This document shows positions 1 through 43,110 of a stretch of DNA of 43,110 nucleotides, piece after piece; position 1 is the first letter of the stretch, and the number at the start of each line of letters is the position of its first letter. The stretch is from Klebsormidium nitens (lineage: Eukaryota; Plantae; Klebsormidiophyceae): contig DF237580.1 of NCBI GenBank assembly GCA_000708835.1, positions 7,312 to 50,421 on the forward strand, written 5' to 3'. The notes below the pieces were generated by a model. The model searched no databases. It saw only the letters and a program-made list of their open reading frames with translations, and was not told the DNA's origin. The translations under genes were made by a program, and so were the position numbers.

Positions 1-2013
1 GGAGACTGAGCTATGTTAGTATGTGAAGAACGTGCAACTTCACCATTACCATTCAGTCTTGTCATACCATTACCGAGTAGTCCGTAATTTGCGGCAATTT
101 ATGCGGGCGTGAGTGAGACCTCCCGCGAAAAAATAAGGGATAGAATTACCGCTAATTATCCATGAATAATAAAAATTTTAATTAAGCCTTTACGGGTGCA
201 ATATTGATCCATCTGCTCAGATGTATTGGGTGCAATTTTAGAAGTCTATCTGTGGTACTGCTGAATTGCATGATGGTCTTGCATGTCTCCCTAGATGCTT
301 CACGATTGGGCTTGTTCATTTCAGAGGACGTCGACGTTGATCGGATCCGATCAATATGGCGATCATCCATTTAATTATACGCATGCACGACTCTCTGGAC
401 TCCGGAGTCCGAGCACTTCGAAGCTCCATAGTCCACATGATTTACGTGGTACGTACATTGTTCATGAGCCTTATGGCATGACAAGGCGGTGACAGATAGC
501 TAGGTTCGGCTTAGTGCCATATGCACTAGGCCCAAATTGGGCCAATTGGATCCGTTTGAATTGCCACTTCAATGCTCATAGTCATAGTGTTAACTGCGGG
601 ACTGGAGTCCACAATATATACATTCCGCCAAAACTATGGAGCCATCATTGCAGCATCCGACCACTCAGGCTACAAGAATGTGATCGTTGACATCTTTGCC
701 GCTTATTAAGTGGAAAGCCGAGTGGCTTAAAGTTGGCGGCTGCAGGCAACTACTAATATACATGCTGAATAATTTGATGGACTCAGATCTTGCCTAGAAC
801 ACGTAGTCGATGGCACATTGATACAAGGGATGGGTCGGCCACCAAGCGGCCACCATCGTGACGGTCCACATGCAATGCTTGGCACTATCACTGATGGCTT
901 TCAATATATAACGCTAGCTAGGCAAAACCGCTAGATACGTTTGTATGAGATACAACAATGTGATGAAACAATAAACAGTAAATTGGAGCCGAAGAGGAGG
1001 CCCGGATCCATGATAGATGTGTCCGATGCAAGGCAGATAAAATTTGATTGAGCACACAGGTAATGAATTGACCTTAAGGACGTTCCTTGACTTGGACAAT
1101 CCACATGTTGGACTATCTACCATGCGGTGACGTCGGCAAAAAGACATGTAAAGGAGCTCAAGGATGGCTCAAGAGACAAGTGTCTGAACATATACGGTGA
1201 TATGTTTGGACTGTAGGCGGGGGGCCATGCAAATCTCAAAGGGTCCGGTCACATTCATTGAACACCCTTTCAGATTTGCACTTTACAAACCAGCCCGGCC
1301 CGGCCAATCTGACAGTTGTCTCACATCATCGCCCCCCAAAATAGTCAAAAAGTCCGCTTGACCGTCCACACACAATGAGGGGGCCACTCACTAACCGGAC
1401 GTACACCCTCAACCTTTCCAAACCGAGTAAAACTTGACGGGTTCGGCGAACAAATTGACTCTCGTTGGATGGAAGGTAACCTCAAAGGTTTGAACTTCTT
1501 GAAATGTTCCTGATTAGAGGTGCGGCCGAATCAAGTTTTTAAAATCCGCTTTTTCCGCGGGGTTTTTTTTTTTTCCGGTGTTGTTTCTGAGGTTTCTAAC
1601 ATTTCTGATTTATGATTCTGCTCCAGACCTTGCATGCACACACTTGGTTGACCAGCGACCTTCATGAATCAGCAGATGTTAGTCCCTGACCAGCGAAGTT
1701 CACCAAGTCAGCACATGCCGGTCCCGTACACACAATTGCTTCATTCCACGGGTATATTGTGACTCTTGAAGTGCTACAGGACGAATCGGAGACTTCACAC
1801 CAACGGCCAGGGATGCATCCTTGGATGATGATCTTGCTTGTGGAAAACTGGTCGAAAGTGCAGTAAGAAACGGCTTGTGCTTGCAGGAAGGGTCGCAAAG
1901 TACTTTCTATGGTTCCTCGAAAAGTCAAAAATTGCTATGCCTTCTTGTTATCAAGGCTCCATTTACCAGATTGAAAGGCACGGGCGACCCATTATTGCGC
2001 CGCCGCATACAAA

Positions 2014-5000
2014 TCAGGATGTAGGGGTGAGGCCAACAACACCTGCAACAATTTCAAGTACAACAATCTATCAAACCTCTCGTTTGTAAATGACTTTATC
2101 GGAACTTTTTGTTTTCTTCACAATTCGCTTTGCAACAAACGTGAGCATAGCTTGCAAATCGACGGGATTCAGCAAAATACTTCAACGAGGATTGGAAACG
2201 ACTCGAAGAGGCAGGTCCAAAACCGGCATGCAGTAGGCACGACAAGACAGTCCTGACTCTCAAGAGGGTTGCAACCATTCACCTATTGAACTGCGACCAA
2301 ACGAGTGAATAGAAGCAGGCACACAATATCAACACCCTCCAATAGCTGCAGAGCCACTTCCAACAACCAAAAAAAGTAACGGCAGTGATTTCGCGACATT
2401 GTAAAGACTAGTCCGGCAGCGTAAAGATACAAGTTCATTGTAGGAGAGTGCTTCAGGCGCAGGAAGGTATAATTCTGCGATGCTGATGAATGGCAGCCAT
2501 CTCCGACAATCGCTCGACAGCAACTGAGACAGCTTGCCAGGCGCGCACAAAGAGATCCGCTGGTCAGTAGTAGCACTTTGGCATCGCCTGAAACTTGCTA
2601 AGCTTTCGCTGGTGAGCACGTGAGGTGCTTTACCGCCCCCCTTGTCATGCACTCAGGGGGCATCTCGTATTTGTTAATTAAGACTTTCTGACAGGTTCAG
2701 AAAGGCAGAATGAAGCTCCGCCCCTCTTAAGTGACAAGAGAAATAATGCGAGATGCTCACCGCATGCGAGCCTGCCTCCGGCGTTGCCTGTGGTGGAGCT
2801 CAGCTCGTGGCCGCCTGAAAAGAAACGAAAAATTCGAATATCATTTTACATCTCAAGGAGGACCGAGACTTGACACAAGCAGCTACTCGACACCGGAGAC
2901 AGAATCTGTGGCAGCCATATCAAGAGGAAACGACAAGCTCCAGTGTGGTCCCATTACTGGATACTTCAAAGTGACTTGTTGCGTTCGTTTGTTTTCGTTT
3001 TTGTTTTTGCTTCAACGTCGTGCAACGTTGCTCGGCTTTGCTTTGGAAGACGCCGTTGAAAGGCGTCAGAGTGATGGGCCCGTTCCGGGCTGCGAGATTC
3101 CTGAACAAGAACTAACGCTGCTTCTTTCTCACGAAGAAAAATGGTAACAGAGAGGGTGAACGCTCTTTAAGAGGATACGGTGCTATAGAATCTCAGCAGG
3201 ATCGTGTGCACTCACTCGGGTACGCACAGCCCTGAGAAAGTGGAAAAGAGACAGACGCAAACAAGGATACTATGTAAAGCAGACGGAATGTGGCTTACCC
3301 TTGCCGAGGTCGTCCTTGAGCTCGTGAATAACAAAGGCGCGACCAACGACGGAGTTGGGCCCGCTGAGGGGAATCTGCTTGTCGGTGATATTAATGGTAG
3401 CCACGCCTGATGGAGCGACAGCAGTGGGTGACATCAGTGTTTTGGTGACATTAGGTCAGCAAGGCGTGCACACCTGTCAAACTATACTCTGTGGGGCAAA
3501 CGAAGTGCGTATAGGCGTGTGCGCTGCAGGTTAAAAAATTGCCATGATCAACTGCCACCAAAAGGTTGTAACTTTCACTCGATGACCGTGGCAAAGCAAG
3601 GTGGATTTTTTGGGGCCTTCATAGAGCCCGACAATGGAGTAATGGACTGCTTGGTCTGACTTAACAGCAGAACAGGATCATACAACAAACAAAATAGACC
3701 ATAGACGGAGTACAGGTATCCGGAGGTGCACGTGCCTTATCAATCAGGCAAAGGCGAAAGTGCATGGGTTGCTCATTCCAGACAAACAATTGTACATGTT
3801 TGCAGAACAGAACCGCTTTTTATTTGCTTGTCAGATCTTGATAACCAGAACGAAAAACCAGCGTTCCGTTGCAGCGCTCCCGTGCAGCAAGTCTGCCAAG
3901 TGTCCCAGAATATTAGCCCACTGTGTATCCAGGTGTTGATTCAAGGTTGATTGCGAGGATGGTTTTAGAAAGAGACACACCTTACTCACAGACACACTGG
4001 AAGTACTCATTTGCACAGAAAGAAGCGAGATGTTAAGATAGTACAAAATACAGAAAGGCTTTCAAGCAAAATTGCAGTCTAGGCAGCAGTCCTGAAACTC
4101 AGAAGGAAAAAGAGCTTACAGACCAAGCCAAGCAATAAATGGCCCCGTCTGTAATCTGTAAATGTCCATTGCAGTTGTTGGAAGAAGATATGGTAAATCA
4201 CTACCTTGATCATCAGCAACAACATTGCCAAGATCCCCCGCGTGCCTCTCCTCATCGCCAGGGGCCCCGTGGGTCTTGCCGTTGGGGTTGAAGTGAGGAC
4301 CTGCAAAGAAAATAAATGCTTGTCATCTGAACATACACTGACAAGGTAAGTGGCCAGATGTGCTTTCTACTAAGAAGCTCCTAGTTGTTGATTCGCTGCT
4401 CAGGGGCCCTGGAGCATCGGCCCTGCAAGAAGCACAGTCTCGTTCTGGTGGCGAAGAAGAAACGGAGGGCGACCTTCTGATCCATGCTTCACTAATCTCG
4501 TGCTGACTACACCAACAAGTCAACTTATACAAGGTTGAAAGGCAGTATGCACCACCGAATGATGATTGAGAATGAGCAAAATTTGATTGTCAACAGATTG
4601 AGCTTCGCTGAACGATCGGTGTACGAAGCATGTGCTTCTTGTGCGAACGAGTACACGGTTCAGATCAATCCAGCCAAGCATTGTTGTTGCACTGGAGCAG
4701 ACACTCACCAGTCGAAATGCACCCGTTGGTGGTGTCGCCAAACTGGTGAAGGTGGAAGCCGTGCTCGCCAGGGGCCAGGCCAGTGATCTTCCCCGTCACC
4801 TTCACCGGGCCTGCAGATGTTTCAAAAAAATCCCCTTTGAAAAACCCCCTGATCAACCTACATGACGGCAGTGTTTTCAGTGCTTCCAGTATGCGGATGT
4901 TTATGTCTACTGCGGTTGACGAGCCTTGGAGATTTGACACCAGCATTAAACAGTAATACTTTCAAGGGTTTCCCTTCTTCTTTGTGTCTACAGCGTGCGC

Positions 5001-5982
5001 GCTGCTCTTTCTGGCCACTTCCTTATTCAAAAGACAAACAATGCAGCAAGCACCGTTTTCCAACAACAATGGGATCGGCGTTGATACATGTGTGAATAAT
5101 CTCTGCATAATGCTGAGGCTGCATGACCTTCCTGATCAAGATGGATTGGCCAGATTCTCATCCGCTCCAACTTCTCCCCTCCCCTTCCCCTCCCCCTCCC
5201 CTCCACCTCCCCGTACTGGGTCACATCAGTGACACAATTCGCCATACCGCTGTTTCATATGGCCCAACAGCTTGGTTCGAGGACAAAAGGGAATGCTGCC
5301 AGAAATTCTAGTCCATGGAAACAACAAAAACCTTTGGGGACAAAATTCTAAAGCGCCATCAAAGGCAAGCTGTTTCACATCCACCTGCTCAGCAAGACAT
5401 CGACCTGCTCAGCAGCAAGATATATTTCTGGAAGACCAGATTGCACATCGATCGACTCAACAGGAGAAAGCGTCCAGCACTAGTCTGCTTGATCAAAATG
5501 ATCCGTTCCCAGGATGAGACTATCCAGAAGCAGTCGGCAGCGCAATACTGCAGCTTATCCAAAAACTATTCTCACTCACTGTATCCAAACTGACAACATT
5601 GATCATCATATACAGAGAAATTTTGTTGAAAATGCAGCAAGGAAGGGTGGTATGGATGCATGCAGGCAATCTGTTATGCCACATTCCACTCCCGCATTCC
5701 AGCATTACCAGAAGCGCCAGCGTCTATTCACTCACCGTCATCCTCCTGCTCCAGCGTGATGGTCCCAGTGACCTTGCTCTCTCCCTTCAGCACTGCAACG
5801 GCCTTCTTCAATGCTGCGCTGATGACCAATTCCCTCCTGTAGGAAACCTTGTGAGCGGGCTTGGCGCAGATGGCATGCCCTAGGAAGGAGCTTTGCACCT
5901 GGGTGGAGGGCAGCACGGACTTGAATGAACTGCTCAGGGAGGCGCTGGCCAGGGCGGAGGAGGCGATGCAAGCGGAAGCCAT
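2014..5982 (-). CDS. CSD2: Chloroplast Cu/Zn superoxide dismutase (CSD2-like), 6 exons: 5982-5736, 4810-4709, 4300-4205, 3406-3299, 2814-2761, 2042-2014; 636 nt = 211 aa
   Basis: All junctions are GT-AG and keep frame. Ser/Ala-rich transit peptide ([19 protein letters not shown]...), then [85 protein letters not shown]. These are the canonical Cu/Zn-SOD metal-ligand motifs and the plastid-type C-terminus. Confidence 0.96.
5174..5212. repeat. C-rich low-complexity tract (G-run tract on the SOD sense strand) in SOD intron 1
   Basis: ctcccctccccttcccctccccctcccctccacctcccc seen directly; it has more than four G3+ runs on the minus strand. Confidence 0.7.
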
Positions 5983-6560
5983 GGCTGCAGCAGCGCTTAT
6001 GGAAGGTGGTTAGGCGAATGTAAGAAAGTCTATGAATTTCACGAAGCAGGTTGAATTGCAGGCTGTTGATATGTTGATCAGTGAAATGTGAATCTCTCCA
6101 AAATGTGGTGTGCATGGCAGCCATCATCACAGCCTACAGGGTCATGACCCCGATTCAGGAAGGTTCTGCTGGCGGGTACTCTCATAACCTCTCTGCTTAT
6201 GACAATGATATTCCTGAATATGAGAAGATTAATTTACTGTTATAATATCTGTATTCATTTCTGGTGCAGAGAGAGGAATGGTATTGGCGAACCGCGTTTA
6301 CGAGCATAGGGCACTGAGTTGGCTTCTACCTAAAGTGGGTACTTCGACCCTGGGGGAAGATATTTGAGAGAACAGCCTCAGAGAAGAGACGTTTTCAGCA
6401 TTGCGGATTCTGCACGTCCCTTCTCTTCCACTGCCAGATTGCCTTTCCTCGCCCTTTGAACGCCCTCAACCAGCTTTGCATCTGTCTTCCGTTGGTCACC
6501 GTCGTTGCGTAAATTGCTGTCACCTGCGAAAGCAAGCTCTCTGACCTGCCCACTCGTGTG
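5983..6560. promoter_or_regulatory. Shared divergent promoter/5'UTR interval between the SOD and CCS start codons (578 bp)
   Basis: Positional only: ATGs at 5982 (-) and 6561 (+) face away from each other. No specific cis-element is supported. Confidence 0.5.
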
Positions 6561-9500
6561 ATGGCCTCCGCACTGCGCTGTTCCACAACTCTTGCAGCAG
6601 CCACCATCGCTGCAGCATCGGTTCAGACAACAAATACGCATCAAGCTAGAAATCAGTCTCTAGCCGTCTCTTCTGGTCCGTCCAATCCCTCAGCAGCTGG
6701 CCCATTGCTCGGGGGGCTGTCCAAAGACTTTACTGAGAGCCACAGAGGAGCAGCAGGCGCGTCCACATCAGACAGGTTTATTTCAGTCATGAGTGGGGTC
6801 AGAGCAGGAATCCCATCTCGGATGGTCCGGGCTGAGGCGGCAACTGCGGAGGTAAGCCAAGCAGCGGTTTCGCCCTTGTCGCTGTTTAGATTGTTCGGAA
6901 CACCACGAAATTACATAGTCTATCAGAAGATTTTTGTGATAGGGGGCAGAGTGTCCAGACAAGACATTGTATCTTGGAAGATGAACTTAAGTGCAGAAGC
7001 GCCACATCGATTGGCTAAGGAGTTGCGGCTATTGCTCTGGATAGCTTGACTGATCACCTGCATGGGTTGACCTTCTGCAGAATCTGGAGGGGAACTTGGC
7101 GACACTTTTAGATCGTCCGTAGGACAGTAGTGTATAAGCCGTTGTTTGCAATCTGTACTGCACCCCTGCTTAGGACTATCTCTTAAAGATTGAACCTTGT
7201 GTACTGTGCAGGCAAGCGCTGAAGCTGCACCGGAGTTAGTGGTAAGCGGCAAACTATGTTTCATGGAAGCTGACTTTCAATTTTTGCTGATTGCTTGGTT
7301 GATTTCGTTGGTCTGGTGTTTTGATCGAACAAGGGTCTTGTGCAAAAATACCCCCGCGTCAGAACACGCTTGCAGTGGACATGCCCATTGAAGGTCGCCC
7401 CGTGAACTTCTGCAATGAGAATGATTTTCAGGATGTGCATCTCAGTTGCCCAGTCTGCACCCCGCGCTTCTGTGTAACACTGGCTTGGATGGTATTGTAA
7501 GAACGTGAGACATTTTCATCTGTACATGAAGATAGTCTCAGTGAACCGACTGTCAACCGGTAGAGACTTCTAATGTGCTTCTGGGACAGGTCCCTCTACC
7601 TTCAGAAGAATAGTAGGCCATAAAGTTTACAAAGAAATAAATTGAGTCAATTAATTCACATGTTTTGAGAAGTGTGGGTCTTAGTGGGGCTAGCGTGACA
7701 TACAAGTTTCGCTTTCATGTTATCTTAAGGGCTATGTTGAGTCTCCGCAGTTCCTTTCTGTTTTGCACAAAGTAAAACCTAGATGAGATCGACATGCTCT
7801 GCAAGCGTGCCCGCTCTAAGCCCCCAAACCAAAACCACTGATCGCTTAGGCAGTGACCTGATTCAAGATAGCCGTAACTAATCAAATTCGAATTCACTGC
7901 GTGATATATGAGACCGTGAGTTTTGGTGGGGCCTTGTGTGTACAGACTGAATTCATGGTGGACATGATGTGCGAGGGGTGCGCCACCTCGGTCCGCAACA
8001 AGCTGCACCCACTGCCAGGTAATCCCACGCAGCCCTGCATTTTGTGTGAAGGCCAGTTTACATCACTTTTAGCTTGCGAATCCACTTTCTGATTGAAGAT
8101 GAATTGTAGGCAGAGGAGGCTTACATCTATGTCTCTCTCAAAAATGGAATCTGCTTCGTGCGCTGGAACTGAAGGATGAGAGGAACTGTGTCTAGTAAAG
8201 TTTCCTGGGACTGTCTTTGTAGTCACTAAAAGTTTGGAGAATGGAACAAGCTGCTTCGGCGAGTCACGGAAAACAGCATGTCTTAGTGGGGGGAAGCAAA
8301 AGATTTCGAAGATTGGATTTCGGCTGGTCAGGATCACAAATATAGTTAGTTTGCGTGATGAAATCAAGCGTCTCAAGGCCAAGCGGTAGCGTAAGTAGAT
8401 CTAACAAAAGGCTGTCTTTACAGAGAAGACGCTTCGTAAGAATAATGAGAAGCTTGGAAGTAAATTTGCTCAAAGAAGTTGATTGCTTCGGAAGGGCAAC
8501 GATGAATCGAATCCTTTTTCCCCTGTAGGTTTGGCAACCTGATCGTGGTGTTCTATCGGGCAGCGAACTTGCATTATTTTTGACATGGTCTGCCGTCGAT
8601 TGGCAGGTGTGACTGACATCAGAACGAGCGTGTCGGATCAGACCGTTCGGATCACAGGGACAGAGTCTCTCAAGTCGCTCCAGAAAGCTTTGGAAGAGAC
8701 GGGAAGGGCGAACAGGCTCATTGGCCAAGGATCGCTTGAAGGTAAGATTTGAGCAGTTCAAAGAATCAACGGCTAAGTCTAGATTAGGGGTTTTCAATGA
8801 GCTGTTGCGATCTTCACGACTCATAGCTCCTAACCCTTTTGTCATACAAAGTTTGAGTAGAAGCTTGTCAAATGCAAGCATCTAGTGCCATCTACTACTC
8901 TCTCGCTTGATGTGGCTTCATGTGCTTCAGGACGATCCGACATGTGGTTTGACCCGTCACGTTTTTTCCACATGAGTTGCAATGTGATATTCCTTTTTGA
9001 GTTCCTCGTTCTCGAGTGATGCTAGCGACTAAGTCCAGGAATCTGCGAATTTCCTTTGAACGTTTCGAGGCCGAGCCGAGATCATCAGGGCTCTCACCGT
9101 CTCTCGCTCATTAAGTGGATGCTTAATTTGAGACCGTCGAATCTATTTGCTTTGAGATCGATCAGAGTCCGAGGGTTTATCCCCCGAACCTCTCTTTCCG
9201 GTTGAAATCTTGAGGTTGAAATTCGTCCTTTTCGTTATTCGTCCTTTTCGTTTACGTCAGGATTTCGGAGGGTTGAGATCCTCTTCTCCTCACTCAGAGT
9301 TGTTGAAAAGCCTCCAAAATCATCAAAGACTTGTTTTTTCGAGAGGATTTTGTTGACCACGTCCCTCTAAAGCTCGTTGAGCAGACTGTTCAATCTGGCA
9401 GCGGAGGACCTCACACTCTCACGTCGCAAGCTGCTCTCTCGGGTTTATGAAAGACTTTTCGCACCGTCCGGAAACTCTTTGGAACCTCGAGAAGGGTGTT

Positions 9501-11347
9501 TCGAAGTGGACCGCTCGCAATCAGCTTTCCAAAAAGTTGTTTCGCAGAGTGCAAGACTTTGGGGCTGTGGCGGAGCCAAGGGCGCTCACCGTCTCTGCTC
9601 AATGAATGTCAAAGGGGCCTAGACACCGAGCACAAGACTGTCAATTTGATGCTCATTCAAAAGGACTTTTTGCGTTCTGATTGTGTTCTGCAGACCCTGC
9701 ACTGCGGCGTTGATGGGCAGACTCAGCGTCCCTTACTGCTCCTGCTCACAGGTCTGCAGGGAAGATTTGCAGAGCAGTCAGTATGTCGAGTCCAACCTTT
9801 CTGGGACCGGTTCGCAACCCTCTGAGTCTCGATTTGCGAAGTTCAATCGATCGTGGCGGCAGAGTAGGAATCAGCCGACTTCCTCGCGGCTGCTCACGGA
9901 CTTGCCTGGTGTCAGCAAAGCCGCACTTACGTCCGGAGAACGATTCTGGAAGCTCTCGTAGTCGCCCAGATTCCGTCGCGAATTCCGTTCTGATCCCGTT
10001 TCCGCAAAGTTTGAGATTTCCGCAGCAGTGGCGGAATCCAAGGGCCCGGTCGTAATGGGCGTCCTCCACATTGCGCAAGTCACCGAGGACACTGCCCGCG
10101 TGGAAGGGCAGTTTGACCGGAATCCTGCTGACTTTGTTCTGATTCCGTTTCGGCAGAGTTTCAGATTTCCGCGGCGGTGGCGGAATCCAAGGGCCCGGTC
10201 GTGAGGGGCGTCCTCCGGATCGCGCACGTCACCAAGGACACTGCGCCGGTGGAAGAGCAGTTCGACCGGATTCCGGCTGAATTTTGCTTTCTTTAAAGTT
10301 CCGATTCCGTTTCCGCAGAGTTTGAGATTTCCGCGGCAGTAGCGGAATCCAAGGGCCCGGTTGTGATGGGCGTCCTCCGCATTGCGCAAGTCACCAGGAC
10401 ACGGCCCCGGTGGAAGGGCAGTTCGACCGGACTGCGGCTGACTTTTATCTCTTTAAATTTTCTGAATCCGTTTTCCGCAGAGTTTGAGATTTCTGCGGCG
10501 GTGGCGGAATTCAAGGGCCCCGTCGTAATGGGCGTCCTTCGCATCGCGCAAGTCACCAAGGACACTGCCCGGGTAGAGGGCCAGTTCGACGGACTTAAAC
10601 CGGGCCCGCACGCCGTCTTCCTGAACCAGTACGGGGACCTGACCCGGGGGGCGGCCAGCACCGGGGGTATTTACATCGACGAGGTGGGTGCAAGTCCTCG
10701 GGTTGGTGTTTAGCCCCTTCGAAGTTGTCTATGGCTTTCGGTCTGTGTGTTGCTTTAAAAAGGGTTCGACCTTGTGTTGGTTTCATTGGGGGTGAGAACG
10801 CCCTGGTGAACAAAGACGGCTCCTTTCATAGCCCGACGCCGGTCGATTCTTGAGTACCCTTTTGAAGTGCGTGTTGGTTTCATTGGGGGTGAGAAGCTTC
10901 TCTTGTGAACAAAGACAGCTCCTTTCATAGGCCGACGCCAGTGCAGTTCTTAAATGCGCCTTGAAGTGTGTTTGTGCTTGGCCAAGCCAACGATGCCTCA
11001 CAGGAAATACGCAAGATAGATTATCAAGCCCTGTACCTCGATCCCAAAGGCTCCAGACCTGGTCAGACAAAACCCACTTTTTGTTGCAGGGGCGGGAAGC
11101 GGGGTTCCTGGGAATTGCCAATGCTGACGAAACCGGCCATGCGGAGCTTCCAACGGCGGTGGTCCAACTACGAGTGTACGATCTGATTGGGAGGGCTCTG
11201 GTGATCTCAGAAAGTGATAAGGTTTCCACGGAAAATGCCTTCGCTTCGGTGGTCGCAAGGAGTGCAGGCGTGGGGCAGAATCTGAAGAATCTGTGCTCGT
11301 GCGATGGCACTGTAATCTGGGAGGCCCAGCAGGACAGGGTATCGTAG
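6561..11347 (+). CDS. CCS: Copper chaperone for superoxide dismutase, plastid-targeted; 6 exons: 6561-6851, 7212-7241, 7946-8018, 8607-8741, 10481-10683, 11090-11347
   Basis: GT-AG junctions in frame. Transit-peptide-like N-terminus; ATX1-like domain I with TEFMVDMMCEGC (MxCxxC); SOD-like domain II (SAAVAEFKGP..GVLRIAQV..ARVEGQFDGLKPGPH...YGDLTRGAASTG; LRVYDLIGRALVI); domain III ARSAGVGQN..LCSCDGTVIWE with CxC. Confidence 0.94.
9985..10480 (+). repeat. Three decayed tandem copies of the acceptor site plus the first ~110 nt of CCS exon 5
   Basis: The unit ttccgcag|agtttgagatttccgcggcggtggcggaatccaagggcccggtcgt...cagttcgaccgga recurs with acceptor positions ~10007 (caa), 10156, 10318 and the real one at 10480. 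Spacing is 149, 162 and 162 bp. Confidence 0.92.
10774..10940. repeat. Intronic direct tandem duplication, ~97-bp period, in CCS intron 5
   Basis: gtgttggtttcattgggggtgagaa...gtgaacaaagac(g/a)gctcctttcatag(c/g)ccgacgcc starts at both 10774 and 10871. Confidence 0.8.
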
Positions 11348-12992
11348 TTGTGGATTAGTGGGAGATTGGTCATCTAGCATCTTGTCGTATAACTTGTTGA
11401 AGCCTTTGGCGGACTCGAGCACCCGATGAACGTTTTTGGACTCGAGTGGGAGAAACGGAATCTGATCAACGAGCCTTCGTGCGGTACACACTGGTTATAC
11501 CAAAGACGTCCAAACGATTCTTTGGACAATCTCGTTAGGCGCGCGCTCATTCAGGATGACTGCATGCTCCCGATTGATAAAGTCAAGTCGATGACATCTT
11601 TTCTTGTCTGTGGTGGGAATCAATGCAATCGTGGCCATGCATGGGCATCTCATGGAATACCCTTTGGTTGCAGATTGAAGCTGTCCGCGGTCGGACCATG
11701 CGCCGCGGGCTAGCTTCGACGCAACTCGCTACGTACAGCATCATGATGTGATCTTAAAGAGGGCGTATTCAGATGCGTCTGAAGTGACGTCACAGAGCGA
11801 CTGCAACAACCAGGATACTGCTTGCCGGTCGCCTAGAATTACCCTGTAACGTTCTTGTCGCGGCGACGCTCGAGAGCCAAAATGTGCTTTGCAGTCGCTG
11901 CGTGCTGACTCAGCTGTTACGCCCCCTTTAAGGCGACCGGACCCGGCCCGCAAATATTGCAGTCAAACATTCAAAGAGATATGCAGTGGTTTATCTGCAT
12001 ATGCGTCTACGCGCGGTACACAGTACGGCGGCTGCACATCGTTGCATGAGGACTTGCGAAGTTGAAAACGCTAGCTAATCGTTTGCAATCGAATCGATCA
12101 TGCACATGCACATGTTAGTGACAGTACATTTGGCGGTATACTCATATAGGTAGCTGCATGGAACGTGCTTTAAGAATTCGAAGTCAAGTTGAAAACTGCA
12201 CTGGATGCAACACAAGCGCGGTGGATCAGGCTTTATCTTTTCACCGTGACTCTGGTTGGATCGGATCTGGAGAAGATAGATAATTTTCTCCTGAGTGTCG
12301 GACTGAGCGCATGCACCCAAGCATGCTGCATGATTGTACGTGCGTGTTATCAGGTTATCTGATCCGCACGCATATTCAAAATAAACCGGCGCGGCTTAAG
12401 GATTTCGGCAACGTCAAGCACTCAACCCCCGAATAAAATCTTCGAATCAACAGATACTCGACTGTGTCACCCATCAAAACTCTGACTTCACGGTCGTCAT
12501 CCATCAATCTGCATGAACGTGCATATCTTTTGGCTGGGCAACGATGCAGGTCTTAACAGTCACTAGCTAGTGGGTCACCTCTCTGACCGTTTATACTCCT
12601 TTTTAGTAAACTCCCTGCCACTTTCTGTCTCATTATTCAGTACTTACTAGTCATCCACGACTCGGGCGCAGTAGTACTGTATGTAGCCGTCATATCCAGC
12701 CTCTCTTGCTCCAAAATCACGTTCATCCGTAACCATCACCCTGTAGCCAAAGAAACGTGACAGAAGGTCAGTTAAATATCCGGGTCCGCACATTGCGGGA
12801 GGATTTTTGTATTATATGATATTATTTGAATCGTTTGTGATGTCTTTATATGTCCAGCCATATGGATGAAGGCCTTTGCGGAAGATAAAAGAGTCAGTTC
12901 CTGCTTTGGCTCGTAGTTTCGAGCCAAACTGAGCGTTGTTTGCCGTTGTCATTCAAAAGTGATGGTTTGAGAACCGTCGTATAAGCGGTCAC

Positions 12993-14707
12993 CTATCCCC
13001 AACGTAAGCTGCGATGAACTGTTCATAGTACTCCTCATCCTTGAAAATTAAGGGGTCTTGCAGTGCTTGATAATCAGGGAAGTGTCTCCTCTCAACGGTG
13101 ACGATCCGCGTATTGTCTGCAAGAACAACGATCAGATCTTGCACGCGAGGGAGTGGCGAGTTGATTGTTCAGGCACAGGCCCCTCCGTGAACTAGCCACA
13201 AGTAATTCGCTTTCAAATTTCAAGAAGAAAGCGTTTCTCCAGGGCCGATAAGCTGTGAAGCCCTTCCTTTTCAAGTGTTGCAGTTTCGACAAGAATCGCT
13301 CCACGTCAGCCAGAGCAGGAAGCTTTTGTACGTGGAAGATGTTCTGGTGAAAACTTAAACTTGCAGCTGTCATGTGGAATCGTAGAAACCAGCTTAAAGC
13401 CCCCTGGGTTATGATCCTATCCCCAGAACATATTCAATGTTAAAGCATGCACGCTCAACCAAAGCAGACTACCGCAGGCCCTCATCGTGTCAACATGCTG
13501 ATGGCCTTTGAGCAAGCGGAGCATGTTGCAGGGCTGGTGCCATGAGAAATTCTCTCCTGCAAGGACCTTCGTGTTGCAAAAATGCGACTTTTTTGACTAC
13601 AATGGCAGGAGCTTGAAGCCCGAAGAGCACCTAAAGAACTTCAAAGACGTGCTATAGCACCTTAAGAGCACACCTCTGCTATCAGCTGATTTCTGTGTTA
13701 ATTGACCAGAGAGCAATGAAGCAATTGCAAAGCAGAAGAGTGAACTCCTCAATCACTCCCTGCTGGTGTGATGCAATATTCGCTCACATCGATATAATTG
13801 TGTTTTTGCTAGCGACCGTTCTACATACTTTCACTCCCGGTTTGCGAAAGATCAACAAGAAAGCGAGGCCATCGAGAAGACTGCAGGGCGACCAGAATTG
13901 ATTGAGACTCGCTTGCAAAACGTTATTACGCGAACCGTGATGCTTGCTTGAAGCTGAGCTACGGCTGAGTTAAGGTTAAGTTACGGCTGCGTTAACGCAA
14001 ACTTATGGTTATCGGTTGTGCTGACCGCCCTTGGAAAAGTCTTCAGCACACCTGGTGTTCTTTCTCGTTCCGTGGAAGCTGGCTCCTCTTTGGCAACCTG
14101 CAGCAGAGAACGCTTTTTCTCGAAGCCAGACAACCCCAGCTGACGGACTCGATGACGTCAGCTCTGTGTCACAAGCTCAGACCGACTGATTTCGCACACG
14201 TGCCAAGGGAAAACTACCTGCTCTTCTTCCTTTCCTGCCGGACTCTGAACGTGCTCCTACTAGCTAAATGTATCCGAGTCTTCTGGATACACTGTCATCA
14301 AGAGCATCTGAGCTGACGAATCCAGTACCTAGCTAGTCCGCCCCCTAGTGTCAACTCGAATACGACAGCAGCTCGCTTTGAAACTGCCCTGTCTGACTTC
14401 CCAGTGTCTGTTGACCAACTGACCTGGTTGGCGAGTTCAGACGTAACTTTAGGAAGCCGCTCCTCAGATACGGTCATATGCAAGTCATGGCCACAGCTGA
14501 GGCAAATGATACAGTCAAAGCTGGCCAGGCTCCGAAGCGTGATCTCTCCGCCGACCTTGTCTGGCGCCCCTCCTGCGAGGTGGTTGCCTGCACAGCTCTA
14601 CCTGAATGAGTCGAACGGGTGACCGCCTTTTCCGCTTGTCTTGTTTCTGGCACCCCTTTGACTTCGTCTTTCGATGCCAGCGCTGACGTGTTGCGTCTGG
14701 GGGCCAT
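12993..14707 (-). CDS. Possible multi-exon gene of unknown function; structure not resolved
   Basis: MAPRRNTSALASKDEVK... start at 14707 and several acceptor-preceded, protein-like segments (NIFHVQKLPALADVERFLSKLQHLKRKGFTAYRPWRNAFFLKFESELL near 13343-13200; NTRIVTVERRHFPDYQALQDPLIFKDEEYYEQFIAAYVGD near 13120-12995). I could not join them in one consistent frame and recognise no homology. Confidence 0.3.
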
Positions 14708-15802
14708 CTAGCTTATTGCCTCTGCACTTTGCTCAGGTCCTCAACTCACTCACGTCCCCGTTGGGGCTACTGCGCGAACTACTGCCTTGGCAGCCCGTTT
14801 GCCACATGCGTTTGCCCCGCTATTCTATGGCAGCTGACAGGCCTGCTTGGTGCCATTTACCCGCTGCTTTTTTGAACTTGAGGAGTTGATGACATGAGCA
14901 TCCCTTCAATGCATGCGCTGCTGGAAAGCAGGTCTACCTGTGGCCCGGCACGTAACGGTCAGCGAACTTGAGCATCCATGGCCGCCGTGATGTGACGCGG
15001 CCGCCTCACGCCGCTACGCGCGGCTAAGTAAGACCCCAGGGTTTAGGGGCTGCTCGAAGTACTATGTCCGTCGATTTCCAAAGTGTGCCAATCTACGCCC
15101 GCGCGCCGCGTCGATGGAACGTAGACGCATCTCAGCCGGCAGAAAAGCTCTGAAGCAATAATCCTTAAGCCTTAACCCTCGGGTTATATCAGTCAGGATA
15201 TTTCCCTATGAATCTTAAAGCAATCGGGATCGCGCCAGCACAATGACTCGAAACATGTGTACCATTCTGCAAAGAGCTAGGCGCCAGCGCGCCCCTTACA
15301 GCTAGGTCGCACTACAGACCTGGTTGTGAATCATAGCGTATTCGGACGACATGTCATCAAAGAGGACACAACATCGTAAGCAAGATGGACGTTCCTGAAG
15401 CTAGCCTAGTAGTGCATGCACGATCATCCTCCCGTATTGGAATTTTAGCAACTTATCAGTGCGTTGATTGTGCTTGAGTTTGCACTAAGATATAGTCCAT
15501 GCAAAAAACTATCATGCATTTTGACGGTATATGATAATCAAGCTCAACAGCAATGTTGATTGCATGATGCGAAAAGGTATTAATGCCAGCCTTGAGCCTT
15601 AAGCGCACACACACATCAGTGACACACACTTCATGACGGAGATTAACCGCTGACTTTGGGCAAAACCTGAGCATCCAACCGTTTGCTTCATTGTACAATA
15701 GCTGCTGTGTCTGGTCTCTCAACCCACAAGTTACTGCATAACTAAACCTTCCGAGAGGTAGAGGTTCATGACGAACCTGGAGTACTATCAAACCTGGTAC
15801 TA

Positions 15803-18800
15803 CTATGTGATCCTCGCACTCAACAACCGCTCCCCCTGCGAAACCCAAACCTTGATTCCGAGCACTCCGTGAATGGTGTTTGCCGAATACTCGGCATACC
15901 CAATCTGGGCACGCAGCGTGTGTAGAGGAACACGCCCTTCCCGAATCCACTCCGTGCGGGCGATATCGACACCGTTCAGCCGACCAGCCACCTGGATCTT
16001 GATACCTTCCAAAACACCAAGCCCATATACCTGGAAGAAAGAGACGAGCCGTTGAGATATAAAGCAGTCACTCTGAGGTACCTATGCAGTCTGTTTCACA
16101 TCCCAGACTTTAGCACACTTGATAGCACTTAAAATGCCCAGAAACGCTCGACTTGAGTCACGGCAGACTCTAAGGGCCATCCCTGTAGGTTAAGAACAGG
16201 TCAACGAGCCGTGTGACTGCATCACATCCCGCGACTTGAAAAAACAAACCTAAGAGAAGCAAGGTAGGAGAAAAGCGAGAGTCGTATCCAATCTCAACAG
16301 AATGAGGAGACGAGCACTGTAGTTCAAAACCTGAGCAACCTCGACTTTGCCCCGCAGCAATCCAAACCGCCCAGAGATCTCATTTCCAAAGAGATACAAA
16401 TGCCTTACTTACATCCCGCCACGTGTTCTTAAGGACGATCCCAACAAGCACATGGCGAACGAATCCCGACACCATCCAAGAACACCACCGAAATGCTGGA
16501 GGCAGACCAATGAATCCACCAGCATCGACAAAATCAGGACTGAAAAATACAGAACTCAGACCGAGCGTAACATTTACCTTGTCGGAAACTCCCTTAGCTA
16601 CCCTCTGGAACGGCACACAATCATGTAAGCATCTGCCTGATGAACTCCGCAAGGTGAACCAGAAGACAACCAAGGACTAACAAAACACAAGATTCAGACA
16701 CAAATCATAATCCAAAGAATACCCACCTTGTCGAGGACCTCCTTGGCGACCCTCCGCAACGGCACGCGCTCCTCGAGCCTCTTCCAAGTAAAGCCCACAA
16801 GAGCAGAGCAGAAGATAAAACAAATACAACAAGCAATCAGGACTGATAGTACACAAGATTCAGACAGAAAGCAAAATCCAGAAAACACCCACCTTGTCAA
16901 GGACCTCCTCGGCGACCTCCGCAACGGCACGCGCTCCTCGAGCCTCTGCCCAGTGAACTCCGCAAGAATTTAAGAACAGATTCAAACAAAAAACAAGCAA
17001 TCAGCACTGTATAGAACACAAGATTCAGACAGCAGAATTTCAAAAACACGCACCTTGTCAAGAACCTCCTTGGCTACCCTCCGGAACGGCACGCGCTCCT
17101 CGAGCCTCTGCCCAATGAACTCCGCGAGGATCCCGGCGTTCGCGTCCGGCTTGCTCAGCTCCACGAGGCTGATCTCCAGCACGCGGTGGTTCTTGGCCAG
17201 CTTCTGCTTCAACAGGTCGCGCAGCTTGTAGACGGAGTCGTTGCGGATGAGCAGCCCGGGGTAGCCCGTGAAGATGCGCACGTTCACCTTGTCGACCACG
17301 CGGTCAACGCCGACCTGCGGATGGATTACAATAGGGTTAGAGTTGCTCAAGTATGTCTTTTACTTTGTATTCTTACGTGTTTCATCCGGAAAATGGATAA
17401 CAGGAATGACAGCCCGGAGTAGCCCAACAAGATGTGCACGTTGAACGTGTTGACAACGCGGTTATCGCCGAACTGCATTTGGCTTAAGGAGCGGGTCAGC
17501 AAAATCTTGGTAAAAACAACAGATATGGCTGCCCGGGGTGGCCCGTGAAGGTGCCCACATTCACTAGTCAATGCAGTCAACGCCAACCTAGGTTTGACGG
17601 GCGGAGGACCAGCCCAAGGGCCTGAGTTTGAATTGAAAACGCACAAGGCTAAGCAATGCTTGAGAAAAGGGCAGAAAATCAAGAACAAACGGCTAAACCG
17701 TTTAAGCTGAAGGCCGGTGTTTAGTAACCATAAGTGTCAAAAGCATCGCTGACACTTGAATTCGACAGATATGCCCACTGAGGAAGGCACAGGATTGGTG
17801 AAACAGACCTTGACGACCACCCAGGGTTGGTACACTATCGATGACTCTCGAGCATGGGGATCCTCAAGAATGGTTTTACTACTAGTAACGCTCAAGTAAG
17901 GGGGAATTTACGATAGCCGAAGAAGGGTCACGGCGATACGCCCACCTTGACGACCCCCCCGTAGTTGGTCGGAGTACGCACGTTCTTGCGGACGTACTTG
18001 AAGACCATGTCCCGGATCTCCTCGTCCTCCTGCAGAAGCTTGGCGTACTTGTCGCCCTTACCGTACCTGGTCAGAGGTTGAGCACAAGGTTATGCTTGTT
18101 CCACGCTGTTTGGAGGGTTCGCGTTTCGGGTTCAGGAAGGGATACAAAAAAGGCATAATTATCTGCTTACAAGTTGCACAATTGTTGCGCTTGCCATACT
18201 TGTTTAGAGGTTGACAACTAGGTTACAAAAGGCAAGTACACTCGTCACTCTGTTCTCATACGGGTTCAAGGGCGGGTTTCTCACAGATGACAAAAGATTG
18301 TGCAAATGACTGGGGTGATCGTCCAAAGCATTTTCAAGACTGCGGCTTCAGAAAAAATGTCTATCCGATTACTCGCTGAAATTCGACGGATCGTTTGTAG
18401 TTTGTATGTGTTCGCACTTGTGCAAACACCAAAGCTGCTGCTAGACCATAGCAGAAATGTTCCCAGCAGTTTAAGACACAGTTGAACGTTAAGAAAACCT
18501 GGCTTGGCGGCCTTGAATCGTAGCCAACTGAGTGCTGACAGCGGAGATGAGTTCAACAACAATCCCTCTGTGTCTTCGCGGTTGAAAACCTGCTACGATC
18601 GTTCGCTGACTATCTCTGCTCATTTGTAGTGTCACTTGACATTCTCAGCTCGAAAATGGAAAGCAGTTCATCGTTCTTTGCGCATTTGAGATTCTGGGAA
18701 GCTTTCCTTGGCTGCAAAGGAATCCTCCCAGTCTCGAAGCAAGTCCCCAGAAACGAAAGAGGAACTCGGTTGCAGGGCCATGAGCAGAATCCTCCAAGCT

Positions 18801-21308
18801 CCTAGATCCCTCAAACCCCACTTCCAAACTGGGACAAGCGATGAAAGCCCGAGACACTCACCAGTGAGAGTTGTGGTCCTCCGTGATCCCGATACGGAAC
18901 CCAGTTGGGTGCACTTTTTGCCCCATGCAGACCACACCGGCGCCCTGCTTGGCGGTCGCGGGCTGCGCCTTCATGGTCATTGCACTTCCGACGAAGGAGC
19001 TCTGCAGCTGGGGGGGCGCGTACCTGGGGCAAACGAGGGGGGTGGTTAGCAAAAGTATCGCTATTGCGTCGCCTCTTGTCTGATTTGTCGTATGCTTTGC
19101 AATCGTTTGTTTCAAAGGCGTTTGTTAGCATCTTTGGTAGATGATTCTCGTTCAGTAGCCGAGAAGACTGCGACGGACTCTCTTGGCTATGTTGTGGCCT
19201 TCAGACAAAAGCAAATGCAGCGAGTCAAACCCTGTAGCCCTCGCAACAACCTGTGGCTTCCCAATACCAACCTTAAGAGGCCTCAACACGGATATTTGAC
19301 CAGCCAAACAGCGGCCTCTGGACAATGGAAAAGCTCTCCTCAGGCAGTTGTTAAATCTGCCGGCGCAAGGAACAGAGGCGACTCTCTCATCAAAGGCTAT
19401 TTCAGAGTTGTGCGGTCTTTGCCACGGAAATTGCATGACGAGCGGACATTCTGAGTCAGACTGGCTTCGCACCAGAGGTAGGGCGGCAGAGTCATTGTGT
19501 GAAGGCATTGGCAAAGGGACAATGGCACAGTTGCCTGGACAGACCGTCCTTTCCAGACAACCGGTTTTTGAAGCACCCAAGCTTGAGTTGACCGGTACGA
19601 GCTTGCAAACAGACAGTGTCACTCACAAACTCAAGAATGTTCCAAGGACTGGACACCTTTTGACAAAAGGGATTCTCTCGTAAAGCACGCAGAGCGAAGG
19701 CTGGAGATGGACGATCGGAACATGCAAAGAGCGCGAAAAGAATGATGTTTCATGTGTCTTTTCTGGGTAGACGAACGCGTAAAAGGGACTGAAGAAACAC
19801 CCAGGCAAGAAGGCAAGAAGGCGGGAAACAGCAAATCAGCATGAGCGCGTGACAGCTCTTCACTTCCGTCCGAACTGCACACTCAACATAAGATTGTCAT
19901 CACTAGTGCATCCCTGCGGATCTTTCCTGTTGCTGGCAAGCGTGGCTTGCTGAAGCAGACCCAAGAAGAAACGCAACAAGACGTGTATCCAGCAAAAGCA
20001 GGCCGTTCACGTTCGCTTTCCCTCGGCGACTTTTATCAATTGCAGGACAAGAGTGGTTGGACAAAAGGCTGCCAGCCAGAGTTCCATCACTCCTCACAAT
20101 TGCTCCCAAGGATAACAATACATAACGACCCTTACACCTTATGGAATAAATCCCTGTTCTGACTGATATACTGGATGTAGCAGACTTCATGAGCCATCAT
20201 CCAATGGCGCTGCTTCATTCCAAGTAACCACTGTGACAATAAGCTCTAGCACGGAGACTGTGTCTTAGCAACAGCGTTCAGGAGCTTAAGCATTGCGTCA
20301 CCTTATGACTGCAGAATCAGCCAGACTCCGTCTCCAAACCAGTGTCGGCATGGTGGACATAAGGGCGCCAGAGCGCTGCCCGCCATCAAGAGCATCAAAA
20401 AAGTGCGCGAAAGACGTCCGGAAGATTTTAGCCTTGACTTCGAAGCTTCTAATGCCGCCAGCGTCCATCAGCATTGCCACCATTACCAAAAATGGACAAC
20501 AGGGTCCCCTTCCTGAAATAAGTGAGCTCAGTACAAGCGATCGTCAAGGCGAGAAAAGCCAAGCCCGCTATATGCACCATTACCAAGATGCAACACACAG
20601 TATGAGAGCCGGTGCTCTGTAATCCTTCAGAATAGAACGGGAATGTGAGATGGCCACGCCCGAGCCATCTCGACTTGGACCTCCGGAACACGCACAGAAC
20701 AGACGGTTCACAAGACCAGTGCAATGTGCTATTTGGCAGCTGCACCTGAGGCAGAATCCAACGACGCAATGCAACCCCATTTGAAATAGATGCCACATTC
20801 GCTCTGCAAAAGCTGGTGCAGAGTCGTTTCTGCCACCAAATATTGGAGGGACTGAGTGCCACACATTGCAACCCCAGATATTCCGCTCTGGTTAAATATA
20901 ACTTTCCAACAAAACCCTAGGTAGAACAGCCAGGCATAGGTAGAAAGCACAAGACGTCTACAACCGCTGCACATCCAAACTGTGATACAAGACAGTGTAT
21001 GTCTCAGCAATGAGTCCCCCGGGAGCAATGGCTGCCAGACTGTCACTTGTGCAGTTCCCCTTCTGTACTCTGTGCGAAAGGTAATTCCTGAACACAAGAT
21101 TTGCGACGCGAGATCAATGTGTCAGGAACCCTAAGGCGACATCACACCCAAGGCATGCTCGTCAACGCTGCTCAGTAGCAGAATGCAGCCCTTACCTGCT
21201 TCCCGCCAACTGCCTCGGCACCCCTGCATCTGTCCTCCGCCCCGACCCGCTCGCAACCCCGGTGCCCATGAATGCACCCACTGATCGGGCGGACATTGTG
21301 GCCGCCAT
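15803..21308 (-). CDS. rps3: Nuclear-encoded plastid ribosomal protein S3 (uS3c) with transit peptide; 5 exons: 21308-21196, 19023-18862, 18066-17946, 17314-17054, 16030-15803; 885 nt = 294 aa
   Basis: GT-AG junctions in frame. A ~70-aa Ser/Ala/Gly-rich presequence ends in VVC, directly before [15 protein letters not shown]. The KH domain and C-terminal [33 protein letters not shown]...[12 protein letters not shown] are of plastid/cyanobacterial type. Confidence 0.93.
16575..16975 (-). repeat. Three decayed tandem copies of the 3' end plus donor site of rps3 exon 4
   Basis: ...CTCGAGGAGCGCGTGCCGTTGCGGAGGGTCGCCAAGGAGGTCCTCGACAAG|gt recurs with donors at 16892, 16726 and 16577 versus the real donor at 17053 (spacing 161, 166, 149). 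The most distal copy is the most diverged. Confidence 0.92.
17410..17590 (-). repeat. Two decayed copies of the acceptor plus 5' end of rps3 exon 4
   Basis: On + strand, cccggagtagcccaacaagatgtgcacgttgaacgtgttgacaacgcggttatcgccgaactgca and gcccggggtggcccgtgaaggtgcccacattcac...gtcaacgccaacctag match the exon's cccggggtagcccgtgaagatgcgcacgttcaccttgtcgaccacgcggtcaacgccgacctgcg. Confidence 0.8.
17807..17831 (-). repeat. Decayed copy of the 3' end plus donor of rps3 exon 3
   Basis: accttgacgaccacccagggttggt versus exonic accttgacgacccccccgtagttggt at 17944; offset 137 bp; AAG|GT retained. Confidence 0.7.
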
Positions 21309-21868
21309 GATGTCAGCAAACCCCTGAGCACTTCCTAGAAAGGCCTCCGGAACACACCCCGCAGCGCCTGCAAAATCAGCCCCAAACCTTGCCAACACAA
21401 ATCAACCCTCCACAGGGATTCTTGCCTCCACTTCCTGCCGCCAGGCTGCTCGTCCTGCCCACTCCAAACGTCCCTTCCTCTCGCGCCTGAGCAGCAGCAA
21501 TAGCTGAAACATGCTGCGGACGAACTAGAGTTGCGCGACCCCCGCCAGCACAGAAGCATGTCACAAGAAGGGAGCTCTGAATCGTCCGATCCGAACAATT
21601 CTTGTGGACGCCGTTGCCGTACGATATGCAAACATTTGGAGTGCCCTTGAGCTCCTCAATTTGTTGATGGGTTTTGTGCTGATCGGACGGCTCAAACCTA
21701 TGCCAATGGCGGCTGCACAGCCAGAGGGATCCCACATATGCACGGTCCTCCACACGCTGACTCGGACTCGAACGCTCCAAATTTTTGGAAAGTTTGTTCA
21801 TTTGTTGTTCAATTCAAAGCGCAGGGCGACATTCAAAGCGGTGCTGCATCCATTTCCCTTCTTTTCAA

Positions 21869-23539
21869 ATGGATCAGCTTTGTTCCAGGCCCAAGAGGCC
21901 AATGGAGACTGCGTTCGATGCTGCAGCAGGGCGGCGCTGTAGTAAGAGAGTGGCAACACTTCGTCGAAAAGCAGTAGATGTAGATGTTGTTCCAGATGAC
22001 AGCCGCGCCATCAACGTTGAACCAGGGATGAGTTCGGGTCCTGAAGAATGTGGAGGGATCCCAAAAGAGATGCAAGATATAAGGCCAGATGGGAAAGATA
22101 AGTGCCCTTGTTTTGCAGCTGCAAGCCGGGGGGACTTAGACGGCTTGCAACAGCTGCGACAGGGGACACCACCGCGCCGCTGGGGGGCCCTGAGCTGTGC
22201 GCTTGCGGCTTTGTGGGAGGGTCATTTGCAGGTCGCAGAATGGATATACGAGCAAGACGCGTCTGTTATTGAGGGAGTGTGCTTGCTGGCCGCCAAGTTG
22301 GGGAGGTTGAACTTGCTCCAATGGGCCCGGGCAAGAGACCCCGCGCCCCATTGGGACAAGGAACTGTGCAATCAGGTGGTGATTATGGCACTCAGAATGG
22401 GGCGGCCCGAGGTTGCGCAGTGGGGTGTGCTCCAGAATCCAGCTATGGAGTGCGCGACCACATGTCTGACTGCCGCTGTGACGGGCAACCTGGCGACGCT
22501 GCAATGGCTCAGGGGCCGGACTCCCCCCTGCCCTTGGGTTGGGGTCGATTGCGCTCTGGGGGCTCTGGAGAATGGGCATCTCGAGGTGGTGAAATGGGTG
22601 CGAGAGCAGGACCCCAGGGCAGAGAGAGACGTGTGCTGTGAGGCCGCGAGGCAGGGGAGGGTGGATCTGCTGAAATTGGCGAGGGCGCAGGAGCCTCCAT
22701 TTTGCTGGAACACTAGCACATGCCTCAATGCTGCGATGCAGGGGCACCTAGAGACGCTGCAATGGTTGAGAGGGCAAGAGCCCCCATGCCCTTGGATCCC
22801 CGCCGAGTGCGTGTACGTTGCGTCGATGACAGGACATGTTGAGGTCCTGAAATGGCTGACGGAACAAGCACCAGAGACCAGAAACTCTGTCTGTTGGGTG
22901 GCCGCTCGAGCGGGGAGGTTGGAGATTCTTCAATGGGCCAGGGCACAAAACCCGGCGTTTGCTTGGAGCGAAGCTGTGACCACCGCTGCTGCAGAGCGGG
23001 GACAGCTCGACGCTTTGCAGTGGTTGCGAAATCAAGTCCCGCCGTGCCCCTGGGACGTCGCCAAGTGTGCGGTCTGCGCTGCGAACAATGGGCATATTAG
23101 CAATGTGCAATGGCTGAAGGCTCAAGATCCCTCGGCGGCGACAGCATTGACGCGCAATCACTTGGAAGAGTGCGTGTGGATTGCTACTTACGCGTGGCCT
23201 CCATGCGAGGACGTCGTAGGCCTTCTCAAGGCAGAGCCGCACATTCAGATGAGCCGAAAATACCACGGTAAGATCGTCAAAGACGATTTTATCGAGATTT
23301 TCAGATTCTTGGCAGCGCGGGGGGGTTACAGGTACACTCCTCGGCCGGGGTTGAATGCAGGCCCTATGTGCGCAAGGTTAGCTCGACATTTGATGATTCC
23401 TTTGGATGCGAATTCACAGAAGAGGGCCAGCGAAGTGTTCAAGAGGCAGGTCGCATTGAGTTGTGGCCTTGGAAAGATGGGTGTCTTTGGCGATGTAGCA
23501 CAAAAGATAGGTGTCCTGGCCGGACTCCCCTGGATATAA
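21869..23539 (+). CDS. Intronless ankyrin-like repeat protein (AAxxGxLxxLQWxRxxxPPCPW type); the ORF opens at 21785, first ATGs at 21869 and 21902
   Basis: 584-codon open frame with about five ~45-aa units such as AAVTGNLATLQWLRGRTPPCPW...CALGALENGHLEVVKW and AAMQGHLETLQWLRGQEPPCPW...ASMTGHVEVLKW. Confidence 0.85.
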   Translation: MDQLCSRPKRPMETAFDAAAGRRCSKRVATLRRKAVDVDVVPDDSRAINVEPGMSSGPEECGGIPKEMQDIRPDGKDKCPCFAAASRGDLDGLQQLRQGTPPRRWGALSCALAALWEGHLQVAEWIYEQDASVIEGVCLLAAKLGRLNLLQWARARDPAPHWDKELCNQVVIMALRMGRPEVAQWGVLQNPAMECATTCLTAAVTGNLATLQWLRGRTPPCPWVGVDCALGALENGHLEVVKWVREQDPRAERDVCCEAARQGRVDLLKLARAQEPPFCWNTSTCLNAAMQGHLETLQWLRGQEPPCPWIPAECVYVASMTGHVEVLKWLTEQAPETRNSVCWVAARAGRLEILQWARAQNPAFAWSEAVTTAAAERGQLDALQWLRNQVPPCPWDVAKCAVCAANNGHISNVQWLKAQDPSAATALTRNHLEECVWIATYAWPPCEDVVGLLKAEPHIQMSRKYHGKIVKDDFIEIFRFLAARGGYRYTPRPGLNAGPMCARLARHLMIPLDANSQKRASEVFKRQVALSCGLGKMGVFGDVAQKIGVLAGLPWI

Positions 23540-24760
23540 TACAAGATAGCAACATCTACCTACTCATATATATATCGAGACACTAATCAGCTTACGCGTC
23601 AAGTTACCGTCCTACTCAATAATCTGTAGAGTGCATACATTGCAATGCCTCGTACGCTGAGTGCTTCAATTGAGAGGTGTGCCACAAAGGTATATATAGC
23701 TTCAGCCCGACCGGAGCTGATTTGTGCATGGGCGCAAGCGGTATCAGTATGAAGATCATGGACTCACCACTCTGGTCGATCAAATCAACCTATAGCTGTC
23801 ATGATCACGAATGATCGTAACCGTCTAGCTATTTCTGCTCAGCTAGGGTCGAATCAATAGCAGCTGTCACTCATGAACCGTCGAATAGTTTAAGCAGTTA
23901 TACAATGACGGCCCGCACTCGCCGCGCTTGCATGCTTAGAACCGTGTAGGCTGCACTTATGCATCGATCATCAAGTTGCATGAGCAATCTACAATAGAAT
24001 TAATTGCATTGCAATGATTGTCAAATGTGCAAACTTAAATATTTCTAGAGCTAGCTCTCTAGCTGCGGCCAAGCTGATTGGCCCTGCAGTTGCACCTGCA
24101 GTGGCAGGTGCAACTAGCAGGCACGTCTTGAAGTTAATGCATCGATTAGTGAAAGCTCGATTCTTCAACCGCAATCAAGATTGTAGCGAGCATGGTGCAG
24201 GATCATGACAGCATTATTCTGTTGAATCTGGCAGCCGCCCTTATCATGCTAGCTCAACACCATATATCACGATAGGCTTTCCATTTTATGATTGATGAAT
24301 TTTGAATCAGTCTGCATGTATGTAAAGCTGCTTTAAGCCTCGATCAGCTAAGATGCTTTTGCAAACTCGTTTTCTTTATTGTTGGATGGTTGGTATGTAC
24401 ATGCATCTTACTAAAGATGCAACAGTGATGTACGCTGATAACTGTTCTGATCAGGAAATCAAGTAGCTCAACAAATTATCTTTGAAGCCTTAGTCTCGTC
24501 TTGCCGACACTGATGGCATCAGTCGACTTAAGTCGGTCTCGATGCAGCGCGTGCATAGCAACGCTTTCGCACTACCCGTACGTTGGTCATCCCTGCAAAC
24601 TCGTCTCGACGTTCCCTCGCGTTTCTCTCAGTCCCGAATGCATCGCTCAGCGGTACCCTCTCTATCTGCGTAGCGGTCTGATCGCATCCTGGAACAATGC
24701 TGTGCGCATAACGGATACATCGATATCCTAAGTCACGCGAGTATTTGCAACAACAGTCTA

Positions 24761-27700
24761 TCAATGTTCTGAGTGCATTGTGCTATTCGGCGTGTCCGGG
24801 AACCCCGGGCTATACAGCCCGCTGCTCCCGCTGGTCATGCTGACGCTAGGACTCCCCATGTGGTTCCCATCCCCGGCCCCCTTTTGCCGGAGGGACGGCT
24901 TTTTCATCATGTTTGGAATACCCGCAACGGTAACGCCGGCCGACTGCCAGCCGACCGGGGGGGGAATGGATAGCTCCGGCGTTTTCATCTCGCGCAGCAG
25001 GAGGCGCAAAAAGGTGTACACTTTGGGGCGGTGCCGGTCCCACTCGCCCTTGTCGCCCTTGTGGAGGATGCGCAGCGCGGCCTCGTCGAACGGTTCGACG
25101 ACGCGCAGGAAGTCGGTGATGTGGGACTGGTTGGGGAAGTCGAGGTCCGCGAAGAGGTCCTGGGGAGGGAATGGCGGGCAATTGAGAGCGTGGTGACGTG
25201 GCAGTGTCCGAAGAGGGTCTTGGGTTAGTCAGCAGACGAACGTGGCAATATATGTGCAGGGCGTCAGGACAGAGATGTCGCATCTTGATGAAGCACCGTT
25301 CTGCATTTCGCCTGGCCCCCAAAGTCGGATCAGCAATTCTCCTCAGAGAGTAGGCGGGCTATGCAAATTTTACTTTAGGAGTACAGAAGACCTTTGCAGC
25401 CATTACGACTGATGTACTTTGCCAACGGTTCGCTCCTCCGAATCGTGCGGCGAACAGCGAACGGCTCTTACCAGGCACACCTTTTTGCGCCAGAAAGAGC
25501 GGCCAGAAACAAATCACGTCTCCTCAAGTAAGAAGCGGACAAGAAAGAAGAGCGGCTTCGACCAACGCTTGAAAGCAAGATTAATTCTAGCGCTGAATAG
25601 GTTCGAAAAGTGGAGACGCCCTGCATTCAAACGTGATGTCCTAAAGGAAAGAAAAGGTGGGTCAATGAAACTCACGTGGGCGACCGGGCCGATCCGCCAG
25701 AGCATCATGAAGCGCGTGAAGAAGTGCGTCCACTTCCGCCGGAACTCGTCCAGCTTGGCGGCGCGCTTGTGCTGCTCCTTCGTGTGCCCCAACAGCTGGG
25801 TGTCCTGCGCAGAAACAAGGCCTCGCTGAATAAGAGGATCTGGCCTTATGATTTCGGGCCATTCAATAGGGCCTTGTTCGGGCAGGTGTGGATAAAAAGC
25901 TGCGTGTGCTGCGCAGAAGTACAACCTCGCGGACTAAGGCGTTCTGACAGTCTTAAGCTCGACCTTTCCGTCGGGCCTTGTTCTGACAGGCGCCGGTAAG
26001 CAGGCTGGTTTCCAAGCAGCTTGTGCGAGGCTCGGAGTCTGGCAAACACTTTTGCACCGTGCTGGGCTTGAGGCGAAGTTTCTTGATCGCCTGTGCGTTG
26101 CGAAACTTGCCGTCTTACCGTCCTTGCGACCCCGATTCGCCGGCCTTAGCGAGAGAAAGGCCCGCCTTCCGGTCACGTAGTACTAAACAAGTTCCGAGAA
26201 ACCTCCACATTCCGGCAAAAGGACCCGGAAAAGATCTTCGAAAGAGACCATCTCCAGCCTGCCCTCACCTTCAAGCAGAGCGCCCACCGGTCGCTCGCGC
26301 CCGCCCCCTCGCCCGCCACGTAATCTTTCACCCCCCGGATCGCGTTCGCCATCTCGTAGCTCTGGTACTTTTGCACCAGCTCTGCGACTTCGCGCGCGAG
26401 CAGCAGCTTCTCCCCCAAAGTCAGCTCGGACTTGTCCGCGTCCTTGTGCGGACGGTCCGGCATGGACGCCGTCTCGAAGGGGAAGCCGTGCCGCTGCGCC
26501 GCCGCGTTGAAGGCGAAGCAGGAGACCCCCGCAGAGTCCCCGTGGCCAACTGCGAATGTAGAAGGTAGATCACGTTGGTCTGTGATTCTATGCAAGTAGC
26601 GACGCCAAATCACAAAATCCATTTTCGAGCAGGCGGGGGATCGTGCCGGTTCAAATATAGGGGAAGCAGGAGACCCCCGCAGAGTCGCCGTGGCCGAGTG
26701 CGCACATAGGGGGTTATTCACGTGAATTGGTGCTTCTGTCCAAGTAACCGAAAATAACGCCGGATCTTATATCACGATTCCGAGCAGGCGGGGTATCGTG
26801 CCGGTTGAGATTGGAGGGAAGCCATTCCTCGTGGCCGACTGTGCAAAGAAGAACGCGTGGCTAATGATGAATTGCAACTCTTTGCATCCTCAGGGTATTG
26901 ACGGCTTATGCTGTGACGCATCTCAAGGCAGAAGGCGGGTCGTGGGAGTTGGCCGACAGCGCCGCAGGAGGACCCCGCAAAGGCACTGGGTCCGACTTCA
27001 AACAGGCGCCAAAGAGCTTTGCGAACGGCACGCGCTTTCAGGCGCCGTTGGCGCCTGAAACTGGTCCGCGACGGAGGTTTAGACTCGAGTCGCTTGACGA
27101 GGACTGACTCATCCATGACCGCATTCGTAAGTCCTCAGTTTAGCAAGCGCACCCGGCGGACGACCTTGCAGACGTCAGCGCTCACGATCTCTTTCCTTGC
27201 TGACATCATCGCTTGTCTGTTGCTCACTCACCGCACACGGCGTACTTTATTCTGTTGGTGGACTCCTCCCCGATTGGCAACCCGCACTGTTCCATGTGCT
27301 TGTGGATGGCGGCGCTGAAGCGCTTCCAGTCCGCCCGCCACACCTGAACAGGAGCGGATCGAGTAAGAGACGGACGGAGATTCGAGCGGAACTGATGTGC
27401 TTGCGGATGGCGGCGCTGAAGCTCCTCCAGTCCGCCCGCCACTTTTGGAAACGAGCGGAACAGATCGGAACAGAGATACGGACGGAAGAGTTGACGGCAG
27501 TTCCGGTCAGTTGGGCCGGACAGTCAACCAGTAAGGATTGGACACGTGAAACTGGAACACCGAGCAGAATGAACTGGAACTCTCGAAATCAGAGACTGGC
27601 TTCCATTAGCAGATGAGGAGGTGAGCGCAGCTAGAAAGTGTAACCCACAGACAGCAATAGGTGCATAATTCTGATTGGCAGGGGCCTCGATACTTCCGAT

Positions 27701-29860
27701 TGGAGTTAACCCGCTGGACTGCACCGTGTAGGTGATCAAGAACGACATCGTCTCCTGTTCTGTCAAGCTCAGATCAACGTTTCATATCACATCCTACAAA
27801 TTCTTGGCAATAGATGCTGTGCGAAACAGCTTTGCCTGGAAAATCTCGACATATTTGGCAGCTGCTTGCTTCAGAAAGGCTTGACCTCCCTTACAACAAG
27901 CCCCGGGCAATTGCTTGGTCGCGAGAACCGACTTCCGCAGTTCCCCATTCAAGCTTCGAGAGTTCCATCAAAAAGTCGTTCGAGGACTTAAGCTACCGCT
28001 GAGCTCCACTCCTCCTGCCATCTCTTCGATGTGCGGCCGTTTCACGGCTTCACCTGAGCAATTTTCATTGAAAACCCGCTTCACGGATAGAACCAGATTT
28101 CCCAGCCAGATCCTTATGTAAGCTCACCTCGGAAGAAATTGCCTCCTTCCAGAACCTGCGCGCGTCCTCGTTCTGGATTTGACCAAGAATGTCAAACAGA
28201 CCGTACTTCGGGTCCATTCGTCCCAACACTCGGAAGTTGCTTAGGCTCTTTTCCAGGTCTAGCGCATGCCGGGTAAAGTGTTCTCTGCAAAGAGTTCAGG
28301 GTCAAGCTGTTACGGCCGAAAGGAAAGTCGAATCATCACCTGCTGCCGGTCAGCCAGCATCTGATCGTTGGGTCTATATCAGGGCACAGAGGTCCAAAGA
28401 TAATCGGTACTTGAGAAATTGGTCCACGAAATGGGCGCTAGAGGACTCAAGAATGTTTTAGGCAATGAACATTTGATCTGCCTCCTATTTGAAGAGTAAT
28501 GGAGCGGAATCGCAAAGTGACAAGGAATCACACGGTAGCTCCTCTTGGATACTGGCAAATACGAGCGGAGCCTTGCCATCAGGTAGAGTGCGTCAAAGCT
28601 TGAGCTTTGGCTGCGGACTCGACCTTAAATTAGACGCTTGACCTCTGTTTGTTTGCGGTGCGTTTCATGGTAAGGAGGTCAAGCTTTAGCATATCTGTGC
28701 TTACAGATGTCAAGATGAGATCTGTGAAAGCTTGCGGAGAAGAAGGTCCTCAGACGTGAAAATTGGAAGAGTTTTTGCTTTGCTTCACATGGTGCGGCAT
28801 CAAACAAGTCTATCGTTTGGGCGGCTTCTCAGCGTTGCTAATCGCAAATAAGGGCAGAACGCAGCAAGTGGCGCCTGCATCCTGACCTGTTTTTGCATCC
28901 TGGAACTTGCGTACAGATTGACAGCGGCAAGGCCAAATCTGAGGCAATTGACTAGATGGTGTGATCCGGTTGCTGATCAGATCCATATTTCCCAATGCTT
29001 TACCTGTACTCCGCAATGTTCATTGTGACCCATCTGTGGAAGTATGCTGCCCCATGGAGGCCCTTCAGCAGTTTCCGTTTCTCTATCAGCTTCCGCGCTT
29101 TCTCTCTCATTCCATGCATGTTCCTCCGGACAGGCTCCGAGGCAGTGGCCATCCCTGTCAATAGTCCAGGTGCAACTTGAAACGATGACTGAGCTCCTTA
29201 ATCGTTGATTCTTGACCACTTAATGCATCCTGCCTCAGCAACCAGGATAGGATTGAACAAACGGCAAGATCCAGCAAAGGCTATCTGACATCGAAGCTTA
29301 GACAATCAGATTGCATGGAGTAGAGGATAGGGCATGGGTTCTTCCATGGGACGAGAACTAAATCAAGGCTTCTGAACCTGCGGCCCAGCCAGATCAGCAA
29401 TCTTACATATGCTGCAGCAACTTGAGAGAAGGACATGTCTTCCTCAGCATCACATGCAAACTTCTCGCATTTCAGCTGGTTCAGCAGACTCTGGTCGGAT
29501 CAGCCTGCGCGGCTCCAACATCACTACAATTGGCCGAGATCTAAGCCAGGGTTTCAAAATTCTATGTCTACTATCAAAGCTGAGGCTTCCTCAGTGTCTC
29601 AGGGGGAGTATCAATGCCACTCCTGAATGCTTACCTGCCAGCCAATCATCCACCGCCTTGGACCGCTTCCCAGACTCCTCCTCTGCCTGCTTCATCCTGG
29701 CAAACTTTGCCAGCAGGCCATCTCCTATCCTACATTGCACCAGAGCGTCCTCCGCTTCTGAAGCGTAGTCTATACAGTGGCGCAGAAGGCTGATGCACTC
29801 TGCTGCTAATTCCCTCAAGGGGTCCCCTTCTGAGGCAACCACAAGCGCCTTCTCCCCCAT
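24761..29860 (-). CDS. 484-aa protein: putative four-helix bundle (MLKL/Cbl-N-like) + Cbl-like EF-hand + EDS1-type EP-like domain + disordered tail; 7 exons: 29860-29635, 29154-29004, 28284-28128, 27343-27232, 26549-26269, 25804-25676, 25159-24761
   Basis: All six introns are GT-AG, phases are 1,2,0,1,0,0, and the total of 1455 nt is stop-free; good gccATGg context. Domain calls by eye: EDARRFWKEAISSEVWRADWKRFSAAIH...VSCFAFN...GFPF resembles Cbl EF-hand [26 protein letters not shown]...ISVFEFD...FQPW; DLDF...DFLRVVEPFDEA...GEWDRHRPKVY resembles EDS1 DIDW...YRRLVEPLDIA...GPYMKRGRPTRY. The confidence score is for the gene model; domain identity is less certain. Confidence 0.88.
25195..27446 (-). 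repeat. Decayed acceptor-side exon copies upstream of exons 4, 5, 6 and 7 of the 24761-29860 gene
   Basis: Exon 7 echo at ~25195-25226; exon 6 echo agctgcgtgtgctgcgcagaa at 25898 (offset 104); exon 5 echoes at ~26660-26700, ~26770-26845 and ~26945-26990 (offsets 148, 141, ~118); exon 4 echo at ~27394-27446 (offset 101). Confidence 0.8.
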
Positions 29861-30644
29861 GGCTGGTTACTTGAGGCGCATGCTCGTGCTGCTCCGGTCA
29901 CCTCAAGCAGACAAGTCCACTCTAAGCCTGCCCTAAGTAGTCACCGTCTTGAAATCAGAGGGAGAGAAAGGCCTTCTTCCTGGCCTTCTCAAGGTTAGAT
30001 TGAAGGCAGTGAAGCTTTACAAATTCTGTGTCCTTATTGCCTGGCGCACTGCACCCCTCAAACCTGGCCGCTTACGGCGAGCAATGTCAATAAACCCTCC
30101 CGTCCTTGCCATCTACTGATATGCCTCACTTTAATAGGACAGGACCAGGACGAACGCCCTCCACAAAAATGCAACCTAACAGTGCTCCTCTTAAACAATC
30201 TCTGCTTCCCTCAATATGCTGTACAGAAACCCAAATCGTTTTTGGAATCAAGAACCAACTCTCTGGGTGCAAAGGTCGGACCTTTTCTAGACGCTTGCTC
30301 TCAACTCACAATTGTGTTCCCCCATTGAAATGCGATGCCAGACTCCGGAATGAAGTATCTGATCCCCATCTGATGCCCGTACTCTTCGTGCGTTCCTCTG
30401 CAATCTGTGAGCAAATTTGCATTCACTAGGATTGCTGCGTGATCTTGCTTCAATCGTAGGAAAGGCAGCCTGCTCCTTCAACATTGAAGAGAGCAAAGCT
30501 TCTTTCTCCCAGAGTTGACCGCTTGGAAATTGTTCTCCCTCGAAACGAATCTACCCAGGTATAGTAGTAGGTCCAAGCAGAAGCGCAGTCAGCAAAGCGG
30601 CGGCAGGCGACTGGCGCCATGATGCCAACTTGAAGTCCAATAGC

Positions 30645-31026
30645 CAGAGATCGTGGCGAAATGCAAACCCGTAATGCACTAACCCTAATTCAAAATGCAC
30701 TAATTGGCGCAATTCGGCGAAATTGGCAAAATACAAGGGCCTTCGGCTTGCCGCTTATGCTGCAAGATACCTTTTCCTTATATCAATTTCCGGAGCGCAA
30801 TATGCAGATTCTCAGAAGTCAATTGCCTGAGCTAAGCCCGCGATATCGACTGCTCTCGGTCTGATTTTGACCAACTTTGGTCTCAAAACTGCTCACTTAT
30901 GTGCATATAAGCGGATAATTTTGAGAATTGCGCCGGGTTGGCGAAATAGGGGCTCTGGGCGAAATATTGGCGAAATCCGGCGCAACCCCAATTGGCGCAA
31001 TCAATTAGGTTGCGCCACGATCTCTG
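30645..31026. mobile_element. Non-autonomous hAT-superfamily DNA transposon (MITE), 382 bp
   Basis: Perfect 14-bp TIRs CAGAGATCGTGGCG (30645-30658) and CGCCACGATCTCTG (31013-31026). Exact 8-bp TSD CCAATAGC at 30637-30644 and 31027-31034. About ten subterminal GGCG(C/A)AA motifs. No ORF. Confidence 0.92.
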
Positions 31027-31403
31027 CCAATAGCAATGGCGCTGCTGCGCTGCCCGTAGAGTGTGGAACCCTAATTTGGACAGCATCTGCGCGAACGAAA
31101 CTACTCTTCAAGTTCTCGCGCAATTTGCTTTAGACGACGTCAACAAGAGAGATTTCAGGATCGCGCCCGAAAATGAGACACAGGCTGCAAATAACCGTTC
31201 GATCCTGCAAGCAGACGGTGCCGATTTGCGCACTACTGTGACTACATGAGTCTTGACAATGCTGTGCGAACTAGAGGCAGAACGTCCTTCTCTTCGCTCG
31301 CGGCGCCATGCAGGCCGGGCCCTCAGAAATGATCAGACTCAGAGATTCCGAGCGTGGCTCGAACTTCGAATTGCAGAATTGCAGAATGATGGAGGGAAAC
31401 TTA

Positions 31404-33220
31404 ATGGCGTCTCGTCAAAGTGGGGCTCTTCTTATCTTGCTTCTTGCTCTCAGCTCCACTGTTCAACATGCAGAAGCGTTTGACTTTGCGGCATTCTCTG
31501 CGGCCATTCGCCCGACGGTCATGACATTGGCCGCTGGTGTCGTGAATTGGCGAAGCGTGACGGGTGCGCTGAGCAATGTCGCTGAGCGTGTTGCGAATGA
31601 GCGGGAGAGGCGGGGTGACTTTGCTGGTAAGCCAGCTCTTCACGGCGTATGTGCGTGCAATCTGTTCCTGTCATGCGAATCGTAGATCTTTTGTCATGTC
31701 TCTTTTTGTTGTTCACATGTCAATGAAGGGACTGGATGCTGAGCTCCTTATGGATTTCACTTTGATTGGCGCTGGGATTATTGAGCATATCAAAAGTATG
31801 GCATGGACATGGAGAAATATGTGAAGTGGATGCCACTAGTTCAACGCAAAGGGAGGGCTTTGCTGAAGGAATCAGCCAATCACGTGTGTAGAATCTTTTG
31901 TGAGCCCCGTGAAAATTTGAATCAAGAAATGTGAATCTTAGATGCAACACTCACAGATAGAGGGGGGCCAAGAAGCATGTTTCCTCCCTGCAACATCAGA
32001 CTTCAAAGAGGCTGACAAAGTCAAGAAAATCTGGATCGTCCAATCCAGCGGCTACATCAAGTATCCTGACAAACCTGACGAATTACGGTGCTGCTTCAAA
32101 AGGGCAAAGAGGGGAAGCCGTACCTTGTTTATCTCAAGCGACCAACTTCTTTGTGTAAGCCATGATTCATGGCCCCGGTCAGCATGCTTTGACACTTCCT
32201 GTCGTACAGGAGCGGAGCGGCTTCGCCAATGGAGTGGCAGCTACACACACGGGCCTTGGGTTGCGTCAGGTGGCTTGCTAGCAGCAACGGGATTGGCGCA
32301 GGTGAGGACACTCGGAGTTGCAAGGACTCAAAAGGGCAGATGTGCGCAGCCGGCGTTTCAGAGAATCGAGGCAATCATGTAGTGCGGTCCTTGAGCCTCC
32401 AGCTGATGAATCGAATACGCTCAAACGGCACAAGCCATGCTTGTTGATTCGTTATCAGAAACCTTCTCTTTCTGCGCTGATACTCGGTCAGAAAACTCAC
32501 CTGACACTAGTTCTCTTGTACAAGTCTCCTCCCACTTTCAACGCTTGTTCTTGCGGACAAGTGTTGCCACATGTTTATTGACACCCCGCATGCTTGCTTT
32601 TCCCCCATGAGGGTTACTTCCCCAGCTCCTCGACTCTAAGCTTCCGACTCTAAGCTCACGACCCTAAGCCTTCGCAACTTCGTTTCAGAAAATGTTAATC
32701 ACGGTACCAAGAGCAAGCCTTTCATCTCTTCTTTTGCAACGTCCGCACCTGCCGCAGGCCCCTGTACCACTGAACTGAGCTTGTAGAGATCTGGGCATAG
32801 CTGTTGGGGCAGATCACGATGTACTCCTTCCAAGTGACTCATGACGACCTACTCTTGCAGCACACCCGCGCCATTGACCTTCAGAGCACCCTCGCAGACC
32901 TCCAGCGGCTCAAGTCGTTGGTCGAGGAACTCCTCCGGTTATCCTCGGATGAGGCGCGGCTGAGTTGGCTGTCCCGCAATTGGGACACAGCTTCCCGCGT
33001 TGCTGAACGGCTGTCCAAAGACTCGATCAACCTCCTCGGACAGTCGGGCCTTGTCCGAGGTTTCCTCGATGCAGTGTACCGGGAGGCTGTCGATAAGAAA
33101 CTCGCACGAGATGTGTTGGGGGTTGCGAGTGGCGATGTGATGACCTTGGTCAGCGCGTTCCAGCAATTGATTGAGACGCGGTTAAGGGAGGCGGTTGGGG
33201 GTGGAAGGGATGAACTTTAG
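31404..33220 (+). CDS. 224-aa putative ER-luminal protein of unknown function; 3 exons: 31404-31626, 32210-32301, 32861-33220
   Basis: GT-AG junctions in frame (phases 1, 0). Hydrophobic signal peptide MASRQSGALLILLLALSSTVQHAEA with an A-E-A cleavage motif; C-terminal GGRDEL* (K/HDEL-like retrieval signal). Confidence 0.75.
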
Positions 33221-34821
33221 TGTAGGCGGGCGGGTGATTCGTTGGTTCTTGACGCGGCCAGATATCGATTTCGTGCTGTGTTGTAGATTAGGCGTACGTT
33301 TTCTGATGAAACAGTTTCCCCTCTGTGGTTGGGCAAAGAATTTAACCTTGTATAGCCGTTCAAAAAGTCAAGGCATAGTTGGTCACGAAAATCTGGCTCG
33401 CGAGCGCTTGCCAAGCTGAGCCTGCCGTTTTGTTTAAGGTATTCTAGTGCTACTACTTCTCAGCTTGTGAGTCGAGAACCAGTGTGATTGAATCAACTGC
33501 AGAAGATCTAGGTAATAAAACATGTTGGCAGGGCTGGACAATTGCAATAAGTGGACACGAGTCGATACAAGAGTTGACTCGTCGGATCAGTCCGATGACA
33601 ACTTTCCCGGGTTAGCCGCTATACACATGAGTTGATGAACATCAGAAGCCTACATGGCCTGTTTGACAACGGCTGGCCTTCTTCAATGTGAATGAACCGC
33701 CATGCAACACATGAATTGTCAGTTAGTGCGCTTAAGATCACCTTTGAATTGCGATAAAGCAGCTCCGATTGCATGACAGCCCAGTATAGTCATGCATGCA
33801 GGGTCATATACTGAATGTTGAGTTAATTGCGAATTGACAATGCTGGCATGCGACGCATGCATTGCATGGCCCGCTTCAGCAATTCAGGGCGGCTAGCTTC
33901 TATATGTTCCCCGTGGCAACTTAGCAATCACGTATAACCCGACTGGTGCATGCCCTCTGTTGTTTTGCGGACCGTGCCTAGTGGGCCAAAGATAGCGGTA
34001 GATCCTGCATTCTGATGCCTGCCCAAGCTTTCACCAGCTTCACATACCGTTGGTGCTTCAAGCTTCTGAGATCCCCTATAATCGAGATAGTGCGCAGGCA
34101 CCAGGGAGTAGAGCGCGGGTGGCCTTGAGGCTTCTTTACGACCTTGGTGTTCTTTAGCCCAAAGTTCGTTTGAAGTTCCGGTAAGCCTTTTGAGAGAGCG
34201 AAGTTATGAAAGCTTGAACGGAAAGTTTGATCATGAAAGATATTTTGCAAATTAGAGTGCGGGAGCTTCCCGCGTTGCGCTTACTGGACAAGTTTTGACA
34301 AGTACGACTGTCTCGGGCCGGTGAGACGCAAGGACAGTAAGTCTTATCTTACAGATCGTCTTCGAAGAAGTTGCACCGCCAGTCTTCAAGATGCGTCGAA
34401 CATGCGAGACTGATGGTTTGACAAGCCAGCCAACCATCGACCAGCTCGTGACGTCATGGTTCTCGTTCGACCGACAATATCAATCCCGGCCTCAGTGTGT
34501 GACAAAATCCGTCCCTTAGGCTTGTAAGCAGAATCTCTCCAGGTATCCACAAGCCAGAGACCGACAGCCGGCACCGGCGTATAAGAGATCTTCAGCGTCT
34601 TCCTATGTCTGCTCCGCAGTCCTGAGCCTAGGCTTAGCGTCAGGATAGGACGAGGATATTTGTAGAGACGCCAATCGCAGCGCATGTTACGCGAAGGAGC
34701 AAGGAGGCCAAGCTTCGAGCCAGCACAGGATGGCGTGCTGAAGATTGCAAAAGAAGACTGATTCATTTGCGAAGCAACCGTGTAGTTCATTCCTGGGGCA
34801 GATCAGGCGCAAGAAAGCAGC

Positions 34822-35751
34822 ATGGATACTACAACGTTTGAGGATCTCGGTGACGACATCGTCTGCCTCATTCTTGACAAGACGCTGAAGCCAGTCCCTC
34901 CTGGAATCGCTTCCAGAACACTCGCAAGCTTCGCATGCACTTCTTCTCGTTACGCAAGTCTCATGAAGGAGCGCGGCTGGGAGCGCGCATGCAGGAACGC
35001 GCTGCCAGATCTGTGTGAGATCCTGCTGAGTGCAGACAAGGAGAGCCCGGGAGATGCAGGCTGGGACTGCTTTGCAAAGCTGCTGACTAGGTGCCCTGGC
35101 TATCGAAGCAAGTTGGTCTACCTGGTGTACGTCACACCCTACAGTACATCCCAAACGCTGTTTACAAATACCAGAGGACAGATTAAAGGCCTCGAGACCT
35201 TCAATGTTGCCCTGAAGAGCCATGTCAGCGACAATTGGCTTTTAGAGTCACCCCCCACCTTCCTGAGTGAAGGAGAGAAGATCCTGCCAGGTCTGATCCG
35301 CGCCAAAAGTCCGTTCTTTCTGCTTAGCAACTGCGAGAGTGGACCTTCTCACGTGGTCCGAAGCACGTACACGGAGTGGAAGACGCAGGGTCCAAATCGG
35401 AACGTGTGGAAAGAGGTTCCCCTGGTAGAGAGAAGTCCTCCAACACAGGCGATTGTTGAGGTCTACCGGGGTTTGGTGGCGGACGTCAGCGCCCTCGCTT
35501 CTGACTTTGCACACACAACAGGCGATGCGGTTATTTGTGAAAAAGAGCCGGCTGCGTTGGACCGCAAGGCAGCACTGAAGACGCCTGAAGCAAAGCAGTG
35601 CCCCTTTTGCGCGAGGCCAATGCAGCGCATTTCATCCCGCTTCCACAACTGGGAGCTTTGCAGTTTGTTTGGTGCAGCGAGCGCAGCATTTGACGTCTGC
35701 TCGTCCGGCCACATCTATGGTGCGCGTGCCGCACACCGGTACCCTCAATGA
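34822..35751 (+). CDS. Intronless EID1-like (EDL family) F-box protein, 309 aa
   Basis: N-terminal F-box (FEDLGDDIVCLILDKTL...LASFACTSSRYASL...WERACRNALP), the family-like GWDCFAKLLTRCPG motif, and C-terminal Cys/His motifs CPFC...VCSSGHIYG. Confidence 0.78.
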   Translation: MDTTTFEDLGDDIVCLILDKTLKPVPPGIASRTLASFACTSSRYASLMKERGWERACRNALPDLCEILLSADKESPGDAGWDCFAKLLTRCPGYRSKLVYLVYVTPYSTSQTLFTNTRGQIKGLETFNVALKSHVSDNWLLESPPTFLSEGEKILPGLIRAKSPFFLLSNCESGPSHVVRSTYTEWKTQGPNRNVWKEVPLVERSPPTQAIVEVYRGLVADVSALASDFAHTTGDAVICEKEPAALDRKAALKTPEAKQCPFCARPMQRISSRFHNWELCSLFGAASAAFDVCSSGHIYGARAAHRYPQ

Positions 35752-37152
35752 AGAAGCGCGGAAGCGGAGAACATGTAACAAGGGTAGGGTTTTTGTTTCA
35801 AGACATTGTTGATGAAGATATTACGAAAGATTATAAAAGGATTCTGACTTTCAATACGAACTGGTTCAGACATTCCACCTACACAGGTAGACACACCTGT
35901 CTTGCTCTGAGCAAGTCAGAGACTGAAAAAGAAGAGAAAGGACGTCATTCGGACCTCCAGACACTCTATATAAGCCTCAATGAAAGTTTTCGTGAAAATC
36001 AGCTAGTCAGCTGCCTCGTGGCAAATGGATCGGTCGAAAGCTTCAGGTCCGGATGGGCCTTGATCGTCTTGAAATGAAACTTTTGCAATCCAAACGGTGA
36101 TTTCGGAGTTGCAGGTCTTCGAATTCGACGTGCGAGATAGGCCAGGATTCTACGACGGTGGGAGCATGTGTGCTTGGCGGCCTACCAGCTTTTATTTTGA
36201 ACTGTAATCATATGCTGAGCCTGGTGCCAGTTTGCGTATCCTTCTGACCTTCAGCTTGTGGTTAACTGCTCGTCGGATTGCGATGATCACATTGAATGCG
36301 CTGTCAATTCCAAATCACGGGGCCCCCAGCCAAGCGTGCAAGGTATACCTCCTTCCAACTGCCAGCTCCAGGATTTTGCTCACGTTGTTGGCATGACGTG
36401 GAGGTAAAGGGCATATATCTCGCTGCCATAACTGTGTAACTGCAGTGCGTGCGTGACGTGCGCTGTACAATGCGCATTCCACGGCTAGCCGGAGTGTGCC
36501 GGATGGGGCTTGCAAATGGAAATCAAAGAGAATGCGCCATGTCCGCTGGCCGCGCGTATGAAGATTTTTTGAGCTATTTGACACTGCAGCTTCTGCATGT
36601 GCGTGCAGTAAATCAGGCATGAAATTGAAGCGAACATGTTACACATCAGCATGCTGATGTATTACATGTGAGATCGAGAAAGTGAGATGCGTATTCTTGA
36701 TTTGTGGCTAGATGCGTGCAATTCTCATCTCACTTTCTCTCGCAAGAATTGATAGTAGCCTGCCTCGACCACATCATTGCAGGCTCTTGCAGCATGCCTT
36801 GAATGCAAACTACAGTATCTCTGGCGCACACGAGGCCGTATATACGACCGGCCGCGCGTGTATCAGCCGAGTAGCCTGCCACTGACAATTGGTTGCATGA
36901 ACAGGGTCGCCCTTGGGCTGCCGCTAAGCTTTGGTGTGAGTGCGAGGTCAAACAAGCACACGTGACGGCATGCAAAGATGTCTGGTCATACTAATAATCA
37001 GACAACGTGCATGATCAAGGGCTGCTTCAAAAACAGAGTCGCAGCGCTCGCGGTGCTGCTTCTCACAACCTCGTGGCTTCGAACTCTCTGCATAATACAG
37101 GACTGCGCTGGCAATGATACCTTCGTCCGCACAAGACATAACCCACGGTCTG

Positions 37153-40100
37153 CTACCTTCGGAACCAACCGAGCAGGCCACTCTTCTTCTCTTCCTTCTT
37201 AACCTTGTGTTCCAGTGACGGGAAGGTGATCGCGTTCAGAGCTGTATCCAACACGATTGGTCGACAGGGCACGGCTTGGAACGCCGGGGGTATCTCCGCT
37301 ATCCGGGGAGCTTCCTTTGAATTCGCGGCCCCTATGGCAGGAACGTACTCGTCGAGCGCTTCTAGAAGAGTTGGTTTCCGTTCACCCTGTAGTAAGAGTG
37401 GGAGTGACACACGATTCATCTTCGGACTGAAGACAGATCCAAGCCTCATACACGGACATCGCAAACAACTTGCGGAGACTCAACTTCCTTAGGTTTCCCT
37501 ACCTGCGGCTTGAAAACATTGAAGGCAATAACGGGTAAGGTCACTTGACGAGCATCGAATCACTCGGGCTTTAGAAACACACGCAGGACTCGCACGAGCC
37601 AAGACAACAACAATCCACCCTCCAGTTTCAGAAGGACATCGTCTGTCTCGTCGACATTTCTTAAGCAAAGCGAAAACGGACCCAAAATCAGAGAAGTACA
37701 GCGGATTGCGCAGAGGAGAGTTTCCCATCGAGATTTTCGCACGTACCTTATCCTTTGCCACCGCATCACTCAAATCATATACTGTTCGCGACATCTCTCG
37801 AATGGTTTCATCACCCCGGCAAAAGGCCAGAATCAGAGATGACGAATAACTTTTCAGAGGTCCAAGCTCATACCTTATCTTTCACCGCCGCGTCCCTCAG
37901 GTCTAGTTTCTTCACCCCCTTCTGCACGGCCTCTTCCGAGCGCGCCGCCTCAGCACACCCCCGGGCGTGCACCAGGCTGCGCTGCGTCCGAGCGCGGCTC
38001 AAGACGTCCTGAGCGTCCGCAACGTCTCTCTGCAATAGCACCGACGAACAATCAGACAACTTTACAATCAGCACTGACACATGCTAACAAGCCTTTCAAT
38101 ACTCGGTCGCAAATACCTGAAAGTCAAATCGGTCAGCGTCCGGGCGCAGCCCAGGGCGTCATGAGCGTCCTCCGTAAACACGCCAGAAGCAGACTCGTGC
38201 AGAACACGAAATTCTTGACGGACATGTTTGTTACCTTTGCAACGTCTTTAAAGTGGGCGTCAGGGTATAAGAGCCGATTTCCGGAACTGATTTTGACATC
38301 CCCTCTGTGACTTCTGGCAGATTGACCGAAGTGGCAAGCGCGCTCGCTTTGAAAATGTCAAGAATCATCCTTCCGGGTTCGACTCCACAACTTTAATATT
38401 CTTGCTCGCTTTTGCCCCTTCCTTTTTGCTGCGTTCCGCAGCTGACGTATGATGACGTAGACCCTTCGGAACCGCGGTACTCTCAGGTACCGGACTTTCG
38501 GACAGCGTCCAGTCCCTGCCTGAAGGCCTAGGTTCGGTCGGTACCGCATACTGGCTGGTTCCTAAAAGGTCCCGTACCGCAAGATTTTTCGACGTCCGAT
38601 GATATTTCGGAGTTCTTGATCTGACCGTCCGATCGGGGTGGACATGCATGTCCTACGCCCACTTTAAGGGGAAGGATTCACACAAGGAAGGCTGACATCT
38701 TACTTTGGAGGTTCTCACGAGAAGTCGAGGTCTCTCATGAGATGCACGCTCCAGCAATTCCCGCGTTACCATCGGCTATCAAAGGAAACATGCAGACGAG
38801 CCGACGCATCTCTCACCTCGTCCGGGCGTTTCACTTTTCGGTACGCTTCTGATGCCGATTGCGCCTGTTCCGCCGCGCGCTTGAACAGCACGTACGCTTC
38901 CGCGAATTTGGCTGCGTTGGAGTAAGACTGGGCCACGTAGAAGCACCTGGAGAGACAGGAGTCGGGTCAAGAGGCCACTTCGCACAGATGGGAGAACACC
39001 TTCAAACAGGTGACGTCAGCAGCAGAAGGTGCCTCTTATACGACATCCGTTATTCTGCAGTGTTGAGGGAGATCCGAGACAAATGGTCGATGTACGAAAT
39101 TAGGGGATGCTTTCAGACAAGATTCCTTGAGACGAACTTAACTAGAGTCAGAGAAAGTATCTTTAAGCACGAAACGGCGACACCTGATTCGGGAAGCCGT
39201 TCACCAGACTCACTCACCTAGAGGCCCGCAGCGCAAGTTGCTTCGCCTCGCAAGCCTTCTCGAGTTCGACGTCCTCTTCCTTCCGATTGCGTACCGAAGT
39301 TGCGATGTCCGAAAGATCCGACACATTCTGGAGCAACGTGTCGTACAGTCGTACCTGGCCACATAAAGAAAAAGTTTTGCAATCCCCTCGTAAGGACACA
39401 AAGATTGGTTGGACAGGCGCCCGGGAAACTCTTTACACTGCAGGTTTCAGAAGTCACGGAAAATTGCGAAGATGGGAGTCCTGAGGCAGATCATACAGCC
39501 GCACCTGAAGGAATCTCTTCTCGACAGCCGCACCTGAAGGGATCTCTTCTCAACACCTACGGTTATGTGGCGTAGGGGCCCAGAACTGTGTGATCCCGTC
39601 ATGAAAGGGCACAAGACAGAATGCAAAACGGCAACCCATGTCAAATGAGATCCACGCAGTTGCACCCGGCAGAAAGAACAAGACACCTTACCAAAACCTT
39701 GTCAGAAGCCAAGCTGCAGAACCGCAAATTATGGGCCGATGCACCGTCTGCCAGCGCCACAGAGAGGGCATGAGACGCCACCGCCTTCTCACGAGACTGA
39801 ACCATCCTCGTCTCTTTGTTTCGAAGGAGCTGACGGGAACAAAAGGGAGAGAGCCGTACCAAGTCTTCCGGCCGTGCCGCCTTCTCGCCCTTCTCCCCTG
39901 GGAGCCCCCGCTCCTGTCGCTCGAGCTTGGCCTTAGCGGCTTCTACGAACAGCTGGTTCCGCTCGATGGTCCGCTGCAGAAGCATTCCGCTCACCGCGTT
40001 GTCCAGCGACTGCAGCTCGTCCGCCACGTCAGCTGGGGCGGTGGCCCCTCCCGCAGAGGCCTGCAGCAAGCAGATGGTGTCATGATCCCACGGGGTGCAC

Positions 40101-43065
40101 AGTGGTTCGGATGATCCCCCTTAGATGACACCAAGAAGAGAGCGGACGCCTCCTTCGGCCAAAAACTCGAACGCGTCTGAGTATCACACAGGAGTGCTTC
40201 GAACATTTACAAGCCGGGCCACAAACCCTGAAGCAGAAAGTTTCAAAGGGAAGGCTGGTAAAAGATTCCTGCGAGAAACGAAGAATATTTTTGTGAATTC
40301 TGAGATGGCGACAGGGGCTGGGCGAAGGAAAGAAAAGGGATGAGAGGAGAGTCAGAGGGGTTGGCAGGCATCGCGAAGGCGTCTGCTTCCTGGAAGAACA
40401 AGGGGACAAATAAGAGGGACAAGAAGGAAAAGAAACCATGAGGAGAAACGGGGAGCGAAGCAAGACCGAATGAGCACACCGTGTCCGACGAGAAAACTTT
40501 TCAAAAACAGGAACGGACAAAAAGCAAGATGAAGGGTATGGAAAGCAAGACGGAAACAAAGTGAAGCAAGAGGACTTTTGAGGGGAAGACAAGAAAGCAG
40601 AAGCCCTCACCAGGTCGTCCCGCACGTGTTTCTTGGCGTCCTGCAGCGCTACGAACACCTTGTCGTAGATGCCCAACCGGCGCTCGTGCGTCAGCGGGCT
40701 GCTCGCGGAACCTTCCAGGTCCTTCATCAAGTCGTCAACTGCAGAAGAAGATTGTCAACTCTTTTTCATCTCAAAGAGTTTACTGAAGTTTCTCGACTGA
40801 GAGCTTGCTGGGACAGCGTGCGGCAAAGTCCACGTCCTTCATCAGGTCGTCAACTGCAGAAACACGTAAAAAATTGACGTTGAATCAGAGACCAGCACCC
40901 TTTCTAAGAATGGAAAGAGGTCACCAACGGAGAAGTCGACAGGCGCAGGGCTGCGACTAGCTTTCCAGGTCCTTCATTAGGTCGTCAACTGCAGAGACGC
41001 GCGAAGCAACGGACTTCGACTCCGAGTGCAGCCAACGTCTCCGAGAATGGAGAAGTCATTAACGGAGAAGACGACAGACGCAAGGCTGCGCCACTGGGAC
41101 GGATTTATCAAACGCCAGGGAGTTGCTGCAAGTTGATTGTGGCAGCTACCGCATCTCCCACCATGCACACGGAATCTGCCGTGCATGGATGATACCAGAA
41201 ACCAGATACCAGATACCAGAAACCAGAAACCAAAAACCAAAGACCCGAAAGTCAAGATATAAAAACGCCACCATCGTAGACACAGACGCACTGATCTTTG
41301 AAGATGCCGAAGACAACATAGTACCCAAAAGTGGTCGCTGCTCTTACCCCGCAGTATGCACACGCGTGTCTTCTCGTTCCGCACCGGGAGGCGCCGTCCT
41401 TGCCACGGCAGCTCCGTCATGCTGGCCGCCTGCTTCGCCCGAGCCTCCTCCATCACCATCTGCGAATGTAAGGGAACTCTTTTCGCCTTCTCAAACTTTG
41501 TATGGTTGTCGACTTGAATACTCGACCAACTCTTTTGTCTGATTATAGTGTTGACGTAAGTCACTTGATGTCCTTGACAGAAGTCCTGTTGACTAAGGCT
41601 TTCGAATTGCGATTGTCGGAGCTTCTCTCATCAGGCTCAACATTCACGGGCGCCGTCAGAAACTTGCACGAGTTGCCCGGCTTGGTGCTCACGAAATCTC
41701 GAAAGTTCGCTGGGACAGATTCGAGGAAGTGAGAACGTCACCAGAGGCAATGCACCTGATCCCCATCCGTTCCAGAATAGATCTCGGACATCAGGCCCGA
41801 ACGAGTATGCGTCAGCAAGTCAGATTACTCAGCAATCGTATGTGCGATAAAGAAGGATCATGGAGGGGCGTCCACGCAAATACTCACCTCTAGTTTCGAC
41901 TGCAAGATGTCCATCCCCGGCCCCTCCTGGTTCGTCAGCTCGGAAAGATCCTCCGCTTGCGCGCCACCCCCGCTTTTGTATTTGCAGTACCGTATGCTCG
42001 GCTCGAGCTCTTCGACGCGCTCCCGACACAGCACGCGCTGCTCGACGGTCCCCACAGTCCCCAACTGCTCGTAGATCGTCCTGCAAAGTTGAAGGGAACC
42101 TTATGAGCTTGAAAGTTGCGGAAGTATAGGGCTTCCTTTGCGCTTCTCCCGTTATTACGAGTGTTTCGAGTGGATCTTGTTGCTTGCATCCCTGACTGAT
42201 TCCCACTGCCCATGGATCGTGCGGGAGTGCAAAAAAGCGAAGACGAGCAGAGTAAGTAGGTAGCTCCTCGTTAGCTTTGCTGGTCAGAGCATAAGGTGTG
42301 TGTAAGGCAGGCAAAACTGTGGTTTGCATCAACTCTACTTCGTAACTTGGCCTTCGAGGATGTTGAAGCTGCCCGATGGTTTTATGCACTTCACAAGTCC
42401 TCGCAGATCCTCCATTGATGCCACACGTGATCTGCCCACCTAACAGTTGCTCTACTTTTCAGGTCATAGACCTACTCGGAAAATGGCATTGCCAGCCTAC
42501 ACGAACACTGGGCAGCACAGACGGCCCTCCGCGTCTTAATAACCGAACTCACTTCGCTTTCGAGAATCGTTTCAGGGCCTCTTGCCAGTCGCTCTCCCGC
42601 TCGAGCAACAAGCTTCCCCACATGTACGCAGCATACGCCTGCATTGACGTCAAACATTGAGGCAGGTTAGCGGTGATGCAAATTTGAAAAGGGTAATGTT
42701 GATAGTGGAAGCTTCCACGATTTGCAATTCTCCTTCAATACGCTGATGGTCACACAAGCCACCAAAGCAACCCGTTACGCTTGACACAAGCTCTCATCAG
42801 AGCAGACTGATCAACATCCCAAAAAGTAGGCCGAACATGCTTCTCACCCTTGCTCTTGGTCATGCTCACCTCAGCTTCGAGTGACGTCTGATCGTCCGCC
42901 CTCTGTGCGCAGAGCGCCGCAAACTTGTCCGCAAGCTTGGCGGCCTTCTGTAACCGCTTCAGCAGGTGAAACCTCATCCTAGTTGTCGGACCGTCGGTCG
43001 CGTGCTTCAGCTCCATCGCGTACGCCCAGGCACGCTCGGCATGGTACAGCGGAATGTGCAGCCAC
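37153..43065 (-). CDS. SRP68: Signal recognition particle subunit SRP68, 5'-truncated by the window edge; exons 43065-42870, 42638-42553, 42080-41888, 41459-41348, 40738-40611, 40060-39860, 39354-39218, 38946-38817, 38029-37874, 37386-37153
   Basis: In-frame GT-AG exons encode LHIPLYHAERAWAYAMELK, TSLEAEAYAAYM, IYEQL...VEELEPSIRYCKY, RPEDLVRLYDTLLQN, RCFYVAQSY, IPPAFQAVPCRPIVLDTALNAITFPSL...GLLGWFRR*, which are SRP68 hallmark motifs. Confidence 0.95.
37745..41000 (-). repeat. Exon-boundary echoes in SRP68 introns (37745-37780, 38135-38185, 40829-40860, 40961-40995)
   Basis: Donor echo GATGCGGTGGCAAAGGATAAG|gtacgt versus real GACGCGGCGGTGAAAGATAAG|gtatga (offset 127). Acceptor echo offset ~152 for exon 38029. 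Two copies of gtccttcat(c/t)aggtcgtcaactgcaga (offsets 115, 135) for exon 40738. Confidence 0.8.
38248..38667. mobile_element. Possible MITE inside an SRP68 intron (TTAA- or TA-target type)
   Basis: 13-bp inverted repeat TTAAAGTGGGCGT (38248-38260) / ACGCCCACTTTAA (38655-38667). It reads either as TTAA TSD + AG-starting TIR (Kolobok-like) or TA TSD (Tc1/mariner-like). The repeat is short, so chance is not excluded. Confidence 0.4.
41192..41240. repeat. Heptamer minisatellite (ACCAGAW)n in an SRP68 intron
   Basis: ataccagaaaccagataccagataccagaaaccagaaaccaaaaaccaa seen directly. Confidence 0.85.
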
Positions 43066-43110
43066 CTGGTGAAAGAGATTGCTTGAGTATTGGAGGTCGC
43101 GAAGTGGTTT

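Follow-up and report, generated by a model that had tools for sequence, protein, structure and literature searches.

The closest described counterpart of the domain reported here is the EP domain, which in EDS1 comprises residues 385 to 623. [quoted passage not shown] In the EDS1-PAD4 complex, D469, N472, and Y473 of EDS1 recognize the phosphoribosyl part of pRib-ADP, Y473 also stacks its adenine, and T482 and R493 are further contacts. The locus studied here lies in a 43,110-nt stretch of Klebsormidium nitens DNA (the window) and encodes a protein of a family that differs from EDS1, PAD4, and SAG101 (EP domain PF18117; PDB codes 4NFU, 7XDD, 7XEY, 7XJP, 8ZF0, and 8ZW9) in several respects. Identity of the family to these EP domains is 12 to 16%, only a counterpart of about EDS1 residues 385 to 501/553 appears to be present, and members occur in fungi and an alga, not in seed plants. 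The family also has no lipase-like domain, so that the EDS1-type LLIF heterodimer contact cannot exist in it.

The N-terminal part of the family may resemble two other described modules. One is the TKB module of Cbl (PDB codes 2CBL, 3PFV, and 8VW5), with its four-helix bundle and EF-hand; in contrast to Cbl, the third subdomain of the family is helical and EP-like and not SH2, there is no linker and no RING, Pfam Cbl_N is not matched, and calcium binding is not evident. The other is the four-helix N terminus of immune receptors, namely, the Rx CC domain (4M70), NRC2 (8XUQ), the NRG1.1 CC-R domain (7L7V), and fungal NLR domains. Unlike these receptors, the family has neither NB-ARC nor NACHT, and no Pfam match to HeLo, RPW8, or Rx_N.

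The gene occupies 29860..24764 on the minus strand and has seven exons encoding a 484-aa product, as read from spliced RNA contigs of four runs (X9, X11, X12, and X1) whose six joints are identical (Table 1). A single 2,462-nt RNA contig spans all seven exons, the spliced form is present in ~20 RNA runs from several studies, and a six-frame reading shows the coding pieces with canonical GT..AG sites at their borders. The 5' UTR of the transcript extends past 30000, the stop codon is at 24761-24763, and the 3' UTR reaches below 24500. In this expressed protein, the helical C-terminal domain is the product of exons 5 to 7, and the transcripts confirm the splice frames that an initial annotation, made from the DNA alone, had assigned to these exons. 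The assembled coding sequence contains the peptide strings quoted in that annotation letter for letter; the peptide had been taken to end at KVYTFL, however, and the open reading frame adds 81 residues beyond that point, consisting of a last helix (RLLL) followed by a low-complexity tail of ~77 residues (aa 408 to 484).

Table 1. Positions of the gene, its encoded regions, and neighbors of related genes (window coordinates unless a contig is named)
Feature	Position	Strand	Basis
Exon 1, coding part (ATG at 29860), aa 1-75	29635..29860	-	RNA contigs, joint 29153/29634, ORF assembly
Exon 2, aa 76-125	29004..29154	-	Joints in four runs, GT..AG
Exon 3, aa 126-178; last part of the four-helix bundle, first part of the EF-hand-like domain	28128..28284	-	Joints, P0007 model mapping
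Exon 4, aa 179-215; EF-hand-like domain	27232..27343	-	Joints, alignment
Exon 5, aa 216-309; last part of the EF-hand-like domain (conserved GFPF), then first EP-like helices	26269..26549	-	Joints, family HMM alignment
Exon 6, aa 310-352; long central EP-like helix (RRKWTHFFTRFMMLWRIG)	25676..25804	-	Joints, alignments
Exon 7, coding part, aa 353-484; DLDFP, VEPFDEAAL, RPKVYTFL, low-complexity tail	24764..25159	-	RNA joints, ORF, phmmer
N-terminal four-helix-bundle region, aa 1-151, with introns	28209..29860	-	P0007 model helices 2-131; Rx/NRC2/NRG1 CC and Cbl 4H matches
EF-hand-like middle region, aa 156-236, with introns	26488..28196	-	Cbl TKB matches, P0007 model residues 1-228
Whole EP-like domain, aa 257-407, split by introns 5 and 6	24995..26427	-	Mapped from P0007 residues 237-391; fold matches
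VEPFDEAAL, aa 373-381, opposite AtEDS1 V465-Y473 (VEPLDIANY)	25073..25099	-	hhalign
RPKVY, aa 396-400, opposite AtEDS1 R490-Y494 (RPTRY)	25016..25030	-	hhalign; register fits structural ranges
HET fusion or adjacency in Mucorales (once fused, twice adjoining)	L002 1-3169, 8001-11504; L004 211-1476		
TIR and two CD-NTase-like ORFs on L001	1304-2197, 7048-8460, 10146-11204		

The introns of the gene contain partial copies of its own exons. The start of exon 5 with adjoining intron sequence is duplicated in the upstream intron (repeat units at 26511-26598, 26659-26746, and 26757-26822), as is the start of exon 4 (units at 27294-27358 and 27395-27459); the duplicated starts, at 77 to 86% identity, are decoys that are unused in the RNA contigs. 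Convergent to the gene lies a 584-aa ankyrin-repeat frame at 21785-23539 on the plus strand (Ank_4, E 5e-18).

An exhaustive phmmer search with exon 7 against 1.84 billion (1.84e9) representatives recovered seven genuine relatives, at E-values from 3e-10 to 4e-4; proteins of the EDS1 family were absent from its matches. These seven, together with the results of a profile search seeded from them, define a family whose members are ~390 to 600 aa long and come from Mucorales fungi (Apophysomyces, Absidia, Cunninghamella, Circinella, Fennellomyces, and Phascolomyces), from K. nitens, and from a few environmental contigs or transcripts (P0001, P0002, P0004 to P0006, and L007). All are annotated as hypothetical, the family is unnamed, and none carries a Pfam domain apart from P0008, which is a HET fusion; the literature searched yielded no description of such a family. 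The relative on L007, a 1.46-kb contig from a public run, is a full-length protein of the P0005 type in two overlapping frames (3-743 and 728-1180), a split that is due to a frameshift or a retained intron.

The window protein is a full-length member of this unnamed three-domain eukaryotic family. A family HMM built without it scored 210 bits over HMM positions 41 to 399 and aa 43 to 412, and homology to the relatives spans the whole length, at overall identities of 20 to 24% to fungal members, 30% to its closest relative, P0001, and 39% to the fragment P0006. All signature motifs of the family, GFP, F(Y/F)xR(Y/F)MxxWR, DxDFP, P(L/F)DxA, and PKVYxFL, are found in it, some as the variants FFTRFMMLWR, DLDFPN, and PFDEAA. 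A transposon or repeat-family origin was rejected, as the gene is single and expressed and the family is conserved. Several other searches were negative: Pfam matched no family to the window exons taken singly, the protein was in neither of two protein databases, protein-atlas feature searches gave noise only (HECT, 0.82; unnamed bacterial clusters, 0.77), and the atlas shape search gave TM values of 0.43 or less. P0005 as a query retrieved only itself, metagenome and viral contigs scanned with the family patterns yielded no relatives, and PADLOC has no model for the family.

The structural evidence comes from models of relatives. An AlphaFold2 model of P0007, computed from a family alignment (A2) that included two out-of-frame rows from the window, is all-helical with a pLDDT of 85.5, and in the models of two relatives, a four-helix bundle at the N terminus is followed by an EF-hand-like middle part and then by a domain of ~150 aa at the C terminus. 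Modeled as a domain only, P0001 residues 139 to 316 reached a pLDDT of 91.5 and a pTM of 0.85. The absence of a lipase domain, proposed initially for the window protein, agrees with these all-helical predictions and with Pfam, which gave neither Lipase_3 nor any other hydrolase match in any exon or family member.

Comparison of the P0001 domain with known structures using Foldseek placed EDS1 in all top six positions (probability 0.96 to 0.99 and TMq 0.52 to 0.58, at E-values of only ~0.4), with PAD4 and SAG101 chains at 0.80 to 0.96; unrelated matches all stayed at a probability of 0.25 or less and a TMq of 0.31 or less. In AFDB, Arabidopsis EDS1 and rice EP-domain/EDS1-family proteins were matched at a probability of 0.99. 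EDS1 structures were part of the AlphaFold training data. The match runs from roughly EDS1 357/385 to 501/553 and so takes in two thirds of the EP domain, counted from its start. Over this part, the models of P0007 and P0001 have the EP helical-bundle fold, and their superposition on the EP domains of EDS1, PAD4, and SAG101, a check proposed at the outset, is specific.

Such a resemblance could also be the product of chance or convergence, in which case a generic helical bundle would carry a coincidental PLDxANY/RP..Y motif and share no ancestry with EDS1. The profile comparisons bear on this alternative. In an hhalign comparison whose EP side consisted of three sequences (AtEDS1 and two EDS1 fragments), which covered 35 columns and was run after the motif had been noticed, the C-terminal alignment of the family matched EDS1 with a probability of 82% and a P value of 1.1e-5, above chance for these last ~35 aa, and aligned the family's PLDxANY..W..(K/R)xPKVY with EDS1 P467-Y494. 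With the window protein as master, the same comparison gave 77.5% and a P value of 1.9e-5 (aa 367 to 400 against EDS1 459 to 494); P values of the controls were 0.06 for reversed EP and 0.46 for the N-terminal half. The register also agrees with the fold comparison: seven residues past Y384 of P0007 (391) and past Y494 of EDS1 (501) lie the ends of the structural ranges. The domain carries the collinear signature EPLDxANY...(W/Y)...RP..Y.

At the level of Pfam, PF18117 (EDS1_EP) was the only match of the P0001 domain (E 0.013; 15.5 bits against a gathering score of 23.1), covering 88 aa and profile positions 28 to 112 of 211. P0001 was the one match among 24 family members, below the gathering score, and the window exons had no PF18117 match at an E-value of 10 or less; the profile check proposed at the outset gave a weak, sub-threshold match for the closest relative and none for the window exons themselves. 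HMMER searches of PDB sequences, with profiles and with single sequences, found no EDS1-family chain at an E-value of 10 or less. The strings LAWIEDEYK and GYYDSFK belong to the EP domain of the EDS1 family. The other EDS1 motifs on which the initial annotation relied are genuine, as they retrieve AtEDS1 residues 420 to 494 from PDB sequences, and the resemblance that it had traced over about 110 aa extends over 88 aa of the closest relative in the Pfam model and 125 to 153 aa in the structural alignment. Neither a different transcript frame nor a joint absence of profile match and superposition was observed.

The structural match, the signature that aligns in register, and the profile matches, which are weak but specific, are together best explained if the C-terminal domain (aa ~257 to 407) is a remote homologue of the EP core set in a new architecture, which we consider probable on the basis of models and alignments; coincidence or convergence seems to us unlikely. 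The reading of an EP domain in an algal protein that lacks a lipase domain is supported, and because the family is also present in Mucorales fungi, the evolutionary reading extends beyond algae. On this view, the EP core would predate seed plants and would not be tied to a lipase-like domain.

The remainder of the protein may resemble another module. P0007 residues 1 to 228 match the four-helix bundle and EF-hand of the Cbl TKB module at Foldseek probabilities of 0.97 to 0.99, and a family-profile HMMER search of PDB sequences found Cbl TKB at E-values of 0.03 to 0.07. The N-terminal bundle structurally matches the CC domains of Rx, NRC2, and NRG1 as well as Cbl 4H. Four-helix bundles are common. 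From the models, we infer an architecture of a four-helix bundle and an EF-hand-like domain, which jointly resemble the TKB module of Cbl over its first two thirds, followed by the EP-like domain.

This similarity allows the protein to be read as a Cbl-TKB-type adaptor, in which a helical domain replaces SH2 on a scaffold of four-helix bundle and EF-hand, and which would serve in ordinary signaling or ubiquitin-related recognition with no defense role and no small-molecule ligand. RING, SH2, and Cbl Pfam matches are absent, however, and the gene neighborhoods of relatives point instead to defense or cell death, so that we regard this reading as quite improbable. It is compatible with an EP-like C-terminal domain and does not exclude it.

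P0008, from Absidia, is a fusion of the whole module with HET (E 5e-14) that has two further HET genes within 8 kb; a divergent HET gene lies 0.9 kb from the tandem pair P0007/P0011. HET-type context was absent at the two other fungal loci examined. P0005 (4274-5821 on L001, an 11.6-kb environmental contig) is flanked by a TIR protein of the CBASS/Pycsar type (E 5e-11), which has a weak STING-like tail, and by two CD-NTase-like ORFs with weak scores. This contig, at ~60% GC, may be a nucleotide-signaling defense island. Near the gene in the window, no defense-type or immune domain and no TIR gene was recognized. By analogy, the HET fusion and adjacency and the TIR/CD-NTase neighborhood, at three to four loci, thinly suggest a role in defense or cell death.

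At the positions of EDS1 D469, N472, and Y473, which are pRib-ADP contacts, D, N, and Y or F are retained in most members of the family. In the window protein, D377 corresponds to D469, whereas A380 and L381 replace N472 and Y473; Leu at the Y473 position is shared with P0005 and P0006. The R493 position is an invariant Val across the family, preceded by Lys (V399 in the window protein), and K386 lies opposite EDS1 K478 within a loop of uncertain alignment. The full EDS1 pocket set (D469, N472, Y473, K478, and R493) is therefore not retained in the window protein. Two of the three contacts are changed in the window protein and its closest subgroup, so that these may have a different ligand or bind proteins alone.

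These residues weigh on the idea that the protein is a functional analogue of EDS1, with an EP-like pocket for TIR-made, ADP-ribose-derived signals and a bundle in the executor role of a helper NLR. The EP-like fold of the modeled relatives, the D/N/Y contacts kept in most members, the TIR gene adjoining P0005, and the likeness of the bundle to Rx, NRC2, and NRG1 CC domains are all consistent with it. Against it stand A380, L381, and V399 in place of N472, Y473, and R493, the requirement of the plant pocket for two different EP domains and PAD4 residues, the lack of a recognized TIR gene in the window, and the generic nature of the bundle similarity, and we hold such an analogue to be highly improbable. 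The window protein is not a member of the EDS1 family, because it has no lipase-like domain, its Pfam evidence is below threshold, it lacks the last third of EP, and its set of pocket residues is incomplete; a true EDS1 orthologue was rejected for want of these defining features.

If it is such a distant homologue of the EP core, the protein could act as an adaptor or sensor. The EP-like domain might pair with another EP-like domain, and the PLDxANY site might hold a partner protein or a ligand of the phosphoribosyl or nucleotide type; we infer ligand binding at this site from a few loci and by analogy. The bundle would then provide the output, through oligomerization or action at a membrane, in a cell-death or defense pathway.

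The EP-like fold itself may be much more widespread. In AFDB, bacterial DUF4760 proteins (A0A0F6AEY8, A0A355RJ57, and A0A7K1S6U5) and small protist proteins (C5KH53, A0A7S0DJB3, A0A1D3CUH7, and A0A0L0GBV7) resemble the EP-like domain model at Foldseek probabilities of 0.92 to 1.0 and TM values of 0.5 to 0.6; no sequence-level link of DUF4760 or the protist proteins to the EP-like domain was found. A far-reaching version of EP-core homology would make the core an old, cross-kingdom sensor of nucleotide-derived immune signals wired to a four-helix-bundle executor. Fungi, algae, other protists, and perhaps bacterial DUF4760 proteins would share this core, one polypeptide would do the job of EDS1 heterodimers and helper NLRs, and in seed plants, an EP module that already existed would have been added to a lipase-like scaffold. 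We consider this version very unlikely.

If remote EP-core homology is correct, the family would carry the EP core fold, and the EDS1 motif that contacts the TIR-made ligand, without a lipase domain. The EP core would then have originated much earlier than described, and the family would offer a simpler, possibly homomeric system in which to study the function of the EP fold. It would also make testable the question of which component perceives TIR or nucleotide signals where EDS1 is lacking.

Follow-up and report, generated by a model that had tools for sequence, protein, structure and literature searches.

The EP domain (PF18117) of EDS1, PAD4 and SAG101 serves seed plants as the receptor of TIR-made pRib-AMP/ADP and ADPr-ATP. 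Published accounts regard it as exclusive to the EDS1 family and as occurring in seed plants alone, and they leave open how organisms that lack EDS1 decode TIR signals (PMC9806590; bioRxiv 572826). The residues that contact pRib-ADP are D469, N472, Y473 and R493 in EDS1, and R314, K380 and R425 in PAD4 (10.1101/2022.04.01.486681). HET, a remote relative of TIR, induces cell death (PMC10890737). In our searches of the literature, no EP-like domain had been reported outside the EDS1 family. The other described system that concerns us is the tyrosine-kinase-binding (TKB) module of Cbl, which recognises phosphotyrosine and consists of a four-helix bundle (4H; Cbl_N), an EF-hand-like pair (Cbl_N2) and an SH2 domain (Cbl_N3). 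Here we describe a gene of the freshwater streptophyte alga Klebsormidium nitens whose product appears to combine features of both systems.

The gene lies in a 43,110-nucleotide stretch of DNA, analysed as a whole and called the window below. Its seven exons on the minus strand, joined by GT-AG introns, encode a product of 484 aa. Spliced contigs from four runs in four studies reproduce all six junctions, and a single contig of 2462 nt covers all six of them; the gene is therefore genuine, its exon model is right, and it is transcribed. Both the gene and the peptide segments quoted in a preliminary description of this DNA were present where that description had placed them. The features are as follows.

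24761..29860, minus strand: whole gene, seven exons, stop codon at 24761-24763 (exon model and spliced contigs)
29860-29635, 29154-29004, 28284-28128, 27343-27232, 26549-26269, 25804-25676 and 25159-24761, minus strand: exons 1-7 (GT-AG model)
28167..29860, minus strand: predicted N-terminal four-helix bundle, codons 1-165, exons 1-3 with the introns between (P0006 alignment and model)
26455..28166, minus strand: EF-hand-like pair of Cbl_N2 type, probably not Ca2+-binding, codons 166-247, end of exon 3 to start of exon 5 (hallmark residues and profiles)
24995..26454, minus strand: predicted EP-like all-helical domain, codons 248-407, exons 5-7 (P0001 homology and fold matches)
24764..24994, minus strand: Pro/Gly/Ser-rich tail, codons 408-484, without counterpart in most aligned homologues
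27395..27459, minus strand: degenerate copy of the exon 4 acceptor and 5' part, within intron 3 (direct repeat D2)
26659..26746, minus strand: degenerate copy of the exon 5 acceptor and 5' part, within intron 4 (direct repeat D1)

The two degenerate copies belong to direct repeats, namely, D2 (27395-27459 versus 27294-27358, 86% identity), where tblastn gives a weak second match at the exon 4 copy, and D1 (26659-26746 versus 26511-26598, 77% identity).

Using exon 7 as the query against 1.84 billion representatives, we obtained 10 matches (best E-value 8e-11), later widened to a family of about 30 proteins that come mostly from Mucorales fungi, plus this alga and a few other eukaryotes. In blastp, residues 18-407 of the window protein align to residues 5-391 of the homologue P0006 (E-value 2e-31), and the homologue P0001 is 33% identical to the window protein across 258 aa. 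The phylogenetic tree places the window protein in a TIR-linked, non-fungal clade (support 98/96). None of the 24,736 Pfam families is assigned to any part of this family at the gathering threshold. The gene product stands alone as a member of a family of eukaryotic proteins that has not been described before.

Structures were predicted for P0006 and P0001, and the domains were transferred from them to the window protein by homology. Both AlphaFold models are confident (pLDDT 88 and 91), that of the P0001 domain having a pLDDT of 90.9 and a pTM of 0.85; however, the relative packing of the domains is not given by the full-length homologue model, since its pTM is only 0.48. By this transfer, the four-helix bundle of the window protein would occupy residues ~15-165; the EF-like pair would follow at ~166-247 and the EP-like domain at 248-407, and residues 408-484 would form a low-complexity tail that is presumably disordered. 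The homologue models thus support a three-part architecture, with a four-helix bundle, an EF-hand-like pair and a helical domain of 160 aa. The layout in the preliminary description (helices at ~14-145, an EF-like segment 'FW..W..F..VS.F.F' and an EP-like C-terminus) agrees with these models and alignments, but its proposals of Ca2+ sensing and of a membrane-perturbing bundle find no support, for reasons given below.

When the model of the P0001 domain was aligned by VIA to 48,161 PDB chains, the best matches were 8zf0_C (Z 13.5 across 149 aa), the PAD4 chain 7xey_B (12.3) and the EDS1 chain 4nfu_A (10.4), while the next fold scored 6.5. The top 11 matches in Foldseek were all EDS1-family chains as well (probability 0.97-1.0, TM 0.51-0.59), and the full-length homologue model gives the same EP matches. 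EDS1-family chains are the only strong PDB matches of this domain, and the match is specific in two independent aligners. The aligned part, ~150 residues with 14-15% identity, covers roughly the first half of EP (EDS1 ~362-511, PAD4 ~293-437). These model-based comparisons support an EP-like all-helical fold that is specific to the EDS1 family. At the sequence level, Pfam EDS1_EP is matched by one member, P0025, in which residues 144-242 align to positions 29-125 of the 211 in the profile with 14.9 bits (E-value 0.021; gathering score 23.1). No fragment of the window matches PF18117 at E<=1, and our HMM and phmmer searches of the PDB sequences returned no EDS1-family chain and no significant link to EDS1, PAD4 or SAG101. 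The weak Pfam signals of the family, all below the gathering thresholds, fall on the same two of the 24,736 families, Cbl_N2 (five members) and EDS1_EP (P0025). We infer that the EP-like domain is homologous, rather than analogous, to EP. It shares with the EDS1-family domain the all-helical fold, the spacing of the conserved motif described next, and a physical link to TIR in relatives of the algal protein, but it is shorter (~160 versus ~240 aa), it occurs in an alga, Mucorales fungi and a few other eukaryotes rather than in seed plants, and it is not joined to a class-3-lipase-like alpha/beta-hydrolase domain. Indeed, no lipase family was matched, and the N-terminal part consists of the helical bundle and the EF-like pair.

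The matched half of EP includes every pRib-ADP contact given in 10.1101/2022.04.01.486681. The most conserved motif of the family, D-x-A-N-[Y/F], has a spacing identical to that of D469/N472/Y473 in EDS1, and falls within ~2 residues of them as judged from structural alignment ranges rather than from residue-level superposition. The window protein keeps the aspartate (D377) but has A380 and L381 where EDS1 has N472 and Y473, and deviates at near-invariant family residues of the putative pocket, with N362 for G, Q363 for K, H365 for R and A380 for N.

The preliminary description had called for a check of co-occurrence with TIR genes, and relatives do show such co-occurrence, as fusions and as neighbouring genes. 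A single ORF of 587 aa joins TIR to an EP-like domain with 37% identity to the window protein (E-value 5e-19); a second, TIR-X-EP paralogue adjoins it, and the paralogue recurs on a 28-kb eukaryotic contig. The family member P0004 has a TIR gene of the CAP12/PycTIR type at a distance of 1.3 kb; this gene matches STING weakly and is possibly a TIR-STING. P0007 is annotated as a HET fusion and sits inside a HET gene cluster, the fusion hinging on one putative intron of 64 bp. In these respects the family resembles the TIR-effector fusions known from defence in bacteria and eukaryotes on the one hand, and fungal HET/NLR-type allorecognition loci on the other. Since the EP-like domain is also found attached to TIR without the 4H/EF part, it is an independent module. 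We detected no NOD/NB-ARC or repeat domain in the family, and no TIR or HET gene in the 43-kb window, where the gene stands alone.

We give about an even chance to the reading that the window protein belongs to an undescribed family in which a Cbl-like 4H/EF part is combined with an EP-like recognition module of a TIR/HET-type pathway. Taken jointly, the bundle and the degenerate EF-hand pair would look like the Cbl TKB module without its last third, and at the position of the Cbl SH2 a helical domain of ~160 aa would adopt the fold that the EDS1/PAD4 EP has in its N-terminal half. This domain may act as the recognition module of the pathway. It would bind either the TIR/HET protein directly or a product derived from NAD, perhaps as a dimer in the manner of EDS1-PAD4, and the role of scaffold or output part would fall to the 4H/EF module. 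An immune or cell-death role, and ligand binding by the EP-like domain, would follow from this reading.

A rather unlikely alternative is that the 4H/EF/EP-like unit is a Cbl-TKB-like adaptor that reads a peptide or a modified protein, with the EP-like domain as a binding or dimerisation surface and no nucleotide messenger. The likeness to Cbl on which it draws, and which the reading favoured above shares, is seen in several searches. Cbl TKB chains dominate the Foldseek list for the full model (220-275 aligned columns across 4H and EF, probability up to 0.97), making Cbl its top fold family; 32 of the 34 PDB matches of the family EF-region profile are Cbl TKB chains (E-value 0.02-0.09); and Cbl_N2 (PF02761) is the Pfam family matched at the EF position, by five members that score 14.2-17.9 bits where the cut-off is 22 (E-value 0.005-0.07). 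Cbl is thus almost the sole sequence family matched, although every Cbl match is sub-threshold. The bundle is followed by the EF-hand-like pair in the same order as in Cbl, the signature 'FW..fG....W..F ... C....vs.F.F' is common to both, and the window protein retains the family hallmarks W184, F187, C215 and G237-F238-P239. The suggestion in the preliminary description that the protein resembles a Cbl TKB whose SH2 is replaced by EP is borne out in this sense: the EF segment matches, weakly, only Cbl_N2 and Cbl TKB, and the EP-like fold is specific. Unlike Cbl, this family has an EP-like domain in place of Cbl_N3, and neither a linker nor a RING. The adaptor would also fit the absence of several conserved putative pocket residues from the window protein, and the fact that plant EP domains contact helper NLRs too, such complexes being named in the titles of PDB entries 8zf0 and 8zw9. 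However, the EP-like domain joined to TIR without 4H/EF, the most conserved motif sharing the spacing of the EDS1 ligand-contact residues, and the sub-threshold scores of the Cbl matches all argue against the adaptor.

The EF-hand-like pair itself is probably degenerate and not Ca2+-binding. In the ESM Atlas, model residues 143-215 match an EF-hand-pair cluster, while no EF-hand family of Pfam is matched by the window fragments or the family members. In the profile alignment to the PDB, the Glu of the VFEF segment of Cbl, which we take to be a Ca2+-coordinating residue, is replaced by Gly in the family consensus and by Ala in the window protein, and Ca2+ sensing is therefore unsupported.

The preliminary description had favoured a sensor and a killer in one polypeptide, in which the bundle is a membrane executioner of the MLKL/RPW8/CC/HeLo type, restrained by the EF/EP part and freed by a nucleotide or Ca2+; such gating could at most be conjectured, and we consider the whole scheme improbable. 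The MLKL N-terminal domain, plant CC, RPW8-like CC-R and fungal HeLo-like domains are four-helix bundles of similar size from immune and cell-death proteins, and four long helices occupy residues 2-138 of the P0006 model; the alignment of the first two helices of the window protein is uncertain. The modelled bundle superposes on Rx-CC (Z 12-13), MLKL (10-11), the NRG1.1 CC-R (9.8), NRC2 and the MLA13 CC, as well as, in the ESM Atlas, on an Ascomycota 'fungal N-terminal domain' cluster and on DUF7792-bearing plant kinases, and an immune setting would suit the EP-like domain and the TIR/HET links. However, Z scores of 10-13 are expected for any helical bundle and are equalled by unrelated ones, including IncA (13, as for Rx-CC) and designed bundles, and also by the 4H of c-Cbl, Cbl-b, Cbl-c and a choanoflagellate Cbl (11-11.5 across 113-116 aa, rmsd ~3). 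Rx-CC, IncA, MLKL, NRG1 CC-R and Cbl 4H score so alike on the model that no closest kin of the bundle can be singled out, and the RPW8, MLKL and Cbl_N profiles match no family member even at E<=10, in keeping with the lack of sequence signal to any of the immune bundles. In addition, the EF loop has no acidic residue aligned to the Glu of the Cbl VFEF; the TIR and HET fusions already hold another putative effector, the TIR fusions lacking the bundle altogether; and a scaffold role is favoured because an EF-hand of Cbl_N2 type comes after the bundle, as in Cbl.

Equally improbable, in our view, is that the helical folds are convergent, the family has a housekeeping function and its TIR/HET neighbours are coincidental: our sequence searches connect the family to neither EDS1 nor Cbl at a significant level, the context comes from a handful of loci, middling Z scores are common among helical domains and ESM Atlas searches returned nothing, but the gap in Z is confined to one family among the 48,161 chains, the Foldseek result, the EDS1_EP match (a family predicted beforehand) and the motif spacing all agree with it, and the TIR/HET associations are three and independent, one of them inside a single ORF.

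Resting on homologue models and a few genomic contexts, the link of the EP-like domain to TIR/HET signalling is a strong lead that stops short of proving a pathway. Because one ORF combines it with TIR, and because it is also tied to HET, the domain is a candidate for EDS1-independent TIR/HET signalling, and its presence in a streptophyte alga and early-diverging fungi makes it a candidate evolutionary source of the receptor half of EDS1. The 4H/EF part is, as far as we have searched, the first Cbl-TKB-like module of this kind found outside Cbl proteins. We put forward tentatively, as a possibility short of probable, that EP was no new invention of seed plants but goes back to an older module of eukaryotes, already coupled to TIR/HET enzymes, and that the algal protein is a receptor or adaptor of pre-EDS1 kind through which messengers derived from NAD are read. 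If so, the older module would survive in the algal Cbl-like 4H/EF plus EP protein, in Mucorales and as TIR-EP fusions, and these fusions would be the Rosetta stone for the signalling link from TIR to EDS1.

The DNA of the window is eukaryotic, with a GC content of about 50%. We assembled the gene from reading-frame fragments on the minus strand, from 29860 to 24761, obtaining seven exons with GT-AG borders and a 484-aa product (hereafter the window protein), which is the same seven-exon model that the preliminary description had put forward. Twenty public runs contain the window stretch, many of them carrying about 28% of its words, which equals the exonic share. All six splice junctions occur at exactly the predicted positions in contigs from four runs of four studies, and one 2462-nt contig spans all six of them. 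This is a genuine gene that is expressed and spliced. The features of the window are as follows.

24761-29860, minus strand: gene of seven exons encoding the window protein
27395-27459, intron 3: degenerate tandem copy of the acceptor site and 5' part of the next exon
26659-26746, and also 26757-26822, intron 4: degenerate tandem copies of the acceptor site and 5' part of the next exon
25326-25704, 25777-26137 and 26538-27223 (run X1): low-depth contigs covering introns
21785-23539, plus strand: intron-less ORF of 584 aa with ankyrin repeats (Ank_4, E 5e-18)

The copies in introns 3 and 4 are pseudo-exon duplications within the gene, 73-86% identical to their originals, and were used by no spliced contig from the four runs of the four studies. 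The low-depth intron-covering contigs, found in runs with 0.5-0.63 of the words, represent either unspliced RNA or DNA; a loose end of 255 nt is seen at 26413 in one contig, and no alternative splice form is shown. The ankyrin ORF is composed of units of the 'LQWLR..PPCPW' type and is convergent with the 3' end of the gene, 1.2 kb apart. A second copy of the gene or a TIR gene inside the 43-kb window was ruled out, as none is present.

A Pfam scan of the raw ORF fragments of the window returned no match, and a search of exon 7 against 1.84 billion representative proteins gave ten matches only (best E 8e-11). Further searches extended the family to about 30 proteins, the majority being 390-400-aa hypothetical proteins from the Mucorales genera Absidia, Cunninghamella, Apophysomyces, Circinella, Zychaea, Phascolomyces, Halteromyces and Fennellomyces, while a few members stem from metagenomes or read assemblies. 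The window protein itself was found in neither of the two protein libraries searched. By local blastp, its residues 18-407 align with residues 5-391 of the homologue P0006 (E 2e-31), and its closest homologue is P0001 (33% identity over 258 aa). Since the alignment to P0006 is near full length, the whole architecture is shared. A tree of the C-terminal domain places a fungal clade apart from a five-member group (98/96 support) consisting of the window protein, the homologues P0004, P0005 and P0010, and an ORF of the relatives' locus L002; a further member of the non-fungal group with all three parts is found at locus L005. That the family is new is a solid conclusion.

The structural models were folded from the homologues P0006 and P0001, not from the window protein. 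The P0006 model (33-row alignment; mean pLDDT 87.8) comprises four long helices at residues 2-138, two helix-loop-helix units at 142-216 and a helical domain at 237-391, and its pTM of 0.48 leaves the packing of these domains open. The C-terminal domain of P0001 was modeled alone with a pLDDT of 90.9 and a pTM of 0.85. When this domain was exhaustively aligned to 48,161 PDB representatives, the top three were all of the EDS1 family, namely, 8zf0_C (Z 13.5, 149 residues, rmsd 3.1), PAD4 (7xey_B, Z 12.3) and EDS1 (4nfu_A, Z 10.4), and the next fold scored Z 6.5. Independently of this, the first eleven chains returned by Foldseek for this domain are EDS1 or PAD4 (probability 0.97-1.0, TM 0.51-0.59), against TM values below 0.3 for unrelated rows, and residues 235-391 of the full-length P0006 model have the same EDS1-family matches. 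Judged by published domain limits (bioRxiv 572826), the matched ranges, about 362-511 in EDS1 and 293-437 in PAD4, cover the N-terminal half of the EP domain, and all the reported pRib-ADP contacts (10.1101/2022.04.01.486681) fall inside them. In a Pfam scan of the 33 alignment members at E<=10, EDS1_EP was matched once, by the homologue P0025 (E 0.021, profile positions 29-125 of 211). PDB sequence searches with exon 7, the full profile, the profile of the C-terminal domain and P0025 retrieved no EDS1, PAD4 or SAG101 chain, and the ESM Atlas, searched by features and by shape, gave no match to the domain. Taken on these models, we consider it solid that the last of the three parts is specifically EP-like. 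Membership of the EDS1 family proper was ruled out, because the lipase domain is absent and the Pfam score is sub-threshold.

The best fit to the data is an alternative raised in the preliminary description, a unit like the Cbl TKB in which an EP domain takes the place of SH2. The Foldseek list for the full model is led by TKB structures of Cbl, Cbl-b, Cbl-c and a choanoflagellate Cbl, with 220-275 aligned columns, probabilities up to 0.97 and E about 0.1. Moreover, the most frequent Pfam family in the same scan at E<=10 is Cbl_N2, matched in its expected place by five of the 33 members (E 0.005-0.07); the Cbl_N2 and EDS1_EP matches all lie below gathering scores, and these are precisely the two families, among 24,736, that the fold searches singled out. 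When a profile of the EF-hand-like region was compared with all PDB sequences, 32 of the 34 matches were Cbl TKB chains (E 0.02-0.09), the alignment resting on 'FW..fG...W..F' and 'C...vs.F.F'; in the ESM Atlas, model residues 143-215 match an EF-hand-pair cluster. As for the four-helix bundle, its matches in the ESM Atlas are to a cluster of fungal N-terminal domains and to plant kinases with DUF7792, and rigid alignment of the bundle alone scored about 13 for Rx-CC and IncA, 11-11.5 for the Cbl four-helix bundle, 10-11 for MLKL and 9.8 for NRG1 CC-R; these model-based scores do not discriminate among bundle families and lie in the generic helical-bundle range of the tool. The EF segment had also been suggested to sense Ca2+, which is unlikely because the Glu of Cbl 'VFEF', which we take to be the Ca2+-coordinating position 12, is matched in the alignment by a Gly of the family consensus and by Ala in the window protein; a canonical Ca2+ EF-hand was rejected on the same alignment of the region to the Cbl TKB. 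A pore-forming role of the bundle and its gating by Ca2+, as in the one-polypeptide cell-death module originally favored, are both without support.

Several relatives of this Cbl-TKB-like protein with an EP-like end are linked to TIR or HET genes, at the following positions.

L002 1650-3413, minus strand, and 3651-5491, plus strand: head-to-head TIR-X-EP-like paralogues
L001 1388-2197, 7168-8460 and 10146-11204: CAP12/PycTIR-type TIR gene and two weakly nucleotidyltransferase/cyclase-like genes
L004 725-2662, 3215-5169, 10001-13504, 14324-15637 and 23072-23504: HET cluster of Absidia cylindrospora

At L002, a single uninterrupted 587-aa ORF carries a TIR domain and an EP-like domain at its end, the latter sharing 37% identity with the window protein over 180 aa (E 5e-19). 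It is divergently adjoined by a second copy, in which a TIR ORF (TIR_2, E 1e-13) overlaps P0010, a frame change splitting the two. Both paralogues open with a hydrophobic, Arg-rich stretch that is alike in the two and could serve for targeting or anchoring, and their middle region of about 150 aa has no Pfam match. The paired arrangement is seen again on a 28-kb contig (L003), judged to be eukaryotic since it carries a mitochondrial-carrier gene and its gene calls are fragmented. The four-helix and EF-like module is absent from these TIR fusions. P0004, carried by L001, has the same full architecture as the window protein and lies 1.3 kb from the CAP12/PycTIR-type TIR gene (E 9e-9), which has a weak prokaryotic-STING match, with the two genes of weak nucleotidyltransferase/cyclase (CBASS-cyclase-like) matches lying on either side. 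This neighborhood looks like a defense island; L001 is a metagenome scaffold of 60% GC. The annotation of P0007 in Absidia cylindrospora joins a family part to HET (E 5e-14), a join that hinges on a predicted 64-bp intron without which the two ORFs would overlap. P0007 lies in a 23-kb cluster that contains, besides P0007 itself, three more HET genes (four HET-domain genes in all) and another family member, P0023.

The strongest motifs of the family are R-R...F-Y-Q-R-Y-M-x-W-R-x-G, D-F-P-G-K-x-R, P-L-D-x-A-N-[Y/F] and P-K-V-Y-x-F. The D/N/Y spacing in the third is that of EDS1 D469/N472/Y473, and the motif falls within about two residues of these when counted from the structural-alignment ends, an agreement that is suggestive, being based on spacing and such counting and not on residue-level superposition.

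The gene, its expression and its three-part architecture are solid. No sequence link to EP or to Cbl rises above threshold, and the genomic context comes from few loci. Published accounts (PMC9806590; bioRxiv 572826) restrict the EP domain to the EDS1 family and to seed plants, and in the literature we found no report of EP-like domains outside them. Because the EP-like domain is recurrently coupled physically to TIR and HET, its most likely function would be to act in TIR-type signaling, a reading to which we give about even chances; nucleotide binding would be a narrower claim and a less certain one. Most hallmarks of the family are retained by the window protein, namely W184, F187, C215, GFP 237-239, W304, D328, R331, R332, R340, W345, D359, P361, P375, D377, A379, W392, P397, V399, Y400 and F402; it deviates at N362, Q363, H365 and A380, where 81-97% of the family have G, K, R and N. 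Since these motif residues are altered, the protein of the alga could be a divergent member of the family or one of a partner type.
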